Part shown: piece by piece, positions 1 through 64,000 of the stretch
Layout of the letters: every line of letters begins with the position of its first letter
How positions within the stretch are numbered: the first letter of the stretch is position 1
IMG/VR virus record: IMGVR_UViG_3300042885_001472
Strand: one strand, 5' to 3'
Length of the DNA: 64,000 nt
DNA from: a virus
Taxonomy: Duplodnaviria > Caudoviricetes
Program-made: the position numbers and the translations under genes
The notes under the pieces: model-generated
What the model was told of the DNA's origin: nothing
Database searches by the model: none
The model's input: the letters and a program-made list of their open reading frames with translations, nothing else

Positions 1-2
1 AT

Positions 3-1703
3 AGAAAACCCAAAAAAGCTGGTGGGTGGAGTGTATCATCATCTGTTGAATATAAAAAAATATTACCAGATGGTACAGAGGAAGATTTAAAAGGTGAACA
101 AACACAAGACACCACTAAAAAAATCGCTGAAGCCATAGGTAGTGAAAGTGATTTTATGGCCACGATTATAGCTACCGGTGATAACCTTACAGATTTAATT
201 GATTCTAAACCAACAGAGAGGGGTAAAACACTAACCAAATTTATTGGACTTGAAGTGTTAGATGATAAAGAAGAGATCGCCAAGAAAATGACATCAGAGT
301 TTAAAAAAACTATGAAGTCTAACATTTATAATATTGAAACGTTAAAGAATGAAATCATTAACAATGGTCTTACGATTGAAAACTTAGGTGTATCAAATTA
401 TGATACTAATAAAAGTTTGGAAGAATCCATTAAAACGATTGAAGAATTGAACTACGAGAGAGATGGGTTACTATCTAAAAAAGTTCAAATAGATCCTGAG
501 ATTTTAAAATTAAACCCTGAGACATTAAAAACTGATATTGGTTTATTAACTAAAAATGGTGTTAATAAAAAAGCGGAATTAGATACTATTATTAAAGAAT
601 TAGAAACTTTAGGTAAATCAACATATGATGAAGATGGACATAAAAAAACTAAAGATAGTAGGAATGAAGTAGAACTTTCTAGGAGGGGTAATATTAGTGA
701 GATTAATAAATTAAGTAGTCACATTAAAGCTCTTAAAGAAGGTGAATTTTGTCCAACTTGTAAAAGATCATTAGAAGATGTTGACCATAGTAAAGAAATT
801 AGTGATAGTGAAAATAAATCTATTGAATTAACTAAAATTAATGAGGGGTTAGTAATTGAATTAGGTGAACTAGATCTATTGATTAGTCGATATGATGTTC
901 AAAAATCCGAATCAGATTCTATTGATAGAAAATCTTTAATGAAAGATAAGATTGAAGTTGATTTAGAACGAATGAGAGTAACCCTTAAAGAGAAGAATAA
1001 TCAACTTAAGGAGTATGAGAGAAACACTGAATTTATTGATTCCAATCAAAAATTAGAAAGTCAGTTAACCGGAGTTAATTCAAGGATTAGAATGGTCGAT
1101 ATTGATAAGAATAATTTTATGAAACTAATTGAAAAAAATAATAATGAAATCATTAGATTAGAAGAGTCAACAATTGATAAAACCAAATTAATAGAAACCA
1201 TTAGGAAAGAATTAGATGTTGAAAAAATATTTGACATCTATTGTAAAATGATTGGTAAAAATGGAATTGGTAAGTTAGTTTTAAGATCTGTAATACCAAT
1301 TATTAATTCAGAGATTCAACAAATGTTAGATGGGGCTTGTGATTTTGAATTGGAATTAAATGTTAATGATAAGAATGAGGTTGAATTCCTGATCATAAAA
1401 AACTTTATACCTAAATTGGTTAAGTCTGGGTCTGGGTTTGAGAAAACATTAGCGGCTTTAGCTCTTAGATTAGTATTAGGTAAAGTTTCTACACTACCTA
1501 AACCAAATATCATAGTATTGGATGAGGTATTGGGTAAAGTGGCTGATGAGAATTTATCTTTAATGAGACCATTTTTTGAAAAAATTAAAAGTAGTTTTGA
1601 TAGTATCTTATTGATAACACATAGAGAATTGGTGAGAGATTGGGCTGACAACATTTTAATGATTAAAAAAGAAAATGATGTTTCATCTATAGTTTCAATT
1701 TAA
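3..1703 (+). CDS. sbcC: SbcC/Rad50/T4 gp46-like recombination ATPase, 5'-truncated by the window edge
   Basis: Frame is open upstream of the track start at 156. Zinc hook CPTC, long coiled coil, signature KSGSGFE, Walker B IIVLDE, H-loop LITH. Confidence 0.9.
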   Translation, partial: RKPKKAGGWSVSSSVEYKKILPDGTEEDLKGEQTQDTTKKIAEAIGSESDFMATIIATGDNLTDLIDSKPTERGKTLTKFIGLEVLDDKEEIAKKMTSEFKKTMKSNIYNIETLKNEIINNGLTIENLGVSNYDTNKSLEESIKTIEELNYERDGLLSKKVQIDPEILKLNPETLKTDIGLLTKNGVNKKAELDTIIKELETLGKSTYDEDGHKKTKDSRNEVELSRRGNISEINKLSSHIKALKEGEFCPTCKRSLEDVDHSKEISDSENKSIELTKINEGLVIELGELDLLISRYDVQKSESDSIDRKSLMKDKIEVDLERMRVTLKEKNNQLKEYERNTEFIDSNQKLESQLTGVNSRIRMVDIDKNNFMKLIEKNNNEIIRLEESTIDKTKLIETIRKELDVEKIFDIYCKMIGKNGIGKLVLRSVIPIINSEIQQMLDGACDFELELNVNDKNEVEFLIIKNFIPKLVKSGSGFEKTLAALALRLVLGKVSTLPKPNIIVLDEVLGKVADENLSLMRPFFEKIKSSFDSILLITHRELVRDWADNILMIKKENDVSSIVSI

Positions 1704-1710
1704 ATAATTT

Positions 1711-1911
1711 ATGGAAGTAAAACAAAAAATTGAAAAAATTATTGGCTCTTTTGATAATAGAGCTGAAGTCGTATCCAACCTGGATAAATTATTTAAAAAC
1801 AATCATCTACAACTTATAGAAGAGATCGGTGGTTCTTTAGATAAAAGGAGTCCGGATTACAATAGAATTGTTAATAGATTACTATCAATAAAGATGGATA
1901 TCACTAAATAA
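1711..1911 (+). CDS. hypothetical protein
   Basis: 66-aa ORF tightly following the ATPase. Confidence 0.6.
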   Translation: MEVKQKIEKIIGSFDNRAEVVSNLDKLFKNNHLQLIEEIGGSLDKRSPDYNRIVNRLLSIKMDITK

Positions 1912-1934
1912 AATATTACAAAAAAATAAATAAA

Positions 1935-2162
1935 ATGGGAGAAATTTATACAAACATCGTTTATCAAAAACCAGTTCCAATTAGTGAATTTAAACCAACA
2001 TCACCAATGATTAATCCAATTACTTATGAATTAATAAACCCAGAATCATGGGAAGATGGTTTATATTTATCACCAAATTTAATGGATGAAAATCTAAAGA
2101 TAAATATGGTATTTGAAGTAAAGGATAAAAAAGTGGTTAGAGTATATAAATCGAAGGTATGA
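1935..2162 (+). CDS. hypothetical protein
   Basis: 75-aa ORF with A-rich leader; ends just before the first array site. Confidence 0.65.
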   Translation: MGEIYTNIVYQKPVPISEFKPTSPMINPITYELINPESWEDGLYLSPNLMDENLKINMVFEVKDKKVVRVYKSKV

Positions 2163-2379
2163 TGTAGTATTGGTTATAACGGTTGGATATTGGCTTTCTA
2201 ACCATTTATATAATGCCAAAATGAGCTAATATTTTGTTAGTATTTCGTTTACTTTTACTTTTTTAGGGGTCCATTATAAAATTAAACTATCTGATTTATA
2301 GCACTTTACAAAAATAATGTAAATATATGAGATGTATATAATATATATAATGTATATTTACACTATAAAACTAAACAAT

Positions 2380-2661
2380 ATGAGAAATTTAATATCAGTA
2401 AGCAATCAAACAGTAAGAGTAGGTAACTTTATTATTAGCAATGTTGCAGAATATGTTTTAGATAATGGAAATAACCAAATAGAATTTAAACTTGTTTCTG
2501 CTACTGACAATTTAGATATGGTTGTCTTAAAAAGTTTAGGTATTAAAAAGGTAGAGTTTAATGCAATGAATAATAACCACATTGATAAATTTATTGAAGG
2601 GTCAAAACAAGTTTATTTCACAAATGATTTTTTTAATTCATTAATAAAATTAACAGTATAG
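2380..2661 (+). CDS. hypothetical cassette protein
   Basis: ATG 2380 (MRNLIS) preferred over the track start at 2332. Confidence 0.65.
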   Translation: MRNLISVSNQTVRVGNFIISNVAEYVLDNGNNQIEFKLVSATDNLDMVVLKSLGIKKVEFNAMNNNHIDKFIEGSKQVYFTNDFFNSLIKLTV

Positions 2662-2891
2662 TAAAATGAAAAAACTTACTAAAATACTTCAAAGTTTAAA
2701 TCGCTTTGCAATCGGTTTGATTTGTAACAATGTCTACCGAAACGCTAATAACAAAGATAACTGCTTAATGGACTTTTGCAAAGAAAAATAATAAATGTCT
2801 ACCGTTTTTGCAAAAGCTTATACGTCTGCCAAACTGTTGCCAAAGCGTGTGTTATGTGACGTTTTTTTATTAATAAACTAAAATTAAAATT

Positions 2892-3089
2892 ATGGAAATA
2901 GGAAAATTAAAAGTAGTATTCATTCTGTCTAATGGTCAAACTTTGACAATTAAATGTAAAAAGTTTAGTATGACAAAACTTAGCGGAACAAAAGGTGAAA
3001 GGGAAATTTCGGTTGAAGGAGCTGATAGAATATGGTCTGTTGACTTAGATGAGGTAGTGGGAATAACTGCTAGATGGTGTCTACTTTAA
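2892..3089 (+). CDS. hypothetical cassette protein
   Basis: Sole ORF of unit 2851-3102. Confidence 0.7.
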   Translation: MEIGKLKVVFILSNGQTLTIKCKKFSMTKLSGTKGEREISVEGADRIWSVDLDEVVGITARWCLL

Positions 3090-3256
3090 AATGACACATA
3101 ACGGTTGCAAATATAAAACGTTTATTAAACTAAACTTAAATTGAAAAACAGAATATAAATATAAACACAACAATAAATTTGGAACACTGGAATAAATGTT
3201 TTATATTTGTTGTTATAAGTATGTATTATTTTTTAAACACTAAATTAAATAGAATT

Positions 3257-3463
3257 ATGAAAGACATTAAAGAAATGGAAGTAGAAGAACTTCGCAAAGA
3301 AATGGACGAACTTTGGGGATATTTATATATGACAAGAGAAGTCGGTGCTTATGATAAATTTGAGTGGAACGGATTAGATTATTGGGATGCTGATAGAAGA
3401 CATCACAAAGTATCACAAGAAGTTCTTCTACGGAGTATATTAGAACTCACTGATAAAAAATAA
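3257..3463 (+). CDS. hypothetical cassette protein
   Basis: ATG 3257 (MKDIKE), inside unit 3212-3476. Confidence 0.7.
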   Translation: MKDIKEMEVEELRKEMDELWGYLYMTREVGAYDKFEWNGLDYWDADRRHHKVSQEVLLRSILELTDKK

Positions 3464-3537
3464 TATTACCTATAACGATTTGCGTATATACGCAGTGCTA
3501 ACGAAAATTTAATTTGAAATACAAAATTTAATAATAT

Positions 3538-3729
3538 ATGAAAACTTTAATTGGAAAAATGAAAGCATTGCGTATATACGCTGTTATAAGCAGTGCTTTT
3601 AAACACGATTGTTGGATGAACAAGAAAATGGTATCAGCTTCTTATTTCAAAGATGGTGATAGCAGTGTAATATTTTCAACTGGTAAAAAATATTGTTGTG
3701 AAAAATGTGGGAATCAGTGGTCTGAATAG
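3538..3729 (+). CDS. small Cys-containing cassette protein; starts inside a hairpin loop
   Basis: HDC...CCEKCG. ATG lies in the loop of hairpin 3473-3586. Confidence 0.7.
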   Translation: MKTLIGKMKALRIYAVISSAFKHDCWMNKKMVSASYFKDGDSSVIFSTGKKYCCEKCGNQWSE

Positions 3730-3833
3730 CATTGCTTATAACGTTTTGCAGCTAATAAATCGGCTTGCTGTTTATTAGGTGCGGTTATAGGTATGTGTTT
3801 TTTGCGTAGGAATTAACAACTAAAATTATAAAT

Positions 3834-4001
3834 ATGAAAATTAAAATTAAAACCGAAAAAGTAGAATTTGAATTTGATGATGAGAAAATTTTTCAAATGG
3901 GAAATTATTTTGAAAAGGAAAATAAAGCTGTTTTAGAATTTCTAAAGGAGTGTATTCAAAAGGTAAGTGAGGAATCGATTAAAATTAATAAACGTGAGTA
4001 G
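3834..4001 (+). CDS. hypothetical cassette protein (55 aa, not in the ORF track)
   Basis: MKIKIKTEKVEFEF...KRE*, sole ORF of unit 3784-4029. Confidence 0.65.
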   Translation: MKIKIKTEKVEFEFDDEKIFQMGNYFEKENKAVLEFLKECIQKVSEESIKINKRE

Positions 4002-4086
4002 TGCGGTGGGTAAAAACATTACCTATAACGGTTTGCAGCTTTGAGCCGTTTAAACGAATATTAATTTAAAACAATAATTAACGAAT

Positions 4087-4314
4087 ATGAAAAATGAAAC
4101 AATAAAAAATGGCTTAAAGGTGCTGTTAGTAGCTGTTATTTTTTGCGGTTGTGATACTACTGTAAGGAAAAATTTAACAGGTGAAAAATATTTTGGAAGT
4201 GATATAGAAGTGCTTGTAGTCGATAGTTGTGAGTATCTGATTTTTGCTTCTGGTACGAGAAGTGTAACGCATAAGGGGAACTGTAAATATTGTGCAGAAC
4301 GTAGCAAAAAATAA
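4087..4314 (+). CDS. putative lipoprotein, cassette family A copy 1
   Basis: Lys-rich N-terminus, LLVAVIFCGC lipobox-like motif, HKGNCKYC; paralog of 13897-14160. Confidence 0.7.
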   Translation: MKNETIKNGLKVLLVAVIFCGCDTTVRKNLTGEKYFGSDIEVLVVDSCEYLIFASGTRSVTHKGNCKYCAERSKK

Positions 4315-4430
4315 TTGCTACTAACGGTTGAGGCTATGAGTAGTTGCCTTGTAAATACTGCTCAATTAACCACAAACGCTGATAGGCAATTGCTTATAGC
4401 CTTTGTTATAGGTTGTAAAATTTATGGATT

Positions 4431-4673
4431 ATGAAAGTAACAGATTTTATTGGAGTGAAAGCTAAATACGATGAAGATGGACAATTTATTTGGGGAATTG
4501 AAAAGGATGGTGGACATCAAAAACTTGCTGATTTAAGAGGTTGGGGAGCAATTCAAAACTTATTCATCAATAAGGATAAAACTATTGATTTAGATGCAGC
4601 AGCAAGTTTTCAAGATGAATTTGGCAGATGGATTGTCGAGGCTATAAACGAGAAATTGGAATGGGAACGGTAG
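4431..4673 (+). CDS. hypothetical cassette protein
   Basis: Sole ORF of unit 4405-4693. Confidence 0.75.
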   Translation: MKVTDFIGVKAKYDEDGQFIWGIEKDGGHQKLADLRGWGAIQNLFINKDKTIDLDAAASFQDEFGRWIVEAINEKLEWER

Positions 4674-4814
4674 TAAATTTTATTACCTATAACGGTTGGC
4701 GATTGGTGTCTGTTATTTTGCCTTGCAGACATTTCAATTTTACGATAAACTTAATAGGCAAAATTATAGCACCAATTGCTTGTTAGCAGTATGTGTTTTT
4801 AAACTTTTTTAGCG

Positions 4815-5009
4815 ATGGCAGGATTAAATTATGGAAACTCTTTTACAAAAAAAAGAGGTATGTATAAAAATAAAAAGGTTGGAGTTAGTTACGCTGAGTT
4901 GGCGGATAAATGGATTGTAAGAATATTAAAAAATGGAACAGTAACAACAATTGCACAATTTAAAACAAAGGAGGAAACGGATGAATATTACGGTGCGTTG
5001 GCAGTTTAA
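4815..5009 (+). CDS. possible AP2-like DNA-binding cassette protein
   Basis: GVSY...KWIVRI...F.T.EE pattern resembles an AP2 domain; unit 4782-5025. Confidence 0.45.
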   Translation: MAGLNYGNSFTKKRGMYKNKKVGVSYAELADKWIVRILKNGTVTTIAQFKTKEETDEYYGALAV

Positions 5010-5076
5010 AAACATTACTGCTAACGTTTTGCAGCTAAACTTAGTTTATTAACCGAATTTAAAACACAATGTAATT

Positions 5077-5325
5077 ATGGAATACAAATCAGAAGATTTT
5101 ATATCATTTATAGAGAATAACAGACGAGATAAGGTAAGCCCTAACGGACTTGAATTAATTGCTAAACGTTTTAGGGAACTGGAATGCGAGGTTAATAAAT
5201 TGAGTTTAGCTGCTGTTAGCGGTTCGTTGAGTAGTAAATGTTTTACGTTAGCGAATGAATTGGCAATAGCTGGTTATGGAAACGAAGCCGTTATGTTACA
5301 CTCAATTAGTAATTCAATACAATGA
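5077..5325 (+). CDS. hypothetical protein; N-terminal ~45 codons lie in a hairpin loop and arm
   Basis: Reads through the right arm of hairpin 5022-5218 (KLSLAAVSGSL). Confidence 0.7.
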   Translation: MEYKSEDFISFIENNRRDKVSPNGLELIAKRFRELECEVNKLSLAAVSGSLSSKCFTLANELAIAGYGNEAVMLHSISNSIQ

Positions 5326-5422
5326 CCGCTAACGTTATCGAGCCTTGCACAGCTAAGGTGTCGCCCGGGTTGGGTTATAGGTAGGTTGTAACGAATGTTT
5401 AATTAATACACAATTTAAAAAT

Positions 5423-5683
5423 ATGGAAAATACAGATTTAATAGGAGAAGATTTTTATCAAATAGAAAAACAAAAAGGTAATATTTTAGATGTAAATAGT
5501 GCTATGGCTTTTAAAATAGCTTGGGATTATGCAATTGGTTATCATAAAAATAAGGTTAAAATAATAGAATTAGAGCTATTAAAATACAAAGAATTAGAAA
5601 AAAAAGTTCGTGAAATTTCTGATAATATTAATACTAAGCAAAGTATATCTTATTGCGTTATGGAACATTTTAAAATTATATAA
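5423..5683 (+). CDS. hypothetical cassette protein
   Basis: Unit 5374-5722. Confidence 0.7.
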   Translation: MENTDLIGEDFYQIEKQKGNILDVNSAMAFKIAWDYAIGYHKNKVKIIELELLKYKELEKKVREISDNINTKQSISYCVMEHFKII

Positions 5684-5834
5684 TCAAAAATGTTTCTAAA
5701 TGATACACAACTTACCTATAACGTTTTCGAGCTAAGCCCTCGTTTTAATGGGGCTTAGGTTGTGTTACCTGCTGGCGGCAGAGAAATGTTGCTATAAGAC
5801 TTTAATATAAAAAATAACTTAAAATAAATATAAA

Positions 5835-6305
5835 ATGGAAAGAAGCGATTTTAGAATCATAGAAAGACTGAACTCATTTGGTAAATCTGAATTTATTATC
5901 CAACATAAAAAACATAAAATGGTTGGAGGTTTCTTCGGACTATTTGGTGGTACTATGCAAGATGTATGGGAAGACTTCTACCTAGAAGTATATGAATGCT
6001 ATGTAAACGACCAACACAGATTTCATAAATATCTATTTATACAAAATTGGAAAGAAAATACAGAAGAAGAAATTGAGTTCTATATAGAACACTTCAATAG
6101 AAAACCAATTGAGTATAGAGGATATAAATTAATTCCGATTGTTTCATACTTTGGTCAAAAATGCCTAACCTATTATGACCCTAAATCATTTTGTAGAAGA
6201 GGTAATTACAACTATGGTTATAGAATATATAGTAGTGAATATGAATCCAAGAAGTATATAGATGATAAATTAGATAAAGGCAGAATATTAAATATTTATG
6301 AATAA
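5835..6305 (+). CDS. hypothetical cassette protein
   Basis: Unit 5764-6398. Confidence 0.75.
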   Translation: MERSDFRIIERLNSFGKSEFIIQHKKHKMVGGFFGLFGGTMQDVWEDFYLEVYECYVNDQHRFHKYLFIQNWKENTEEEIEFYIEHFNRKPIEYRGYKLIPIVSYFGQKCLTYYDPKSFCRRGNYNYGYRIYSSEYESKKYIDDKLDKGRILNIYE

Positions 6306-6394
6306 TATGAAGATTCCAATAGGTGAAAATGAAATAGTTTAGATTTTTTTAACGGCACATACAAAACTATTTCAAAGTAGCTACCGCTTGCAGG

Positions 6395-6471
6395 TAACTA
6401 TTATATATAAACAAGTATAGTCTAAACCCTTTAATAACAATACTTTGAACCAAAAAATTATAAAGATTTGT
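6395..6471. repeat. conserved array-terminal site, copy 1 (candidate attI-like site)
   Basis: 73/77 identical to 16134-16210 by manual alignment. Confidence 0.85.
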
Positions 6472-6542
6472 AAATAAAAGTTTAATTATCTTTTAAAGAT
6501 GAAAATCACTAAATAAAATTAGGAAAATATAAATTAATATGT

Positions 6543-6550
6543 TATCTTTG
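6543..6550 (+). promoter_or_regulatory. Bacteroidota-type -7 promoter element TAnnTTTG (representative copy)
   Basis: Also at 11863, 27317, 32772, 36176 and 61369, and on the minus strand upstream of minus-strand genes. Confidence 0.65.
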
Positions 6551-6565
6551 TAAAAAATATATGTT

Positions 6566-7024
6566 ATGGAAAGTTTAGATGTTAAAAATTTTTGTTTAGT
6601 TATATTAGGTAAACAAAATGACGTTAAAAAAGAGTTAGAATTTATTTCTGAAGGACCAATAAATTATGTTGAGGGAAAATATTTATTCATCGCAACTTTT
6701 AAATCAACATTGTTCGCGAAGGATATTGAAATCTTTTTAAGTAGTTCCAATATAAATTATATCTTATCTGAAATGGTTTCTTCATTATTTTCGGCTGATC
6801 TTGGTGAGTTTAATTCAGCACTATTTAATTTAAATCAAAATACTAATATTTTTGAGAAAAAAATTGTTGTAGATTATACTGGAACTGAAGAAGCTGTAAT
6901 TATTGATGAAGAAGATGAAAATTTAACTTTAGATGAATTATTGGATTTAGTGTCTGAAATAGGATTGGATAAATTAACAAGTAAACAAAAAGAACTTTTA
7001 AATAAATTTTCACTAAATAAATAA
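6566..7024 (+). CDS. hypothetical protein
   Basis: 152-aa ORF co-oriented with the sigma factor. Confidence 0.75.
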   Translation: MESLDVKNFCLVILGKQNDVKKELEFISEGPINYVEGKYLFIATFKSTLFAKDIEIFLSSSNINYILSEMVSSLFSADLGEFNSALFNLNQNTNIFEKKIVVDYTGTEEAVIIDEEDENLTLDELLDLVSEIGLDKLTSKQKELLNKFSLNK

Positions 7025-7025
7025 T

Positions 7026-7835
7026 ATGGTAAATAAAAAATTCATTAATGGTCAAGAAGATTCAATTTCAAATTACCTTAAGGATGTAAAAAAGTGTGGT
7101 GTTATTAACACTGACACTGAAGTTGAATTAGCTAAAAGAATACAAGAAGGTGATCAAGTTGCCGCTGATGAATTGGCTAAAGCTAATCTTAGATTTGTTA
7201 TATCAATCGCCAAAGAATATCAAAATCAGGGATTACCATTAGCGGATTTAATTTCAGAAGGTAATTACGGATTGATTATAGCGGCTCAACGATTTGACTA
7301 TACAAAAGGGTTTAAATTTATTTCTTACGCTGTATGGTGGATAAAACAATCTATTATGCAGTCACTAAACGAACATTCCAGAACTGTTCGGTTACCAACT
7401 AATGTTATCAATAAACTTTCTAAAATTAAGAAAGAGATAGATGCGTTTGAGCAAAAGTTTGAAAGAAAACCAGTATTAGGTGATGAAATTGAAATGGTAT
7501 TCCACCCAACAGTGATATCGTTAAGTACAACAATAAATGATGATGGTGATGAGTTAATTGAAGTTATTGAAGATCCTAACATTAATAGTCCGGACAATGA
7601 TCCATATAATGAGTACGACATTAAAGAACGTATGAATAAAATTCTATCAATTCTTTCTGAAAGGGAGAAAAATGTGATTGAGTTATATTATGGTATAAAT
7701 GGATCACCTTTAACATTGGAAGAAATTGGTGAGGAATATGATTTAACTAAAGAAAGAATTCGTCAAATTAAAGAAAAATGTATCAGAAAACTTAGAAATA
7801 ATGCTGATGTCTTACAACAACAATTATTTGGATAA
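7026..7835 (+). CDS. RNA polymerase sigma-70 family factor (RpoD/RpoS-like)
   Basis: Region 2 ANLRFVISIAKEY, DLISEGN, FISYAVWWIKQ; region 4 HTH TLEEIG..LTKERIRQI. Confidence 0.95.
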   Translation: MVNKKFINGQEDSISNYLKDVKKCGVINTDTEVELAKRIQEGDQVAADELAKANLRFVISIAKEYQNQGLPLADLISEGNYGLIIAAQRFDYTKGFKFISYAVWWIKQSIMQSLNEHSRTVRLPTNVINKLSKIKKEIDAFEQKFERKPVLGDEIEMVFHPTVISLSTTINDDGDELIEVIEDPNINSPDNDPYNEYDIKERMNKILSILSEREKNVIELYYGINGSPLTLEEIGEEYDLTKERIRQIKEKCIRKLRNNADVLQQQLFG

Positions 7836-7980
7836 ATATGAATAAATTTAATGAGTGGTGGAACGAAGTTTTATTCGTTATTAATATTAGTATCTTTGAA
7901 ATATCTGTTGATAATGGAATGATTTGTTCATTGATATTGATAATTTTTGGATTAATGAGTTTATAAATAAAACAAATAAT

Positions 7981-8160
7981 ATGAAAAAAGACATTGAAAT
8001 TAGTGTAACTGAAACAAAATCAGTTGAACATGTTAGTTATGAAGAGTTGTATAACTCATTAAGAGATAGAATTAGATTAATTCAACAACTTAATGATAAA
8101 TACGAAAATGATGAAGATTTTGGTAGAAATTTAAGAAAATTATTGAATTTAGGTGGGTAA
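7981..8160 (+). CDS. hypothetical protein
   Basis: ATG 7981 (MKKDIE) preferred over the track start. Confidence 0.6.
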   Translation: MKKDIEISVTETKSVEHVSYEELYNSLRDRIRLIQQLNDKYENDEDFGRNLRKLLNLGG

Positions 8161-8247
8161 AAATATTGATACTAACGGTATCGGACTTGGCGATGTTGCC
8201 GAAAACAAATGTTAATTAGAATTACTAAACTTTAAATTATAGATAAA

Positions 8248-8544
8248 ATGTCAAACGAAGAAATGAACGGCAATATTGTCAAACCCGTGTTACCTGTTGT
8301 ACTTATTTGCGATTGCAGTAGCCGTGAACACCAAATTATCATTGAACACAACAATGAAGATAACTTAACCTACTGCCATATTCATTTGGTAAAACACGGC
8401 TTTTGGCGAAGATTGAAAGTTGGTTTAAAATACATATTTGGTTATAAATGTAGATACGGTCAATGGGATGAATTTATATTAAAACCCGAACACGCTAACC
8501 AGCTTCGTGAATTGTCGAATTTTCTTTCACAGCATAGCAGGTAA
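8248..8544 (+). CDS. hypothetical cassette protein; starts in a hairpin loop, stop overlaps TAAC
   Basis: CDC...H...H motif; TAA 8542-8544 is part of the TAAC core. Confidence 0.75.
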   Translation: MSNEEMNGNIVKPVLPVVLICDCSSREHQIIIEHNNEDNLTYCHIHLVKHGFWRRLKVGLKYIFGYKCRYGQWDEFILKPEHANQLRELSNFLSQHSR

Positions 8545-8665
8545 CGGTTGAGTAGTAAAAAATTCTAAAACTAAAAATTATGTATACAAAAGATTTATAT
8601 GGATTTAATCCAGTTACAATTGGCCAACACAGGTTGGTTATATTTATTTATTTATAACTAATAAC

Positions 8666-8965
8666 ATGAAAACTAAACAAGAAATAGAAAAGTTAGCTGA
8701 GCAATATTTACAAAAAAATAAACATAATTTTGATACTTGGAAAGAGATAGAACATGTTAAAATTAGTTATATAGATGCTTACACTCAATGCCAAGAAGAT
8801 GTAGATTGGGAATTATTAGTGAAGTTGATTAAAAGGTATACAGAAGAAGATTTACTTCACGCTTTTAGAGAAGGAGTTTTATTACCTAACTCACAAATTG
8901 GTATAATGGAAGATATATTTAAACAAGTAGTTCAATCACTAAACAAACAAGACAATGAAAACTAA
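8666..8965 (+). CDS. MKTKEEIEQLAE-family paralog 1
   Basis: Shared modules MKTK.EIE.LAE, YTQCQED and SLNKQD. Confidence 0.75.
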   Translation: MKTKQEIEKLAEQYLQKNKHNFDTWKEIEHVKISYIDAYTQCQEDVDWELLVKLIKRYTEEDLLHAFREGVLLPNSQIGIMEDIFKQVVQSLNKQDNEN

Positions 8966-9221
8966 AGAAGAAATAGAACAGTTAGCTGAAGAATTTGGGG
9001 ATAAATATGCTGATAACGGAAATCATAAATATGGTTTTATCAAAGGCTACACTCAATGCCAAGAAGATATGGCTGATAAGAAATCCACAGAGGAAGATAT
9101 TAGAAAGGCTATTGAAGTTGGTGTAAATGCAGAAGCCGGTGATTATCCAAAAGGTTTTACACACAAACTTGGAATTAGCTTAGAAGATTATTTTATTAAC
9201 TCACTAAACAAAAAAGACTAA
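8955..9221 (+). CDS. MKTKEEIEQLAE-family paralog 2
   Basis: Same shared modules. Confidence 0.75.
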   Translation: MKTKEEIEQLAEEFGDKYADNGNHKYGFIKGYTQCQEDMADKKSTEEDIRKAIEVGVNAEAGDYPKGFTHKLGISLEDYFINSLNKKD

Positions 9222-9222
9222 T

Positions 9223-9510
9223 ATGAAAAGCAAAGAAGAAATAGAACAGTTAGCTGAAAATCAATATCCAATTGAAGTAGGAGGTTCGATGTGGATGCCT
9301 AATACTAATGATATTAAAAAGGCTAATGAACAAGAAGGTTACATAAAAGGTTACATTCAATGCCAACAAGATATGGCTGATAAGAAATATACAAAGGCAC
9401 AAATTATATGGGTAATACAAGAAGCATACGGACACGGTAGAGATAGTGAAGACACTATTGAAGAAAGTATTGATTATATTTTTAACTCACTAAACAAACA
9501 AGACTTATGA
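9223..9510 (+). CDS. MKTKEEIEQLAE-family paralog 3
   Basis: Same shared modules. Confidence 0.75.
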   Translation: MKSKEEIEQLAENQYPIEVGGSMWMPNTNDIKKANEQEGYIKGYIQCQQDMADKKYTKAQIIWVIQEAYGHGRDSEDTIEESIDYIFNSLNKQDL

Positions 9511-9612
9511 TACAAAAGATTTATCTAAATGTAATTAGTTTTATATTTTTATTAATTGCAAAATTGATTATTAAATGTTTAGATTTTATCAACTCATTAA
9601 ACAAACAAAACA

Positions 9613-10497
9613 ATGACCAGTAAAGAAGTAATGGATGCAGCATTTAATTTAGCTAATAATAAACAAAAGACAATGAAAAACATACACATATTGCCAACGG
9701 ATAAACCAAGTATATTACATTTATATACTGATGAAAATGGCACAAGACTTGAAACTTTTGAAGTAGAATATTCACACACAAGAGATACTCAACACATCTA
9801 CATCACTTCTGATGAAGAAATTAAAGATGGAGATTGGTATTTAGACACCTTTAATAATCAAAGAATTAAAGCTAATGAATTTTCAGACCATAAACATTAC
9901 GGAAATGCTTGTAAAAAAATCATCCTAACAACAGACCAAGACTTAATTACAGATGGTGTTCAAGCTATTGATGATAAGTTTTTAGAATGGTTTGTAAATA
10001 ACAGTAGTTGTGAAAGTGTTGAGGTTGTAAAAGACGGTTTAAAAGTTAAAGAGGGAGGTATTCAAGAACTAATGGAAGATGAGTATTATCAAAAATTCCC
10101 AGAAGAGCTTCCAAACTGCGTTTTTATTGATAAATATGAAATCATCATTCCACAAGAAGAACCTAAACAAGAAACACTTGAAGAAGTTCAATTAGCTATT
10201 TTATTTCATAATACTTATGAGAATTTAGCACCAAATTTTGGTTATGAAACAAGAGCAGATACAAAATCATTTGAAACTACTACTCCAAATGGAATGTTAA
10301 TGATTGCTGTTTGTAAAGAAATAATTAAATGGCAACAAGAAAGAAGTTATAGTGAGGAAGAAGTAAAAGAAATAATTAAACTTTCTTGTGAAAAAGGTAT
10401 GCTGATTCAAAGAACTATAAATGATAAAGTTAAAATTCCATATACAAGAATAAAAGACTTTACGATTAAAATGTTGGAACAATTTAAAAAGAAATAG
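9613..10497 (+). CDS. hypothetical mosaic phage protein
   Basis: 294-aa ORF. Confidence 0.75.
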   Translation: MTSKEVMDAAFNLANNKQKTMKNIHILPTDKPSILHLYTDENGTRLETFEVEYSHTRDTQHIYITSDEEIKDGDWYLDTFNNQRIKANEFSDHKHYGNACKKIILTTDQDLITDGVQAIDDKFLEWFVNNSSCESVEVVKDGLKVKEGGIQELMEDEYYQKFPEELPNCVFIDKYEIIIPQEEPKQETLEEVQLAILFHNTYENLAPNFGYETRADTKSFETTTPNGMLMIAVCKEIIKWQQERSYSEEEVKEIIKLSCEKGMLIQRTINDKVKIPYTRIKDFTIKMLEQFKKK

Positions 10498-10498
10498 T

Positions 10499-10825
10499 AT
10501 GAAAACTAAAGAAGAAATAGAACAGTTAGCTGAAAGCCAATATGGAACTGAAATAGGCAGTATAAGAGGGAGTAATCCTTATGACTTAGAAGGAAATAGA
10601 AAAAATGGCTTAAAGGTGCTGTTAGTGGATGATAAAATTAAGTATGATGATTTAAAAGACGGAGATATTTATGAGCAGGAACAAAGCAAAGGCGAATGGG
10701 TAAAAGGAAAAATTTGCCACCATTGGAGAGGTAGTTTAATGATAGAATTAATTGAAGGAAGATTGAATGGGAAGCAATGGTATTTGTTTCCTGATTTAAA
10801 GAGATTAAGGCGTGTGGCAGCTTAA
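10499..10825 (+). CDS. chimeric protein: MKTKEEIEQLAE head, hairpin-arm peptide, cassette body
   Basis: KNGLKVLLV is encoded by an orphan right arm at 10601-10624, identical to the arm in 4087-4314. Confidence 0.7.
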   Translation: MKTKEEIEQLAESQYGTEIGSIRGSNPYDLEGNRKNGLKVLLVDDKIKYDDLKDGDIYEQEQSKGEWVKGKICHHWRGSLMIELIEGRLNGKQWYLFPDLKRLRRVAA

Positions 10826-11088
10826 TTTTATTTGCCACTAACGGTTGAGTGTATGAGAAGGTTTGCTTTGTTAAACTTTCAAATTACCACCGACCTTTGT
10901 AGCTAACTTTCTTATACACCTTGTTATAACCAGTACGGATAAATTAGCACTGAACTTGATACGAAGAACGAATAAAAACTTTTTAAAAATGTGCGGTGGA
11001 AAACTTGATTAATTTAAAAATAAGTAGTATATCTGTAATATCATAATAATAATAAACTAATAAACTAATAAACTAAAAAATTAAACAA

Positions 11089-11682
11089 ATGGCAAAATTT
11101 ATTGAAACAATTTATCCAACTATTGAAGATAGAGTAAGTAGATGGGAAACAATGGGAATGTTACATATAGTTAAATCTGATGATTCTAAAAAATTGGTGG
11201 CGATGGCACTTGATGCAACTGCAATATATCTTACAGAATTTAATTTTAAAAATTTTGATAACGATACAAAAACGGTTTTAATACCAGTAATTGTAAGAAT
11301 TTTCAACGAAACAAACAAAGATTTCACATTAGAAACATTAACTAAATCAGTTAGAAGAATAATTGAAGATTTTGTGGAAAAATATGAAGAAGCAAAACCT
11401 AAGTTTAACCCATTAACTTCCGAAAGAGATGATGATGCTGAATTTATTGCGTTATATTGCGAAAACTATTCTTTTGATGAAAACAAAATTAAAATTAAAT
11501 TTAAAATTACATTTTGGAAAGATATTCCAGAAAGAACATTTATAATTGATGATACCAACTTCTTTCCAAAATATTTTATGGGGTTGGATGGTATTTTATA
11601 TGAAAATTATGGAACAGAGGAAAAACCAATGTGGGAAAATGTTTTTGATAGTGACTATGAGATTGAAATTGTTAATCTTTAA
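11089..11682 (+). CDS. hypothetical cassette protein
   Basis: Unit 10923-11753. Confidence 0.75.
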   Translation: MAKFIETIYPTIEDRVSRWETMGMLHIVKSDDSKKLVAMALDATAIYLTEFNFKNFDNDTKTVLIPVIVRIFNETNKDFTLETLTKSVRRIIEDFVEKYEEAKPKFNPLTSERDDDAEFIALYCENYSFDENKIKIKFKITFWKDIPERTFIIDDTNFFPKYFMGLDGILYENYGTEEKPMWENVFDSDYEIEIVNL

Positions 11683-11884
11683 GGTGGGAAATTTTTAAAA
11701 AGTTTTTCTCACAGAACTTAAATATGGAACACGAATGTAGTATTGGTTATAACGGTTGGGTGTATGAGAAGGTTTGCTTAGATGAACTTTCAAATTATAC
11801 ACAACTGTTATAACCAGTACGGTTAATTTAAGATAAAACTTGATTAAATGAATAATAATTAGTATATTTGTAAAAAAATAAATT

Positions 11885-12358
11885 ATGGAAAACATATTAA
11901 AAAGGCTTGAATATAAAATATTTAAGAAATACGAAAAAAAGATTGAAGATGTAAAAGATTATGTATGGGATTATAAAAAAATCAATAATGACATTACTCA
12001 ACTTGAACACAATGAAACATTGAGTCGTTTTGTGTTATATTATATGAAAGAATTTAACTTAGATGTAATAATTACATCTGGAGAAATTTGCACTATATTT
12101 CAAAACTTTAGTAATTTTTATATTATTGGTGAAAACGATGTATATAATTATAAAAGATATAAATCTGACATTAGTAATGATTTTGAACCATTTTACCTTA
12201 TCAAAGAAGAAGATAATAATATTGGGGTTGTAATTAAAACCAATATTAGAATTGAACCGAATAATATTATACTAACAAACACTGAAGGTTCTAATTATAA
12301 AATAATTGATGTTTGGAATTTACCAAGTGTTAAACTAACTGAATGTTTTAAAAAATAA
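11885..12358 (+). CDS. hypothetical cassette protein
   Basis: First gene of two-gene unit 11807-12719. Confidence 0.7.
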   Translation: MENILKRLEYKIFKKYEKKIEDVKDYVWDYKKINNDITQLEHNETLSRFVLYYMKEFNLDVIITSGEICTIFQNFSNFYIIGENDVYNYKRYKSDISNDFEPFYLIKEEDNNIGVVIKTNIRIEPNNIILTNTEGSNYKIIDVWNLPSVKLTECFKK

Positions 12359-12362
12359 AGAT

Positions 12363-12701
12363 ATGGAAAAAGAAAATTTAAAAACTGGGGTGTACCTCAT
12401 AAAAGCGGATAGTAAAGATTATTCCTTAACAAAAGAGAAAGAAGAGAAAATAAATTCATTAGAAATTAATGAAGAACATAAAGATTTTTTCAAAAATCTT
12501 TTTAGAGAAGAACCAACACCAAAAGGTTATGATTTATTAGTTGAATTGGTTGGTCAAAATCCTTTTTTAAAAATCAAAAGTGTTAAAAATAATGATACTG
12601 GTGAAAATATTACTGAACAATTTACTGATAAAAATATTGATGATGTTAATTCTTTATGGTTATTTACTAAACATTTAGAATGGGTTCTTCAGAACATATA
12701 A
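12363..12701 (+). CDS. hypothetical cassette protein
   Basis: Second gene of unit 11807-12719. Confidence 0.7.
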   Translation: MEKENLKTGVYLIKADSKDYSLTKEKEEKINSLEINEEHKDFFKNLFREEPTPKGYDLLVELVGQNPFLKIKSVKNNDTGENITEQFTDKNIDDVNSLWLFTKHLEWVLQNI

Positions 12702-12846
12702 CGTAGTATTGGTTATAACGTTTTGCAGCTTTAAGAAGTGGCTGCCTAACGGAAAGTTCAAAGTTCGCACAATGTTTATGGCAGCTTTTGCCAAACCGCT
12801 GTTATGTGCTGGGCGGATTATCAGTACTAATTTTAATTTAAAAACG

Positions 12847-13059
12847 ATGTACAAAGCATTTCAAAACAAAAAGTATTATTTGGCGTTTAACCGATTTCCT
12901 AAAACTGCCAAAAAAGTAGGGGGTGTGCATAAAGCATATTCAACAGGATTTAGAAAATGGAATTCTGATGATATGATTACCTACGCAATAGTTGTCGGCA
13001 CATTCAGGATTATGTTTGGAATTAAAACGCCAAATTATACTTGTGATGAAGGATGTTAG
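12847..13059 (+). CDS. hypothetical cassette protein
   Basis: ATG 12847 (MYKAFQ) in unit 12801-13072; the track start at 12709 is probably an over-extension. Confidence 0.6.
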   Translation: MYKAFQNKKYYLAFNRFPKTAKKVGGVHKAYSTGFRKWNSDDMITYAIVVGTFRIMFGIKTPNYTCDEGC

Positions 13060-13129
13060 CCTTGCACATAACGCTTTGCAGCTTTGAGCCGTTTACCAAA
13101 TATTAATAACAAAAAAATAAATAACGAAT

Positions 13130-13309
13130 ATGCCAAAAACAATACATGCAAAAAGAGAAGATTTAATTTGCGGAAAAATAGACTTAGCACAAGATATGGC
13201 TATTAAATTAAAAAGTATCGAATTACTTGAATTATTAGATAGTATCAGATATGATGCTGTAAGAATGGAACAAAAACTTATTAGCAGAAAACAGGAATCA
13301 AAAATATAA
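13130..13309 (+). CDS. hypothetical protein (59 aa, not in the ORF track)
   Basis: MPKTIHAKRE...ESKI*. Same ACGAATATG start context as 4087 and 14703. Confidence 0.6.
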   Translation: MPKTIHAKREDLICGKIDLAQDMAIKLKSIELLELLDSIRYDAVRMEQKLISRKQESKI

Positions 13310-13490
13310 ATAACAGAACCACCGCTTGCAGGTAACGGTTTGCAGATTGCCGAAGGTGGCGAAATCGAAGCACTAAACTTGATATAAAAACGAATGTTAA
13401 ACCGAAGCACAACAGTTGATATTAGCACTAAACCGCCACTTTTGGCAATGTGCTGTTATAAGCCGTTTTTCTTCACAAATCAAAAAATAA

Positions 13491-13830
13491 ATGGATTTAC
13501 GAATTGAATACATTTTCAGAGAAGAAATGAAAAGAGATACATCTTTTCAAGAAAAAAAAAACTGGGTTAAGTTTGCTTTTCGGAACAAACAAATACTCTA
13601 AACAAGAAATGAGAGAAACTTGGGATAGAGGTATTAAACTTGGAATAGAAATAGGATTGCGAAAAGCAAGTTTAGAAGGACAAAGGATTGAACTTAATCA
13701 CAATACACCCGAAGGAAAGCATAAGGAATTTCTTGAAAAGTTTTATCAATTGGCTGATGAATATAAATGTGCTGTCCAATTTCATCTCGAATTTGGAATG
13801 GTAGTAGTTGCTCGTCAAAATGGCTTATAA
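13491..13830 (+). pseudogene. cassette gene frameshifted at an A10 tract
   Basis: MDLRIEY... joins ORF 13573-13830 if the A10 tract (13552-13561) were A9. Confidence 0.55.
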
Positions 13831-13896
13831 CGGTTTGCAGATAAGCGAAGGCAAAGATTTAGAAACGAAAATTTTAACTTAAAAACAAATATAATT

Positions 13897-14160
13897 ATGA
13901 AAACGAGAACATCATTAAACCACAGAACCTTTGCTTTTGCTTATGTGCTGTTAGTAGCTGTTATTTTTTGCGGCTGTGAGGATATGAATAGAGCCGAAGA
14001 ACGCTCAAAAGTATTTAAAACAGCAGTAGAAGTTAATGGCTACCAAATATCAATAATAGAATTTGATAGTTGTCAATACTTAATATCAGGCGTTGGCTAC
14101 TCACAAATGATGACACATAAAGGGAACTGTAAATTTTGTACAGAACGTAGCAAAAAATAA
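13897..14160 (+). CDS. putative lipoprotein, cassette family A copy 2
   Basis: LLVAVIFCGC, HKGNCKFCTERSKK; ATG in the loop of hairpin 13828-13953. Confidence 0.7.
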   Translation: MKTRTSLNHRTFAFAYVLLVAVIFCGCEDMNRAEERSKVFKTAVEVNGYQISIIEFDSCQYLISGVGYSQMMTHKGNCKFCTERSKK

Positions 14161-14290
14161 TTGCTACTAACGTTTTGCAGCTAATAGACGGGCTGGAAAC
14201 TTATATAATTCCGCCTGTTTATTAGGTGCTGTTATAGGTAGTGCCAAATATAAATACTAAAAGAATATTAATAATTAAAAAATAGAAATA

Positions 14291-14632
14291 ATGAACTTAA
14301 AAGAATTTGTAAAATTTACATTTGAAAAATACGAAAAAAACGGGTATTGTTTTAGACCTAGAATAGTTTGTAATGATGGGTTTTCAATGAGTGTACAAGG
14401 TAGTAACGCATTATATTGTAGACCGAGAATTACACAAGATTGGTATGATAAAATGGAAATAGGTTATCCATCAGCAGAAGAAATTGATATAATAGAATTT
14501 GCTGAGGATATTACAAAACCAACTGATACCGTTTATGGTTATGTGCCATGTGAACTTATTGAAAAAGTTATTTTAAAACACGGTGGTATTAACTCGGTTG
14601 AAACATTTAAAGCTTCTAAGGATATTAAATAG
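14291..14632 (+). CDS. hypothetical cassette protein
   Basis: Unit 14231-14646; CNDGFSMSVQ...GYPS...VYGYVP. Confidence 0.8.
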   Translation: MNLKEFVKFTFEKYEKNGYCFRPRIVCNDGFSMSVQGSNALYCRPRITQDWYDKMEIGYPSAEEIDIIEFAEDITKPTDTVYGYVPCELIEKVILKHGGINSVETFKASKDIK

Positions 14633-14794
14633 GCATTACCTATAACGGTTTGCAGCTTTGAGCCGTTTAAACGAATATTAATTTAAAACTAAAACAACGA
14701 ATATGAATAACAATGAAATAGAAAATGGCGCAAAGGTGATGTTGGTACCAGTAGCCAAATTAAAATTTAAAAACAATAACTTAAAAATACAATT

Positions 14795-15055
14795 ATGAAA
14801 AACAACAAAGAAAAATCGTACCAATACGCATCGATGATACAAGAGGCAATAGCTGAATTGATTTCAGAACACGAATTATTAGCTGATTTTGATGATGAAA
14901 ATAACGCAACTGCATTTTTACACGCATTAGCTAATGTAGTGCCATGTAATATTTATAAGAAATTAACTAATGATAATACTGATATTTTAGGTTTTAATCA
15001 TATTGCTAATAGATTAGTATATCAATTTACAAAGCAGGACGAAGCCGAAGCGTAA
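14795..15055 (+). CDS. hypothetical cassette protein
   Basis: Unit 14741-15079. Confidence 0.7.
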   Translation: MKNNKEKSYQYASMIQEAIAELISEHELLADFDDENNATAFLHALANVVPCNIYKKLTNDNTDILGFNHIANRLVYQFTKQDEAEA

Positions 15056-15199
15056 ACGCCAAGGGCTATTGGTACTAACGGTCGGCAATATGAAACGGTT
15101 GCCCTTGTAAGACGTTTCAAAATATGATGCAGTTTTCTGGCAACTGTTTTATATTGCTTGTTATAGCCAGTTAATTTTAATCAATAAAAACGAAAAAAG

Positions 15200-15400
15200 A
15201 TGGAAGCACCTAAATTAAATGAAGTATGGCATGTTCAATATGGAGAAGCCATTGGTAAAGAATACAATATCCTTGTAAGAATAGATGAGGATAAAAAAGA
15301 GTTAAATCCACCGAATTGGAGAAGAAACAAGTATAAATGTGAGCATAAAAGTAAGGAACTGATGGTAGGTGGAAATATGTTCATTGAACGGTTTTCTTAA
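15200..15400 (+). CDS. hypothetical cassette protein
   Basis: Unit 15160-15411. Confidence 0.7.
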   Translation: MEAPKLNEVWHVQYGEAIGKEYNILVRIDEDKKELNPPNWRRNKYKCEHKSKELMVGGNMFIERFS

Positions 15401-15588
15401 TTGGCTATAACGGTTGGGTGTATGAGAAGGTTTGCTTAGATGAACTTTCAAATTATGCACAAATGCTGATAGCAAACTTTCTTATACACCTTGTTATGTG
15501 TAGGTGTGGTTAATTAAGGTAGAATGTTCAATTGGATAACTGAACAAAAATTTTAAAAGAAAAAGAAAGGTGGATTTTTATTATTTTA

Positions 15589-15596
15589 ATATTTAT
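15589..15596 (+). promoter_or_regulatory. putative phage late-promoter motif ATATTTAT (representative copy)
   Basis: Recurs shortly before start codons at 20085, 21256, 38448, 46525, 50002 and 62244. Confidence 0.55.
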
Positions 15597-15611
15597 ATAT
15601 AAAAGAAAACA

Positions 15612-16061
15612 ATGAAAGATTTGAAACAATTTATTAAAACAACCATACGAGAGTTTTTGAATGAGAGTTCAATTGGGAATATTGAATATAAAATAACATA
15701 TTCACCACCAGAAAATATTCATGTTGTAGCAAAGATTGATGGTGTTATAATTGGAACATTATCTATAATAGATGATAGTCATTTCTTATCAACAGAAGAT
15801 GAACCAACATTTACAATTATGTCAGTATTTGTAGATAAAGAATATAGACAAAAAGGTATTTATATAAATTTAATCAAATATTTTTTACTAAATAATAAAT
15901 ATGGTGTCAAATCGTTATATTCTTCAAAAGAACCAGAATTTGATACAGAAAAAAGAACATCGGTTGCTGATGGTTTTTGGAAAAATGTTTATACAAATCA
16001 AAATAAATATGGTGTAAATGTTGATAAAATAGATAATGATTATGAAATTTCTTTAAAATAA
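15612..16061 (+). CDS. GNAT-family acetyltransferase-like protein with virion-targeting-like N-terminus
   Basis: Acetyl-CoA-binding-like VFVDKEYRQKGI; N-terminus MKDLKQFIKTTIREFLNE. Confidence 0.65.
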   Translation: MKDLKQFIKTTIREFLNESSIGNIEYKITYSPPENIHVVAKIDGVIIGTLSIIDDSHFLSTEDEPTFTIMSVFVDKEYRQKGIYINLIKYFLLNNKYGVKSLYSSKEPEFDTEKRTSVADGFWKNVYTNQNKYGVNVDKIDNDYEISLK

Positions 16062-16133
16062 GTGCGGTGGTATTTTTCTTTTAAAATTTCCAACCGAAAT
16101 ATTGATTAGAAGGATGAACGGAACACTTACACA

Positions 16134-16210
16134 TAACTATTATATATAAACAAGTATGGTCTAAACCCTTTAAAATTAATACTTTGAACCAAAAAATTAT
16201 AAAGATTTGT
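16134..16210. repeat. conserved array-terminal site, copy 2
   Basis: 73/77 identical to 6395-6471. Confidence 0.85.
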
Positions 16211-16334
16211 TAAGAAAAGTTTATATATTATAAAATATAACCCAATAACACATAATTAATTCATTAATAACCTCCACTTTAACAATAAATTGATTATTTT
16301 TTTATTATAATAATATTTATATTAAAAAAAAGAT

Positions 16335-16640
16335 ATGGTTAAAGTAGTAAATTTTTTAAAAGTATGGGGGATATTAATTATTTCCGTACTATTATTCTTT
16401 AAAACTTGTTCAATAACAAGTAAAGTGGAGAAGTTATCAAAAGAAACTAAAGAAGAACTTGTTAAGTTAGATAGTACGGTTAAAAGTGAGACTATTTCTG
16501 AAGAAGAATTCAAAAAAATGATCACTATTGAAGGTTTGAAATCAGAAAAAAGAATGATTCAATCAACAGATAGAAAAATTTTAGATGTTAATAGACAATC
16601 TGAAATTGATAAAGAAATTGAAAACTTAGAGAATAAATAA
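16335..16640 (+). CDS. membrane-anchored coiled-coil protein
   Basis: N-terminal hydrophobic helix. Confidence 0.7.
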   Translation: MVKVVNFLKVWGILIISVLLFFKTCSITSKVEKLSKETKEELVKLDSTVKSETISEEEFKKMITIEGLKSEKRMIQSTDRKILDVNRQSEIDKEIENLENK

Positions 16641-17374
16641 TGGTGGGGGATGTGATTATATATACATTAGAATGTCCTTTAAGTAATAAAATTAAATATA
16701 TAGGTAAAACTATGAATTTAAAGCTTAGATTATATGGTCATATTAACAAATCTAAAAATAAAAAAACATATAAAGATAAATGGGTTAATTCTTTAATAAT
16801 TAAGGGTCATAAACCAATTATGAATGTTTTAGATATTGTAAATGAAAATGAATGGGAATTTTGGGAAAAATTTTATATTTCTTTATTTAAGAGTTGGGGG
16901 TTTTCTTTGACTAACCATACGGAAGGTGGTGATGGAGGATCTTTTAAAAAACATTCCATTGAAACCATAAAAAAAATGTCAAATAAAATACCGTGGAATA
17001 AAGGGATTCCATTTTCTGAAGATGTTAAGAAAAAAATGAGTGAGTCAGGAAAAGTAAAAGTTTTTACAAAAACTCATTTAGAAAATATGTCTAAATCACT
17101 TAAAGGTAAAAAAAGAGGTAGTTTTAGTGAAGAATGGAAACGTAATATCAGTAAAGGTAAGTTAAACACGATAATGTCTGAAGAAACTAAAGAAAAATTA
17201 AGAAATACGTCACCAAAAAGAAAGAAAATTATTTGTACAAGTACAAATATTATTTATAACAGCATATCTGAAGCTAGTAGACTTTTAAAAATACCAGTTA
17301 GTACAATTAATGGTGTGTTAAAAAAAAGAAGAAAGTTAGCTCATGGATTATTATTTAATTACTACAATGATTAA
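16640..17374 (+). CDS. GIY-YIG homing endonuclease with NUMOD3 and NUMOD1-like HTH
   Basis: IYTL..KYIGKT..LRLYGH, EKFYI, repeated SEETKEKL-type motifs, YNSISEASRLL. Confidence 0.85.
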   Translation: MVGDVIIYTLECPLSNKIKYIGKTMNLKLRLYGHINKSKNKKTYKDKWVNSLIIKGHKPIMNVLDIVNENEWEFWEKFYISLFKSWGFSLTNHTEGGDGGSFKKHSIETIKKMSNKIPWNKGIPFSEDVKKKMSESGKVKVFTKTHLENMSKSLKGKKRGSFSEEWKRNISKGKLNTIMSEETKEKLRNTSPKRKKIICTSTNIIYNSISEASRLLKIPVSTINGVLKKRRKLAHGLLFNYYND

Positions 17375-18242
17375 TTTTTTTAAAAAAAATAAGTTTAATA
17401 TGATAAGATTTATGCTTATTATTCCAATAATACTAGTTAGTATTATAAGTATAAGTCATGTCACTATTTGGTATAACCTTTCAAATCCGTTAAGTTGGGC
17501 TTTATATTTATCGGTAGCTATTGAAATTGCCGCTATGGTTGCGGTAATGGCCGCTTCATTGAAAATGAAGGGTGGTGCGTGGTGGATTTTCATAATAGTT
17601 TCATTTATTCAATTTATAGGTAATATTTTCTATTCTTATAATGAAATAAACGTTAATAGTCCAGAATTCAAAAGTTGGGTAGAATTGGTCAGTCCAATAT
17701 TTGATATTGTAGGTTTAGATTCTTCAGACGTACTTAGTCATAAAAGGTGGTTAACTTTATTAGAGGGAGGATTATTACCAATAATATCTTTAACTTGTTT
17801 ACATTTCTTTATCAAATATAGTGGTGTGGATGAATCTAATCCAATACCAGAAGTTATTGAAGAAACTATCGTTAATGAGGATAAAGAGGAATTTTATGTA
17901 GTGGAAAATACTGAAGATGAAGAAGTAAAACCATTCAAAGAAGAAGATCTTATACCCTATGAAGAAACTGGGGATGAAAGTGAAGGGATATACTTTGAAC
18001 CAGACACTTCACCCAAAGAAGAAATTGAAGAAATGGTTGTTGAACCAGAGATTTTAGTGGAAGAACCCAATTTAGAAATTTCTCAAATTGAGGAAGAAAA
18101 AAAAAATAACGATGATTCAATCACAGATGTTGAATCAGGAGGACAACCTAATGAGGGGACCTTTAATAACTCCAAAATCCAAATGGGTTCGTCCAAATCA
18201 GGAGAGGGTATAATCTATAAAAATCGTGGTCTTAGAAACTAA
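17367..18242 (+). CDS. multi-pass membrane protein with acidic tail (possible holin-like)
   Basis: About 4 hydrophobic segments followed by an E-rich tail; adjacent to the amidase. Confidence 0.55.
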   Translation: MINFFKKNKFNMIRFMLIIPIILVSIISISHVTIWYNLSNPLSWALYLSVAIEIAAMVAVMAASLKMKGGAWWIFIIVSFIQFIGNIFYSYNEINVNSPEFKSWVELVSPIFDIVGLDSSDVLSHKRWLTLLEGGLLPIISLTCLHFFIKYSGVDESNPIPEVIEETIVNEDKEEFYVVENTEDEEVKPFKEEDLIPYEETGDESEGIYFEPDTSPKEEIEEMVVEPEILVEEPNLEISQIEEEKKNNDDSITDVESGGQPNEGTFNNSKIQMGSSKSGEGIIYKNRGLRN

Positions 18243-18837
18243 AAAGTATAAATTATCTGAATCTAATTATTATCAATCTGATAATCAAAAAAAACAAATT
18301 GTTATTGGACATTCTTTATCTAATGATATGTCATTTTTTAATGGATGGCTTAATAGGATGAATGGTAAGTATAAGAAAACAACACCTTACACTATTGACG
18401 TTAATGGTAAAGTGTATAACCATTATTCACCTAAAAATCACTCCGATTTTTTAGGTTTTGAACCACATGATTTGAATACAATTCCTATACTATTAGTTAA
18501 TGAGGGTTGGTTAATAAAAGATATTATAAATAATCGACACATAGACTGGGTTGGTAATATTTATAATAGAAAGGATAAAATTGTTGAACGTAGATGGAGA
18601 GGACATAATTATTGGTCTCCATATCCGGATAAACAAATTAAATCTTTGGTAAAACTAATAAATGATTTAACTAATGAATTCAATATTGAGAAAAAAGTTA
18701 TAGAACATAATACACAGGTAAGTGGAATTAACAAGTTTGAAGGTATTGTTTTTCGTAGTAATTATAATAAGAATACCACAGATCTAAGTCCCGCGTTTGA
18801 GTATAATAAATTTAAAAAATTAATAGAAAATGGATAA
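18226..18837 (+). CDS. N-acetylmuramoyl-L-alanine amidase-like endolysin (Amidase_2)
   Basis: IVIGH, YTID.NG, QIKSL..LI, IEH, TDLSPAF pattern. Confidence 0.7.
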   Translation: MVLETKKYKLSESNYYQSDNQKKQIVIGHSLSNDMSFFNGWLNRMNGKYKKTTPYTIDVNGKVYNHYSPKNHSDFLGFEPHDLNTIPILLVNEGWLIKDIINNRHIDWVGNIYNRKDKIVERRWRGHNYWSPYPDKQIKSLVKLINDLTNEFNIEKKVIEHNTQVSGINKFEGIVFRSNYNKNTTDLSPAFEYNKFKKLIENG

Positions 18838-19372
18838 CACTGAAGAACAATTAAATGAATATGATGAATCAAAAAGAATACTTGATATCATTAGAGAAAG
18901 TAATTATAACCATAAAAAAAGTCGTTTTAAGGGTAGTTTATTAACGGAAGCTGTACAACCAGATCGAGTTGTTTTAGACGCTGGACAACAAAAAGATGAG
19001 GAAAAGAAGTTTAGAACTATAATTTCTTCTAGGGTTAAATTTGATCCATTGATAATTTACCCTAAAACTGGTAATGTTGAATGGGGTGGAAGTTTCCAAG
19101 ACTCAAAAATACAATGGTTTTACTCATTGGATGATACTCGTGGTGTTTACATTAGTTGTGAACTTTTAAAACTAGATGATAGTACTATTACGACCATCAA
19201 AAAATTAGTTGGTTTTTATGATAATTGGGCTAATGAATGGGGTAATAAATTGGCGGATGAGTACAGAAATGATGAAGTAACTGAGGAAGTTCCTAATGAA
19301 GAAGTTCCCAATGAAGATAATAACGATGAAGAAGTAACCGGTGAAGAACCACCAGTAGGTAGAGGTTTATAA
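18830..19372 (+). CDS. hypothetical protein
   Basis: 180-aa ORF, translationally coupled. Confidence 0.75.
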   Translation: MDNTEEQLNEYDESKRILDIIRESNYNHKKSRFKGSLLTEAVQPDRVVLDAGQQKDEEKKFRTIISSRVKFDPLIIYPKTGNVEWGGSFQDSKIQWFYSLDDTRGVYISCELLKLDDSTITTIKKLVGFYDNWANEWGNKLADEYRNDEVTEEVPNEEVPNEDNNDEEVTGEEPPVGRGL

Positions 19373-19734
19373 TGAAAGATTTAATCAAAAAATATATTAA
19401 ACCAATTGGTATTGTGATTGGGGTTATTATTTTAGGGTATTTTATTTTTTTAGGTATTGACACCTATACTCAAAATAAGATTGAAAAACGGATAACTGAT
19501 GAAAAAAGTAAAATTGAGAAACTTGAAAAAGAATCTATTTATTGGAAAGTTAAATCTGAGATGGCCGAAAAGGAATCTAAAGATTTAAAAGATATCGTTG
19601 AGAAATCAAAACAAAACATAACTACAATTATAAACAAATATGATGAAAAACGTAATTCTACTAATCACCTTAGTGATGATGAATCTATCAAGTATCTGTC
19701 AGACAGGCTTAATAAAAAAAATAGTACTAAATAA
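19372..19734 (+). CDS. putative i-spanin-like protein
   Basis: N-terminal TM plus coiled coil; overlaps the next gene in another frame. Confidence 0.5.
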   Translation: MKDLIKKYIKPIGIVIGVIILGYFIFLGIDTYTQNKIEKRITDEKSKIEKLEKESIYWKVKSEMAEKESKDLKDIVEKSKQNITTIINKYDEKRNSTNHLSDDESIKYLSDRLNKKNSTK

Positions 19735-20062
19735 TGATACTGGGGTGTTTGTCCCAATGAAAGGGGTTAGACAAATAAATAGTGTATTTGTTGATTTGGA
19801 TGAGTGTAAAGAGATTAATGACACTTTAAAGGGTATCATAACTAAATATGATTTAGCGTATGGTAAATTGGATAGTGCGTTAAAATATAAGAAAATTGAA
19901 TGTTTAAAAAAAGATAGTACGATTACATCTTATGATAATATCGTAATCAATCAGGAAAAACTTATTAAAAAAAATGATCGTAAAATACGATTGTTAAAAA
20001 TACAGAGAAATGTCTTAGTACCAGCTTTAGGTGTCCTAATCTTACTTTTATTTATTATTTAG
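19640..20062 (+). CDS. putative o-spanin-like exported protein
   Basis: Signal peptide ending SSIC-Q, coiled coil, C-terminal hydrophobic segment. Confidence 0.5.
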   Translation: MMKNVILLITLVMMNLSSICQTGLIKKIVLNNDTGVFVPMKGVRQINSVFVDLDECKEINDTLKGIITKYDLAYGKLDSALKYKKIECLKKDSTITSYDNIVINQEKLIKKNDRKIRLLKIQRNVLVPALGVLILLLFII

Positions 20063-20110
20063 GGTAATTATACTAAGTAAACACATATTTATATATTAAA
20101 TTAAATAGAT

Positions 20111-21238
20111 ATGAAACGTCCAGTTAAAGAAAGTATTAACCTTGGTAATAATGTAACAAAAGAATTTAAAAAAGCTTTCGTTGGTGTTAATCAAGCTATT
20201 AGTGGTAGTGGTTCTAAAACACCTAAATTAAAGGCTGAAACTATCTCACCAGAAGAAATGTTTGATGTTAACGCTTTTACCAATGATGAGATTGAAGAAC
20301 AAACAACTACCGGTAGTGTTGGTGGTAGTTTTGTTGGTCCAGTAGGATTTACCCCTAAAAGAATGAGTTTATTCGCACCAAAAGGTTCTAAGGAACATGA
20401 GGAAGGTCGTAAAATACTTAAACAATTAGAAAAACCGATTGGTGGTGTTTACACTAAAAAAAGTTTAAAAGAAATGTTTTCAAGTGTAGATGATATTGAA
20501 GAACAAACTACAGCTGGTTCTGTTGGTGGTTCTTATGTTGGTCCTAGTATGTGGGCTAAAGATCGTAAAAACTGGAGAGGTAACAAAAAACAATACCCTG
20601 GTGGTAAATTTGTTAAACCTAAAGAAAAATGTAAAAATTTCCCTTATTGTGATGAAGGTCCTGGAGCTATTGAATTAAGTGATACTCCACATAATAAGTT
20701 AGATAATTTATTCGGTGAAAGTAAAAGTTTTTATGAAATGGATTACGATGATGAAATTTATGAAAAAAGAGACAGTGACTATTCTAAATTAGAACAAATT
20801 ATTTCAAGTGTTAATAACTTAGTTCAATTACCAGCAATTAATAAGTTATGGGAATTATTCCAGAAAAAGTTTGAAGGTTATATGAGTGAAAACTTAATAA
20901 ATCATATTGAAGAATTATTGAGTTCAAAATATGATGAATTAACTAATAAAACTAAAATGGATGAAAGTGATGAATCTATTGAAACTATTAAAAAAAGTGG
21001 TCAAAAAATGAATGATTTTGAAAAAACTCTAAAGGTGTTGAAAAGTGTTACAAATCAAAAACAATTTAATTCAGCTTTAAAAATGTGGATGAATTTATTA
21101 ATTAAATATAAAGATACTTTAACTAAAAAACAAGTGGAAGATGTTAAGGAACTAATCCATAAAAAAATTGAAGAGATAAAGGATGTGAAAGAAGAGATAA
21201 GTGAAAATAAAAGTGTACATCGTAAAATAACTACCTAA
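20111..21238 (+). CDS. hypothetical (probably virion-associated) protein
   Basis: Internal repeat EEQTT.GSVGGS.VGP x2; ATATTTAT upstream. Confidence 0.7.
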   Translation: MKRPVKESINLGNNVTKEFKKAFVGVNQAISGSGSKTPKLKAETISPEEMFDVNAFTNDEIEEQTTTGSVGGSFVGPVGFTPKRMSLFAPKGSKEHEEGRKILKQLEKPIGGVYTKKSLKEMFSSVDDIEEQTTAGSVGGSYVGPSMWAKDRKNWRGNKKQYPGGKFVKPKEKCKNFPYCDEGPGAIELSDTPHNKLDNLFGESKSFYEMDYDDEIYEKRDSDYSKLEQIISSVNNLVQLPAINKLWELFQKKFEGYMSENLINHIEELLSSKYDELTNKTKMDESDESIETIKKSGQKMNDFEKTLKVLKSVTNQKQFNSALKMWMNLLIKYKDTLTKKQVEDVKELIHKKIEEIKDVKEEISENKSVHRKITT

Positions 21239-21277
21239 TTTTTTACTTTAGGGTAATATTTATTATATAAACAATAA

Positions 21278-22600
21278 ATGATGAAAAAAAGAGATATATT
21301 AAAAAAAATAAGTGAACAAGTGGCTAGAGGTATTTTAAATCCTGACGCTGGTGAACCGGTGGGTTTAAAAATAACTAAACAAGCTTTAGTTAAATCTAAA
21401 AAAGAAAATGACGATTACTATAAGAGTTTAGATAAAAAATTCACTGACTACCTTAAAATGGGTGGTAAAGATGAACCTTCTCCAAAAGTAAATATGACTG
21501 ATGAGGAACGTAAGATGTATTATGGTACTGGTATGGAAGGATTGAAATATGATGATGAAGGTACACCTAAATACGAGAAATTCGTTAAAAGAAATGAAGA
21601 GTTGAATAAACCCAGTAAAGATTATTATTTAGATAAAGATGAGGTTGATGATTCTTATGATAGAATTATGAAAGATGGTAAGACTTATAAGAAACATAAG
21701 TATGAAAAACCTGATGAATATCAAAAAACACCTAAAGTAAGAGTAACTAATGAATCTACAAATAAAAAAACAATGAAACAATTAAATTTTAAAAAACCAT
21801 TCATTACTCAAGAAAGAGTTATGAAATTAATACCAGAATCTTTTAAAGTTAATGGTAATAAATTTAAAATGACTGATGGTGTGGAAACTTACACTATTAA
21901 ATGGGAAGGTGACACCAAAACTGGTACACCAACACCATTACAATATAAAAATGGTACATTAATTAAAGAAGATGTTAGTAAAATGAAACATCTTTATGAT
22001 TATAACTCTCAAGATACTTTAATGAAAACCAATGATGCCTTAACGGAAAATCAAATTTTCTCTGAATTATTAGGTAAAAGTCGTTCTATTTTAAAAGAAC
22101 AAGACGCTCAAGTAAGTACAGATCAAACTAAAACAGTTACACCTACGGATGGTGAAAAGAAAAAAGAGACGTTAACAATCGCATCAACAATTAATGGGGT
22201 AAAATATAAGTTACCTAAAATTAAAACTGAAGAAGATATTAGTAAATTTATTAATTGGTCTCCAGATGTATTAGCGGGCGTTAAAAAATTAGTTGGTGAA
22301 GGTAGAGCTTTTCAATATCCAATTAAGGAAGATGGTACTGGTGTTGGTAATAAACTTGTGTCATCATTAACGAATTTATTAAAGTTACACGCACTTCTTG
22401 GTGTGGTAAAACCATATAATAATTTAGATAGTTTATTATCATGGACACCACCAACGGCTAGTTATGATAAAGATACGTTAGATAGTATAAAAAGTACACA
22501 AGCTAGTGTAAAAAATGGTTTTGAATTTGTTAAAAAATACCCAGGGGATCTTAAATCATACTTGAAAGTTTATGCTGATGAGTTAAAGGCTAGAGTTTAA
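21278..22600 (+). CDS. hypothetical (probably virion-associated) protein
   Basis: 440 aa; ATATTTAT upstream. Confidence 0.75.
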   Translation: MMKKRDILKKISEQVARGILNPDAGEPVGLKITKQALVKSKKENDDYYKSLDKKFTDYLKMGGKDEPSPKVNMTDEERKMYYGTGMEGLKYDDEGTPKYEKFVKRNEELNKPSKDYYLDKDEVDDSYDRIMKDGKTYKKHKYEKPDEYQKTPKVRVTNESTNKKTMKQLNFKKPFITQERVMKLIPESFKVNGNKFKMTDGVETYTIKWEGDTKTGTPTPLQYKNGTLIKEDVSKMKHLYDYNSQDTLMKTNDALTENQIFSELLGKSRSILKEQDAQVSTDQTKTVTPTDGEKKKETLTIASTINGVKYKLPKIKTEEDISKFINWSPDVLAGVKKLVGEGRAFQYPIKEDGTGVGNKLVSSLTNLLKLHALLGVVKPYNNLDSLLSWTPPTASYDKDTLDSIKSTQASVKNGFEFVKKYPGDLKSYLKVYADELKARV

Positions 22601-22624
22601 TATTACTAATCTGATTAAAATATA

Positions 22625-22656
22625 AATGTGAGTAGTTATCTACTCACATTTTTTTA
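22625..22656. terminator. bidirectional rho-independent terminator
   Basis: AAATGTGAGTAG-ttat-CTACTCACATTT plus T tract, between convergent genes. Confidence 0.75.
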
Positions 22657-23091
22657 TTTAGAACAAACCACTTTTACATTACGTGAAAAGTAGCCTTCAG
22701 ATTTAGTATCCCCCTTTTCGTAGTCAAACATTACAACTAATACGTAACCACCAGAAACTTGTTCTGTAACAGTAAATTTAGTTGTATATTTTCCATGAGT
22801 AAGTTCAAAATTATACCCAGTTTTAGATTTAGTGTAATTAACAAGATTAAATTGTTTTACAACTCCATTATGACATAAAAGATTAGCTTTCTTTTTATTT
22901 AGGTCAAATGTATAAGTAGAGTTACTAAGACTTAAATTAGTATATTCAACTAAATCATATTTCTCAGCTTCAGATAAAGTTACATTTAATGGCCAGCTCA
23001 TTTCTTGTATAGTATCTAAACTAACTTTTAATACTTGAGAGTGTGTTGTTAAACTTAAAACTAATACACTAAATAAAACTAATTTTTTCAT
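22654..23091 (-). CDS. exported protein
   Basis: Signal peptide MKKLVLFSVLVLSLTTHS followed by Q. Confidence 0.75.
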   Translation of the reverse strand: MKKLVLFSVLVLSLTTHSQVLKVSLDTIQEMSWPLNVTLSEAEKYDLVEYTNLSLSNSTYTFDLNKKKANLLCHNGVVKQFNLVNYTKSKTGYNFELTHGKYTTKFTVTEQVSGGYVLVVMFDYEKGDTKSEGYFSRNVKVVCSK

Positions 23092-23224
23092 AACTTTAAA
23101 ATTTAAATTGTTAAACTATTTATTTTTATCTATAACAAAGGTATATTTAATAATTGGATTATACAAGTGAAATTTCATTTTTTATTGTAATTAACTGATA
23201 ATCAATGTAATTAATTTTTAATAT

Positions 23225-23698
23225 ATGAATGAATCTGAATTTTTAAGATATGTGTTAAGACCATTAACGGAGGAAGAACTAACCTTATTGTATAAGGCCA
23301 ATAATATATGTTATGAGAGGTGTTTATTATACTCAGACTTTATACAAACATTAATGGATCTAATCAAACACACCTATTTAGGTGATGATGTTATAACTAA
23401 TAATAAAGAGAAAGAATCACATTTTAACTGGTGTTTCAATAAGGTGGTGTCTAATTTTAAAACTGAATTGATAAGTTTTAGTAAAACTAGTGATGTTTAT
23501 GAGTTATTATACTCATATTCTTTCGATTTTTTCTATAATGAAAAGGAAAAAGATAATATGGATGATAAAATCGTTAAATATTGGGCTCATATATTTAAAT
23601 ACTCAGCGATCAAAACTAAATCAGAACTTGATACAATGGTAGATGTTTATAAGATATTAGAAAAAAGTTTGTTTAGTTTAGAAAAAATAGTTGATTAA
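23225..23698 (+). CDS. hypothetical protein
   Basis: 157-aa ORF. Confidence 0.75.
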   Translation: MNESEFLRYVLRPLTEEELTLLYKANNICYERCLLYSDFIQTLMDLIKHTYLGDDVITNNKEKESHFNWCFNKVVSNFKTELISFSKTSDVYELLYSYSFDFFYNEKEKDNMDDKIVKYWAHIFKYSAIKTKSELDTMVDVYKILEKSLFSLEKIVD

Positions 23699-23736
23699 AA
23701 CTTTATTTATTCAATTTTAATGTATATAATTATGTT

Positions 23737-23967
23737 ATGAATATATTAGAATTAGTTTTAGGTGGTTTAGTACAAGAAAAAAATATCTTAGAAGCTGAAT
23801 TAGAAAGAGTTATTAATGATAATAACTTAACTACATTAGAAAGGGTAGATAGATCAAAAAAATTATTGGTTACTATCACGGAAACATTTAATAATATTAA
23901 TACAGTAACTGGATACCTCCCAGTTAAAAAACATAATGATGAGGTGATAACAAATAACGATAAATAA
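23737..23967 (+). CDS. hypothetical protein
   Basis: 76-aa ORF. Confidence 0.65.
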   Translation: MNILELVLGGLVQEKNILEAELERVINDNNLTTLERVDRSKKLLVTITETFNNINTVTGYLPVKKHNDEVITNNDK

Positions 23968-23977
23968 ATTAATTAAA

Positions 23978-24163
23978 ATGAGTACAACTAAATTTAATGA
24001 ATTAAAAAATCTTTTGGAAGAAGTGGAATCTGATTACACTAAATTTAATGAAAAAGGTGTTAAAGCCGCTGGAGTTAGAATTAGAAAGTCGATGCAAGAA
24101 ATTAAAAAAATAGCTCAAGAAATTAGAGTTGAGGTTTCACAAAAGAAAAGTAAAGAAGTGTAA
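23978..24163 (+). CDS. histone H1-like (Hc1-type) DNA-binding protein
   Basis: KGVKAAGVRIRKSMQEIKKIAQEIR. Confidence 0.75.
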   Translation: MSTTKFNELKNLLEEVESDYTKFNEKGVKAAGVRIRKSMQEIKKIAQEIRVEVSQKKSKEV

Positions 24164-24174
24164 AAATAAAATAT

Positions 24175-24372
24175 ATGGTAATTGAAATAATCAACAAAGT
24201 ATTAATTTTCCTATTCTTCCTTTCAGGGTTGAATGTAATAAGAGCTTCATATTTTTTTGTCCAACACTGGATAGATAAAGAAAAGTTTAAATTAAATGAA
24301 AAATCTTTATTATTTTTAGGTATTTCAATTGCCTATATATTATTATGTATTATTAACGGTATAAAATTATAA
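24175..24372 (+). CDS. small membrane protein
   Basis: Two hydrophobic segments. Confidence 0.6.
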   Translation: MVIEIINKVLIFLFFLSGLNVIRASYFFVQHWIDKEKFKLNEKSLLFLGISIAYILLCIINGIKL

Positions 24373-24373
24373 G

Positions 24374-24820
24374 ATGAGTAGTATACAAGAAAGACTTGAT
24401 AAGTTAAAACCATATATTAAAGGTATGAGGTTTGTTAATAACTCAACAGTTGTTGACGCGTTATTAAAAGAAAATTGGAGTATACCCTCTTCAGAAACCA
24501 TAATGGTTAAAAAGGGTAAAAGTGAAGAAAACTATTATATGTTTTATTCGGAAGAAAGTGGTAGTACCTTTGACTATATATTAGATTATGTTGAACAGGT
24601 AATTAATTTTAATATTGAAAATGAAAAAAAATTAGAATTAATTAAGGTCAACATTGAGGAACTAAAAAAACATTTTGAAACTAAATCATTAGATGTTTTA
24701 AAAACATTAAAATTTCAATTTGATGAATTAACACCAGAGCGTGATAAAACTGTTTATTATGAAAATAGTAGTTTAAATCAAGAGAAATTAGAATTAGAAC
24801 CTACTGAAGATACCCACTAA
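24374..24820 (+). CDS. hypothetical protein
   Basis: 148-aa ORF followed by a hairpin and T tract. Confidence 0.75.
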   Translation: MSSIQERLDKLKPYIKGMRFVNNSTVVDALLKENWSIPSSETIMVKKGKSEENYYMFYSEESGSTFDYILDYVEQVINFNIENEKKLELIKVNIEELKKHFETKSLDVLKTLKFQFDELTPERDKTVYYENSSLNQEKLELEPTEDTH

Positions 24821-24867
24821 TAAGTGGGTTTTTTTATCTATAACATATTTACTAAAAATCAAAAATT

Positions 24868-25227
24868 ATGAATTTATTATTATTTATTTTAATCGCTTAT
24901 GGGATATCTAACATCCTTATCTTTGGATCTATTTTTAATGGATGGAGAACATTCTGGGAAAAACATAACCCAAGTTTTTTTGGGGCTTTATTTACTTGTA
25001 TGATTTGTTTACCAACTTACATTGGATTCATTGGTTCTTGGTTAATTTGGTCACCAACTGAGTATTATGGTATTGTGACAGATAGTTTAGATGTTTTTAA
25101 TATCATAACCATACCAAAAGGACTTATAAGTACATTTTTAGATGGATGTTTAACTTCTGGTTCTGTATGGTTAATACATACTTTCCAGGAAACTATGGAA
25201 AAAAGTCAAACTTCAAGTGAAAAATAA
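24868..25227 (+). CDS. membrane protein (DUF1360-like)
   Basis: TM segments with a CMIC motif. Confidence 0.55.
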   Translation: MNLLLFILIAYGISNILIFGSIFNGWRTFWEKHNPSFFGALFTCMICLPTYIGFIGSWLIWSPTEYYGIVTDSLDVFNIITIPKGLISTFLDGCLTSGSVWLIHTFQETMEKSQTSSEK

Positions 25228-25255
25228 ATTTACAAAGTATTTATAATGAAACGAT

Positions 25256-25660
25256 ATGTCAGACATTGTAGGTTGTATTTTTATAAGTAATGATAGTGGT
25301 AAAGTTCTACTATTAAAACGATCTATGATTGATCCCAAAGATAATTTTAAGGGATACTGGAGTATTGTAACCGGTCATATGGAAAAAGGTGAGTTACCAT
25401 ATCAATCAATTGATAGAGAGGTTAGTGAAGAGTTAGGTGTACCAAAGAACGAATTTAAATTTAGTAAGTATAAAGTTTATAAGACTCGTAATAATAAAAA
25501 TTTATACCTTTATTATTCATTAGTCCCAGAAGAATTTAAACCTTCATTGAATAATGAGAATACTGACTTTCAGTGGTATGATCAGGATAACCTACCAAAA
25601 AAATTATACCCAGAGACTGGGGATAAAATTAAATCCATTATATCTTTTTTGACTTTATAA
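25256..25660 (+). CDS. Nudix hydrolase
   Basis: Nudix box GHMEKGE.......REVSEELGV. Confidence 0.9.
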   Translation: MSDIVGCIFISNDSGKVLLLKRSMIDPKDNFKGYWSIVTGHMEKGELPYQSIDREVSEELGVPKNEFKFSKYKVYKTRNNKNLYLYYSLVPEEFKPSLNNENTDFQWYDQDNLPKKLYPETGDKIKSIISFLTL

Positions 25661-25682
25661 TTTTTTTTTATTATATTTTAAC

Positions 25683-25910
25683 ATGGACAACGAATTGTTA
25701 AATGAATTAGATAGATTAGAGAAGGAAAGTTTATCTGATAAAGCTAAGACCAAATATTATAAAAATAAGTTTATAGAAGAACTAAAGTCAGGTCTTGGTA
25801 GTGAAATTAAAAAAAACCCTAATAAGGTTACCGTATTAAAAAAATCAGTTTTAAAAAGATTAATGGAAAGTATTAGAGAAAAAATAATCTATATTTTCAA
25901 AATGTTTTAA
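25683..25910 (+). CDS. hypothetical protein
   Basis: 75-aa ORF. Confidence 0.65.
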   Translation: MDNELLNELDRLEKESLSDKAKTKYYKNKFIEELKSGLGSEIKKNPNKVTVLKKSVLKRLMESIREKIIYIFKMF

Positions 25911-25911
25911 T

Positions 25912-26136
25912 ATGAAATTAGAAAAAGTTATTGAAATCGCGAGTTTTATTTACAACTCGGAAGAAATCCCAAAAGAAGGTTTAAAAATGACATATAAAAT
26001 ATCTTTAGAAGAACATAAAAATTTGGATAGGGAATTATATGTCAAAAGTAATAATAGTTCAGAATATAAACACAATGATGACATTGAGGTTAATATTGGG
26101 GGGATTGTATTTAAGTTTGAAGTTATTAACAATTAA
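25912..26136 (+). CDS. hypothetical protein
   Basis: 74-aa ORF. Confidence 0.65.
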   Translation: MKLEKVIEIASFIYNSEEIPKEGLKMTYKISLEEHKNLDRELYVKSNNSSEYKHNDDIEVNIGGIVFKFEVINN

Positions 26137-26146
26137 ATAAATATAA

Positions 26147-27271
26147 ATGGATAAAGAATTAGATGTTTTGACTACTGATAGTGGTCAACAAAGTTTTACG
26201 TATAGAAGTTGTGATAATTACAAAGATGATGGTAAGAGAATCATTAGTTTTTGTAAATCAATGACTAGTCATACGAAAAACAATAAAGAGTATTATAAGA
26301 ATTATATTAATTCTTTATTATCACAATATTGTGTGAAGTTGACGAAAGAGGTTGCTGATAGTTATATACCAGTGTTAGATTTGATTTCTAAACATAAACC
26401 TTACTTAACAAGTAAAGTTGAGGATTTTAAAAAGGAAATATATAATGTTTCTTATGTGACTGATGATTTAGGAAAGTGGCATCCGGTTAATAAATTGAAT
26501 ACTAATTATTTAGATATATCTGAATTGATAACCCATATGGTTAAAAAATTCTTTACGAATAAATCAACCGATACATTTTTTAGTAAAATATTAAATAAAG
26601 ATGTGGCCTATAAATTCTTAAGTGAATATGTTGGTAATGATGAGTTCATCCTTAGTTTAAAAAATAGGTTTGATGGTAATTCACATTTATCAATTGATCA
26701 GTTATTAGGTTTGAGTAGTACTATGTCTGATATTATAAACCATGAGTTTTTTATTAAAGAAGGGTTTGAAAAAATCTTTAGTAAAAGAGTACCACTAACA
26801 CTGGATGAGATAAAAAAATTCATTAGTAATAATGTTAAAAATTCTCACGATGGTGAAATTGTTGAGGATTTTATTGAGAGTGTTCTAAAAGGGTATGGTT
26901 GGAAAATAATACATAAAGGTGGTAATGGTGATTTTATTGATATGAAATTTGGAATTGATTTAATCATTGAAAAGAATAATGTAATCAAGTTTGTCCAGAG
27001 TAAAAAAGTTTGGGACATTAAATTCCAGGAGGTTGATAGAATTAACCAAAATAGTACTGGGGGTTCTTATTTGGTTACCGGTAAAGTAACCGATGTTAGA
27101 GAAGATACAATTGATTTAATCGCCTTGGGGACTATGGATGGTAGATATATTATTAGTGAAAGTCAAAATGAAGTATTTGAGAATCGTTATACCAGTAAAA
27201 AAAGTTTACCATCACCTAAATTTGGTTCTTGTGTTGTAGATCAACCATTTGAAAATATGGTAAAAATATAA
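26147..27271 (+). CDS. hypothetical protein, possible C-terminal PD-(D/E)xK nuclease fold
   Basis: GIDLII...FVQSK. Confidence 0.5.
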   Translation: MDKELDVLTTDSGQQSFTYRSCDNYKDDGKRIISFCKSMTSHTKNNKEYYKNYINSLLSQYCVKLTKEVADSYIPVLDLISKHKPYLTSKVEDFKKEIYNVSYVTDDLGKWHPVNKLNTNYLDISELITHMVKKFFTNKSTDTFFSKILNKDVAYKFLSEYVGNDEFILSLKNRFDGNSHLSIDQLLGLSSTMSDIINHEFFIKEGFEKIFSKRVPLTLDEIKKFISNNVKNSHDGEIVEDFIESVLKGYGWKIIHKGGNGDFIDMKFGIDLIIEKNNVIKFVQSKKVWDIKFQEVDRINQNSTGGSYLVTGKVTDVREDTIDLIALGTMDGRYIISESQNEVFENRYTSKKSLPSPKFGSCVVDQPFENMVKI

Positions 27272-27351
27272 TTAAAAATTATTTATAAAATATTTGTTTT
27301 ATTAAAAATAATTTATTATATTTGCATCAGTCTAATTAAAACATCAAAGAT

Positions 27352-29421
27352 ATGAAAAATATAATTCAATTTAGAAATGGGTTTGTGAATCTACCTAAAA
27401 CATCTGAGAATAATTATACTCTCACGATGACTGTTGTTTCTGAATTGTTACAATTTGGATATATTTTAGATAGTTCGGCTATTGAAGGTTTATCAAAAGC
27501 TTCTAAGGAAGATATTATTTCATTCCATAATGAAGTTATTGATTGGTTAAAAATTATGACTGGTTCTAATAGAAACTACAAACCATTTTGGGGTGGGTTT
27601 CCGGAAGAAGTTATGGAAAAAACTGAATGTGAACTTTGGTTTCATCAAATTACTCATTACTTATTTCAAGGTTCTTATACCCCTTCAGAGTGGACTAAAG
27701 TTAGACCAACCGCGTTTGAACAACCAGAGTATACTAAAATCACTAGTAGTGATGAAGATAAATTTTTAAATATATTCACAGATCTTGTAAGTGTAAATCA
27801 GTCATTAACCCAAAGTGATTTGGAAATTGTTAAATGGTTTGTTAGTTCCGGACAAGAATTAAGATTTCCACAAACAATTCCGTTTAAAGAAAATCTTTGT
27901 ACGCTAGCTGCTATGGGTATTAAAGTACCGGTTAAAACTGTTACTGATGTATTAAGAATAGCTGTAAGTATGTCTAGTGGTGATATATCATTACCTAAAG
28001 TACCAGAAAAGTTAGTTAAATATAACTCTTGGAGTTCACATAAAGTTGAAAACACTCAAAGGGAAAACTTCAAATTTAAAAAGTTTACTCGTAAAGAACG
28101 TAGATTCTTGTTGGAACTTTTAGAACAAACTAATTGTGACGCGTCTGAAGCTGTATTAAAAAGCCAAAGATGGGTTAGATTAGGTGAGATGTTACACCCA
28201 GGTGAATATTCAACTAAATACCCAAAAGCGTACACTATGTTTAATACTATTAGAAACGAAAAAGTTTCTTCTTGGTATGGTAAAGTTGATAAATCTTTTA
28301 AAGAGTCATTTGATTCTGGTATAAATAAATTATCAGAAAGACCAGGTGAATTTGTTAGGAAATTAGATTGGTTAATTAGAACTAATGGTAATCAATCATC
28401 TAAAATTATTAATACTTTAAAGAATGTTTCTATGAAAGTATCTAATAAAGTTTTATTTGAAACATATGGTCACTTCTCAAAAAGAGTTGATGTTAAACAA
28501 AACAGAAATATATCTTTAAAAGGTGGCCGTAAAAGAATTACATTACCGGAGTTACAACCATTAAGTCATTACGCTGTTAATAGTGTTCAAAATACGATTA
28601 TTTCATCACTTAAAGATAAATTTTCAACTTTAGAACCTATGGGTAAAGTTTGGATTGATGAGGAACTTTCTAAGATACCTTTACCTTCTAATATGAGATC
28701 TTTAAACCCATCATTAAAACCTAGAGTTAGAGGTATTAGAACACCGATGGGTAATCAAAACTCTAAAGTGATTAGATCATTTGTTCATTGGTTTGATGAA
28801 AATGGTAATAAGGATATTGACTTAAGTGCGACATTCATTGGTATGGGTAAACATAAAATTATTTCTTGGGATAATTCACAAAATGAAGAAGAAGGATATT
28901 TCTCTGGGGACATTAGAAATAGACAAGGGGCTTGTGCTGAGTATATTGATATTAATGTAAAACAATCTTTAAAAAATGGTTTTAAATATGTTGTACTTGA
29001 CGTTAGAAACTTTAATGGTGGATCATTAGCCGATGTTACTGATTGTGTATTTGGGTGGATGGAAAGAGAGTTTCCGGTAGCTAATGAGATATTTGTACCA
29101 GCGACTTTGTCTAACACCATTAGATTAACGAATTCGGCTACTAATACTATTGTGGCGGTAATTGATTTAGAAACACAAGAATACATATTCTTAGACATTG
29201 ATCAGGATGGTATACCGGTGACTAGTTTTAATTATGAGGAGATACTTGAATCAATTAAAGAATACACTGAAAAATGTAAATTCTCTGTATACGATTTATT
29301 AATGTTACATATTCAAAGTAGAGGACAATTAGTAACTAATAAAGAAGATTCAGATAAAATGTTTACTTTTGATGAATTTAGTAGTAATTATATAGAAACT
29401 TTAAAATATATGGGAATTTAA
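27352..29421 (+). CDS. large helical protein with C-terminal TerD-like domain
   Basis: DIDLSATF, SGDIR, GACAEYIDI in the C-terminal third. Confidence 0.7.
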   Translation: MKNIIQFRNGFVNLPKTSENNYTLTMTVVSELLQFGYILDSSAIEGLSKASKEDIISFHNEVIDWLKIMTGSNRNYKPFWGGFPEEVMEKTECELWFHQITHYLFQGSYTPSEWTKVRPTAFEQPEYTKITSSDEDKFLNIFTDLVSVNQSLTQSDLEIVKWFVSSGQELRFPQTIPFKENLCTLAAMGIKVPVKTVTDVLRIAVSMSSGDISLPKVPEKLVKYNSWSSHKVENTQRENFKFKKFTRKERRFLLELLEQTNCDASEAVLKSQRWVRLGEMLHPGEYSTKYPKAYTMFNTIRNEKVSSWYGKVDKSFKESFDSGINKLSERPGEFVRKLDWLIRTNGNQSSKIINTLKNVSMKVSNKVLFETYGHFSKRVDVKQNRNISLKGGRKRITLPELQPLSHYAVNSVQNTIISSLKDKFSTLEPMGKVWIDEELSKIPLPSNMRSLNPSLKPRVRGIRTPMGNQNSKVIRSFVHWFDENGNKDIDLSATFIGMGKHKIISWDNSQNEEEGYFSGDIRNRQGACAEYIDINVKQSLKNGFKYVVLDVRNFNGGSLADVTDCVFGWMEREFPVANEIFVPATLSNTIRLTNSATNTIVAVIDLETQEYIFLDIDQDGIPVTSFNYEEILESIKEYTEKCKFSVYDLLMLHIQSRGQLVTNKEDSDKMFTFDEFSSNYIETLKYMGI

Positions 29422-29426
29422 AATCT

Positions 29427-29595
29427 TTTATCGGCTATTTGTTGAGTTACTTCTAAACTATGTATAAAGCTCACTCACATACTTTCCGATAAATTCATTC
29501 AATGTGGATCAATGGCTACAATCCTCCAGTTACTTCTAAACTTCAAAAAGAAAGAAGAGTCCAAAAAAACGGATACTGGTACACTTTCCACCACA
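29427..29595 (+). ncRNA. two tandem copies of an unknown structured RNA motif
   Basis: Identical AGTTACTTCTAAACT at 29445 and 29528 and ACTTTCC at 29481 and 29583, each inside nested stems. Confidence 0.6.
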
Positions 29596-29665
29596 AAGAA
29601 TAAACGTCAATATGACTGACGTAAGGACTATAGGATAATGTCATATATTATCCCTTCGAAAAAAT

Positions 29666-29694
29666 AAAAAACCTCCTTAATGGGGGTTTTTTTA
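29666..29694 (+). terminator. rho-independent terminator
   Basis: AAAAACCTCC-ttaat-GGGGGTTTTTTT. Confidence 0.7.
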
Positions 29695-29736
29695 TTGACT
29701 CATTAATTTTTTTTGTTTAGATTTAATAAAAAAGTT

Positions 29737-30801
29737 ATGAAAGTTCCAGACAAAGTTATTAACAATTATTTAGAAGATACGACATCTAAATTTAGTGAGT
29801 ATGTATTTAAAAATATTTTAAATAATTCTTATGATGAAAAATTAGTTGAAGATTCTACTTTAGAATTTTATACTAAAAAAAATGGTGGTATTAAACCAAA
29901 CATTAAATGGGTGGATAATCCATTGGTCATTAGAGATATGTATATAGGTGAGAGTGTTAATCTATACTCATCTTATTTTAATGTAAATTGGGTTTATTTT
30001 TATTCATCATTCATTGATTATTTAATTGAAAATAATATTGATACTAAAACAGAATATTTTGATTTAGATGAAGAACTATATTTAGATTCAAAATTAGTTT
30101 TTAATATTTTATCTAATACATTTGGTGTTTGTGAAATCCCCGGAGATGATTTAAAATATAAAGAAATTGTATTAATTAAAAAACCCAATTTAGTTTTAAC
30201 CCAAGATCATAAATTACATTCAATTAAGGGACCAGCTTTTAGTTACGATGACAATAGATTAAGATTCTATTTTATTGAAGGGTTAAAATTTGATGAAGAA
30301 ACTTGGGTTAGAATTATGAAAACTTCATTAAGTAATCCTAGTAGTATGGTTAATGATATTTTAAAAGAAAGTGAAATATTAGAACTTAAAAATTATATTA
30401 CTAAGATTGAAACCACAATTGGTGTACAAGAAGAACTATCTATTAAAAATATTTTATTGATTGAGAATATTGAAGAGAAATCTAAAATCATTAAATATAT
30501 TGGTTATAATATGGTGACAGATGTGGCTAACTTAATAACACAACAATCAATTACAACCCATAAGGGTGACATTGTAAATTATCAGTTATTTGAAATTAAT
30601 CTTGGTTTAGAAATAGATAATATACCCTCAAGATTTGTTAAAGTTGTTTGTTGGAGTACCGGAAAAGAATATGTATTACAAGTAGATCCTAGAGATAAAC
30701 AATGTGAAACACCTATTGGAGCTATAGCTTGGACATGTGTTAAACCAGATGGTAGTAATTGTACTGAGGAAGAATATCTTCAATTAGAATTTCAAACTTA
30801 A
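29737..30801 (+). CDS. DUF6745-like phage protein
   Basis: LHSIKGPA, C-terminal FVKVVCWSTGKEYVLQV..AIAWT. Confidence 0.55.
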   Translation: MKVPDKVINNYLEDTTSKFSEYVFKNILNNSYDEKLVEDSTLEFYTKKNGGIKPNIKWVDNPLVIRDMYIGESVNLYSSYFNVNWVYFYSSFIDYLIENNIDTKTEYFDLDEELYLDSKLVFNILSNTFGVCEIPGDDLKYKEIVLIKKPNLVLTQDHKLHSIKGPAFSYDDNRLRFYFIEGLKFDEETWVRIMKTSLSNPSSMVNDILKESEILELKNYITKIETTIGVQEELSIKNILLIENIEEKSKIIKYIGYNMVTDVANLITQQSITTHKGDIVNYQLFEINLGLEIDNIPSRFVKVVCWSTGKEYVLQVDPRDKQCETPIGAIAWTCVKPDGSNCTEEEYLQLEFQT

Positions 30802-30847
30802 TTGATAATAAACTTTACTATAATAAAAAAAAAGAATATAATTACAT

Positions 30848-31192
30848 ATGAATAAAATGGATAGTAAATTATATGCGAGACATGGAGATGTTTTCATATT
30901 TAAATTAAAAAAAAGTGTACAAAGTAATAATTTTAAAAAACAAGATGAACTTATCTTGGCCTTGGGAGAAGTTACCGGACATTCACATAGAGTAAAATCT
31001 AAAGAACAAGGTGATATCTTATTATTTGAAGATGATTCAAAAATTAATGATTCAACATTATTTGAAATCATTAATGAAAGTGTCTTAACACATGAAGAAC
31101 ACGAACCTATTACATTGTCACCAGGACAATACCTTTCAATAATTCAAACGGAGTATGATCCAATTGAACACAGACGTAAAGTTATAGATTAA
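30848..31192 (+). CDS. His-rich small beta-fold protein (typical partner of DUF6745-like genes)
   Basis: RHGDV, GEVTGHSH, HEEH..ITL.PG.Y. Confidence 0.6.
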   Translation: MNKMDSKLYARHGDVFIFKLKKSVQSNNFKKQDELILALGEVTGHSHRVKSKEQGDILLFEDDSKINDSTLFEIINESVLTHEEHEPITLSPGQYLSIIQTEYDPIEHRRKVID

Positions 31193-31193
31193 A

Positions 31194-31727
31194 ATGAAAT
31201 TAAAAGAGTTATTAGATACAATCACATTTAATGATGGGAATTATACATTGTATGGTGAAAAAGAATTATTAGAATATAAAGAAAAATTATTATTGTGTGA
31301 TGAGTTTAGTGAAGTTGAAGAACTACATTTTATCTCTACACCAGTCGCTATCGTTAATGAAAAAGTATTAAGTAGTGAAACTTTAATGGTTGGTGATGAA
31401 ACTAAAATAAAAGGTAAATGTTATCTTTTATCAACGATGTATACTCCAGAAATGTTTGACCCTAGTACATTCAATAAACCGGTTAAAGATGGGGCTGCGA
31501 TTACACCGATAGTATATAATCCAATATCATTTGAACCAAAAAGAAATATTCTATTATCATTCTCACCGGAACGAAAACAAGTGTTCCCACCATCAGAAGT
31601 TAATGATGAAGAACTATTAAGAAAAGAATTACACGATTTATTAGATAAAGTTTTAGATTCACCTAATGAATATAAGATTAAAGGCACTAGAGGTGTGATG
31701 ATAAGAGGTGTATTTGAAAATAAGTAA
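31194..31727 (+). CDS. hypothetical protein
   Basis: 177-aa ORF. Confidence 0.75.
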   Translation: MKLKELLDTITFNDGNYTLYGEKELLEYKEKLLLCDEFSEVEELHFISTPVAIVNEKVLSSETLMVGDETKIKGKCYLLSTMYTPEMFDPSTFNKPVKDGAAITPIVYNPISFEPKRNILLSFSPERKQVFPPSEVNDEELLRKELHDLLDKVLDSPNEYKIKGTRGVMIRGVFENK

Positions 31728-31755
31728 CATAATAAAGTAAAATAAAATAAATAAA

Positions 31756-32073
31756 ATGACACAACAGTACGGACCACTAATCTTAGTATTTTACATCTTC
31801 AGAGATGTATTATCTAACCCAGAAATAAGAGAACAATACTCAAAGAGTGTTGAAGAATACTTTAACCATAAAGGTGATGATGTAAGAATATTCTTCATAC
31901 CAACAGACACTGAAGAAAGACTTGAATGTGTTAATCCAAAATTCATTGATGATAAAAACACTTATGAACAATTAGTTAAAGATCTTGAAGAAGTGAAACT
32001 AAAATTTGATGTTGGCGTTGATAATGGGTTCAACGATATAACTGATTTAGATATTATAGGAGATGAGGATTAG
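31756..32073 (+). CDS. hypothetical protein
   Basis: 105-aa ORF. Confidence 0.75.
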   Translation: MTQQYGPLILVFYIFRDVLSNPEIREQYSKSVEEYFNHKGDDVRIFFIPTDTEERLECVNPKFIDDKNTYEQLVKDLEEVKLKFDVGVDNGFNDITDLDIIGDED

Positions 32074-32084
32074 TCCTCATTTTT

Positions 32085-32747
32085 TTAATAAGACAATCCC
32101 TTTGTAGTTCTTGTAGAAGTTCTATGAATCCTATCTCTAGTCCAACCGGTAACTTTCATAATCCTTGGATATAACTCACTCCTATTTTCTAAAGTAGATT
32201 TACCAAAAAACATAATATTTTTTATATTAAAATTTTTACAAACATCTTGTAAGGTGTCGTGTAGTCTACCACATTCATAGTAATTTTTACAAGTGATGAT
32301 TTCCATATGATCTTTATCATCCTCAATTATTAATTTATTTAATACACAACAAACTTGTTTAGGTGTTTTATTTGGTAATAAAATTTGTTTTATAATTTCT
32401 AAACAAGTCATCCTATCTTTTTTACGAAAAACCTTAAATGTTTCTTCAACTTTCCAGTTAACCCGATCAATAATTAACCAACCAGGTTCAATCTCTCTGT
32501 TACGAATTATCTTACCTAAACTATCTCTGACAACAATTTCACCTTTTGATACATCTTTAGATTCTAACAACATTAATTCATAATGAACTGGTTTTAATTT
32601 TTTACTATTAACTAATTTTTTGGGTATGATTACTTCATTATTTTTTACCATATTAGAAAATTTAAGTGTAACATTATTTAAATTGGTAGATTTATGAAAT
32701 AATTTACACTTTTTTCCGTTATTATATAGAATAATTTTGTAAGGCAT
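32085..32747 (-). CDS. hypothetical basic protein
   Basis: 220-aa ORF, convergent with the upstream operon. Confidence 0.75.
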   Translation of the reverse strand: MPYKIILYNNGKKCKLFHKSTNLNNVTLKFSNMVKNNEVIIPKKLVNSKKLKPVHYELMLLESKDVSKGEIVVRDSLGKIIRNREIEPGWLIIDRVNWKVEETFKVFRKKDRMTCLEIIKQILLPNKTPKQVCCVLNKLIIEDDKDHMEIITCKNYYECGRLHDTLQDVCKNFNIKNIMFFGKSTLENRSELYPRIMKVTGWTRDRIHRTSTRTTKGLSY

Positions 32748-32808
32748 ATTTGTTTATTAAAAAATTTTAGTTATATTTGTAAAAATAATAAATATCTAAA
32801 ATAAATCA

Positions 32809-32994
32809 ATGGAAACAGTATTCAATATCATAACACCATTTTATAAAACAATTCTATGGTTAAATATGAGGACTAACAGTAAGGGTAGTATGATCTTGGG
32901 ATCAACTAAATTAGAATACCATCCATTTAATAGTGTTATTAAAAATAGTGGGTTAGAAACGATTATGAGTAGTATTAACGAAAACAAAATATAA
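32809..32994 (+). CDS. hypothetical protein
   Basis: 61 aa, after a TAnnTTTG promoter. Confidence 0.5.
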   Translation: METVFNIITPFYKTILWLNMRTNSKGSMILGSTKLEYHPFNSVIKNSGLETIMSSINENKI

Positions 32995-32999
32995 AAAAT

Positions 33000-33692
33000 A
33001 TGAAATACATATCGATTGATATAGAAACAACAGGGTTAGATAGAGAAGTATGTCAGATACTTTCAGTGGGTGCGGTAATAGAAGATACCAATAATCCTCT
33101 ACTATTAACAGAACTACCTACTTTTCATTGTGCGATAAAGAGATCTTCAGTCTATGGTGAATTATACGCTCTCAATATGAATAAAGATTTAATTGAATCA
33201 ATAGTTCAATATCAAACTGCGAAAGATCAGGATGAAAAAAACGATTTAGTTCAAAAGACTGGAATGATATTTTTAGATGAGGATGAAGTGGTAGACGCTT
33301 TATTCCGTTTCTGTTTTGATAATGGTATAGTTGAAGTTGACACTCAATATTTAAGTAAAACAATTAGGTTAGTGGATGGTAAAACATATCCAATGTTAAC
33401 TAGTAATATGGAAAAGGTTTACATAACGGTTGCTGGTAAAAACTTCGCCACCTTTGATAAGATTTTTTTAGAAAGGCTTCCTCGATGGAAACAAGTATTT
33501 AATATTCGTCAACGAATTATAGATCCGTCAATCCTATTTACTGATTGGAAATCAGATGAATCTCTACCTTCATTATTACAATGTAAACAACGAGCCGGAA
33601 TTAAAGGTGAAGTAACACATAATGCGGTTGAAGATGCTATGGATGTAATTCAAATTCTAAGAACTCAATATATAAATCCTAAAAATAAGTAA
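33000..33692 (+). CDS. DEDDh 3'-5' exonuclease (DnaQ/oligoribonuclease-like)
   Basis: [21 protein letters not shown]. Confidence 0.85.
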
Positions 33693-33693
33693 T

Positions 33694-34689
33694 ATGAAAG
33701 ATTACTATAAAATATTAGAAGTACCTGAAGCAGCTACACAGGATGATATTAAAAAATCGTATAGAAAATTGGCTGTACAGTATCATCCGGATAAAAACCC
33801 AGATGACAAAGAATCTGAGGAAAAGTTCAAGGAAATTAATGAAGCTTATGATACGCTTTCAGATACTAAGAAAAAAGAAAAGTATGATCACACCAAAAAA
33901 TATGGTAATGATATGTTTTCTAATATGGATAGAATGGTTAGAGATTTTAATTTTGGTGGAAGGGGAGCTCCTAGAGGTCAAGATTTAAAAATAAATATTG
34001 AACTAACATTAGAAGAAATATTTTCTGGAACTACTAAAAATATAAGATATAATAGACGAGCCCCTTGTAATAGTTGTACTGGGACTGGTGGTAAACAAGA
34101 TAAATGTAGTAGTTGTAATGGTTTTGGATTTTCTAAACATGTACAAAGGGATCAATTTGGTAATACCCATATGGTAATGGGTGTTTGTGGTGAATGTAAT
34201 GGTGGGGGTAAAATCATTAAAGAACCTTGTAGTGTTTGTAACGGTGAATCGTGGAAAATTAATGAAGAATCATTAACAATTAATATACCGGAGGGTATTG
34301 AACATGGTACACCATTCGCTAAAAAAGGTTTTGGTAATCATACATTAAATGGTACTCCTGGTGATCTAATAATCTTTATCATTGAAAAACCACATAACAA
34401 CTTCGTAAGAGATGGGATTGATTTACATACAGATATATCAATACCATATCCAGAATTAGTGTTAGGTACAGAAAAAGAAGTTAAAACGATTAATGGTAAA
34501 ATTAAAATAACATTACCAAATAATAGTAAACCGAATGACATTTTACGAATTAAGAATAAAGGTTTGAAAATAAATGGTAATTTTGGGGATCTTATGTTGA
34601 CTATTAATTTAGAAATGCCTAAAATTGTAACAGACGAATATAAAGAGTTATTAGAAAAATTAAAACAAATCAATAATCAAAATGGGTAA
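33694..34689 (+). CDS. dnaJ: DnaJ chaperone
   Basis: J domain with HPDKN, four CxxCxGxG repeats, C-terminal domain. Confidence 0.95.
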
Positions 34690-34873
34690 GAGAGAAAAAG
34701 AACACCGTAAAAAAGTTCAGAAAAGAAATGAACGTATTAAACAAGTAAAAACATCATTTCAAAATGAAATGAAAAAAATGTTTGAAGCTAGAATGGAGGA
34801 ATTGAAACTCCAGGAAGAACAAGGGTTGAATGAAATAGTAGAAGTAGAACAAATAAATAATAATAACCAATAA
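34682..34873 (+). CDS. hypothetical basic coiled-coil protein
   Basis: 63 aa, translationally coupled. Confidence 0.65.
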
Positions 34874-34884
34874 AAAAAAGAAAG

Positions 34885-35328
34885 ATGAATTTCACAGACG
34901 TATCAAAAGAAACACAAAAATTATTTACGAATCTAATAGATGACGCTAATTTAGAACGAGTAATTAACATTAAACTATTAAGTTGTAATGAATTAAAACA
35001 AATCGGTAAAGTTGTTAAGGCGAATGATTTACTTAAATTTATGACCGATAATGATGTCATCATTTTAATTAATGAGGTTATATTTGACCAATTAGAAGGT
35101 GACCAAAAAGAATTAGTCGCCCAAGAATTAATCGCTTATGTTTCTTATGATTTTGAGAAAGCTAAATTAGTAATCACACAACCAGATGTTAACACATTCT
35201 CATTAGTACTTAAAAAAGTTGGTTCTGATAAGTATCTTAGAATTCAAGAGATTATTAGATTGGCGTTTGAACAACTAAAAGAGAAGGAAGCTGATAAAGC
35301 CGCGGCTGAAAAAAACCCTAAAAAATAG
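34885..35328 (+). CDS. hypothetical protein (possibly a degenerate phage metallopeptidase fold)
   Basis: No intact HExxH motif. Confidence 0.45.
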   Translation: MNFTDVSKETQKLFTNLIDDANLERVINIKLLSCNELKQIGKVVKANDLLKFMTDNDVIILINEVIFDQLEGDQKELVAQELIAYVSYDFEKAKLVITQPDVNTFSLVLKKVGSDKYLRIQEIIRLAFEQLKEKEADKAAAEKNPKK

Positions 35329-35351
35329 TTTTTTTAGTATATTTATTACCA

Positions 35352-35525
35352 ATGGATAAAACTACTAAATTTATATTTGAAGAAGGTAAAGATTATTATC
35401 TTGATAAAGGTACTATAGTTTTAACTGAAAGTTATTTGATCAGAAGGGGTAAATGCTGCGGGAGTAGCTGTAAACACTGCCCTTTCTGGCCAACAGAAAA
35501 GGGTAATACAATAATGAAAAAATAA
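35352..35525 (+). CDS. small Cys-rich protein (DUF5522-like; not in the ORF track)
   Basis: YLIRRGKCCGSSCKHCPF. Confidence 0.7.
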   Translation: MDKTTKFIFEEGKDYYLDKGTIVLTESYLIRRGKCCGSSCKHCPFWPTEKGNTIMKK

Positions 35526-35535
35526 AATAAGGGAT

Positions 35536-36144
35536 ATGCCGAATTGGTGTGAAAATAAATTAGAAGTTATCGTAGATAACGAATATAAAAATAAAACTAA
35601 ATTTTTATTAAAAGATTTTTATCTTAGTAATCAAAGTAGAGAAACTTTATTAAGTTTAAACGCTGAAGTAAGAAGACCAAATAATGTTGAGGATGAATTT
35701 GATTGGAATGTAAAACATTGGGGTACTAAATGGGAAATTGAAGAGGTTAGTGTTGACGAAGAAGATGATAAACTCACATATTATTTTGATACTGTCTGGA
35801 GCCCACCACTTGAATGGCTAGAAACGGTGTCTAAAAATTTTCCACACTTAATATTCATTTTAAATTTTGATGAACCAGGTGCGGGGTTATATGGCGGAAT
35901 TCGTGTTGAAAATGGTAGTTTTGTTGAGGAGTGGGATAATGATCAACCAGGAGAACCAGAGAAAGAAGTAACACCGGAAGATGCTTATCAATTACTTGTA
36001 GATGGTGAAACTGTAATGATTAAAGGTTGGGATATGGATGAACCAAGACTTTACGCTGGTGTCACTATGGATGATTACGAAGGGGAAACTAAAGAAGAAA
36101 TTATATCAACATTAGAAAGTTACGATAGTTTACAATATTGGTAA
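35536..36144 (+). CDS. DUF1281/YubB ferredoxin-like fold protein
   Basis: MPNWCEN, WNVKHWGTKW, FDTVWSPP, EPG. Confidence 0.7.
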   Translation: MPNWCENKLEVIVDNEYKNKTKFLLKDFYLSNQSRETLLSLNAEVRRPNNVEDEFDWNVKHWGTKWEIEEVSVDEEDDKLTYYFDTVWSPPLEWLETVSKNFPHLIFILNFDEPGAGLYGGIRVENGSFVEEWDNDQPGEPEKEVTPEDAYQLLVDGETVMIKGWDMDEPRLYAGVTMDDYEGETKEEIISTLESYDSLQYW

Positions 36145-36198
36145 TAATTAATTTGATTTTGTCACAAATTTAGTATATATTTGTGACAAGAATATACT

Positions 36199-36613
36199 GG
36201 GTCCGACATGGTTTTGACAGCTAAGTTGATGATTAGGTGTAAGCACGTAGTGAGATGTCAACTATCACTTAAATCTATGTTGGTAAAAAATAAATGCAAC
36301 AATCGTTAAAAACGAAGTCGGTACTTTAGCCGATGTCCTAATGGCTGAGAAATACAACCTATTAGGTGCTATCAAAGGAACAGAAGCTGAACTAGCCCTT
36401 TCTTAGTTATATCCGGAGAAGTATAGTAACCGGATCGCGTAAAACAGTAAACACTTATTGATACTGGGTGGATAAAATTAGGTCAACTATTTTGGTATTG
36501 TGATAGTAAATTCAAAACACCTTATTTGTCAGTTTATAAAAATTGAATAAACGTGTAGAAGACCAGTTATTAAGTAGTATGGACGAGGGGTTCGATTCCC
36601 TCCGGATCCACTA
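36199..36613 (+). ncRNA. ssrA: tmRNA
   Basis: 5' GGGTCCG pairs with 3' CGGATCC-A, including G3-U70. T arm GAGGGG-TTCGATT-CCCTC; TTTTGAC D-loop analogue; internal tag ORF 36296-36406. Confidence 0.9.
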
Positions 36614-36670
36614 AAAAATCCTCATAGAAATATGGGGATTTTTTTATTATATATAACCATATTTATTTAT

Positions 36671-37417
36671 ATGGTTTCTAATGAAAAAAAATATGTATGT
36701 GAAGATTGTGGGTTAATTTTTAAAAATCCTAAATTAAAAGCTAATCATATTAGATGGGTACACAAGATAGATAAATACACATTAAAAGGTTTGGAGAATT
36801 TAAGACTTTTAACTAAAATTAATAATGATAAAAAATTTGGTGAAAAAATAAAAGAAAAAGTTAAATGTTTTATTTGTGATAATGAATTTATTGTAGAATA
36901 TAGGGTAAATAAAAAGAAAGAAAAATATTTTTGTGGGAGATCTTGTGCTAACACACGTTGTGTAAATCACTCAGAAGTTACTAGACAAAAAATAAGTGAT
37001 AATTTAAAAAAAAGTCTTAATGAAAATGGTAGAGAATTAAAAAATATTGGTAAAAGGATTTTTACATCAAAAGGTGAAATTGAGGTTAGAAATTTTTTTA
37101 TTGAAAATTTTCCTAAAGATAAGTGGACTTTTGGTGGGAGAATAATCTTTAAAGATGAAAGTATAGTAAGAGATTTATATTCTAATTCACTTAAAGTTAT
37201 GGTTGAATATGATGGTATTTGGCATTTTAAAAATATTAAAAACCAATTAGAAAAAAAACAAAAAAAAGATTTTATGATGGAAGAATGGGTTATTTTAAAT
37301 GGTTGGAGGTTAATTAGAGTTAGTGAAGAGATTTATTTAAAAAATAAAGAACAAACCATAGAGATGATTAAAAATTTAATATACAATTCCAGTGAAAAAA
37401 TAATTAAATTGTATTGA
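36671..37417 (+). CDS. homing-type endonuclease: Zn fingers plus Vsr/DUF559-like domain
   Basis: CEDC..H, CFIC, FCGRSC, VEYDGIWH, GWRLIRV. Confidence 0.75.
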   Translation: MVSNEKKYVCEDCGLIFKNPKLKANHIRWVHKIDKYTLKGLENLRLLTKINNDKKFGEKIKEKVKCFICDNEFIVEYRVNKKKEKYFCGRSCANTRCVNHSEVTRQKISDNLKKSLNENGRELKNIGKRIFTSKGEIEVRNFFIENFPKDKWTFGGRIIFKDESIVRDLYSNSLKVMVEYDGIWHFKNIKNQLEKKQKKDFMMEEWVILNGWRLIRVSEEIYLKNKEQTIEMIKNLIYNSSEKIIKLY

Positions 37418-37456
37418 CTTATAACTTTTTTTATAGATATTTTATTAAACTTAAAA

Positions 37457-38122
37457 TTGTCTATGTTGAAAGGTAGTATATATAAGATTAGTAATGTTAT
37501 TAATAATAAAAATTACATTGGTTGTACCACTAAACCCGTTAAAGAACGAGGTAAAGAACATTTTAACCGATGTGTGAATGGTACATCAAAAACTAAATTC
37601 TGTAACTCCATTAGGAAGTATGGTATGGAGAATTTTAAAATTAAATTGTTAACTAAATGTGAATTAAATGAGATGTATGAAAAAGAAAAATATTTTATTA
37701 AAAAATATGATTCTTTTAAGACTGGTTTAAATAGTACTATTGGTGGTGAAGGTTGTACAGGTTATAAACATTCCAAAAGTGTTAGAAAAAAAATCTCATC
37801 ATCATTATTAACTGGTAATTCACATAAGGGTAAAACTTATGATGATATTTATGGTAAAAACTCTAATATAGAAAAAAAGAAACGAAAAATTACCGCTAAA
37901 AAAAATTGGAAAAATTTAACACTTAAACAAAGAGAAAAAAAAATAAAAAAAATTACTTTATCATCACAGAATAAATCAAAATATGGGGTAGAATTGGTGA
38001 CAGAAATTAAGAATAAATTTAAAGAAGGTCATAAAGTTAAAGATTTAAAATTTGTTTACCCACAGGTAACGGAAAGCTTTCTATATGATTTAAAAAATAA
38101 CAGAAGATGGAAAAATGTGTAA
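37457..38122 (+). CDS. GIY-YIG homing endonuclease
   Basis: SIYKISNVINNKNYIGCT..R, EKEKYFI, GLNST.GG. Confidence 0.85.
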   Translation: MSMLKGSIYKISNVINNKNYIGCTTKPVKERGKEHFNRCVNGTSKTKFCNSIRKYGMENFKIKLLTKCELNEMYEKEKYFIKKYDSFKTGLNSTIGGEGCTGYKHSKSVRKKISSSLLTGNSHKGKTYDDIYGKNSNIEKKKRKITAKKNWKNLTLKQREKKIKKITLSSQNKSKYGVELVTEIKNKFKEGHKVKDLKFVYPQVTESFLYDLKNNRRWKNV

Positions 38123-38125
38123 ATT

Positions 38126-38440
38126 ATGGAATTAACTACTGAAGAATTAAAGGAAAAAATCAATAACAATGAAAAAGTGGTGGTAGACTTCTACGCCCCG
38201 TGGTGTATGCCGTGTACCACTATGAAACCAGTTTATTTAAAAGTATCGGAGGAAACTAAAAATAGTGGTTCTGATATACAAATGTATATTATGGATGTTG
38301 AAAAGAATGGTGAGATGGCCGCCTCATTAGGTATTAGATCAATACCAACGATTAAAGGATTTTCCGGTGGTAAGGAAGTGGTATCAAAGACTGGGTTATT
38401 AAGTGAGGTACAAATAAAAGAAATTTTAACTGTTTTTTAA
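38126..38440 (+). CDS. trxA: thioredoxin
   Basis: FYAPWCMPC, IRSIPT. Confidence 0.9.
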   Translation: MELTTEELKEKINNNEKVVVDFYAPWCMPCTTMKPVYLKVSEETKNSGSDIQMYIMDVEKNGEMAASLGIRSIPTIKGFSGGKEVVSKTGLLSEVQIKEILTVF

Positions 38441-38469
38441 AATAAGTATATTTATATTAAAATATTAAT

Positions 38470-38727
38470 ATGAAAAAAACTATAAAACTTACAGAATCTG
38501 ATTTAGAAGGATTGGTTAAAAAAATACTTAAAGAAGGAACTATTAAAGAAAGTGGTTATAAAGGTGGAATGACTTTTGGTCCATTTAGAGATTTAGTTGA
38601 CATGGTAACTGATAGATATAGGTTATATAGAGAAGATTACAAAGAAGCTTTTGAAAGGTTTAATGAAGATTGGCCTTTAGATGAAAGAAGAATTAGAACA
38701 ATACCCCCAGGAATGGGTAGTAAATAA
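38470..38727 (+). CDS. hypothetical protein with tag-like N-terminus
   Basis: MKKTIKLTESDL. Confidence 0.7.
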   Translation: MKKTIKLTESDLEGLVKKILKEGTIKESGYKGGMTFGPFRDLVDMVTDRYRLYREDYKEAFERFNEDWPLDERRIRTIPPGMGSK

Positions 38728-38752
38728 AAAAAGGGGATTAAATTCCCCTTCT

Positions 38753-39547
38753 TTATTTTATTTCATTTTCCCAATCAGGGTTATAATCTTTCCAATTCTT
38801 ATATTCAAAAAATTCATTAATACCTAAAAGTCTATGATTAACACCATCAATATTTGATGTCCAACTATCGTGGAAATGACCAAAAAAATGGTAATCAGGT
38901 TTATTCTTCTCTAATAATATATTCCACATTTTAGTAACCTCTTCCCTTTCATTCCTTAAATCGGTCTTAAGTTTACTATCATCCTGGGCGAATTGTTCTA
39001 CTAAATAACCAAAACCAGTTTTATTTACCGGATGACAAAAGTCCATTGTTGTGTGGGTAACTAAAATATCAATACCTTCAATAGATTTAAGTTTTTCTTC
39101 ATTTAATACAAAACCTTCATCATACCAATGTAATTTTCTATCTAAGTTACTTTTGGCGTACATAAGTTCTTCTCTCATACGAGGTCTACGATCAACACTT
39201 ACCGCACCACCAATACCCAGTATTTTTACACCATCAACATCAATTACACTGTAATCTGGTAATAAATGTAAATTATCAAAATGATTTTCCAAATGACCAT
39301 CAAAAAAGTCTGGATCATCATGATTCCCTCTCCATACCATCATATTAATGTTATGTTCCTTTAGAAAGTTATTTAAAAGACCTAAATTGGTCATATCATT
39401 AAATTTTTCTATAAAACCAACACCAAAGTCACCAACTTGACATATAGTACAATCACTTATTTTATATGTGGTTATATACCATTTAAGGTGGTTAAAGTTA
39501 CCGTGAATATCTCCGACAAAAATGAGGGGTTTTTTTAATCTTTCCAT
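38753..39547 (-). CDS. calcineurin-like metallophosphoesterase
   Basis: GDIHG, GDFG, GNHD, GHFH. Confidence 0.9.
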   Translation of the reverse strand: MERLKKPLIFVGDIHGNFNHLKWYITTYKISDCTICQVGDFGVGFIEKFNDMTNLGLLNNFLKEHNINMMVWRGNHDDPDFFDGHLENHFDNLHLLPDYSVIDVDGVKILGIGGAVSVDRRPRMREELMYAKSNLDRKLHWYDEGFVLNEEKLKSIEGIDILVTHTTMDFCHPVNKTGFGYLVEQFAQDDSKLKTDLRNEREEVTKMWNILLEKNKPDYHFFGHFHDSWTSNIDGVNHRLLGINEFFEYKNWKDYNPDWENEIK

Positions 39548-39606
39548 AATATAAATATATGTAATTTTTCTTTGATAATAAACTATTTATATTAAAATAC
39601 TGAGAA

Positions 39607-39840
39607 ATGAAAAATATTATTAAAAAAATTTTAAAAGAATCTCATAATGATGATCTTAATAATTATATGTTTTTTTCTAATTTAAAACAAATGAGAAAAC
39701 AAATTGATACTATCCTTGAGATGGATATTTACGCTGTAGATCAAGTTTTAAGTGATGGACATAGTTGGGCTGTAGATCATATCGCCACATCAAAAGATGA
39801 TTTGGAAGAAGTACATAATTTTTTAAACAACTACAAATAG
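39607..39840 (+). CDS. hypothetical protein with tag-like N-terminus
   Basis: MKNIIKKILKE. Confidence 0.7.
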   Translation: MKNIIKKILKESHNDDLNNYMFFSNLKQMRKQIDTILEMDIYAVDQVLSDGHSWAVDHIATSKDDLEEVHNFLNNYK

Positions 39841-39844
39841 TTTT

Positions 39845-40405
39845 ATGAAATTAATAATTACCGAATCACAATACGAAAAACTAATGGATTATGTTTCATT
39901 AGATGAAGGTAAAAAGAAGAAAAAGAATGATCGTTGTACACGTATCGCCAAAAGGAAATACGATGTGTGGCCATCAGCTTACGCTTCCGGAGCTGTTGTT
40001 AAATGTAGACAAGGTAAGATTTGGAAAAATGAAAGTATTAAGGAGAATACATGTCCAGAACATATTAGTCCAAGTGGTAAAAAAACTAATATGTGTCCAG
40101 ATGATGATGATTATGAAATTAACTATGGTAAGAAGACTGTTAAGGAAACCTCATTTTTAGACGAAAAGAAAGATTTTTCTCTTGAAAAAGATAGGGGATT
40201 AAAAGGATGGTTTGATAGACAAGGTGGTTCTGGTAAATCTAAAGGTTGGGTTGATTGTAATACTTGTAAAACTGATAAGGAAACCGGTAGGAAAAAATGT
40301 AAGTCGTGTGGTAGACAAGAAGGTGAAAAAAGATCTAAGTACCCTCGTTGTAGACCAACACCATCACAATGTAAGGGTTATAAAAGACCAGATGAAAGAA
40401 AATAA
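39845..40405 (+). CDS. basic Cys-containing protein with tag-like N-terminus
   Basis: MKLIITESQY; WPSAYASG; several Cys pairs. Confidence 0.75.
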   Translation: MKLIITESQYEKLMDYVSLDEGKKKKKNDRCTRIAKRKYDVWPSAYASGAVVKCRQGKIWKNESIKENTCPEHISPSGKKTNMCPDDDDYEINYGKKTVKETSFLDEKKDFSLEKDRGLKGWFDRQGGSGKSKGWVDCNTCKTDKETGRKKCKSCGRQEGEKRSKYPRCRPTPSQCKGYKRPDERK

Positions 40406-40425
40406 CAAATAATAGTATAAATAAG

Positions 40426-41028
40426 ATGATTAAACAATTAATTAAAGAATCTTTAGAAAGATTAGAAGATAGGATTGTTGTTAAAACAAACACACCTATA
40501 AGTAAGGGGTTAAAACACCATATTGATAATGAAATTACCATTCATGAGAGTGTCTTTAGAATGGGTTCTAAATCTTGGTTAAACTTAATTGATGAATGTA
40601 GAGAATTGGTTAGTGAGGGGTTAATAGAAGTTGGTGAAGAAGATTTAGAATTATTAGGTAGTGATGTGGGTGAAATTGGATTGTACGAAAATGAAGAAGT
40701 ATTATTAGATGTACCATTTTTAGATACAGAACTATTAGATGAAGCTGAACATAGAGGTAAGAAGGTAAATTTAAATAAACCTTTTAGAACTCCAGGTGGA
40801 CCAAAAAAATTCGCTGTTTATGTTAAAACTCCTGGTGGGGGTATTAAGAAAGTTACATTTGGTGATCCTAACTTAAGGGTAAAAAATAATAACCCTAAAG
40901 CGGCTAAATCATTTAGAGCTAGACATAAATGTAGTCAAAAGAAAGATAAAACTACCGCAGGGTACTGGAGTTGTAATCTTGGGAGATACGCAACCCAGTT
41001 AAAACTTTCTTCCTCAAACAGTTGGTAG
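40426..41028 (+). CDS. hypothetical protein with tag-like N-terminus
   Basis: MIKQLIKESL; basic C-terminal domain with FRARHKC..AGYWSC. Confidence 0.75.
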   Translation: MIKQLIKESLERLEDRIVVKTNTPISKGLKHHIDNEITIHESVFRMGSKSWLNLIDECRELVSEGLIEVGEEDLELLGSDVGEIGLYENEEVLLDVPFLDTELLDEAEHRGKKVNLNKPFRTPGGPKKFAVYVKTPGGGIKKVTFGDPNLRVKNNNPKAAKSFRARHKCSQKKDKTTAGYWSCNLGRYATQLKLSSSNSW

Positions 41029-41037
41029 TAAAAATAT

Positions 41038-41358
41038 ATGATAATGGAAGAACTACCCTTTAAAGAAGAGATAAAAAATAGTTGGTATTATAGAAAGTTT
41101 TCTAAAAATTTGTTGAATGAGGAGTTGAAATGGCATTGGGATGATGAAGATCGTTTAGTAGTACCATTAAATGAAAATGATTGGTTAATTCAATTAGATG
41201 ATGAGTTACCACAAGAATTTAATAAACCTATTTTTATAGAAAAAAATAGAATACATAGGGTAATAAAAGGTACTGGTGACCTTGAATTAAAACTTAAAAA
41301 ATTTAATGAAGTTTATTCAAGACATACTAATGAAACTGAAATCTCTGATGGGGTTTAA
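41038..41358 (+). CDS. small cupin-like protein
   Basis: WHWD..DR, IHRVIKG. Confidence 0.5.
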   Translation: MIMEELPFKEEIKNSWYYRKFSKNLLNEELKWHWDDEDRLVVPLNENDWLIQLDDELPQEFNKPIFIEKNRIHRVIKGTGDLELKLKKFNEVYSRHTNETEISDGV

Positions 41359-41596
41359 ATCTAATGTATTTAATATTGAGGAAGATAAAAAAATTGAATT
41401 TGAAGGGTTAAAAATAAAGATAAGTGGTTGTAAAAGTACTTATGAGTTGAAAGATTCTATTTTAAACATATATTTATTTATAAAGAAATACAATTTAACA
41501 AAAGAAAGTGAAGAATATAAGATTTTGAAAACTTATGTTAATATACAAAAATTAAGGGTAAAATACAAAAACTTAAAAAATGAAAAATATAATTAA
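41348..41596 (+). CDS. hypothetical protein
   Basis: ATG 41348 (MGFKSN). Confidence 0.55.
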   Translation: MGFKSNVFNIEEDKKIEFEGLKIKISGCKSTYELKDSILNIYLFIKKYNLTKESEEYKILKTYVNIQKLRVKYKNLKNEKYN

Positions 41597-41765
41597 AAAA
41601 ATACTAATTGAAGAAACTAATAGAGTTAATTTAAGAAAAATTTTTGAAGTGATTGATAAAATTATTCCTGAATATGTTAGAGAATAACTTTTTGATGAAG
41701 AAGAAATGATATATGATGATACTGAAACTACTGATTGGGATTTAGAAGAATTAAATGAAGTATAA
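41580..41765 (+). pseudogene. tagged small ORF interrupted by an in-frame TAA
   Basis: MKNIIKKILIEE...YVRE*LFDEEE...; stop at 41685-41687. Confidence 0.4.
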
Positions 41766-41821
41766 TAAAAAAACCCATTATCTATATTAAAATAATGGGT
41801 TTTTAAGTTACCGGTAAATTC

Positions 41822-41878
41822 TTATTTACCATTACCACCAGTTGTTGTAGTAGTACCCTTTTTTTTACATCCACACAT
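41822..41878 (-). CDS. 18-aa micropeptide MCGCKKKGTTTTTGGNGK
   Basis: Own ATATTTAT motif upstream on the minus strand and a terminator hairpin downstream. Confidence 0.5.
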   Translation of the reverse strand: MCGCKKKGTTTTTGGNGK

Positions 41879-41991
41879 GAGATTAATTTATTAATTTTAT
41901 TGTTATTGGTATCATTAATAAATATAACACTAAAAACTATAAAATAAATAAAAGATTTGTTTATTTAAAATATTATTTGTAATTTTGTTTT

Positions 41992-42789
41992 ATGATAAAT
42001 GAAGTTATATTAAAAAAAGTGTTATCTATACCAAGTTATTATGGTAAAGAACAATTAGTTCGTAAATACATTGTAGATTTTTGTGTTAATAATGATTTAG
42101 AACATTATGAAGATCATATGGGTAATATCTATGTAACTAAAGGTGAACTTGGTGAGGGAGAATTTTATCCCTGTGTTGTGGCTCATACAGATACTGTCCA
42201 TACCGATCAGGCTGAATTGATTGTAAAAGAGATGGATTTAACCATAGTTTCAACTTTACTTAACGATAAAACAGTTTTAACCGCTATAAACCCTATCACT
42301 AATGGTGAGACCGGTATTGGTGGTGATGATAAATGTGGTGTTTATCTTTGTCTTGAAATGTTATTAACTAAAAACCAATTAAAGGCCGCTTTCTTCGTTC
42401 AAGAAGAGATTGGTATGATTGGTTCTAAAGAAGCTGATCCTAAATTCTTTGAAAATGTTGGTTACGCTATACAATTTGACGCACCCACCAATAATTGGTT
42501 TAGTGTTTCGTGTAATGGAGTTAAGTTATGGAATGAAGAGTTTGGTTCAGCCGTAACACCTTTATTAACTGAATCTAATGTGACTAATTTTAGTTATGAT
42601 CCATACACTGATGTGGTACAACTTAAGAAAAAATTTGACTTCTGTTGTTCAGTATTATTCAGTGGTTACTATAGACAACATTCAGTAAAGGAATATGTTG
42701 TGGTAGAAGATGTAAATAAATCGTTTATTACTGGTTCTAAGATGATAGAAACACTTGGACTTAAAAAATATTTAATGATTAATAAATAA
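41992..42789 (+). CDS. M20/M28/M42-type zinc peptidase
   Basis: AHTDTVH, GGDDKCG, EEIG, QFD. Confidence 0.85.
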   Translation: MINEVILKKVLSIPSYYGKEQLVRKYIVDFCVNNDLEHYEDHMGNIYVTKGELGEGEFYPCVVAHTDTVHTDQAELIVKEMDLTIVSTLLNDKTVLTAINPITNGETGIGGDDKCGVYLCLEMLLTKNQLKAAFFVQEEIGMIGSKEADPKFFENVGYAIQFDAPTNNWFSVSCNGVKLWNEEFGSAVTPLLTESNVTNFSYDPYTDVVQLKKKFDFCCSVLFSGYYRQHSVKEYVVVEDVNKSFITGSKMIETLGLKKYLMINK

Positions 42790-42800
42790 CCCATAAAAAA

Positions 42801-43100
42801 ATGAACATGACTAACATTAAAAAACCAAACCTTGTTGACGCTTATGATATGTCTCAAAAGTGTCCTGACACATTCTCAATCCCTAGTGATGATGAGATAA
42901 GATTAATAAAACCTAATACTTTCGTAAAAGTCTGTGTAGAGGGTAAAGAAAGATTTTGGGTTGAAGTAAAATTAATTGAGGGTGATAAACTTATTGGTGA
43001 GGTGAATAATGAATTAGTTTTTACCGATCAACATGGTCTTAAATTAAAAGATCTTATTGAATTTGAAGTGTTAAATATATATGATATTTTTAATAGTTAA
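42801..43100 (+). CDS. DUF2314-like protein
   Basis: ERFWV...G.V.N. Confidence 0.5.
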   Translation: MNMTNIKKPNLVDAYDMSQKCPDTFSIPSDDEIRLIKPNTFVKVCVEGKERFWVEVKLIEGDKLIGEVNNELVFTDQHGLKLKDLIEFEVLNIYDIFNS

Positions 43101-43121
43101 TAACCGCTAAACTAAAACTAA

Positions 43122-43946
43122 ATGAATGTATTATCATTATTCGATGGAATGTCTTGTGGACAAATAGCTCTGAATAGAGTTGGTATTAAGTATGAAAATT
43201 ATTTCGCTTCTGAAATTGATAAGTATGGGATTCAAGTTACACAAAAGAATTTCCCTAACACTATACAATTAGGAAGTATCACTGAGTTAAAAACTGAATC
43301 TTTACCAAAAATAGATCTATTATTTGGTGGTAGTCCTTGTCAAAGTTTTTCAAGGGCTGGTAATAATACCGGTTTTGATGGTAGTAGTAAACTATTTTGG
43401 GAATTTGTTAGAGTTCTTAATGAAGTAAAACCAAGATATTTCTTATTAGAGAATGTGATAATGAAAAAAGAGTGGGAAGATGTGATCACTGAAGCTATGG
43501 GTGTTAAACCAATTGAGATAGTTAGTTCTAAGTTTGTCCCACAAGCCAGAAGAAGATTATACTGGACAAACATCCCAGGGATTGAACAACCGGAACAAGT
43601 TGAATATAATGTTTTAGATTATATTGATGGTGATGGGTTTCCTTCAAGTTGTGGTGTTGATCGGGTATTTAAACGTAAGAAAATTTTTAATACATTAACC
43701 GCGACTTACTGGAAAGGTATTAGGGGTAGTGGAAGACCAACCGTAAGTACTGGGGAAGGTTTTTTAGATGAGGATAGAAGTAAACATAGAATGTTAACAC
43801 CAAATGAATGTGAACGACTACAAGGAGTTGATATTAATTATACAGATTGTGTTTCTAAAACACAACGATACAAAATGTTGGGTAATGGATGGACTGTAGA
43901 TGTAATCGCACACATTTTTAAATCACTTTTAAATAATAATATATAA
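43122..43946 (+). CDS. DNA (cytosine-5) methyltransferase 1
   Basis: SLFDG, GGSPCQ, ENV, RRRLYW, GNGW. Confidence 0.95.
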   Translation: MNVLSLFDGMSCGQIALNRVGIKYENYFASEIDKYGIQVTQKNFPNTIQLGSITELKTESLPKIDLLFGGSPCQSFSRAGNNTGFDGSSKLFWEFVRVLNEVKPRYFLLENVIMKKEWEDVITEAMGVKPIEIVSSKFVPQARRRLYWTNIPGIEQPEQVEYNVLDYIDGDGFPSSCGVDRVFKRKKIFNTLTATYWKGIRGSGRPTVSTGEGFLDEDRSKHRMLTPNECERLQGVDINYTDCVSKTQRYKMLGNGWTVDVIAHIFKSLLNNNI

Positions 43947-43949
43947 GTT

Positions 43950-46031
43950 ATGAGTATACTAAAAGAAGAATTAATCGTAGATAAGATTTTAAATAAATTA
44001 ATGAGTATGACTGGTGTAAAACCAGCCCTAGTTAAAACATATCATAAAAGTTTAGTTGAACCGGAAAAAAATGTTGTAAGATTACCAAAAACTGGTTTCA
44101 TAGCCGGTGGTGCGATCTGTAATGTTATTTTATCAATGATTGATGGTAAAGATTATCCCATCAATGATATAGATGTGTTCTATGAAACAAATGTGCCAAA
44201 TACCGATAACACTAGTAATAGGAATACTGAGACTAACGTATATGTGGGACCTTATTCTGAATTGATGAGTTTGGATAGTAGACATATGTCTTATAAAATT
44301 ATTGATACAGATCGGGAAGGTATCTTCAATAATGTTTTTATTAATAAAGTTGGTGATAGCTATGATGTAACTGATTTTTCTTTTGTTTTAAAAGGATTTG
44401 ATATTAACTGTTGTATGATTGGTATTGACTTGAGTAACAAAAAACTTTTATATACAAAAGATTTTGAAGAGTTTTTAACAACCAGACAATTAATGGTTTC
44501 AAACCCATATACACCTTGTCATACATCATTGAGGTTATTAAAAAAGAAGGAAGAATTAAATGTTTACTTGAATATTGAAAAAGAAATGAATTTTTTATCT
44601 CAAGTTTACCATTTATTTGATAACCCATTTAAAAGTGGTATGGGTAATGTGTTTGGTAATTTTTTTAGTGAAAAATATAAAGACTTATACAATAAATATA
44701 AAGATGTTATCTCAGAATATTTTGAACTACTAAGTTACACTGAGGCCAAGAGAAGATCTTTTATTAGTGTAAATGGACCAGACGCTATGATACCAAATGA
44801 ATTGGTAGGTAGATGGACTATGTTACATAATTTATACGCTTTTTATCCTAAAAAATATGGTAAAGGGGAAACATACTTAGATTTTATACCTAATAGTTGT
44901 CGTGGACCAATTTCACTAAAAAAGATTTGGAATGTATTTGAACGTTCCAGTAAAAGTGAAATTAGGAAAGCGGAATTAATATTATCTGATGATAGAAGTA
45001 AACATTTTTTCTTTTCTATAGAAGGATTTCATAAATGTGATTTTAATGAAAAAAATATTGAAGAGTTTAATAAGATAGTTCATAATAATCAAATTTTAAT
45101 TGATTGTATTGTTAAGGGTAAATTAAATCTACAAGAAGCTTTAGATTTTTTTAGTAGGATGAAAAAAATTATTTGTAAAGATAATGTGTTATTCATTGAA
45201 ATGGTTATTAATAATGTTAATGAATCTCCTACCGGTATAACTAAAAGTAAACTGATGGATAATAAATATTTAAGTTCCATATTTGAAGATGAAAAAATTA
45301 AGAGGTCTAAATTATTAACAACACCATTAGATTTAAAAGATTTTGAATATGGTTCAAATGTTTATGAGTTAGTTACAGAATATGATTTATTATTCGCCAG
45401 TAAAAAATTACATAATTGTATGGCTAACCCAGCCCAAAACTACGATAAAAAAATAAAACGTAATCAAACTAAATTATTTCTTATTGAAACTGAAAACAAT
45501 TATTCTGGGTTAGAGTTAACACATAATGATTTAGGATTCACTTTTAAAACCATATTAGGTATTAATAATGTACCAGCGGTTGGAAGACATAAGACACTGG
45601 GAGCTTATTTGATAAACTTTTTAAATCATCGTTTTTGGATGTTAAAATCAAATGAGATATTAAATAAATTAGATGAAAATAAAGTTTTCTTATCTAATAG
45701 TTTAAAATCTAGTTCAGATGACGTTAAACTAAAATGTGGTGTGAAAATGGCTAATAGATTTGGGGCTATATTTGAAGGTACTTCAAGTATGGGAGATTTA
45801 CCGGTTAACATATTTCAAAATATTGGTAACTTTGATAGAGCCGATCCATATGGTATAGTTGATATTGAAGAGTTATTAAATGATCTTAATGAGGAAGTAG
45901 AAGCAGGACCAGAGCCAATAAGACCCTTAAATCCAGATACAAGACTAGAATTACTTGAAGAACTTAATAGAATAGTGATACCCCAATACCCCAATCGTAT
46001 ACATTTGGGTAATCGTGACCCTAATTATTAG
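43950..46031 (+). CDS. nucleotidyltransferase-like N-terminus plus PcfJ-like C-terminus
   Basis: IAGGAI..NDIDVF, FDINCC; KKLHNCM near the C-terminus. Confidence 0.55.
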   Translation: MSILKEELIVDKILNKLMSMTGVKPALVKTYHKSLVEPEKNVVRLPKTGFIAGGAICNVILSMIDGKDYPINDIDVFYETNVPNTDNTSNRNTETNVYVGPYSELMSLDSRHMSYKIIDTDREGIFNNVFINKVGDSYDVTDFSFVLKGFDINCCMIGIDLSNKKLLYTKDFEEFLTTRQLMVSNPYTPCHTSLRLLKKKEELNVYLNIEKEMNFLSQVYHLFDNPFKSGMGNVFGNFFSEKYKDLYNKYKDVISEYFELLSYTEAKRRSFISVNGPDAMIPNELVGRWTMLHNLYAFYPKKYGKGETYLDFIPNSCRGPISLKKIWNVFERSSKSEIRKAELILSDDRSKHFFFSIEGFHKCDFNEKNIEEFNKIVHNNQILIDCIVKGKLNLQEALDFFSRMKKIICKDNVLFIEMVINNVNESPTGITKSKLMDNKYLSSIFEDEKIKRSKLLTTPLDLKDFEYGSNVYELVTEYDLLFASKKLHNCMANPAQNYDKKIKRNQTKLFLIETENNYSGLELTHNDLGFTFKTILGINNVPAVGRHKTLGAYLINFLNHRFWMLKSNEILNKLDENKVFLSNSLKSSSDDVKLKCGVKMANRFGAIFEGTSSMGDLPVNIFQNIGNFDRADPYGIVDIEELLNDLNEEVEAGPEPIRPLNPDTRLELLEELNRIVIPQYPNRIHLGNRDPNY

Positions 46032-46509
46032 TGACCGAATTTATTAAGTTAATTATTTTTTTATGTGTATCAGTTAATGGTCTATTAATTAATTTAATTA
46101 ACTTAGTAGTTTCAATTACATAACTTGGTTTATGACCACTATCGGTTAGGTTATCATATCGATCACAAAGTTTTATTAATAATGATTCATCACTTATAGA
46201 ATTAATTTTGTCAACCATATATTTAAATTTACCTTTAATTTTAATCATTTCCTTATCATTAGTTAATTCTTTTATGATATCAACTACTTTTTCATTGAAA
46301 AGATTTAACACTTCTTTTTCAGTACCAGATCCGGAATCAAAAATATCGTGTAAATATGAAGCGATAATTATATCCTCATCTTTAATTAAATTTGAGACCA
46401 TATCACCAACCCTAAAAGAATGTTCATAATGTGGTTTTTTATCGTTCCTTTCAACATTTTTATGTTTTTCCTTACAATATTCTTTAGATATTTCAATCAT
46501 TTGATTCAT
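46021..46509 (-). CDS. HD-domain hydrolase, RelA/SpoT(Mesh1)-like
   Basis: YEHSFRV, ASYLHD, IKLCDRYDNL; start 46509 preferred. Confidence 0.75.
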   Translation of the reverse strand: MNQMIEISKEYCKEKHKNVERNDKKPHYEHSFRVGDMVSNLIKDEDIIIASYLHDIFDSGSGTEKEVLNLFNEKVVDIIKELTNDKEMIKIKGKFKYMVDKINSISDESLLIKLCDRYDNLTDSGHKPSYVIETTKLIKLINRPLTDTHKKIINLINSVTNN

Positions 46510-46540
46510 AATCTCTTTTTTAATATATTTATATAATATT

Positions 46541-46894
46541 ATGAATAAGTATAGTCTTAAAAATTTAATTAGAGAAGCGATTCTTAATAAAGAAGATAAT
46601 GATATTATCAACGCTGCCATATCATATCTGGTTAAACATAACGAATTTAATGTAAGTCCTGGTGTTATCCTAATGGCTAAAGCTATTTTATGTGATAAAC
46701 GAAAGGGTAATAGTCGAAATTATAGTCAAATGGGTGAAGATGTGTTAGAACTTTGTAAATTTGTAATTGATAAGGTAACTGAAATAAAGGGTGTAGATCC
46801 TCAGTTATTCAGAACTATGGTTTTAGATGGAACTAATAGAAAATACCGGAAACTTTGGGATGAAGGTAATAAAGTTATTATTATTGGTGATTAA
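46541..46894 (+). CDS. hypothetical protein with tag-like N-terminus
   Basis: LKNLIREAI; ATATTTAT upstream. Confidence 0.65.
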   Translation: MNKYSLKNLIREAILNKEDNDIINAAISYLVKHNEFNVSPGVILMAKAILCDKRKGNSRNYSQMGEDVLELCKFVIDKVTEIKGVDPQLFRTMVLDGTNRKYRKLWDEGNKVIIIGD

Positions 46895-46906
46895 AAGATA
46901 TTAAAT

Positions 46907-47647
46907 ATGATGAAGTTATCTAATATATTAAGTGAAATAAATCTAATGGAAGGTGATAAAAAATCTATGTCCAAATTAGAGAAGACTATAGAATTTTTAG
47001 ACACAAAGAAAAAAGTTTTATTATTAACAACTTCAAATAGATGGGAAGGTGATAAAGAAGTCCCCAAATCATCATTATTAGCTAAAGCGATAAAGAAGTC
47101 ACTCGGAGATAAAATAACCATCCTGGATGTCCCTAAATTGAAAATTTACCCATGTGAGGGTAATGTTAGTACTAAGGATGGTAATAAATGTGGTCTTAAA
47201 GAATCTATGTTGAAAAGTAAGGTTAAAAACCCTACCGGTGATCATAGATGTTGGGCTAGTATAAATAATCCAGATGATGAATTATGGAAAGTATCTAAAG
47301 AACTACTTGAATCTGACGCGGTTTTATTTTTCGCGAGTATTAGATGGGGACAAGCGAACGCCTTTTACCAAAAGTTAATTGAACGATTAAACTGGTTAGA
47401 AAATAGACATACCACATTAAAAGAAGATAATATAATTAAAAATATTAATTCAGGATTCATATGTGTTGGACAAAACTGGAATGGTGAGAATGTAGTTGAA
47501 ACCCAAAAAGAAGTACATAAATTTTATGGGTTTAAAGTGGATAAAAAATTATACTGGAATTGGCAATATACTCAAGATGAATATGATGAGACAGCCAAAT
47601 CTTATAAAGATTCTTTTGGTAAGTTTGAAGGGGATTTTAATCTTTAA
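46907..47647 (+). CDS. flavodoxin-like NAD(P)H-dependent FMN reductase
   Basis: LLLTTSNR, IYPCEG, ESDAVLFFASIRWG..KLIERL. Confidence 0.75.
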   Translation: MMKLSNILSEINLMEGDKKSMSKLEKTIEFLDTKKKVLLLTTSNRWEGDKEVPKSSLLAKAIKKSLGDKITILDVPKLKIYPCEGNVSTKDGNKCGLKESMLKSKVKNPTGDHRCWASINNPDDELWKVSKELLESDAVLFFASIRWGQANAFYQKLIERLNWLENRHTTLKEDNIIKNINSGFICVGQNWNGENVVETQKEVHKFYGFKVDKKLYWNWQYTQDEYDETAKSYKDSFGKFEGDFNL

Positions 47648-48503
47648 TTAGTTCTTCTAGTTCGTAAATATCTACACTATTATCACCATAATTTGTGATA
47701 ATAACTTTATCATCCATTGTAGCGATACCGTGTGGAAAATTAAAACCAGATATATATTTTTTGTAAATTAATTCATTACCATTTAATTCAAAATGTAATA
47801 AAGAGTGTTTACCTTGTACCGTTATAAATCCGTTATTATCATTCATACAAATTGAATCAACTTGTCCTTCAAATACTAATTCACCTAATTTTTTCATTGA
47901 TTGTAAATCGTAAATGTAAAGTGTTGAATTATTATCAATATATTCACCATTTTTTGTTGGTGCGTTTTCAGAAGTAATAATTAATAGTTTATCATCTTTA
48001 ATTAAAATATCTTTTACTCTATCATTAAATTTAACATAATTAGTATGTTCATTTGTATTTAAATTTATAAAGTAAATTCCACTATTTAGTTTATCGTTAC
48101 TAGCAACTATGATGTTATCATTGTCAATAAATCTACAACCATGAACTCTTAAATTTTTCTTTACTATTATCTCTTTAATGAATTTAATTTTTCTATTTTC
48201 TAATTTAAATATTGATATAGAACCATCAATATGTTCTGGACTTAAAGCGTTAGCGGTAATAATGGTGTTATCTTTAAAATCAATTAAATCAATATAAACA
48301 CCACAATCAATTTCATCAATAATATTGAAACTATTATTGTTAATATCAATTAGATATATTTTTTTACCTAATAAAGATGGTACTAATATAGTATTATAAT
48401 CAACAAAACTTACACTTGTCGCAGTAGCTAATCTGGTTTCTTTTCCACAATATAATTTTTTGTATTGTGATAAATCTAACTCCGGTAATTTAAATTTTAT
48501 CAT
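47637..48503 (-). CDS. beta-propeller protein
   Basis: Repeated beta motifs, FPHGI. Confidence 0.55.
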   Translation of the reverse strand: MIKFKLPELDLSQYKKLYCGKETRLATATSVSFVDYNTILVPSLLGKKIYLIDINNNSFNIIDEIDCGVYIDLIDFKDNTIITANALSPEHIDGSISIFKLENRKIKFIKEIIVKKNLRVHGCRFIDNDNIIVASNDKLNSGIYFINLNTNEHTNYVKFNDRVKDILIKDDKLLIITSENAPTKNGEYIDNNSTLYIYDLQSMKKLGELVFEGQVDSICMNDNNGFITVQGKHSLLHFELNGNELIYKKYISGFNFPHGIATMDDKVIITNYGDNSVDIYELEELIKD

Positions 48504-49203
48504 TAAAATTTATTTTTTCACACTCTTTTATTATTATTTGGGGATTAGTCCAACTTCTTGTTGATCTTTTTTTGTTCAATATACTTACGTAACCATTCCT
48601 TAATTTTGAACTAAAATTAGTTTCTGATTTTATAGTCAAATTTTTAGTGTGTAATCTTCTAAAAAAGGAAGTATTTTCAATTGTTTTAGTCGTGAAATTA
48701 TTAAATGACATTCTTTCTAAAAACTCAGTATCAGCAGCACATCTCCAGTTTTCATAACCAATTACTTTCTCAAAAATTTTTCTGTTAACACCCAAAACTC
48801 CGTGAGCTAATTTCATACCACCTTTAGGTGTTCCATTAACTAATTCAACATATTTAAATCTAATGGCATCAACATCTATTATTTCATTGTAAAAATTTTG
48901 TAACATACCATCTTTCATTAAGTCATCGGAGTCAAAAAAAAGTATGTATTGGTATTTTGTCTTACCGATTAAATTGTTTTTAACAACGAATGGTCCTGAA
49001 TTATCTTCAAAATAATAGGGTTTAGTTTTTTTAAATAAATCACTATTTTTATTTATGTGATTTAATGTTGATTCACAACCATCTACACCAATTATTATCT
49101 CATAGTTAAAATTAATATTTTGAGATAAAATTGAATTAATACATTCAGAAAGATATTCTGGGACTTGAAATGTTGGTATTATAATTGAAACCCCCTTTTT
49201 CAT
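48490..49203 (-). CDS. glycosyltransferase family 2
   Basis: SIIIPT, EIIIGVDG, FFDSDD, ADTEF. Confidence 0.9.
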   Translation of the reverse strand: MKKGVSIIIPTFQVPEYLSECINSILSQNINFNYEIIIGVDGCESTLNHINKNSDLFKKTKPYYFEDNSGPFVVKNNLIGKTKYQYILFFDSDDLMKDGMLQNFYNEIIDVDAIRFKYVELVNGTPKGGMKLAHGVLGVNRKIFEKVIGYENWRCAADTEFLERMSFNNFTTKTIENTSFFRRLHTKNLTIKSETNFSSKLRNGYVSILNKKRSTRSWTNPQIIIKECEKINFNDKI

Positions 49204-49206
49204 TCG

Positions 49207-49707
49207 TTATTTACCCATTAATTCCTGATCCAACAAATAAAGACCAACACTATTATTTTTTAATAACTTAGCTTTTTGAATTAGTAATGTAAATTTACCT
49301 TCTTCTTCAAGTTGTTCTTTAACAAACCATTGTATGAAATCATATGTATTATGGTCTTTAATTTCTAATGAATGATTGGCGATTGAAACTATATTTTCAG
49401 TAACATCTTTTTCCATATCTAAAGAATCTAAAAATACTGTTAGTAAATCAAATTCTTCTGTAAATGTATCTGTTGTACAGATTTCACCTAAATCATATTT
49501 AAAATTATGTTCAACACCCATATCAACCATATAATCTAAAATTTTCATCATATGTGTTCGTTCTTCATCTGATTGGTCTCTAAAAAATTTATGTAATCCT
49601 TCAAAACCATTTAATTTACAGTGTAGTGCGGTTCTTAAGTAGTAAAGTTGTGATGTTAATTCAAGTTGTATTTGTTTATCTAATGATTTTTTGATTGTTG
49701 AGTCCAT
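49207..49707 (-). CDS. non-heme ferritin
   Basis: QLEL..Y, EERTH, EQLEEE ferroxidase pattern. Confidence 0.9.
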   Translation of the reverse strand: MDSTIKKSLDKQIQLELTSQLYYLRTALHCKLNGFEGLHKFFRDQSDEERTHMMKILDYMVDMGVEHNFKYDLGEICTTDTFTEEFDLLTVFLDSLDMEKDVTENIVSIANHSLEIKDHNTYDFIQWFVKEQLEEEGKFTLLIQKAKLLKNNSVGLYLLDQELMGK

Positions 49708-49780
49708 TGTCTTTATTTTTCTAAATTTTATTATTATATTACAACTATAATCATAAAATAAATTAATATCAATAGAAACT

Positions 49781-50002
49781 ATGTTTTTTAATCGTTTAAA
49801 TCAGAAAATTATACTTTGTAACGAGAAATTTGAAATTATTAAGGATAATGTCAAACTTAAACACATACCCAGGGAAGGTGAGTATGTATTTTTTGGTGAT
49901 GAAAGGGTATATTGGCTAGTTTATAAGATTATTTACAATATTTCATCCACTAATATTATTTGGGTTGTTGTAATTCCTACTGAACAAAATCAAAATGGTT
50001 AA
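49781..50002 (+). CDS. hypothetical protein
   Basis: 73-aa ORF. Confidence 0.6.
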   Translation: MFFNRLNQKIILCNEKFEIIKDNVKLKHIPREGEYVFFGDERVYWLVYKIIYNISSTNIIWVVVIPTEQNQNG

Positions 50003-50013
50003 TATTTATTATT

Positions 50014-51075
50014 ATGAAATTTATAAATATTTTAAAAGAAGATGATAATACCAATCAATGGACTAAAGAACAAATTGGTATTGTTAAATTAATAATCAAA
50101 AAGGGTTATAGTGATACTGAATATACTAACATAATTAACTACTTAGTTAGTATTGGTTTTGATAAAGAAGAGGCTATTGATGGATATTATTTATTTAAAA
50201 ATAATGTTGATGATGAAGGTAATTTTGATGTTACAACAGAACCTGATACGGATAAACATTGGGAAGATTTTTCCAATGAAGTATTAGCTTTAGCTATTCA
50301 TTTAGAAATTGATCCTAGTGAAATTGAAGAGGAACACTATAATCACTATGGTTTAACATATTATAATACATCTGAAGGTGAGTATGCGGTAGGTACTGAG
50401 TCTGAAGCTGAAGATGCTGCGGAACAAGCTGCTGAGAATTTAGTTGATGAGGGTATAGTTAACTCAGATTTTATTAAAGATTATATTACAATGACAGATA
50501 CTGATAGACATCTTTATGCTCAGGAGGACGCTGATAATCGAGTTGACGATATGAGTGATGATGATATTATTGAAGAAAAAGATCTTGAAGATGAAATATC
50601 TATGATTGATGCGGAGGAAAGTGATAATAATGATAGAATAAGTGAATTGGAATCTGAAGTGGAAGAACTTGAAGATGAGTTAAGAGAATTAGAAGAAGAT
50701 GAGGAGCTTGAAAGACAAGAAGAAATCAAGGATGAATTATTAACTCTTAATTCTCAAATACGGGAATTAGAAGGTATTGATTATGACGGTAAAAAGGAAG
50801 ATATTATAAGTGTTGCGAGAGAAGAAATAAGAGAAGAATATTATGATAGTATGTATAGTGAATTAGAAGACCCAGTTGAATACTTTGTAGATACCCATGG
50901 TTTTTATACACTTGAAGAGTTAATTAAAAATGGACCTATTTACATTGACAATCAAAAATTGATTAAAGATATCGTTAGTGAAGATGGTAGAGGATCACTT
51001 TTATCTGGTTATGATGGCGAAGAGAATGAACAAGATTATGACAATGAAACGTATTATATTTATAGAGTAAACTAA
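50014..51075 (+). CDS. highly acidic protein with tag-like N-terminus
   Basis: MKFINILKE; D/E-rich coiled coil. Confidence 0.75.
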   Translation: MKFINILKEDDNTNQWTKEQIGIVKLIIKKGYSDTEYTNIINYLVSIGFDKEEAIDGYYLFKNNVDDEGNFDVTTEPDTDKHWEDFSNEVLALAIHLEIDPSEIEEEHYNHYGLTYYNTSEGEYAVGTESEAEDAAEQAAENLVDEGIVNSDFIKDYITMTDTDRHLYAQEDADNRVDDMSDDDIIEEKDLEDEISMIDAEESDNNDRISELESEVEELEDELRELEEDEELERQEEIKDELLTLNSQIRELEGIDYDGKKEDIISVAREEIREEYYDSMYSELEDPVEYFVDTHGFYTLEELIKNGPIYIDNQKLIKDIVSEDGRGSLLSGYDGEENEQDYDNETYYIYRVN

Positions 51076-51659
51076 TGAAAGATTTAAAATATATTATAAG
51101 GGAACAATTAGAGGGTAAGATTTGTGAGGTAGTCACTAAATATTTAAAATCAGTATGTCATTATGAAAATATAAACGGACAACCCACATTTTTTTTAGAG
51201 AATTCTGATGAAGATGGCTATTTTAATATGAGATATCCAATTAATACGAAAGATGATTATTGGGATTTTTTTTATGATGTAGAAGATTTTATTATTGAAA
51301 AATTTGATTTTGATAGTGAAGAAGTAACGGATTGTATTGAAATTTTTATTGATAATAAAATTGGTGATGAGATGATGGGAAAGATTATGTTGGACGAAGC
51401 TGAAGGTGAAACCGGTGGTGATACTGGTGATACTGGTGATACTGGTGGTAGTGGTGGAGGTGGTTCTACAACTGATACTGGTGATTCTGGTTCTAATGGT
51501 GATGAGAAGACATCGGCCAAAGGTAAAGAATGGGAATCTGGTTTAACTAGAGGTCCAAGTAACCCTATTACTTATGACACGGTATGGGCTGGTCAAAGAG
51601 GTTGGGAAGGTATTAAATCATATTCAAAACAAAGAGGTAAAGCTAATCCAATATGGTAA
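51075..51659 (+). CDS. hypothetical protein with tag-like N-terminus and G/D/T linker
   Basis: MKDLKYIIREQL. Confidence 0.7.
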   Translation: MKDLKYIIREQLEGKICEVVTKYLKSVCHYENINGQPTFFLENSDEDGYFNMRYPINTKDDYWDFFYDVEDFIIEKFDFDSEEVTDCIEIFIDNKIGDEMMGKIMLDEAEGETGGDTGDTGDTGGSGGGGSTTDTGDSGSNGDEKTSAKGKEWESGLTRGPSNPITYDTVWAGQRGWEGIKSYSKQRGKANPIW

Positions 51660-52237
51660 TGAGAAATTTAATTAAAAGAATACTAAAAGAGGGTACAGAA
51701 CCCCAATTAGATAAAATAATAACTATACTACTTAAAAAATACCCTAATCCAATGGAAGACCTTATGGGTGGTATTAAATACTTAAAAGAAATAGGGTTTG
51801 ATAATGAAGAGGTTAGTAAAGTATTTAGATATTACCTTAAAGGTATGTTCGCCAACCACCCAACATTGAATATCTACTACCAAGTATTTGATTCTATATT
51901 TAGAATAGATGATCTTAAATCTGAATTTGAAGTTGTATATGATGATGATGAATATGGTGATGAGATTGAAACGGAAGATCAAAACCATATGATATTTAAT
52001 CTTTGGGATGTTAATGATGAATATGGTGATCCTACCCAAGTAATGAATTGGTATGATGTTGGTTATTGGGACGATTATGGTCAGGGTCGTATTATGAATA
52101 CAACCAAAGCTCCCTACTTAGATATTGATAACGATTATTTAGATATATTAAAGACTTTATTTGGTGTTAAATGGAAAGGACCTTTTAAGAAATGGTTTGA
52201 AGATAGATTTGATTTAAAAGTTAAAACAATAGGATAA
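51653..52237 (+). CDS. hypothetical protein with tag-like N-terminus
   Basis: MRNLIKRILKE. Confidence 0.7.
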   Translation: MVMRNLIKRILKEGTEPQLDKIITILLKKYPNPMEDLMGGIKYLKEIGFDNEEVSKVFRYYLKGMFANHPTLNIYYQVFDSIFRIDDLKSEFEVVYDDDEYGDEIETEDQNHMIFNLWDVNDEYGDPTQVMNWYDVGYWDDYGQGRIMNTTKAPYLDIDNDYLDILKTLFGVKWKGPFKKWFEDRFDLKVKTIG

Positions 52238-52546
52238 ATGAAACAATTAATTAAAAGAATATTAAGAGAACAAATAGTTAAAAATGAGGATGGTATTTGT
52301 GATATTTTAACTTGTAATAAACTTACAGAAGTTTTATCTAAAATAGATCATAGTAAATTAACACCAAAACAGAGTGTAAATTTAAAGGGTATTATTGGGA
52401 GATATAATAGAGATGTTAAAAACAACTTAAAAGATGTTCCTACTAGTGGTGGTTTAAAGGGTATGACTGGGGATTCAGAGAAAGACTTCTGTGATATGGC
52501 TTTATCAGAAATACAGACATTAATATGTAAACCAACTCAAGAGTAA
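52238..52546 (+). CDS. hypothetical protein with tag-like N-terminus
   Basis: MKQLIKRILREQ. Confidence 0.7.
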   Translation: MKQLIKRILREQIVKNEDGICDILTCNKLTEVLSKIDHSKLTPKQSVNLKGIIGRYNRDVKNNLKDVPTSGGLKGMTGDSEKDFCDMALSEIQTLICKPTQE

Positions 52547-52876
52547 CTACTCAGCGTCTGGTAAATCATTTAATGTGTAATTTTCATAAATAAATTTCTT
52601 TATGATAGAATCATCTTCGTGATCATCTTTCCAGGTATCAAAATTGAAACCATTATAAGAAGGGCTAAAGTCATCGTCATAAAGTTCTGATCCCCAAGTT
52701 TCAGAAATGTACCCTCTATTACTGTCAAGTGATTCAACCCATTCAACGTAACTACCACTTTCAATTATTCTGATAGTACTCTTACTATCCGCTTTAAGTC
52801 TGAATTCAACTCTTATATAACCAGAGTTATCTGATTCATAAGACTCTATTGAACTAATTTTATATTCTCTAGCCAT
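52547..52876 (-). CDS. hypothetical protein
   Basis: 109-aa ORF. Confidence 0.7.
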   Translation of the reverse strand: MAREYKISSIESYESDNSGYIRVEFRLKADSKSTIRIIESGSYVEWVESLDSNRGYISETWGSELYDDDFSPSYNGFNFDTWKDDHEDDSIIKKFIYENYTLNDLPDAE

Positions 52877-52894
52877 ATCTAATTTTTACTATAA

Positions 52895-53851
52895 TTATCT
52901 CATATTTTTAAAAATGTGAGAAATAACATCAACCGTCCATCCATTACCAATCATTTTTCTAATTTTATTTTTTGACAATCCAATGTTACTATAATTTACC
53001 GGTAATGTTTGTAATCTTTCCAATTCATTAATAGTGTAACTTCTAAAATTTAATTCAGAATCCACTACATAATCCAGTGTAGATTCTCCGGTTAAAAGAC
53101 AATTAGATTTTTTAGTTTTTAATGGTAAATACTCTTTATGTTCTTTAGTCCTTGGTGTACTATCAATACCATGTAATTGTCTTATTCTTTTCCTTTCTGA
53201 TCTACCAAGTTCCGTTCTGGTCTCATAAATAGTGTAAGGTATTTCAACTCTATTATTTAATCTAATAGTCTTACCATTTTTGGCGGTCAACTGATATTCA
53301 CCATCACTATCAAACTCAATTTTAACACCCCCAACATTTTTATCTAAAATATCTTTTAATTCAATCCCCATATCCATTGGTTGTTCAATACCTGGTATGT
53401 TAGTCCAATACAATCTCCGTCTATGTTGACTAGACACCAAATGAGAATTGATCAAGATGGGTTCAACACCAAGGTATTCTGTAATAACATTCTCAGATGT
53501 TTTTTTCATCCTAACATTTTCAAGTAAAAAGTATTTAGGGTTTAATTCATTTTTTAATCTAACAAATTCAAAAAATAATTTACTCCTTGGATCTTCAAAG
53601 TTCAATTGTTTACCAGCGAAACTGAAGCCTTGACATGGACTACCACCTATTAATAAATCTATCTTTGGTAAAGTATCACTAACTAATTTAGTGACATCAC
53701 CAACCTGGATTGTATTGGGATAATTGTGTTGTGTAACCTTAATGGCGTCTTTATCAACCTCTGAAGCGTAATAATTCTCATATTCGATACCTACCCTATT
53801 GAGAGCGATTTGACCACAGGACATTCCATCAAACAGACTTAAAACATTCAT
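52895..53851 (-). CDS. DNA (cytosine-5) methyltransferase 2
   Basis: SLFDG, GGSPCQ, ENV, RRRLYW, GNGW. Confidence 0.95.
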   Translation of the reverse strand: MNVLSLFDGMSCGQIALNRVGIEYENYYASEVDKDAIKVTQHNYPNTIQVGDVTKLVSDTLPKIDLLIGGSPCQGFSFAGKQLNFEDPRSKLFFEFVRLKNELNPKYFLLENVRMKKTSENVITEYLGVEPILINSHLVSSQHRRRLYWTNIPGIEQPMDMGIELKDILDKNVGGVKIEFDSDGEYQLTAKNGKTIRLNNRVEIPYTIYETRTELGRSERKRIRQLHGIDSTPRTKEHKEYLPLKTKKSNCLLTGESTLDYVVDSELNFRSYTINELERLQTLPVNYSNIGLSKNKIRKMIGNGWTVDVISHIFKNMR

Positions 53852-54398
53852 TTTCTATTTTTTTATAAAGTTCATCAATAGTACCATCATTCGTAAATAA
53901 CACATCCGGAGTTATTTTTTCCATTTCCGTTTCCGAGGGGTGTAAATCTAAAGATGTTAAAGATGGTCTAACCACTTTCCATACGACACCACCCAACGTT
54001 TTAATGATATCAACCTCATGTTGAAATCTAACATCCGGTATTACAACAGATAAATTAGGATTTTTCTTAATTTCCTCATTGTACCAAATCTTAAATCTAT
54101 GAACCCATATGTGTCTACCAATGTGGGATAAATTAACCGTGTGTTTATGGATATCATATTGTAACATTTCTGTTCCCATTATTTGTAAAACTTCTCTGGC
54201 TGAGATTCCCCAATTAGGATCAATGGTTTCTTTATCATCACCCCATAATTGTTCATCTGTAAAACAAAAGATTTCCTTGGCCGCTTTCTTTAAGGGATCA
54301 GCGAATGAGTAACGAATAAATCCGTGTGAATTAATTAATAAATTGGCTGACGTATCTTTCCCTGATCGTTTTAACCCTAAAATACCTACTATTGACAT
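53829..54398 (-). CDS. deoxynucleoside monophosphate kinase (T4 gp1-like)
   Basis: P-loop GLKRSGKDT, FADPLK, R..LQ..GTE, DVRF.HE. Confidence 0.85.
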   Translation of the reverse strand: MSIVGILGLKRSGKDTSANLLINSHGFIRYSFADPLKKAAKEIFCFTDEQLWGDDKETIDPNWGISAREVLQIMGTEMLQYDIHKHTVNLSHIGRHIWVHRFKIWYNEEIKKNPNLSVVIPDVRFQHEVDIIKTLGGVVWKVVRPSLTSLDLHPSETEMEKITPDVLFTNDGTIDELYKKIENECFKSV

Positions 54399-54450
54399 AA
54401 CATTAATTTTTTATCAAAGATACTAAATTAATATGATATAATCAAATAAT

Positions 54451-55764
54451 TTATTTTTTTAGGTTAGATTCTTTTAAAATAGTATGTAATATTTTTTTAA
54501 AACTTTCAACTTGTCTATCTAAAGGTAAAGAATTTAACCATGTACCTAAATCAGTAGCCTTAATGGTTCTTTTCATAGTTTCATCACCCCATTTAGATGG
54601 TTGAGTACCTTTGGGATATTGAACTATAATCTCAAGTTCATTTTTTTCTGGTGATATTTTGTTAATAACTATTTCAATACCAGACTCAGAAGTTTTTCTA
54701 AAAGCGTCACCCTCTTTTTTAAAACCTAAACGATTAATGATTTCCCAAATCTCTTTAGTGTTTTCAAGTTTAATTTCCCCATCTTCAATTCCATCAATTA
54801 AATCATCAATATGTTTTTCAATTTGTCTGTAAGTATCAGCCATCTCTTCTTTATCCGGATAACTTTCATACCAAGCACCTTCAAGACTTATATGGTCACC
54901 ATTTATTTCAAGATCTTTTAAATCTGATAGTGTAGTAACCATTGGATTAGTAATAACCATTTTTAATAAATCTTTCCATGGGATAAAAATATCAGCACTA
55001 CCTTTACCTTGAAACTTAACACCTTTTTCATATTCATCAGTCACACCTTTACTCCTAGATCTACCAAGAGCGTAACCATAATCACTTAAGTAATCAGTAA
55101 AAATTCTATCAGCTTGTTTTGGAAAGTTTAATTCTAAAAAATCACTAAACTCACCTTCATCAAGACCATCAGTTTTAATACGAGTTGAAATATTAAGATC
55201 GCCAACCATATCAGCTAGAATTGATATTTTTTCTCTTACATCTTCAGGAAGACCTCTCTCCATATATTTAAGTTCATCATCGTCAACTTCTTCACTATAA
55301 CCATAATGACTATTGGCCATATTGTAAAACCATGTATCTTCTTCAGATAACCCACTAAAATATTTTCTCCAATCTTCAGAATCCATATGTAATTTAATAC
55401 CTTTTGTATCAAACTCAACAAAATTGTTTCTATTATCATAAAAAAATTCACCAGATATTTCTCGTGAATTTAAAATGTCATCCATTTCTCTTTCACTCTC
55501 ATAATCTTTTTTAATGATTTTTCTAATTAGATTGGCCAATTTACCAATACCTCTATCAACTTTTTCAGTTAACTCATATTGACCATCTTCCCTATAATTA
55601 TTTAAAAATAATCTATAACTTTTAACTAATTCATCCTCCACATCATCAAAACCATAATCTATTAATTTACCATTAAAAGTATTATAACTGGGAACTGTTT
55701 TGAACAGTCTATTAAATAACTTAAGTAATTTAATCTCTTTTTCTGTGAATTTTTTTGAAGCCAT
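54451..55764 (-). CDS. hypothetical acidic protein
   Basis: 437-aa ORF. Confidence 0.75.
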   Translation of the reverse strand: MASKKFTEKEIKLLKLFNRLFKTVPSYNTFNGKLIDYGFDDVEDELVKSYRLFLNNYREDGQYELTEKVDRGIGKLANLIRKIIKKDYESEREMDDILNSREISGEFFYDNRNNFVEFDTKGIKLHMDSEDWRKYFSGLSEEDTWFYNMANSHYGYSEEVDDDELKYMERGLPEDVREKISILADMVGDLNISTRIKTDGLDEGEFSDFLELNFPKQADRIFTDYLSDYGYALGRSRSKGVTDEYEKGVKFQGKGSADIFIPWKDLLKMVITNPMVTTLSDLKDLEINGDHISLEGAWYESYPDKEEMADTYRQIEKHIDDLIDGIEDGEIKLENTKEIWEIINRLGFKKEGDAFRKTSESGIEIVINKISPEKNELEIIVQYPKGTQPSKWGDETMKRTIKATDLGTWLNSLPLDRQVESFKKILHTILKESNLKK

Positions 55765-55817
55765 ACTATAAATATCTTTTTAAACAAAAAAAACAAAAAA
55801 AACGAAAAAATAATCAT

Positions 55818-56384
55818 TTATAGTACCTGATCAATGGGTTGAGTTCTCTTTTCAATTTGTTCTAAATTAAGTGATAATGGTGTATTACGATCAAAAACCT
55901 TAACAATAACGTCAACACTATTTTTTGAATGGTCAATTTTATCAATAAACCCATTAAATCCTTTAAAAGGTCCATCAGTAACAACAATACTCTCACCCAC
56001 GATTAGTAAGTTAACTGTTTCTTGACTCCCTTCAATATTACCAATAATACTATTTAATTCACTTTTTCTTAGGGGTAGTAATTTCTTATCCCCAGACTTA
56101 AGAAACCCAGATACGTATTTAACCATTTCAATTTCTTTAACCACATCCGGATTGGGTGAATCAGTTTTAAATTCAACCAACATATAACCTGGTAAAAGAT
56201 TTTTGGTCATTACGATTTTCTTACTATCCTTTATTTTAACCACTTTTTCTTGTGGGACTAAAACTTGACTAACGTATTTGTCAAAACCTTCAACCATTGT
56301 GATATGTTCTTTTATTTTATTCTCTTTAGCGTTGGCCACTCTTAGAGTGTACCAATTAGTTTTTTCATTTGAAATTGTACTCAT
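55818..56384 (-). CDS. nusG: transcription elongation/antitermination factor NusG
   Basis: WY.LRV, LLPGYMLVE, KOW domain V.DGPFKGFNG, VKVFDRNTP. Confidence 0.9.
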   Translation of the reverse strand: MSTISNEKTNWYTLRVANAKENKIKEHITMVEGFDKYVSQVLVPQEKVVKIKDSKKIVMTKNLLPGYMLVEFKTDSPNPDVVKEIEMVKYVSGFLKSGDKKLLPLRKSELNSIIGNIEGSQETVNLLIVGESIVVTDGPFKGFNGFIDKIDHSKNSVDVIVKVFDRNTPLSLNLEQIEKRTQPIDQVL

Positions 56385-56396
56385 ATCGTTTTTTTA

Positions 56397-56618
56397 TTAT
56401 TTAAGGTATTGATTAAAAAGGTTTAATATCTGGTAGTATAAATAATCGGCTAAAACACCTTTATCTTCTAAAATTCTTTTTCTTTCCGGTTCATTTAAGT
56501 AAGTCCTTAAACTATGTAAATCATTATTCTTGTAGTGATCAGTTAGGACATCTAATTCCTTCTCTGAAAGTAAATCGCTTAAATTCATTTTTTTAACATT
56601 ATTATTTTCTGTAGTCAT
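56397..56618 (-). CDS. hypothetical protein
   Basis: 73-aa ORF. Confidence 0.6.
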   Translation of the reverse strand: MTTENNNVKKMNLSDLLSEKELDVLTDHYKNNDLHSLRTYLNEPERKRILEDKGVLADYLYYQILNLFNQYLK

Positions 56619-56674
56619 ATTAGGTTTTGTTGTTGTATTAAAATTAGGTTTTGTTGTTGTATTAAAATTAGGTT
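56619..56674. repeat. 24-bp tandem duplication
   Basis: ATTAGGTTTTGTTGTTGTATTAAA x2 plus a partial copy. Confidence 0.85.
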
Positions 56675-56843
56675 ATTTTACTTTAACTAATGTTTTGGTC
56701 TGTACAGATTTGACTGACCAACTTTTAAGATCTGGATTTAAAATCTTAACTAAGGATATTTTATCTCCATACTCATACATTCTAACTTTACCTAAATTAG
56801 AATGTTCAACCAGTTCATTTTCTTTGAAGATTTCTTTTTTCAT
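56673..56843 (-). CDS. hypothetical protein
   Basis: ATG 56843 (MKKEIF); the track extension overlaps the tRNA. Confidence 0.55.
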   Translation of the reverse strand: MKKEIFKENELVEHSNLGKVRMYEYGDKISLVKILNPDLKSWSVKSVQTKTLVKVK

Positions 56844-56868
56844 GTTATTTGATTTTTTAAATGATAAG

Positions 56869-56943
56869 TGATCCCGACAGGATTCCAACCTGTAACCCTT
56901 GTCTTAGAAGGACAATGCTCTGATGCGGTTGAGCTACGGGACC
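56869..56943 (-). tRNA. tRNA-Arg(TCT) with non-canonical elbow
   Basis: GGTCCCG/CGGGATC acceptor, GCTC/GAGC D stem, TTGTC-CTTCTAA-GACAA anticodon arm, T loop TTGGAAT. Confidence 0.85.
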
Positions 56944-57360
56944 AATATTTATGTATGTTGAGTACAAATGTAATGATTATTTTTAATAAAACAAATTTAT
57001 TTTTTAAAAAACAAGTAGTAGAAACTTAGAACCCCACCTTTTGGGGGTTACAGAGAACAGATATTTCTACCCCTAAGTTAATTTTATGTCTTGAAAACTA
57101 CTACTTGTTATTAAATCTACTTACAACTACCTCTACCATATTTCTATGAGTCACTGTCCTGATTGTAAGTTGTAGTCTTTAGAACTACTAGATTTAATGT
57201 GTTTACCTGTCACTCCAAGTGTGTGAATAATCTGTTATTACCATAATAGGGCCAGTCATTATCTATCCACAAACAACTCCCTCTTGGTGTGGGATATACA
57301 TCTTATATCTATCACTAGACAAATTCCACTGTATTTGTTTGCTTTTAGCGGGTAAATATT

Positions 57361-57503
57361 TGTGAGTACAAGTTATCTCCTCTTACTATGGGATACAAAT
57401 TATAGTGCTTGCGAGACCTTGTATCCTCTTACTCGGTAGTATAGTCAATCAGAGACCCCAGCTAGGATGTTTAGAGTCCAGCGGTGGCTTTACCTTGTAC
57501 TCA
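57361..57503 (-). ncRNA. unknown structured RNA, copy 1
   Basis: Three blocks identical to 58318-58483; closing stem TGAGTACAAG/CTTGTACTCA. Confidence 0.7.
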
Positions 57504-57506
57504 ATG

Positions 57507-57575
57507 TAGTCATAGCAGGACTTGAACCTGCATCATCCTAACCCAAGTTAGGGTTCTACATTGAGCTATATGACT
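57507..57575 (-). tRNA. tRNA-like element with 6-nt anticodon loop (Pro/Gln-like pseudo-tRNA)
   Basis: AGTCATA/TATGACT acceptor, GCAGG-TTCAAGT-CCTGC T arm, CCTAA-CTTGGG-TTAGG. Confidence 0.65.
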
Positions 57576-57605
57576 GTTTGCCTGTCTTTCCAGGCTGTCT
57601 GACTA

Positions 57606-57854
57606 CTATGCTATACCGTCATTCCATTTACCTTTATATAGTACTCCATCTACTCTGTCGTTAGCGCTATCATATGCAAACATGATATCAAAGTCCTTGC
57701 GATACCCAAGTGATATTAACTCTACGTAATCGTAGGCTTTTGCATCTATATATGCAGTACACCAGTGACCACAGGACATGAGGCTATGTGTAAACTTTAT
57801 CTTTTTAATCTTATGTTTTTTTGTGGATGTTTCCAATACTATTGTCTTTGTCAT
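57606..57854 (-). CDS. hypothetical protein
   Basis: ATG 57854 (MTKTIVLE); the GL-repeat extension in the track is a by-product of the repeat. Confidence 0.6.
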   Translation of the reverse strand: MTKTIVLETSTKKHKIKKIKFTHSLMSCGHWCTAYIDAKAYDYVELISLGYRKDFDIMFAYDSANDRVDGVLYKGKWNDGIA

Positions 57855-57882
57855 ATGTCCTTTGTTTTTAGTTGTTAATAAT

Positions 57883-58206
57883 TTATACAGACCAAGACCT
57901 AAACCCAGACCCAGACCAAGACTCAGACCAAGACCTAGACCAAGACCCAGACTCAGACCAAGACATAGACTCAGACCAAGACATAGATCCAGACCAAGAC
58001 CTAGACCTAGACCCAGACCTAGACCAAGACACAGAACAAGACCAAGACCAAGACCTAGACTCAGACCAAGACCTAGACCCAGACCAAGACCAAGACCTAG
58101 ACCCATACCCAGACCTAGACCAAGACTCAGACCAAGACCTAGACCAAGACCCAGACCTAGACCAAGACTCAGACCTAGATCTTTTTTGTTTTTTTCCTCT
58201 TATCAT
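57883..58206 (-). CDS. Ser-X dipeptide repeat protein (SR/SW/SG/SE)
   Basis: ATG after an A-rich leader; reads a 6-bp repeat. Confidence 0.55.
   Translation of the reverse strand: MIRGKKQKRSRSESWSRSGSWSRSWSESWSRSGYGSRSWSWSGSRSWSESRSWSWSCSVSWSRSGSRSRSWSGSMSWSESMSWSESGSWSRSWSESWSGSGFRSWSV
57888..58180. repeat. degenerate hexamer tandem repeat (AGACCN)n
   Basis: About 49 units. Confidence 0.95.
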
Positions 58207-58317
58207 TTCTATTTATTTTAAATTGTTAATGTGTTGAGGATGAGAAGTCCTTTGTGTTGTCTATTACTGCTGCGTCCCTAGGGAACCATTCCTTTCTCAA
58301 GGGAACAACACAATTTT

Positions 58318-58483
58318 GTGAGTACAAGTTATCTCCTCTTACTATTTAACAGTAGGTGGCTTCCTACATCTATTAACTCAGTTTTATTTCTTTGTGTTAA
58401 TAGTCAATCAGAGACCCCAGCTAGAGTTTATATAATTAAATAATCACCTAATTACACTCAGCGGTGGCTTTACCTTGTACTCA
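58318..58483 (-). ncRNA. unknown structured RNA, copy 2
   Basis: Same three conserved blocks as copy 1, with different inserts. Confidence 0.7.
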
Positions 58484-58567
58484 GTATTTTTAATTTCAAA
58501 GAACTAATTTTTTATAACATTAATTGTTTAACAAAAGTAAGTATTTTTTTTAAATATAACAAGTGTT

Positions 58568-58798
58568 TTATTTATAAATTTCAACAAACTTTGAATTAAC
58601 TGAATCATACTCTTCTTGTGTCATAGATATCCAAGCACTATAATCAAAAGTTGATGATTTAAAGGTATCAACTATCTGTCTCCCTTCAGTTTCATCTAAT
58701 AACACTAAGTTATCTTTCCACCTATAACTTTGTTGTAGAAACAATCTTTTGTTAGTTTTATGTTTCCAAACTTTTAAACCATGTTCATTTAGTTCCAT
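58568..58798 (-). CDS. hypothetical protein
   Basis: 76-aa ORF. Confidence 0.65.
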   Translation of the reverse strand: MELNEHGLKVWKHKTNKRLFLQQSYRWKDNLVLLDETEGRQIVDTFKSSTFDYSAWISMTQEEYDSVNSKFVEIYK

Positions 58799-58800
58799 AT

Positions 58801-59067
58801 TTATTGATCTTCTCCAAATTCGTTAACACACATTTCATATTCATCTTCTGTCAGTTCTATTAAGTTATGTGAATCAAAGTATCTATACATTCTTAAATCT
58901 TTACAGATATTGTCAAATTCACTTCCTTCACTACTATCAAAACCATCAGTCATAAAAACCTCATCAATGAATTTAATGTCATCGTATTCTATACCCCTCC
59001 TTTTACAATAGATATAACCAGATTCTAATATCATTAAGTTTTTATGACTTCTTTTTAACTTTCTCAT
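58801..59067 (-). CDS. hypothetical protein
   Basis: 88-aa ORF. Confidence 0.65.
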   Translation of the reverse strand: MRKLKRSHKNLMILESGYIYCKRRGIEYDDIKFIDEVFMTDGFDSSEGSEFDNICKDLRMYRYFDSHNLIELTEDEYEMCVNEFGEDQ

Positions 59068-59081
59068 ATTCTTTTTTTTTG

Positions 59082-59177
59082 TTGTTAGGACAAGATTCGA
59101 ACTTGTATAAGTGAACTAATCGTTTCTTAACCATCACATTCATTAGTGATGTACATATACCACTCTGTCACCTAACA
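59082..59177 (-). tRNA. class II (Leu-like) tRNA-like element with expanded anticodon loop
   Basis: TGTTAGG/CCTAACA acceptor, ACAAG-TTCGAAT-CTTGT T arm, CATCA-CTAATGAATG-TGATG, long variable arm. Confidence 0.6.
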
Positions 59178-59183
59178 ATGTTT

Positions 59184-59284
59184 AGGAAAGTAGAAGATGG
59201 GTGTGTGGACATCTACTTTTACGATTGGCATTACTTTGGCTTTTAACCCCCTCTCCCGCATGAGCAGTATTCCCCAATCAACCT
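59184..59284 (-). ncRNA. possible two-hairpin structured RNA
   Basis: Stems AAAGTAGA/TCTACTTT and GATTGG/CCAATC; GC-rich intergenic island. Confidence 0.35.
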
Positions 59285-59310
59285 ATTTTTTTAAAATAAT
59301 TATTTTTTTG

Positions 59311-59455
59311 TTTGAAGTAGGGGAGTCGAACCCCTCCAACAGGTCGATCCCTGTTTCCCATATTTAAAAGTAATTACTCCTTTATTTTTTGGTCTCATAC
59401 CCCAGTTAATGTACAATCCCTGGTGGTCAAAGCATTCCCACAAATGCTACTTCAA
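59311..59455 (-). ncRNA. 145-nt tRNA-like RNA with multi-hairpin insert
   Basis: TTGAAGT/ACTTCAA acceptor, CATT/AATG D stem, AGGGG-TTCGACT-CCCCT T arm. Confidence 0.6.
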
Positions 59456-59465
59456 ATTTTATTAT

Positions 59466-60719
59466 TTACTTTTTATTTTCTAATAATTTAACACCCAGTA
59501 TACTTTCTAACATTGAATTACCATTTCCACCGGAACTACCACCATTAAAATACGTAGCCGGTAAAGAGATCTTAGACATCGCTTCAGCTACACCAATCTT
59601 AGTCTTCATTTCAAAATCCGCTTTATCCCAAGGAGTTAAACCAGCAGATACTAATTTAGCGTTCGCATAAGCTTGAGCATCGGCATCAATTCTTGTTTTC
59701 TTAGCTTCCAATTCAGCGGCTTCAGCGGCAATCTTTTGTTTGAATTTATCTTGTTCAGCCAACTTAACAGTTGTTTCAGCTTTTACAACTTGTTGTGTTT
59801 GAATTTGTTTTTCTTTATATTCAGTTTCAACCAATTGTTTCTCACCCACGGCTTTAGCTGTTAACGCTTGTTGTTGAGCGGTAATGAATTGTTGTTTAGC
59901 GATAGAAGCGGCTGTGGCGGCATCAATTTTCTTACCCAACATAACATCAACACGAGATTCATAATCAACATCTGTGATATTGGCGTCAGCTACAGTGATA
60001 CCATATTCCTTAATGGATGAGTTCTTTCGTTTAGTTTCACCATTTTTATTGGTTACAATTTCAGTGACATAAACTTTCTTTTTCTCATTCTCTAACGAAT
60101 CAAATACTACCCGATCAGTTGTTTTTAAAATGAATACCCCATTTCTTAATTGATCACCAAAGTCTTGTGACATTGTGGAACGACCACCAGAGTAGTGCAT
60201 CTCAGATGACATCATTTGAGCTGATGATTGTAAACATTCTTTAGTATAAGGAGCTAATCGTTTAGATACTAATGATTGTGGTGTCTTATGGGCGTTGTGC
60301 ATAGCAATCATTTCAGATTCATCAGATGGTAGGATGTATTGAACAATACCACTAACACTCGCTGAAGTCGCATCAGCTCCGAAACGAATTATAACTCTAC
60401 CTATTTCAATAGTTCCATCATTTAAATCCATATTAGGAATAGTGTCTTGATAAGATACTGAGATCTGATTAGGCCATTGTGTAGTTCTAGCGAAGAATCC
60501 AGCGTAGTAAACTCCGGACTTATACTGAACGAATTGGTGACCGGTTGATTGTTGAACTACGGTTCTCTCACTGGAATCATTCCAAGAGAACGGATTAATA
60601 AAAAGGAAAACTATAATTCCTACTAACGATAATACTCCGATGATAATAAATTTTGTGATTGGATTTTGTTTCATTTGATTTTGGATTTGGTTATTAATTT
60701 GATTTTTTAAATTGTTCAT
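59466..60719 (-). CDS. SPFH/band-7 membrane protein
   Basis: N-terminal TM, SPFH-like core, A/Q/E coiled coil; start 60719 overlaps the upstream stop. Confidence 0.75.
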   Translation of the reverse strand: MNNLKNQINNQIQNQMKQNPITKFIIIGVLSLVGIIVFLFINPFSWNDSSERTVVQQSTGHQFVQYKSGVYYAGFFARTTQWPNQISVSYQDTIPNMDLNDGTIEIGRVIIRFGADATSASVSGIVQYILPSDESEMIAMHNAHKTPQSLVSKRLAPYTKECLQSSAQMMSSEMHYSGGRSTMSQDFGDQLRNGVFILKTTDRVVFDSLENEKKKVYVTEIVTNKNGETKRKNSSIKEYGITVADANITDVDYESRVDVMLGKKIDAATAASIAKQQFITAQQQALTAKAVGEKQLVETEYKEKQIQTQQVVKAETTVKLAEQDKFKQKIAAEAAELEAKKTRIDADAQAYANAKLVSAGLTPWDKADFEMKTKIGVAEAMSKISLPATYFNGGSSGGNGNSMLESILGVKLLENKK

Positions 60720-60997
60720 AAATTTTTGGTTTTTTCTTTTAATTGTTCTGTTATTTTTAATTGGTCTTTCCAATATGTTAAGTCTCTTTCAGCTCCCTCA
60801 ATACCACTTCTTTGGTTAATTTCACTTCGTAGAATTTTAATTTTGATATCATTGATTAAATTTTCAATGTCTTCGTGTGAAGTATTATTTGATGGTTCTT
60901 CTTTTTTTAATTGTAATGAACTCATTATTTTAATACCGGAATAAACCAATAGGATTATGAAACCAAGTATTATTAAAAAGATTAATGTTTTAAACAT
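60716..60997 (-). CDS. small membrane-anchored protein
   Basis: N-terminal TM; coupled to the SPFH gene. Confidence 0.7.
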   Translation of the reverse strand: MFKTLIFLIILGFIILLVYSGIKIMSSLQLKKEEPSNNTSHEDIENLINDIKIKILRSEINQRSGIEGAERDLTYWKDQLKITEQLKEKTKNL

Positions 60998-61024
60998 AGT
61001 TTTATTTTTTAGTTTTATATTATT

Positions 61025-61297
61025 TTAGTAACCTAACGGACTTTTTGGTATGTCATCACCTAACATTTGTAATTCACCCATAAATTGAGTGACTTCGTCC
61101 ATTGTTAAATGTCCTTTAACATCGTCATCACAACTCCTCCAAATTTCAAATGTTGTTATACCATTACCATATAACCCAGCTGAACCACCAACAACGGAAA
61201 TTCTATGACCATTGTCAAATTCCATAACCGCTTGGATACCACCCATACCATTTGGGTGGACTTTAAACTCTAAATCTTTAAATGTTTTTATACCCAT
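61025..61297 (-). CDS. hypothetical phage protein
   Basis: 90-aa ORF. Confidence 0.7.
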   Translation of the reverse strand: MGIKTFKDLEFKVHPNGMGGIQAVMEFDNGHRISVVGGSAGLYGNGITTFEIWRSCDDDVKGHLTMDEVTQFMGELQMLGDDIPKSPLGY

Positions 61298-61401
61298 ATT
61301 ATTTATTTTTTTACAAATCTAAACATAATTTTTCAATTGAACAAATTTTTTTTATTATTTTTTTTTATTATATTTGTATTCTAATCTTAAATTATAATAT
61401 T

Positions 61402-62157
61402 ATGTTAACAAAAGAATCAGTTACCTTTAAAAGTCCAGCGGTGTATTGTAAGTCACAATCACCATCATTATCTAAAAGATATACCTTTGTCCCAACTTTT
61501 GAAATCCTTGAAAAATTTGAAGGACAGGGTTGGAATGTTTCATCCGTTAAACAGACTGGTATGGGTAATTACTCATCACATGAAATTAGGATGAGAAATG
61601 GGGAATTACCTAAAGTTGGTGACTCTATTTTTGAGGCCATCATTAAAAATTCTCATGATGGTTCTACAAAATTATCATTCACATCAGGGTTATTTCGTTT
61701 GGTATGTTCCAATGGTTTAACAGTCCCAACTTCAATTAGTGAACGTTTTAGTATTAAACACACTAATTTTGAAATGGATGATGTTAGAGAATTAACAGAG
61801 AGTTTCTCAAAAAGATTACCATTGATTAAAGGTTCTATGGATCAAATGATGAATAGAGAATTAAGTACTTCTGACAAGATTAAGTTAACATCTGAGGCTT
61901 TAAAGATTCGATTTGAATCTCAAAAAAGATTCTCTGACAAAACTATTGAATCAATTTTAAGACCAAATCGTGATGAAGATAAGGGTGATGATCTTTGGAC
62001 TGTGTTCAATGTTGTTCAAGAAAAATTTATTAAAGGTGGTTTTATTAACATTTCTGATAGAAATTGTAGAAGAACGGTAAAAGGTATTGATGGTATTATG
62101 AATACTAGTAAAATAAATACCAAACTTTGGGAATTAGCTCAGACATATTGTGATTAA
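61402..62157 (+). CDS. DUF932/DUF945-family phage/plasmid protein
   Basis: NSHDGS, GLFRLVCSNGL, LWTVFNVVQE, N..LWELA; start 61402. Confidence 0.85.
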   Translation: MLTKESVTFKSPAVYCKSQSPSLSKRYTFVPTFEILEKFEGQGWNVSSVKQTGMGNYSSHEIRMRNGELPKVGDSIFEAIIKNSHDGSTKLSFTSGLFRLVCSNGLTVPTSISERFSIKHTNFEMDDVRELTESFSKRLPLIKGSMDQMMNRELSTSDKIKLTSEALKIRFESQKRFSDKTIESILRPNRDEDKGDDLWTVFNVVQEKFIKGGFINISDRNCRRTVKGIDGIMNTSKINTKLWELAQTYCD

Positions 62158-62179
62158 TTAACCCTAAAATAATGTTATA

Positions 62180-62208
62180 AGCCCTCCAGAAACCCTGGGG
62201 GGTTTTTA
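62180..62208 (+). terminator. rho-independent terminator
   Basis: AAGCCCTCCAG-aaacc-CTGGGGGGTTTTT. Confidence 0.7.
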
Positions 62209-62269
62209 TTTTATATATTTTATAGATTTTATTAAAAGTCAAAATATTTATATTAAAATAAAATTTAAT

Positions 62270-64000
62270 ATGGGAAGGATAATACAAAAAAATAATGGTT
62301 TAACGACCATCTTCACAACTGGAGAAGATATTTCAACAATAATACCCTCAACTAATACCTATGTATTAGGTGTTGACTCAAATACTGGGTTATATGAAAA
62401 ATTAGATCCAAATGGTAATATTATTGATCTTGAAAAGGATAGTAGTGGTATTACCGGTGGAACACTTTCCGGAACAACCCTTGTTTTAGATAATAGTGGT
62501 GGTGGTAGTATTAATATTAGTTTATCTGGACTATCAACTGGTGGAGGAGGATTATCCTCAAATTTATATGAGGTAACATATTCTGGTTTAACAACTCATA
62601 TTATGGATAGTACATTATCTGGTGGATCATACTATATGATTACGGATTTCGCTACAATATATGACCAACCAGATTATTATATTAATGGTAACCCTAAAGG
62701 TGTTGGTTCTATAGTTACTTATACAGGTGGAACTGAACCAATAATTGTTTTAGCGACTTCTGAAAATACACTTTCAATTGACGCTTATCAACCAACTTAT
62801 CCAAAAGATAAGATAAAATATGATTGGTCTTGGAGTAACACTGAAATTAATGGGACTCCAACTTACGGTAGAATTTCTGAACGTATTGATGAATATGAAA
62901 ATAGAACTGATTATGACCATAGAACTATTAATTTTCTTAGATATCAAGGTTATGAAACTGGTACTACTCTAACTGGAACTATTAATGAATATGATTGTAC
63001 AACTGGTGTTATGTTAGGTAATGGAACATTATTTAGTGGTGAACTTACTACTGGTAGTATAATACTTTTAGATACAAAAAATGAGTTTGGATATCAAGTA
63101 GGTGTTAAGGTTGTAAATATTATTGATGATGCAACTATGGATGTTGTTATAGACAGTGGTTATACATCAACAGTATTTACTGTTGGTGATGGTTATGATT
63201 TTACTTTTTACACTTTAAACGGAACTGGAAGTTATACAAGCTATAAAGAAATTTATATTGGTCAACGTAATGAAGGTGATTATTCTGAATTTGCTACATT
63301 CATATTAGATGGTGGTTCTTTAAGTAACTATATAGGTGATTATAGTGTTTTTTATCTTAATGGGATTCAGTCTGGATTTTTACTAGCGAATAATATATTT
63401 GGTTCAAATAGTTATTCTAATACAATAGGGAATAACTATTATTCTAATACAATAGGGGATAACTTTCAATCTAATACAATAGGGAATGAGTATTATTCTA
63501 ATACAATAGGGGATTACTTTCAATCTAATACAATAGGGGATTACTATTTTTCTAATACAATAGGGGATGAGTATTATTCTAATACAATAGGGAATAACTA
63601 TTATTCTAATACAATAGGGGATAACTTTCAATCTAATACAATAGGGAATGAGTATTATTCTAATACAATAGGGAATAACTTTCAATCTAATACAATAGGG
63701 AATGAGTATTATTCTAATACAATAGGGAATTACTTTCAATCTAATACAATAGGGGATTACTTTCAATCTAATACAATAGGGAATAACTATTTTTCTAATA
63801 CAATAGGGGATGAGTATTATTCTAATACAATAGGGAATAACTATTATTCTAATACAATAGGGGATAACTTTCAATCTAATACAATAGGGAATGAGTATTA
63901 TTCTAATACAATAGGGAATAACTTTCAATCTAATACAATAGGGAATGAGTATTATTCTAATACAATAGGGAATTACTTTCAATCTAATACAATAGGGGAT
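62270..64000 (+). CDS. tail-fibre/virion-like protein with 9-aa beta-helix repeats; runs off the window (not in the ORF track)
   Basis: Manually translated open frame MGRIIQKNNG..., G/S/T-rich, then (SNTIG-xxxx)n. Confidence 0.8.
   Translation, partial: MGRIIQKNNGLTTIFTTGEDISTIIPSTNTYVLGVDSNTGLYEKLDPNGNIIDLEKDSSGITGGTLSGTTLVLDNSGGGSINISLSGLSTGGGGLSSNLYEVTYSGLTTHIMDSTLSGGSYYMITDFATIYDQPDYYINGNPKGVGSIVTYTGGTEPIIVLATSENTLSIDAYQPTYPKDKIKYDWSWSNTEINGTPTYGRISERIDEYENRTDYDHRTINFLRYQGYETGTTLTGTINEYDCTTGVMLGNGTLFSGELTTGSIILLDTKNEFGYQVGVKVVNIIDDATMDVVIDSGYTSTVFTVGDGYDFTFYTLNGTGSYTSYKEIYIGQRNEGDYSEFATFILDGGSLSNYIGDYSVFYLNGIQSGFLLANNIFGSNSYSNTIGNNYYSNTIGDNFQSNTIGNEYYSNTIGDYFQSNTIGDYYFSNTIGDEYYSNTIGNNYYSNTIGDNFQSNTIGNEYYSNTIGNNFQSNTIGNEYYSNTIGNYFQSNTIGDYFQSNTIGNNYFSNTIGDEYYSNTIGNNYYSNTIGDNFQSNTIGNEYYSNTIGNNFQSNTIGNEYYSNTIGNYFQSNTIGD
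63416..64000 (+). repeat. 27-bp coding tandem repeat
   Basis: Invariant TCTAATACAATAGGG plus a variable 12-mer; at least 21 units. Confidence 0.95.

Follow-up and report, generated by a model that had tools for sequence, protein, structure and literature searches.

The pair that joins residue 19 of the D loop to residue 56 of the T loop is taught as a nearly invariant G19-C56, and it forms a surface that is recognised by RNase P, the ribosome and several proteins. At the distal face of the elbow, recognition occurs mostly by stacking on the flat surface of this pair (PMC4810234). Base-specific reading of C56 has also been described: a plant protein-only RNase P cleaves a C56G substrate to 0% (PMC5039416), and C56 is read base-specifically in the thiolation of U54 in Thermus (PMC7912444), so that a flip of the pair need not be silent for every partner. 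The flipped pair itself has been engineered as G19C/C56G in synthetase studies, and is reported to retain the loop-loop interaction and an aminoacylation no different from wild type (cited in PMC3602588). These are laboratory mutants of other tRNAs, whereas the phage gene described here, which has the same flipped pair, is natural and kept by selection. Among phage tRNAs, those of van den Berg et al. 2023 (PMC10264068) likewise depart from the host isoacceptor where the sequence is usually regarded as fixed; their changes lie in the anticodon loop, whereas the present tRNA combines a host-identical anticodon loop with a changed elbow.

Here we analysed a tRNA-Arg(UCU) gene in the window, that is, the whole 64,000-nucleotide stretch of viral DNA. 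With the E. coli argU type and the tRNA-Arg(UCU) of Bacteroidota, its product shares the cloverleaf, the D stem GCUC/GAGC, the anticodon loop CUUCUAA, a 5-nt variable loop, the bases A20, C35, U36 and A73, and G18, U54, U55, G57 and A58 of the elbow. It differs at the elbow pair: canonical tRNA-Arg(UCU) carries G19-C56 (G19 in 136/136 parsed C56 sequences), the phage tRNA C19 and G56. Two replacements that keep the Watson-Crick 19-56 pair and leave the other elbow bases untouched were found, namely A19-U56, in five Bacteroidota chromosomes and in LR756502, and C19-G56, which occurs on 37 IMG/VR contigs and in the tRNA arrays of MAGs, cyanobacterial ones among them. Within the part of the literature that our search covered, we found no description of a natural C19-G56 or A19-U56 pair in bacterial or phage tRNAs.

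Structure, numbering and conservation of the tRNA gene

ARAGORN called a tRNA-Arg(tct) at 56868-56943 on the minus strand, and Infernal matched Rfam family RF00005 to 56943-56869 over the full model (1-71) with 58.9 bits and an E value of 3.5e-10, at a cut-off of 29 bits. The cloverleaf is also the lowest-energy fold of the 75 bases (-23.6 kcal/mol, z -1.98; shuffles average -18.0). These three results bear out an earlier note on this DNA, which had placed a tRNA-Arg(TCT) at 56869-56943. The gene and its key positions are as follows.

56869..56943, minus strand: tRNA-Arg(UCU) gene of 75 nt with discriminator A73 and no encoded CCA (ARAGORN, Rfam, fold)
56924..56926, minus strand: D-loop G18 (56926), C19 (56925) and A20 (56924), placed by Infernal; C19 is the flipped partner
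56906..56908, minus strand: anticodon UCU in the loop CUUCUAA, with U33 and A37 (ARAGORN, sequence)
56882..56888, minus strand: T loop UUGGAAU, positions 54-60, with G56 at 56886; U54, U55, G57 and A58 are canonical

Read on the minus strand, the 5' part of the gene is GGUCCCG UA GCUC AACCGCAUCA GAGC A UUGUC CUUCUAA GACAA, and the 3' part that follows GACAA is GGGUU ACAGG UUGGAAU CCUGU CGGGAUC A. The acceptor stem GGUCCCG/CGGGAUC is connected by the linker bases U8 and A9 to the D stem GCUC/GAGC, which closes the D loop AACCGCAUCA; the anticodon stem UUGUC/GACAA bears the loop CUUCUAA, and after the variable loop GGGUU the T stem ACAGG/CCUGU closes the T loop UUGGAAU. All four stems are intact, as the earlier note had held, and the sole non-Watson-Crick pair is G2-U71 in the acceptor stem. 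The molecule has the dimensions of an elongator type I cloverleaf, with acceptor, D, anticodon and T stems of 7, 4, 5 and 5 bp and 7-nt anticodon and T loops. The tertiary bases U8, A14, G18, U33, G53-C61, U54-A58, U55 and G57 (R57) are present, and so is A15-U48.

In the Infernal alignment, the single G of the D loop falls on consensus G18, the C next to it on consensus G19 and the T-loop G on consensus C56. The alignment and the minus-strand sequence both match the D-loop and T-loop strings, and the assignment of C19-G56, that had been given for this gene from its letters. G19-C56 as a literal sequence is absent; C19 and G56 stand in its place, with the Watson-Crick 19-56 pair kept. The bacterial ArgRS identity set, as known from E. 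coli, consists of A20, C35, U36 or G36, and A73 or G73, with A20 as the main identity base. All of it is present in the phage tRNA (A20 at 56924, C35 at 56907, U36 at 56906 and A73 at 56869). Apart from positions 19 and 56, the tertiary and identity sites are all canonical.

An identical tRNA gene is found in four separately assembled metagenome contigs (L222-L225), which come from different samples and pipelines (JGI 3300034105 and 3300020572; ENA ERZ27271747 and ERZ27271695). In a diverged relative, L219 (SRR24908169), the tRNA is identical at 74/75 positions, the only difference being a change of U20a to C, and both C19 and G56 are kept. Between the window and L219, identity is 98.7% in the tRNA, 96% in the 25-nt spacer after it, 85% in the next small ORF and 51-67% in the upstream DNA. 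Conservation of the tRNA at 98.7% against 51-85% in its flanks points to purifying selection on the tRNA and rules out sequencing error. A read-level error at either base, which would have undone the C19-G56 assignment, is thus excluded, if indirectly, by the four identical assemblies and by the retention of both bases in L219. An artefact of sequencing or assembly at either base is therefore vanishingly improbable; the same 19-56 pairing also recurs in 46 distinct sequences from elsewhere.

The neighbouring gene for a 437-aa protein recurs on many contigs of up to 294,686 bases, and relatives of the protein are 81-87% identical; the L219 copy is about 82% identical to that of the window. Searches of IMG/VR with the NusG-like and the 437-aa neighbour proteins yielded no relatives. 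A metagenome scan for the T-arm family with position 56 left free returned five unrelated canonical tRNAs; the window's own lineage was not recovered in that scan, and no canonical ancestor was found in it.

Covariation and distribution of the flipped pair

As a check on the numbering, IMG/VR was scanned for tRNA-Arg(UCU) genes that share the D stem of the window's tRNA, with position 56 fixed as G or C and the D loop unconstrained. The G56 pattern was also applied to 185,579 species of bacteria and archaea, each represented by one genome, and 401 Bacteroidota genomes were scanned with any base allowed at position 56, in a search centred on a MAG with the flipped pair. With intact stems required, 191 distinct tRNA-Arg(UCU) sequences were obtained, in four of which the D loop could not be parsed. 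G19 was present in 136 of the 138 C56 sequences, C19 in 46 of the 48 G56 sequences and A19 in 5/5 U56 sequences, the rest being the unparsed ones. No mismatched 19-56 combination occurred among the 191 distinct sequences, and the G-C and C-G classes separate with a Fisher p of 3e-44.

The flipped sequences are uniform around the pair. The trinucleotide G18-C19-A20 is present in 46 of the 48 distinct flipped sequences (the other two are unparsed), and 45 of the 48 have a T loop with GUUGGA. Their D loops are mostly ACUGCAU, AUUGCAU or GUUGCAU. Because the only C in most of these loops follows G18, the partner of G56 is C19 rather than C16 or C17. A different numbering of the D loop, the other way in which the initial assignment could have failed, is excluded by the perfect covariation of positions 19 and 56 over the 191 sequences. 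The earlier note had further proposed that the double change implies selection for structure, and this proposal gains support from the same covariation together with the 98.7% conservation of the tRNA between flanks at 51-85%. Sequence comparison thus indicates that the 19-56 pair is held by purifying selection.

From G19-C56, C19-G56 is reached by two transversions through a mismatched intermediate, and no such intermediate was seen among the 191 sequences; A19-U56, unlike C19-G56, is reachable through a G-U wobble intermediate. On a tree of 180 masked sequences, position 56 changed state 25 times, compared with 43-46 times in 10 runs with shuffled labels; this tree rests on 44 columns, so the number of origins of the flip is not reliably countable from it. 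The flipped phage tRNA-Arg(UCU) genes have very different, unrelated acceptor and anticodon stems. The nearest relatives of the window's tRNA outside its own lineage, L024 and L010, are flipped as well and share 39/44 and 36/44 compared positions with it. No shared gene content of the window with L024 and L010 was found in the fetched loci, and a tblastn comparison of every window ORF with the viral loci that hold flipped or canonical tRNA-Arg(UCU) detected no synteny. At least within the fetched flanks, the flipped tRNAs are therefore not simply those of one phage family.

A survey of phage tRNAs for C19-G56, which had been suggested as a check, was thus carried out on IMG/VR. The G56 pattern matched 40 of 2.9 million viral contigs, and 37 of these hold true tRNAs. 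The canonical pattern was matched by at least 118 contigs and the D-loop subtype ACUGGAU alone by at least 119, with 9 shared between both; if both scans ran in the same order, this gives at least about 1,500 canonical phage tRNA-Arg(UCU) genes, which is a bound and not a measurement. Based on this bound, the flip makes up at most about 2.4% of phage tRNA-Arg(UCU).

Within the loci that carry it, the flip is confined to one isoacceptor. Among 127 neighbouring tRNAs in the flipped viral loci, none has C19-G56; 116 are canonical G19-C56, 6 have A19-U56 and 5 another combination. The absence of C19-G56 from the neighbours indicates that the flip is specific to the tRNA-Arg(UCU) isoacceptor in these phages. 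Of the tRNAs that adjoin canonical tRNA-Arg(UCU) genes, 290/293 are canonical. Other arginine isoacceptors have C-G, U-A or A-U pairs in a few loci, in a sampling for which arginine tRNAs had served as bait. A compensatory replacement of a second kind was observed in the 642-kb uncultured phage LR756502.1 (L004), whose tRNA-Arg(UCU) at 582306-582388 has the D loop ...UGAAU and the T loop UUUGAUC, that is, A19-U56.

Among the 185,579 bacterial species, 25 loci match the G56 pattern, 3 of which are tRNA fragments. Most of the remainder lie in dense tRNA arrays with 19-30 tRNAs in 8 kb or less, many of them in filamentous cyanobacteria, and others carry tRNAs identical to those on phage contigs. 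Arrays of 18-30 tRNA genes per 8 kb with a flipped tRNA-Arg(UCU) are found in L051, L058, L061, L063, L068, L069 and others, which are cyanobacterial, Chloroflexaceae and Holophaga assemblies; in L058, over 20 tRNAs combine a UGCAA-type T loop (G55) with a D loop that lacks GG. The window does not belong to this group of arrays, as its 64 kb contain a single standard tRNA, along with two tRNA-like RNAs.

In the Bacteroidota set, 361 of the 401 genomes gave a tRNA-Arg(UCU) match, and about 98% of the 361 have the canonical pair. C19-G56 is present in 1/361, which is the MAG that served as the search centre, Bacteroidetes bacterium UBA1952 (G001 contig C184; L059 / L214). In this incomplete MAG, the flipped gene is located between genes for an Fe-S protein and an M20 peptidase, a cellular-looking context, and no further tRNA-Arg(UCU) match was detected. 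UBA1952 may represent a cellular lineage living on the flipped form; that the flipped gene is the only tRNA-Arg(UCU) detected suggests that the housekeeping enzymes of Bacteroidota accept C19-G56. Chromosomal tRNA-Arg(UCU) with A19-U56 was found in 5/361 genomes, G064, G140, G060, G288 and G044 (L200, L203, L204, L205 and L211, respectively), which indicates that the elbow pair of tRNA-Arg(UCU) varies in cells too.

Genomic context, host and codon use

The DNA derives from a very large phage of lake water with a genome of roughly 295 kb, whose host probably belongs to the Bacteroidota. Several window proteins match phage families. The acceptor stem and discriminator of the tRNA, GGUCCCG...GGGAUC-A, differ by one pair from the common Bacteroidota form GGUCCGG...CCGGAUC-A, the variable loop and T stem (GGGUUACAGG) are those of the commonest Bacteroidota tRNA-Arg(UCU) type, and the anticodon loop CUUCUAA does not differ from the one in chromosomal tRNA-Arg(UCU) of this phylum. 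The following elements flank the gene.

56965..56995, minus strand: promoter-like motif, TTTG (56995-56992), 19 nt, TACATTTG (56972-56965), read directly from the sequence
56673..56843, minus strand: 56-aa ORF, starting 25 nt after the tRNA

The -33/-7 promoter consensus of Bacteroidota is TTTG...TAnnTTTG. The arrangement TTTG-19 nt-TACATTTG resembles such a promoter and would support a Bacteroidota host. It ends 21 nt upstream of the 5' end of the tRNA, and the TACATTTG box and the stretch from there down to the tRNA are conserved in L219. A scan for sigma-70 promoters yielded nothing above chance. Downstream, the 56-aa ORF is followed by a 73-aa ORF and by a NusG-like gene with a NusG Pfam match; since this order is the same in all relatives, the tRNA may head a transcription unit and be co-transcribed with these genes.

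The window has a GC content of 28.7%, and in its 54 ORFs of at least 120 codons AGA accounts for 339 of the 487 arginine codons (70%) and AGG for 56 (11%). Given this share of AGA, the simplest role of the tRNA would be ordinary AGA/AGG decoding with an elbow whose shape is preserved.

Further RNA genes were noted in the window. At 57507-57575 on the minus strand lies a tRNA-like RNA that scores 44.5 bits with the Rfam tRNA model. Its acceptor stem and T arm are perfect, but a loop of 4-5 nt closes the anticodon stem; the D loop reads AAUGUA and the T loop UUCAAGU. L222, L223 and L225 retain this RNA, and it was not found in L219, which has an HNH endonuclease gene upstream in its place. A 97-nt tRNA-like gene at 59081-59177 on the minus strand has an 8-nt anticodon loop (UAAUGAAU), for which ARAGORN gives the 4-base anticodon AUGA. 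Its variable region is very long and its elbow canonical (GG / UUCGAAU), and the product could be either a tRNA of the frameshift type or a tRNA-like RNA that does not decode. A phage tmRNA is present at 36199-36613 on the plus strand (Rfam, 81.9 bits), with a 20-residue tag according to ARAGORN, and the contig of a distant relative, P0007 (40% identity), carries a SmpB gene near NusG-like and DUF932 genes. Just downstream of the 437-aa gene, at 52895-54398 on the minus strand, are genes for a C-5 cytosine DNA methylase and for a protein of the DNMK family (deoxynucleoside monophosphate kinase); the order of the 437-aa, methylase and DNMK-family genes is conserved in all relatives.

Function of the tRNA and meaning of the flip

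In our view, the gene probably encodes a working elongator tRNA-Arg(UCU), and the flip is most likely a tolerated, lineage-specific alternative with no demonstrated extra function. The tRNA would be transcribed, probably from the Bacteroidota-type promoter upstream, and its 5' leader would be trimmed by the host RNase P. A host CCA-adding enzyme is proposed to complete the 3' end because no CCA is encoded, and the host ArgRS would charge the tRNA through A20, C35, U36 and A73, after which it would decode AGA and, by wobble, AGG. A flipped Watson-Crick pair has the same geometry, so both the lock between D loop and T loop and the flat stacking face are expected to be kept, and the remaining elbow contacts (G18-U55, U54-A58, G57 and A15-U48) are unchanged. 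Since the elbow is read mostly by stacking, the flipped pair should satisfy both the RNase P RNA and the ribosome. What speaks against a purely neutral change is that its recurrence across very different stems is somewhat unexpected.

That the gene is not used in translation at all, being instead a decaying pseudo-tRNA, a decoy like the adjoining tRNA-like RNAs or the remnant of an integration site, appears very improbable. It is clustered with tRNA-like RNAs whose anticodon arms are abnormal (57507-57575 and 59081-59177), which would fit such an origin, but its own anticodon arm is normal, with a 5-bp stem and a 7-nt loop containing U33 and A37, and none of the ArgRS identity bases is missing. 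A compensatory change is the opposite of decay, and decay is equally at odds with the 98.7% conservation of the tRNA next to flanks at 51-85%. Moreover, the gene is full-length and not a 3' fragment, and no integrase gene adjoins it in the window or in the gene calls of its relatives.

The earlier note proposed evasion of a host tRNA-targeting factor. That the flip is adaptive in this sense, hiding the phage tRNA-Arg(UCU) from a base-specific reader of G19 or C56, strikes us as rather unlikely. Such a reader could be an enzyme of the host, either an anti-phage tRNA nuclease or one that modifies tRNA, or else a phage-encoded nuclease could remove the canonical tRNA-Arg(UCU) of the host and spare the phage copy; either way, the phage would keep AGA decoding under an attack on the host tRNA. 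The distribution of the flip fits host evasion in that phages are enriched for it: 37 flipped genes were found in 2.9 million viral contigs and 25 matches, mostly in arrays or in tRNAs identical to those of phages, in 185,579 bacterial species. In the likely host phylum, about 98% of the 361 genomes have the canonical pair, so mimicry of a host tRNA is rejected as a reason for C19-G56. The size of the enrichment is rough, however, since a bound is all that is available for the viral denominator. Unrelated acceptor and anticodon stems and the roughly 25 state changes on the tree suggest repeated origin, and each origin would require two transversions through a mismatch that was never observed, but a tree of 44 columns does not allow origins to be counted reliably. 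C19-G56 and A19-U56 also occur in cellular-looking contexts of Bacteroidota, and the flip affects tRNA-Arg(UCU) only (0/127 neighbouring tRNAs with C19-G56, 116 canonical). The tRNA-like RNAs that adjoin the gene would be in line with evasion.

With respect to a possible reader, T-boxes are mainly a feature of Firmicutes and are unlikely to matter in a Bacteroidota host. We know of no nuclease that reads the 19-56 pair, and our literature searches found no defence nuclease of this kind. Base-specific readers of C56 do exist (PMC5039416, PMC7912444), and phage tRNAs that escape anticodon nucleases by sequence changes provide a precedent (PMC10264068). That study, however, does not concern the elbow, which it mentions as little as the D and T loops, and the anticodon-loop differences from the host isoacceptor at nuclease determinants that define its class are absent here: the loop CUUCUAA, the usual target of such nucleases, is identical to the host type. 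The normal charging reported for the engineered G19C/C56G tRNA (PMC3602588) argues in the same direction. A more specific version, which we hold to be quite unlikely, is that the flipped pair acts as a self-mark, passing the stacking readers (RNase P RNA and ribosome) and escaping a base-specific reader of G19 or C56. Such a reader would be an undescribed host anti-phage tRNA nuclease, a T-loop modifying enzyme or a phage nuclease directed against the host tRNA-Arg(UCU). If this were true, a conflict over the tRNA elbow would have left its footprints in the swaps seen in phages, in tRNA arrays and in reduced genomes.

Returning to the favoured reading of a working tRNA with a shape-preserving elbow, the comparison indicates that a small fraction of phage arginine tRNAs have the flip and that the shape of the elbow is kept. 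A natural, selected C19-G56 and the strict covariation over about 190 sequences place the constraint on the pair and not on its bases. The C19-G56 phage tRNA also offers a natural substrate for asking which readers of the elbow are base-specific. If any host or phage factor tells the two orientations apart, the elbow would join the anticodon loop as a site of conflict between phage and host over tRNA.

What the first reader, a model, noticed from the sequence alone, without database searches (positions are those of the whole stretch)
57361..58483. Duplicated unknown three-way-junction RNA
Seen (minus strand): TGAGTACAAGGTAAAGCCACCGCTG-[var1]-CTAGCTGGGGTCTCTGATTGACTAT-[var2]-ATAGTAAGAGGAGATAACTTGTACTCACA in two copies, with identical 25/25/29-nt blocks and unrelated inserts. 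Predicted pairings: P1 TGAGTACAAG/CTTGTACTCA, a GCTG/CTAGC-based arm, and TCTC/GAGA plus ACTAT/ATAGT around a TGATTG/AAGAG internal loop. Copy 1 begins 3 nt after the 3' end of a tRNA-like element. I cannot match it to a family I know. It could be a ribozyme, a processing element or a protein-binding scaffold.
Basis: partly seen in the sequence, partly recalled or inferred. Interest (0 to 1): 0.75.

Follow-up and report, generated by a model that had tools for sequence, protein, structure and literature searches.

The report
Uncatalogued folded RNA behind phage tRNA-like genes
A giant lake-water phage carries two copies of a 140-170-base folded RNA with an almost invariant core; otherwise unrelated phages carry the same RNA, usually 3 bases behind a tRNA-shaped gene, it matches no described RNA family, and its job is unknown.

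Summary
Two minus-strand copies (58483-58317 and 57503-57361) share three identical blocks of 25, 25 and 29 nt, separated by two differing inserts.

I found five more copies: two complete uncultured phage genomes (87 and 74 kb), two freshwater metagenome contigs, and a close relative of the window phage. The phages share almost no genes, yet the 79 block nucleotides differ at no more than 2 positions outside helix P1.

The three-way-junction fold is supported. 96.8% of pair cells are paired, against 36-45% when partners are slid. Eight pairs change on both sides, in P1 and the distal P3 stem. G-U pairs, and co-orientation with flanking genes in all seven copies, point to RNA rather than DNA.

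No Rfam family matches, even at E<=10. It is not a theta/HDV-like or hammerhead ribozyme, a phi29-type pRNA, or one of this phage's integron-like hairpins.

Five of seven copies start 3 nt (CAT or CAA) after the discriminator base of a tRNA-shaped element. Four of those elements cannot decode; some belong to a widespread phage "tRNA chassis" family.

Best reading (about 40%): a small RNA cut free by tRNA-processing enzymes that then acts through a conserved partner. A ribozyme, a cis-regulator or a DNA-level element remain possible. No expression data exist.

The parts
58317..58483 (-). Motif copy A (167 nt): P1, J1/2 GUAAA, P2 with a 34-nt AU-rich extension, P3 with internal loop and 54-nt distal part, J3/1 AUAA, P1 3' strand, tail CA
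   Evidence: MFE -45.0 kcal/mol, z = -3.9; model R1, 121.8 bits, E 5e-30
57361..57503 (-). Motif copy B (143 nt). P1 5' strand 57503-57494; J1/2 57493-57489; P2 57488-57455; P3 57454-57377; J3/1 57376-57373; P1 3' strand 57372-57363
   Evidence: 151.1 bits, E 9e-38
57507..57575 (-). tRNA-shaped element directly upstream of copy B: intact acceptor, D and T arms, 6-nt 'anticodon' loop CUUGGG; probable processing handle
   Evidence: Homologues with the same 6-nt loop are in L236 (CUCGGG) and L241 (UUUGGA)
57504..57506 (-). 3-nt spacer CAT between discriminator A57507 and P1; same length in 5 of 7 copies (CAT x4, CAA x1)
   Evidence: In the tRNA-chassis family the trailer nearly always starts with C
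58252..58313 (-). Long hairpin immediately after copy A (10-bp closing stem, no U-run); conserved in relative L236
57004..57109 (-). Large terminator-like structure about 250 nt after copy B: 12-bp closing stem followed by U6; probable end of the transcription unit
   Evidence: fold -29.1 kcal/mol; sequence
58532..58539 (-). TACTTTTG box (Bacteroidota -7 type, TAnnTTTG) 56 nt upstream of copy A; possible promoter of a unit holding both copies. Weak evidence: the box is not enriched genome-wide

Best explanation
The motif is a self-contained structured non-coding RNA module of about 140-170 nt. It is a three-way junction with a 79-nt near-invariant core, encoded by large freshwater phages of Bacteroidota (Flavobacterium type). 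It is transcribed on the gene strand as part of a longer transcript. Where it sits 3 nt behind a tRNA-shaped element, the host's tRNA 3'-end endonuclease (RNase Z type) would cut after the discriminator base and release the motif RNA with a defined 5' end (5'-CAU-UGAG...). The tRNA-shaped elements would then be processing handles rather than decoders. The freed RNA would act through its invariant core on a conserved partner, either a protein or a host RNA machine. Shown: the module exists, its sequence is conserved across phages that share almost no genes, the fold has comparative support, its strand is fixed, and it abuts tRNA-shaped elements. Inferred and untested: transcription, cutting by tRNA-processing enzymes, stability, and action in trans.
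For: Seven copies: two in the window, plus L001/G001, L089/G002, L223, L224 and L236. Similarity between contigs stops at the motif borders. The window shares no tblastx hit at E<1e-8 with G001 or G002 and only two phmmer-detectable protein families, one small family with both genomes and a ferritin-like protein with G001. Fold: 96.8% of cells paired against 36-45% when partners are slid; 8 pairs changed on both sides; 0 of 500 shuffles reach the observed score. Invariant G-U pairs in P2 and P3a, and a U-G intermediate in P1 of L223, would be C-A mismatches on the other strand. All seven copies point the same way as the flanking genes and tRNAs. Five of seven copies lie 3 nt after the discriminator base of a tRNA-shaped element. 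Four of those elements cannot decode: a 6-nt loop, a 3-bp stub or a long hairpin replaces the anticodon arm. Their acceptor/T-arm half, which from textbook knowledge is what RNase P and RNase Z read, is conserved as an exact 24-mer in at least 120 viral contigs, while the middle is hypervariable. Insert lengths are not multiples of 3 and no reading frame is shared, so the motif is not coding.
Against: There is no transcript evidence. Two copies (window A, L001) have no tRNA-shaped element in front, so tRNA-linked processing cannot be the only way to make the 5' end. The core helices never vary, so the fold of the core rests on thermodynamic prediction and on compatibility only. The seven copies amount to about three independent lineages. 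No candidate partner protein is established: one small protein family of unknown function is shared by all three genomes, but nothing ties it to RNA.
Confidence: 0.4

Rival explanations
1. It is a self-cleaving ribozyme of a new class. It trims the 3' trailer of the tRNA-shaped RNA upstream, or frees itself, in the manner proposed for the HDV-like theta ribozymes next to phage tRNAs.
For: Fixed 3-nt distance from the tRNA(-like) 3' end in 5 of 7 copies. About 79 near-invariant nucleotides, including helices, as in compact catalytic cores. Precedent: theta ribozymes lie within +/-5 nt of phage tRNA 3' ends (PMC10879173).
Against: No known ribozyme family scores even at E<=10. [quoted passage not shown] Two copies have no tRNA upstream. 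Most of the upstream elements are not real tRNAs that would need maturing. Catalysis cannot be predicted from sequence.
Confidence: 0.13
2. It is a cis-acting regulatory RNA within the transcript. One version is a processive antitermination element like HK022 put or Bacillus EAR, letting polymerase read through the hairpin-plus-U-run structures downstream. Another is a translational or stability element that uses its Shine-Dalgarno-like AAGAGGAG.
For: Long hairpins with U-runs follow copy B, L089 and L001. A possible promoter box lies 56 nt before copy A. A NusG-like antiterminator gene lies downstream on the same strand at 55818-56384. Two copies in one phage recalls putL/putR (own knowledge). 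In L223 an ORF starts 33 nt after the motif.
Against: The downstream context is inconsistent: terminator-like in three copies, a plain hairpin in two (window A, L236), an ORF directly in one, and a 210-nt noncoding stretch before an ORF in one. No alternative pairing links P1 to a terminator. The NusG-like protein is absent from G001 and G002. These phages' genes have A-rich leaders without Shine-Dalgarno sequences. No Rfam riboswitch or EAR match.
Confidence: 0.15
3. It is a DNA-level element: a miniature inverted-repeat transposon, or a recombination site or cargo of the integron-like cassette system of these phages. On this reading the fold matters as single-stranded DNA or not at all.
For: Homology between unrelated phages begins and ends exactly at the motif borders. 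There are 10-bp terminal inverted repeats beginning TG and ending CA. A TAAC sits at the junction with P1. Earlier notes describe this gene pool as exchanging cassettes at TAAC/GTTA hairpins (e1-5340589), and such hairpins are present in the window.
Against: The window's cassette hairpins are simple YTAACGRT...TGTTATA hairpins, whereas the motif has no GTTA partner and is branched. No cassette hairpin flanks any copy. There are no target-site duplications. The terminal repeats covary instead of being conserved. G-U pairs are strand-specific. All seven copies are co-oriented with transcription.
Confidence: 0.08
4. It is a recently spread, functionless duplicate, and the conservation only reflects recent exchange.
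For: Four copies (L001, L089, L223, L224) are 96-99% identical over the whole motif. G001 and G002 also share another 99%-identical 132-codon segment, so recent exchange does occur in this gene pool.
Against: Between the window copies and the L001 group the inserts have diverged heavily (indels, unrelated loops, three compensated pairs) while the 79 block nucleotides stay the same. That is purifying selection, not recency.
Confidence: 0.03

Closest known systems
Theta ribozymes (minimal HDV-like ribozymes next to phage tRNAs; Kienbeck et al. 2024, PMC10879173)
   Same: A structured RNA placed within a few nucleotides of the 3' end of phage tRNA genes, on the same strand.
   Different: Theta ribozymes are nested double pseudoknots of about 50-60 nt whose P1 starts at the cleavage site. 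Here a 10-bp P1 pairs the two ends of a 140-170-nt three-way junction. No HDV-type Rfam model matches. The neighbouring elements are mostly non-decoding tRNA look-alikes.
tRNA-punctuated small RNAs: phage T4 stable RNAs C and D in its tRNA cluster, MHV68 tRNA-miRNA (TMER) transcripts, MALAT1-mascRNA (from my own knowledge, not checked in papers here)
   Same: A non-tRNA RNA abuts a tRNA or tRNA-like structure, so RNase P or RNase Z cutting defines its end. In TMERs the tRNA-like part is also non-functional in decoding.
   Different: No sequence or fold relationship. Processing is not shown here. Two of seven copies lack the tRNA-like neighbour.
Phage 'tRNA chassis' RNAs with swappable inserts
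   Same: Same phage gene pool. Members of that family sit directly in front of the motif in L224 and L236 (a diverged relative in L223). Both have conserved frames with exchangeable inserts.
   Different: In the chassis family the variable part replaces the anticodon arm. This motif is a separate domain 3' of the chassis, it is not tRNA-shaped, and it was absent from 120 chassis-bearing loci.
HK022 putL/putR and Bacillus EAR (cis-acting processive antitermination RNAs)
   Same: Two copies in one phage, on the gene strand, upstream of terminator-like structures, with a NusG-like gene nearby.
   Different: put is two stem-loops of about 70 nt placed just after early promoters. There is no sequence or Rfam match, and the downstream context is inconsistent among copies.
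phi29-type packaging RNA (pRNA)
   Same: A phage RNA of about 120-170 nt built on a three-way junction with a closing helix formed by the two ends.
   Different: pRNA belongs to phi29-like phages of about 20 kb and multimerises through complementary loops. Here loop complementarity is no better than chance and there is no Rfam match.

Membership tests
Theta / HDV-like ribozymes | Nested double pseudoknot: P1 starts at the cleavage site at the 5' edge and pairs with an internal strand; P2 closes to the 3' end; catalytic C in J4/2 | tested here: not met
   The first 10 nt pair with the last 10 nt before the tail (P1, covarying). Only 3 nt separate it from the tRNA, so there is no room for an HDV P1. 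No HDV-type Rfam model hits at E<=10.
Hammerhead ribozyme | Three helices around the core CUGANGA ... GAAA ... cleavage-site NUH | tested here: not met
   The junction strands are GUAAA, none, and AUAA. The only CUGA lies in an internal loop as CUGAUUGA (one base too many) and is not followed by GAAA after the next helix. No Rfam hit.
Twister, twister-sister, pistol, hatchet, hairpin and other catalogued self-cleaving ribozymes | Match to the family covariance model | tested here: not met
   cmscan of 57250-58600 against all 4227 Rfam 15 families at E<=10 lists none of them. The same holds for the relatives at E<=0.1.
Known riboswitch classes | Match to an aptamer model, and an expression platform that competes with P1 | tested here: not met
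   No Rfam match. Downstream hairpins lie 0-250 nt away and do not overlap P1; in L223 there is none.
Integron-like attC-type hairpins of these phages | Simple imperfect hairpin bounded by TAAC ... GTTA, between cassettes | tested here: not met
   The window's own sites read YTAACGRT...TGTTATA. The motif has one TAAC, no GTTA and a branched fold, and no such hairpins flank any copy.
MITE / small DNA transposon | Conserved terminal inverted repeats, target-site duplication, either orientation | tested here: not met
   The terminal repeats covary, there is no duplication of flanking bases, and 7 of 7 copies are co-oriented with genes.
phi29-type pRNA | Complementary loops for ring formation; covariance-model match | tested here: not met
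   Best complementarity between the two inserts was reached or exceeded in 158-500 of 500 shuffles. No Rfam hit.
tRNA-punctuated small RNA (a functional class, not a sequence family) | Abuts a tRNA or tRNA-like structure on the same strand | tested here: met
   5 of 7 copies lie 3 nt after the discriminator base.
tRNA-punctuated small RNA (a functional class, not a sequence family) | Ends made by RNase P or RNase Z; stable product | not testable with these tools
   No RNA run holds the locus.
Processive antitermination RNA (put / EAR type) | Cis-acting element that makes polymerase read through downstream terminators | not testable with these tools
   The context is only partly fitting. There is no Rfam match.

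The most novel reading that the evidence does not exclude
The motif is a new class of functional RNA core, either a self-cleaving ribozyme or a specific ligand- or protein-binding fold. Unrelated lake phages pass it around as a plug-in module and wire it to non-decoding tRNA-shaped handles for processing. It would then be part of a phage toolkit of modular, tRNA-punctuated RNAs.
Probability: 0.15. Interest if true: 0.8.

Novelty: new member of a known kind. Interest (0 to 1): 0.5.

Why it matters
Structured RNAs clustered with phage tRNA genes have been known since phage T4, but few have a known job. This one is unusually well defined. Its 79 nucleotides are essentially frozen across phages that share almost no genes. 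Its borders are sharp and its fold is simple. It is also physically coupled to tRNA look-alikes that cannot decode. That makes it a tractable test case for the idea that phages use tRNA shapes as processing handles for other RNAs. It is also a reasonable candidate for a new catalytic or binding RNA. If it proves to be only a stable by-product, it is an ordinary new RNA family of narrow distribution.

Tried and rejected
- Rfam at gathering thresholds (window) and at E<=10 (region) or E<=0.1 (relatives): only tRNA and tmRNA.
- blastn against 50,697 cultured-phage records: no match.
- No whole genome is held for the window.
- Exact 14-16-mers in IMG/VR: about 220 loci, all chance matches except L001 and L089.
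- Gapped two-block patterns: IMG/VR gave only L001 and L089; GTDB genomes gave one chance hit in a coding region (L220); JGI metagenomes gave L223 and L224 plus two chance hits.
- Model R1: no further copy in the window with filters off, one each in G001 and G002, and none in 120 tRNA-chassis loci totalling 1.06 Mb.
- Synteny route through homologues of the ORF at 57606-57854: one new copy (L236); the other relatives carry tRNA-like elements but no motif.
- Sequencing runs: no RNA holder listed. Contigs of four lake metagenomes laid on the region showed no variation in the motif and were swamped by the hexamer repeat.
- NusG-like protein as a universal partner: not found in G001 or G002.
- Kissing loops between the two inserts: not above chance.
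- A mimic of block 3 inside insert 2 (GUAAG(A)GGAGAU), which could pair with block 2 as an alternative: present in copy B and the L001 group but absent from copy A, so not a defining feature.
- Resemblance of block 2 to the tmRNA 5' region: not borne out by the phage's own tmRNA.
- TAnnTTTG promoter boxes: not enriched genome-wide.
- attC-like or cassette reading: rejected.
- Literature searches for a described tRNA-adjacent RNA of this kind: only the theta ribozymes.

Full report
**What is there.** On the minus strand the window holds two copies of one element, copy A at 58483-58317 (167 nt) and copy B at 57503-57361 (143 nt). Each consists of three blocks that are identical between the copies: 25 nt (TGAGTACAAGGTAAAGCCACCGCTG), 25 nt (CTAGCTGGGGTCTCTGATTGACTAT) and 29 nt (ATAGTAAGAGGAGATAACTTGTACTCACA). 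Two inserts separate the blocks, of 34 and 54 nt in copy A and 13 and 51 nt in copy B. Blocks 2 and 3 occur nowhere else in the 64 kb even with three mismatches, and shuffled sequence gives no matches. Copy B starts 3 nt (CAT) after the discriminator base of a tRNA-like element at 57507-57575.

**Relatives.** Pattern scans and a synteny search found five more copies.
- L001, from a complete 87-kb viral genome (G001).
- L089, from a 74-kb viral genome that is 97% complete (G002).
- L223 and L224, from JGI freshwater metagenome contigs.
- L236, from a close relative of the window phage.

A covariance model built from six copies (R1) finds exactly one copy in each of G001 and G002 and no more in the window. 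DNA and translated similarity between these contigs begins and ends at the motif borders. The window shares no tblastx hit at E<1e-8 with G001 or G002. Only two protein families are detectable by phmmer: one small family shared with both genomes and a ferritin-like protein shared with G001. Outside helix P1, however, the 79 block nucleotides differ at no more than two positions, both in L089. Public runs that hold the locus are lake and freshwater metagenomes. Earlier notes of this scan describe the genome as a giant Flavobacterium-type phage.

**Fold.**
- P1 is a 10-bp helix pairing the two ends.
- J1/2 is GUAAA.
- P2 has five lower pairs with a bulged A and a bulged U, then five or more upper pairs, then the first insert.
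- P3 follows P2 directly. It has 4 bp (P3a), an internal loop GAUUG/AAGA, 5 bp (P3b), an asymmetric loop, then an 8-bp distal stem (P3c) inside the second insert.
- J3/1 is AUAA.

On the six-sequence alignment 96.8% of pair cells are standard pairs, against 36-45% when the 3' partners are slid by 1-3 columns. Eight pairs change on both sides, and none of 500 shuffles reaches the observed covariation score.

The two-sided changes lie in P1 and in P3c. In P1, U-A becomes C-G with a U-G intermediate in L223, G-C becomes U-A, and U-A becomes A-U. In P3c, GGAUACAA/UUGUAUCC in copy B corresponds to AGAUAUGA/UCAUAUCU in the relatives. The upper end of P2 is extended by different complementary sequences in copy A, in L223 and in the rest.

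Lower P2, P3a and P3b never vary. This neither proves nor disproves them, but it shows they are constrained at the sequence level. If they evolved like P1 and P3c, zero changes in 19 pairs would be very unlikely. Single-sequence folds recover P1 and P2 in all copies and P3 in some.

**RNA or DNA.**
- Three invariant G-U pairs and the U-G intermediate in P1 would be C-A mismatches on the opposite strand.
- All seven copies point the same way as the flanking genes and tRNAs.
- Insert lengths are not multiples of three and no reading frame is shared.
- There are no target-site duplications.
- The terminal inverted repeat covaries instead of being conserved.

The earlier notes on integron-like cassette arrays in this genome made me test whether the motif is one of those recombination hairpins. 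It is not. The window's sites are simple hairpins of the form YTAACGRT...TGTTATA. The motif has a lone TAAC, no GTTA and a branched fold, and no such hairpins flank any copy. I therefore read it as an RNA.

**Known families.**
- Rfam 15 gives nothing at gathering thresholds, nothing at E<=10 on the region, and nothing at E<=0.1 on the relatives.
- The theta ribozymes are the one described class of structured RNA abutting phage tRNAs (PMC10879173). They are minimal HDV-like double pseudoknots, and the closing P1 here excludes that topology.
- The hammerhead core is absent.
- The loop complementarity that phi29-type pRNAs need is at chance level.
- Literature searches found no description of such an element.
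- The scan's own index holds no look-alike sequence.

**Context.** Five of seven copies start exactly 3 nt (CAT four times, CAA once) after the discriminator A of a tRNA-shaped element. Only L089's is a normal tRNA (tRNA-Gln, 61 bits). The others cannot decode.
- The element before copy B has a 6-nt loop. This feature is conserved in its homologues in L236 and L241, so it is not decay.
- L224's element has a 3-bp stub in place of the anticodon arm.
- L236's has a 16-bp hairpin there.
- L223's is barely tRNA-like (28.9 bits).

The L224 and L236 elements belong to a large family. Its T-arm plus acceptor 3' strand is an exact 24-mer found in at least 120 IMG/VR contigs, up to six times in 5 kb. 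Acceptor 5' strand and D-arm are also conserved, but the middle is hypervariable: 117 versions among 153 instances, with total lengths of 54-147 nt. ARAGORN calls only 31 of 143, with scattered isotypes. Earlier notes of the scan describe the same "tRNA chassis with swappable inserts". In this family the base after the discriminator is nearly always C, so the CAT spacer is the family's normal trailer.

In L236 the two kinds of tRNA-like element and the motif are arranged differently from the window. The 6-nt-loop element is not followed by the motif there, whereas a chassis element precedes the copy-A-type motif. The modules therefore shuffle. Copy A in the window and L001 have no tRNA-like element in front. 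Copy A has a TACTTTTG box 56 nt upstream. TAAATTTG and TACATTTG boxes follow the strong terminator-like structure 250 nt after copy B. This would place both copies in one transcription unit, but such boxes are not enriched in this AT-rich genome.

Downstream contexts differ among copies.
- Long hairpins with U-runs follow copy B, L089 and L001.
- A plain hairpin follows copy A and L236.
- An ORF starts 33 nt after the motif in L223.
- About 210 nt of noncoding sequence precede the next ORF in L224.

**Interpretation.** RNase P and RNase Z recognise the acceptor/T-arm half of tRNAs (textbook knowledge). That half is exactly what is conserved in the non-decoding elements. I therefore think it most likely (about 40%) that these elements are processing handles, and that the motif is released as a small RNA with a 5' end set by cutting after the discriminator base. 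This is the principle of T4 stable RNAs, herpesvirus TMERs and MALAT1-mascRNA (own knowledge). The frozen core would then serve to bind a conserved partner.

The rivals are as follows.
- A new self-cleaving ribozyme (13%): proximity to tRNA ends and an invariant core speak for it, but there is no known catalytic core and two copies lack a tRNA.
- A cis-regulator such as an antitermination element (15%): terminators and a NusG-like gene at 55818-56384 lie nearby, but that gene is absent from G001 and G002 and the contexts are inconsistent.
- A DNA-level mobile or recombination element (8%).
- A functionless recent duplicate (3%): the contrast between diverged inserts and frozen blocks contradicts this.

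The rest of the probability goes to functions I have not thought of.

**Limits.**
- There is no expression evidence: no RNA run holds the locus, and the laid metagenome contigs were uninformative.
- The seven copies represent about three independent lineages.
- The collection scans need exact words, so diverged members may exist unseen.

**Verdict.** This is a real, selected RNA family that matches no catalogued family and has a narrow known distribution. Its coupling to tRNA-shaped handles is clear, but its function is unproven. It is of moderate interest as it stands, and of high interest if catalysis or a specific partner is shown.

Noticed in passing
L224:7206-7274(-), L236:2170-2274(+), L241:2515-2603(+); IMG/VR loci L244-L363: A family of tRNA-shaped RNAs. 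Acceptor stem, class-II-type D-arm and T-arm are conserved: the exact 24-mer CAGGTTCGAATCCTGTCCTGACTA occurs in at least 120 viral contigs, up to 6 copies in 5 kb. The middle is hypervariable, with 117 versions among 153 instances and total lengths of 54-147 nt. Only 31 of 143 are called as tRNAs, with scattered isotypes. The scan has noted this family before in other phages.
   Followed up: partly
window 57507-57575(-); L236:2016-2085; L241:2677-2748; G001 4380-4453(-): A second tRNA-like family (acceptor AGTCATA/TATGACT) with a conserved 6-nt 'anticodon' loop: CUUGGG, CUCGGG and UUUGGA. G001 has another tRNA-like gene with a 6-nt loop (UAUUAA). The short loop is kept across relatives, so it looks selected rather than decayed.
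   Followed up: partly
window 59081-59177(-); G002 38851-38925(-): tRNA-like genes with 8-nt anticodon loops (ARAGORN 'atga' and 'ataa'). The one in the window has a long variable arm. Function unknown.
   Followed up: no
window 57890-58180: About 48 copies of a hexamer (GGTCTN on the minus strand) between the two motif copies. It can be read as a 107-codon Ser-X repeat ORF (57883-58206, minus strand). It is much shorter in relative L236, and it attracts thousands of unrelated metagenome contigs when reads are laid, so it may be a simple repeat rather than a gene.
   Followed up: partly
window 8666-9510(+); G001 3336-3593(-); G002 49755-50048(-): The only protein family shared by the window, G001 and G002: small proteins starting MKSKEEIEQLAE with a GYTQCQEDM motif. 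There are three tandem paralogues in the window. In G002 the gene lies about 500 nt upstream of tRNA-Gln plus the motif. No Pfam or PHROG function.
   Followed up: partly
L236:2925-3178 and L241:3260-3560: A conserved GC-rich noncoding block of about 250 nt with G and C runs (GAGGGGGGTATCC ... GGGGATCCCCC). In two relatives it follows the homologue of the ORF at 57606-57854, at the place where the window has the tRNA-like element and copy B. It is very unlike the surrounding AT-rich DNA.
   Followed up: no
window 55818-56384(-): A phage-encoded NusG/KOW protein (Pfam NusG, E 2e-16; PHROG 'transcription antiterminator'), downstream of the RNA cluster on the same strand.
   Followed up: partly
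G001 31088-31483 and G002 7739-8134: A 132-codon segment 99% identical between two phages that are otherwise only distantly related. This is evidence of recent module exchange in this gene pool.
   Followed up: no
window 3739-3787, 14160-14242, 14734-14798, 15045-15085 against L089:7858-8871: Short intergenic stretches 83-98% identical between the window and G002. They coincide with the TAAC/GTTA cassette hairpins described in earlier notes.
   Followed up: partly
window 57295-57360(-) and L224:6994-7061(-): About 65 nt downstream of copy B are also similar to the sequence downstream of the L224 copy (shared ACAGTGGAATTTG...ATAAGATGTATA). This may be a further small conserved element or only shared ancestry.
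   Followed up: no

Follow-up and report, generated by a model that had tools for sequence, protein, structure and literature searches.

Plant mitochondrial t-elements and mitochondrial tRNA punctuation rely on tRNA-like folds without decoding function at gene borders, and RNase P and RNase Z recognize the t-elements, thereby producing the 5' and 3' ends of the neighboring RNAs (Forner et al. 2007, PMC1920247). In the literature surveyed, we found no paper describing tRNA-like processing signals in phages. In the tRNA-miRNA units of the herpesvirus MHV68 and in MALAT1-mascRNA, a tRNA-like fold that is not aminoacylated lies directly against a second RNA, from which tRNA-trimming enzymes detach it. 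These systems are eukaryotic and depend on Pol III or nuclear processing; we know of no bacterial counterpart. RNase P itself accepts an acceptor/T-arm minihelix as minimal substrate. Among bacterial tRNA mimics, YrlA is permuted, its acceptor end being capped and its termini lying in the Ro-binding stem. YrlA and other bacterial Y RNAs imitate the acceptor, T, and D arms without decoding and are also found in phages (PMC4201824). Phage T4 carries the species 1 RNA (rnaC, 139 nt) at the edge of its tRNA cluster, with a terminal stem, long hairpins replacing the D and anticodon arms, and a textbook T arm (CCGGG-UUCGAAU-CCCGG); its function is still unknown (PMC9697503).

We analyzed a 64-kb stretch of DNA (the window) from a large freshwater phage. 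A first-pass annotation had claimed three tRNA-like elements therein, el1 (57507-57575), el2 (59082-59177), and el3 (59311-59455). All three proved real, each with perfect acceptor and T arms. They share the minus strand, span <2 kb, and adjoin a normal tRNA-Arg(TCT) (56869..56943, minus strand), the cluster's sole tRNA able to decode. With t-elements they have in common the tRNA-like fold lacking decoding capacity and the border position beside another unit. In contrast to the organellar t-elements, for which cleavage is shown, they reside in a bacteriophage, their cleavage is a prediction, and one neighbor is a structured three-way-junction (3WJ) RNA. Compared with YrlA, their acceptor ends are open; Y RNA identity was searched for without a match to RF02553 at E ≤ 10, and no Ro60 family was present among the neighboring genes. 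An attP-type tRNA fragment was dismissed, as both acceptor strands are present.

Anatomy of the three elements

In each element, the acceptor stem (7/7 Watson-Crick) and the T stem (5/5) are fully paired, and all 24 paired positions of the top half as well as the T loop are flawless. The T loops (UUCAAGU, UUCGAAU, and UUCGACU) all fit UUCRANU, and A73 is followed by C in every case, matching the functional tRNA-Arg. Scanning the 64 kb for a T arm plus a 7-bp acceptor retrieved exactly three hits, namely el1, el2, and el3, versus 0.23 on average across 100 Markov shuffles. A 5-bp anticodon stem with a 7-nt loop containing U33, a 3-nt anticodon, and a purine at position 37 is found in none of them, the loop comprising 6 nt in el1 and 8 or 10 nt in el2, and being absent in el3. 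The lesions reported earlier (6-nt loop in el1, 10-nt loop and long variable arm in el2, ~90 nt of hairpins in el3) were thus reproduced. The attached description as broken anticodon arms applies to the wrong loop lengths in el1 and el2 and to the replaced arm in el3, but not to the anticodon stems of el1 and el2, which are intact.

ARAGORN and Rfam both detected the first two elements. El1 (57575-57507) is a 69-nt look-alike of the tRNA-Pro(UGG) type. Its fully paired anticodon stem (5/5, CCUAA/UUAGG) carries the loop CUUGGG, in which nucleotide 38 is absent in comparison to tRNA-Pro(UGG); its D stem forms 3/4 pairs, and its D loop is devoid of G18-G19. El2 (59177-59082) is a 96-nt class II tRNA-like RNA with a variable arm of ~25 nt. 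Its anticodon stem CAUCA/UGAUG closes a 10-nt loop, the alternative being 6 bp and the 8-nt loop UAAUGAAU; the loop lacks the U33-NNN-R37 register and contains the 4-nt tandem repeat AAUG AAUG. Both resemble canonical tRNA (RF00005) in the cloverleaf, the T loop, and conserved bases of the U8/A14/G53-C61 type, and scored above the gathering threshold of 29 bits (44.5 bits for el1; 40.1 bits, at the E-value threshold, for el2), but neither has the 7-nt anticodon loop. ARAGORN called both “tRNA-???”, with (tg) as anticodon of el1 and (atga) for el2, and could name no isotype.

El3 (59455-59311, minus strand) is a 145-nt tRNA-like RNA with a minimum free energy of -43.8 kcal/mol (z = -3.5). Its acceptor (UUGAAGU/ACUUCAA) and T arm (AGGGG-UUCGACU-CCCCU) enclose a D hairpin with GG in the loop, followed by three more hairpins replacing the anticodon arm (~90 nt). 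The Rfam tRNA search left el3 unmatched, the sole match being a tmRNA T arm (17 nt, 14 bits). As this match is confined to the 17-nt T arm and the tmRNA mode of ARAGORN returned nothing across the region, an identity as tmRNA was rejected. In overall build, T4 rnaC is similar, with ~140 nt, the cluster-edge position, and long hairpins inside a terminal stem; the two share no sequence similarity, and the terminal stem is interrupted in T4 but paired 7/7 in el3.

The island, its relatives, and the 3WJ RNA

On the minus strand, el3 begins 10 nt past the stop codon of an SPFH/band-7-like gene (59466..60773). Its 133-nt spacer to el2 showed no detectable structure (z = +0.4). From the 3' end of el2, 14 nt lead to the ATG of an 88-aa ORF (58801..59067), and el1 follows 30 nt after the stop codon of an 83-aa ORF (57606..57857). 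No family could be assigned to the small ORFs near the three elements. Copy A of the 3WJ RNA (57363..57503, minus strand) starts with its closing stem 3 nt (CAU) past the discriminator base of el1, while copy B (58319..58483, minus strand) has no tRNA-like element upstream. A Bacteroidota-type -7 box (TACTTTTG, 58539-58532) precedes copy B, and tRNA-Arg(TCT) has its own -7 boxes (56999-56992 and 56972-56965). No such box was seen before el1, el2, or el3, including the interval between the 83-aa ORF and el1; the elements would therefore have to be excised from longer RNAs. A large hairpin plus U run on the same strand (57004..57115), detected as an inverted repeat with a 12-bp closing stem and an inner G/C hairpin, is likely the terminator of the el1/3WJ-A transcription unit.

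For comparison, homologs of the SPFH gene were collected from IMG/VR and JGI metagenomes, giving 25 loci. In the most similar loci (93-94% identity of the flanking SPFH protein), all similarity ends exactly at the 5' edge of el3 (59454); the whole island is absent and a terminator and unrelated genes occupy its place. The proteins P0001-P0004 are 89-95% identical. In many relatives, a tRNA array begins at the el3 slot after the SPFH gene. This slot hosts a tRNA-like element with broken anticodon arm in two loci (L003 and L004), a true tRNA in two others (L011 and L005), and an intrinsic terminator in a further one (L010), all of which are devices forming RNA 3' ends. The region is a hotspot of tRNA turnover with gain, loss, and, in L005, clearly decayed fragments. 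Using the region and each element as blastn query against 50,697 phage records yielded only generic T-arm or tRNA-Pro matches rather than orthologs; exact and gapped patterns for the three elements gave no match in IMG/VR, and the NusG-like neighbor gene as synteny query no related loci.

Two unrelated phage contigs (L030 and L026) also carry the 3WJ RNA family, again next to tRNA look-alikes unable to decode. In L030, it is flanked on both sides by tRNA-like elements, designated X and Y, at distances of 3 and 5 nt. X has no anticodon loop, and CAA separates it from the 3WJ stem; Y, 5 nt after the 3WJ RNA, is a perfect cloverleaf (Rfam 46.9 bits) with the 4-nt loop GUUA. L026 is a complete 87-kb phage with a single canonical tRNA. 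Its 3WJ RNA is 82% identical to copy A, yet without a tRNA-like element upstream; a 102-nt tRNA-like element with long hairpins replacing the anticodon arm lies 111 nt downstream. None of these three elements (X, Y, and that of L026) is related to el1 in sequence, so that the position is refilled by different tRNA-like elements. The pairing thus recurs but is not obligatory, as copy B and the L026 copy lack an upstream tRNA-like element. The 3WJ RNA had no Rfam match at E ≤ 10 that would identify it as a known ribozyme or T-box. In bacterial genomes, its core gave 101 matches versus ~70 expected by chance, and the four with a second motif as well turned out to be a protein-coding gene and not real.

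A putative role as RNA processing signals

By analogy to plant mitochondrial t-elements, we consider el1, el2, and el3 as putative processing signals of tRNA origin that would be read by RNase P and 3' trimming enzymes. This is our preferred, though tentative, reading, to which we assign a probability of roughly 45%. Accordingly conceived, the elements would no longer decode and would be retained for the parts read by the maturation enzymes of the host, i.e., the 12-bp acceptor/T-arm stack, the T-loop/D-loop elbow, and the A73-C 3' context. As part of a long phage transcript, each would be cut by RNase P at its 5' edge and by a 3' tRNA-trimming activity (RNase Z, or RNase E plus exonucleases) just past the discriminator base. 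These cuts would define the ends of the SPFH mRNA (el3), the ORF88-ORF76 mRNA (el2), and the 3WJ RNA (el1), and the freed look-alikes may persist as stable by-products. The t-elements provide the precedent for such a mechanism (PMC1920247). The positions 10 nt after a stop codon (el3), 14 nt before an ATG (el2), and only 3 nt ahead of the 3WJ RNA (el1) favor this role. So do the flawless top halves, the restriction of the defects to the anticodon region, the missing -7 boxes, the recurrent pairing with the 3WJ family, and the 3'-end-forming devices at the el3 slot of relatives. Several observations count against it: the el3-el2 spacer shows no detectable structure, so nothing obvious would be released there; the pairing with the 3WJ RNA is not obligatory; and a single indel separates el1 as well as el2 from a normal tRNA, so that both could be genes broken recently, in a region of tRNA turnover with decayed fragments in relatives.

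The first-pass annotation had further proposed that the upper half is under selection rather than subject to random decay. This gained partial support: the lesions are all located in the anticodon region, the middle of el3 is wholly rebuilt with zero top-half mismatches, and the same class of defect occurs beside the 3WJ family in two other phages. Judged from the sequence, the three elements appear unlike genes in ordinary, scattered decay. The intact top halves are partly a matter of ascertainment, since elements whose top half had decayed would escape recognition.

Calls such as “tRNA-???” or pseudo-tRNA in phages are usually thrown out as junk. If the elements act as cutting signals, they would show that large phages organize and mature long transcripts via host tRNA enzymes, would pinpoint where phage RNAs such as the 3WJ RNA begin and end, and would explain the persistence of such elements.

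Competing explanations

Trans-acting tRNA mimicry, i.e., stable freed RNAs occupying host or defense proteins that bind the top half, the elbow, or the CCA end (acceptor-end tRNA-targeting toxins, the CCA-adding enzyme, EF-Tu), is an unlikely explanation. The intact top half, the A73-C context, and the G+C content of the elements (34-42% versus 28% in the background) fit it equally, the phage is richly equipped for RNA biology, e.g., with a tmRNA in the window (36199-36613, ARAGORN), and T4 retains a similarly built stable RNA in rnaC (PMC9697503). No gene for a binding partner is linked, the adjacent small ORFs being without family, and mimicry leaves the tight abutment to other units unexplained. 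The decoys for anticodon nucleases suggested in the first-pass annotation are improbable in particular, because these enzymes read the anticodon loop, which a decoy would need to retain and which is the damaged part. Its further proposals of synthetase or EF-Tu sponges and of aminoacyl donors found no support here.

It is also doubtful that the elements are functionless tRNA pseudogenes decaying in a hotspot of fast tRNA turnover, recent pseudogenes being possible for el1 and el2. The loop of el1 equals the tRNA-Pro(UGG) loop minus one U, the tandem AAUG AAUG in el2 points in the same direction, and relatives have gained or lost tRNAs or show plain wrecks at this slot or, at 93-94% identity, miss the whole island. 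Against such decay stand the zero stem mismatches over 24 top-half paired positions per element in a genome of 28% G+C, and the ~90-nt rebuild of el3, which represents too many events for a top half that is perfect by chance. A random lesion would hit the 7-nt loop of a 76-nt gene in only ~9% of events, and the recurrence of the same defect class by the same 3WJ family in unrelated phages argues likewise.

Quite unlikely, in our estimate, is that the look-alikes and the 3WJ RNA make up the two halves of a single RNA device of the phage, their adjacency then being more than a cutting signal. The 3WJ RNA might dock with or act on its tRNA-shaped partner as elbow binder, ribozyme, or scaffold, or the pair might constitute a particle diverting host tRNA-handling or tRNA-targeting defense proteins.

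Very improbable is a set of unusual working decoders, with el2 as expanded-loop (quadruplet or frameshift) tRNA, el1 as short-loop tRNA, and el3 as class II tRNA(UUA) with a 58-nt “enigmatic” phage-type intron. Introns in phage tRNAs have been reported (PMC6784885), and the intron mode of ARAGORN read el3 as tRNA-Stop(tta) interrupted by a 58-nt intron and el2 as Ile(aat) with a 3-nt insert. The intron-bearing assignment is disfavored for both. For el3, an intron call was also obtained for 59 out of 200 (30%) versions with shuffled middle; the anticodon stem proposed is poor (two Watson-Crick pairs plus a U-U mismatch), and the putative insert is shorter than a group I intron requires. TAA recoding is not needed, because the long ORFs across the window are unbroken under the standard code. 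A frameshift-suppressor function of el2 was discarded, since its 8-nt loop UAAUGAAU has A where U33 is expected, and the related element Y of L030, with its tetraloop, is unable to decode. Assembly or sequencing indels in normal tRNA genes are barely credible, applying to el1 (the normal loop less one U within a U run) and el2 only and leaving el3 unexplained, and indel errors are rare, because the same long ORFs are unbroken throughout the window.

The tRNA-RNA-tRNA layout of L030 corresponds to the design that engineers use for guide RNA release.

Anatomy and setting of three tRNA-like elements

El1 (57575-57507), el2 (59177-59082) and el3 (59455-59311), three minus-strand elements within phage DNA of 28% G+C, are genuine, non-random tRNA-derived elements. 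A cluster of tRNA-like RNAs with intact acceptor and T arms had been described in the first-pass annotation, and this description stands. In all three elements, acceptor stems are Watson-Crick paired at 7/7 and T stems at 5/5 positions, T loops match the consensus, and A73 is followed by C, likewise found in the neighboring tRNA-Arg. A scan of the 64 kb for a T arm combined with a 7-bp acceptor returned exactly el1-el3 vs 0.23 expected. ARAGORN reported el1 and el2 as “tRNA-???”, with Rfam tRNA model scores of 44.5 and 40.1 bits, respectively; el3 gave no Rfam tRNA match.

The same annotation called the anticodon arms broken, which holds for the loop, but the arm itself is sound in el1 and el2. 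El1 has a perfect anticodon stem with the loop CUUGGG; it most closely matches tRNA-Pro(UGG) genes, and since their loops read CUUGGAG and UUUGGGA, el1 lacks nucleotide 38. El2 is of class II shape with an anticodon stem of 5-6 bp and a loop of 10 or 8 nt, which provides no U33-anticodon-R37 register. El3 comprises, in order, a D hairpin whose loop contains GG, three hairpins (~90 nt) and the T arm, and folds well (z = -3.5). Its 5' part (59455-59432) carries A8 and U14 in contrast to U8 and A14 in tRNAs, a swap that may preserve the tertiary pair.

The elements sit in a minus-strand “RNA island”. Along this strand, an SPFH-like gene (60773-59466) is followed by el3, a 133-nt spacer, el2, ORF88 and ORF76, a promoter box and copy B of a three-way-junction (3WJ) RNA (58483-58319). 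Beyond a hexamer-repeat region and ORF83 come el1 and 3WJ RNA copy A (57503-57363), then a non-coding stretch of ~250 nt closed by a large hairpin that resembles a terminator (57115-57004). Past this hairpin, two promoter boxes precede a normal tRNA-Arg(TCT) (56943-56869), and the order is completed by small ORFs and a NusG-like gene. The repeat region between the two 3WJ copies (57880-58200) consists of ~320 bp of degenerate hexamers that read GGTCTN in minus-strand orientation; two frames of this strand are open across it, and one of them continues into the 83-aa ORF. The NusG/KOW-family gene directly downstream of the island (55818-56384, minus strand; Pfam NusG 1.8e-16; PHROG “transcription antiterminator”) may aid transcription through the highly structured RNA cluster. 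An identical 21-nt block, probably a shared phage promoter, occurs at 56976-56996 (minus strand), overlapping the 3' part of a TAAATTTG -7 box upstream of tRNA-Arg, and at 27292-27312 (plus strand), preceding a 689-aa gene at 27352.

tRNA-like neighbors of the three-way-junction RNA

Three nucleotides, CAU, separate the discriminator base of el1 from the 3WJ-A closing stem. The 3WJ family, characterized by three invariant blocks, matched no Rfam family and was found outside the window in only two places, the phage contigs L026 and L030, the latter from IMG/VR. Its closing stem covaries between copies (GAGUACAAG/CUUGUACUC in the window, GAGCACAAG/CUUGUGCUC in L026, CUAUCAAG/CUUGAUAG in L030). 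In L030, tRNA-likes lie on either side of it. X (12780-12863) lacks an anticodon loop; its T arm is good, its acceptor holds six Watson-Crick pairs and a G-U, and it continues into A73-CAA and then the 3WJ stem. Y (13089-13156), beginning 5 nt past the 3WJ RNA, forms a perfect cloverleaf (Rfam 46.9 bits, z = -3.5) with the tetraloop GUUA as its “anticodon” loop. Judged by sequence, this layout is a putative full tRNA-RNA-tRNA release design. Further upstream, ARAGORN named the isotype of 13 tRNAs, including a “tRNA-Met” (11605-11674) with a short loop of ~5 nt. The L030 region 14389-14590 contains a weak 72-nt tRNA match as well as a ~63-nt tRNA-like that lacks D and anticodon arms; its 7-bp acceptor reads TAGGGTA/TACCCTA, and it has a T-like arm.

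The complete 87-kb phage L026 has a single canonical tRNA, ~6 kb from its 3WJ RNA across the terminal repeat, and a 102-nt tRNA-like 111 nt after the 3WJ RNA, in which long hairpins replace the anticodon arm. X, Y and this tRNA-like showed no sequence kinship to el1; the same position is therefore filled by different tRNA-likes, which points to a role for shape, not sequence.

Candidate processing signals and competing readings

We tentatively read el1-el3 as processing signals, a phage variant of tRNA punctuation (probability roughly 0.45), which is the simplest reading, with the cutting itself inferred. RNase P, the CCA-adding enzyme and the enzymes that trim 3' ends do not need an anticodon arm. 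What they read is retained in el1-el3: the acceptor/T stack of 12 bp, the elbow, and the discriminator base together with the C next to it. Element edges lie 10 nt past a stop codon, 14 nt ahead of a start codon and 3 nt ahead of a structured RNA. A Bacteroidota-type -7 box is present before 3WJ-B and tRNA-Arg and absent in front of el1, el2 and el3, so these would have to be excised from longer RNAs. Such punctuation has been demonstrated for plant mitochondrial t-elements (PMC1920247).

Stable tRNA mimics acting in trans are permitted by the anatomy and have a precedent in T4 rnaC, a 139-nt RNA of still unknown function that combines long hairpins with a textbook T arm (PMC9697503); with no partner visible at the locus, we consider them rather unlikely. 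A function as decoys for anticodon nucleases, as proposed, is unlikely, the anticodon loop being precisely the part destroyed. tRNA pseudogenes are plausible for el1 and el2, each one indel from normal, and real wrecks exist in this hotspot. Moreover, the “intact top half” (acceptor stem plus T arm) is partly ascertainment, as an element whose top half had decayed would go unnoticed. For el3, however, decay is implausible, its middle being rebuilt while 24 paired top-half positions are still perfect in an AT-rich genome, and the recurrence beside the 3WJ RNA would stay unexplained; for the set, we consider this origin rather unlikely as well. Unusual decoders or intron-bearing tRNAs are very improbable: the intron mode of ARAGORN turns el3 into a tRNA(UUA) with a 58-nt intron, but the proposed stem is weak and 59/200 shuffled el3 middles also received an intron call. 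An assembly error is hardly credible.

Occupancy of the slot after the SPFH gene

Over a thousand homologues of the SPFH gene exist, and many related contigs have a tRNA array that starts directly after this gene. El1-el3 were present in none of these contigs, and no orthologues were found. The closest ones (L008-L010; 93-94% identical at the protein level) lose nucleotide similarity exactly at 59454, where el3 has its 5' edge, and continue with a terminator and unrelated genes; the edge (59454/59455) doubles as a mosaic recombination boundary. In L011 the slot is taken by tRNA-Met, and in L005 by tRNA-Asn with the wrecks of tRNAs behind it. In L003/L004 it holds a tRNA-like whose acceptor, D and T arms are perfect and whose anticodon arm is unpaired. 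The contents of the slot thus range from terminators and working tRNAs to look-alikes that do not decode and genuine wrecks, which indicates its fast turnover.

L011, a 78% relative, has downstream of the slot a DNA polymerase-like gene that seems interrupted (7100-7290) by a structured stretch, intron-like in appearance, followed by a GIY-YIG-like ORF. Distant relatives carry conserved class II tRNAs (L007:8714-8799 and 9816-9901; same genes in L021, L022 and L024) with a long variable arm, normal 7-nt loops, Glu-type (UUC) and Gln-type (UUG) anticodons, U1-A72 in one, G1-U72 in the other and A73 in both. As their shape mismatches the anticodon, mis-assignment or recoding is a possible role.
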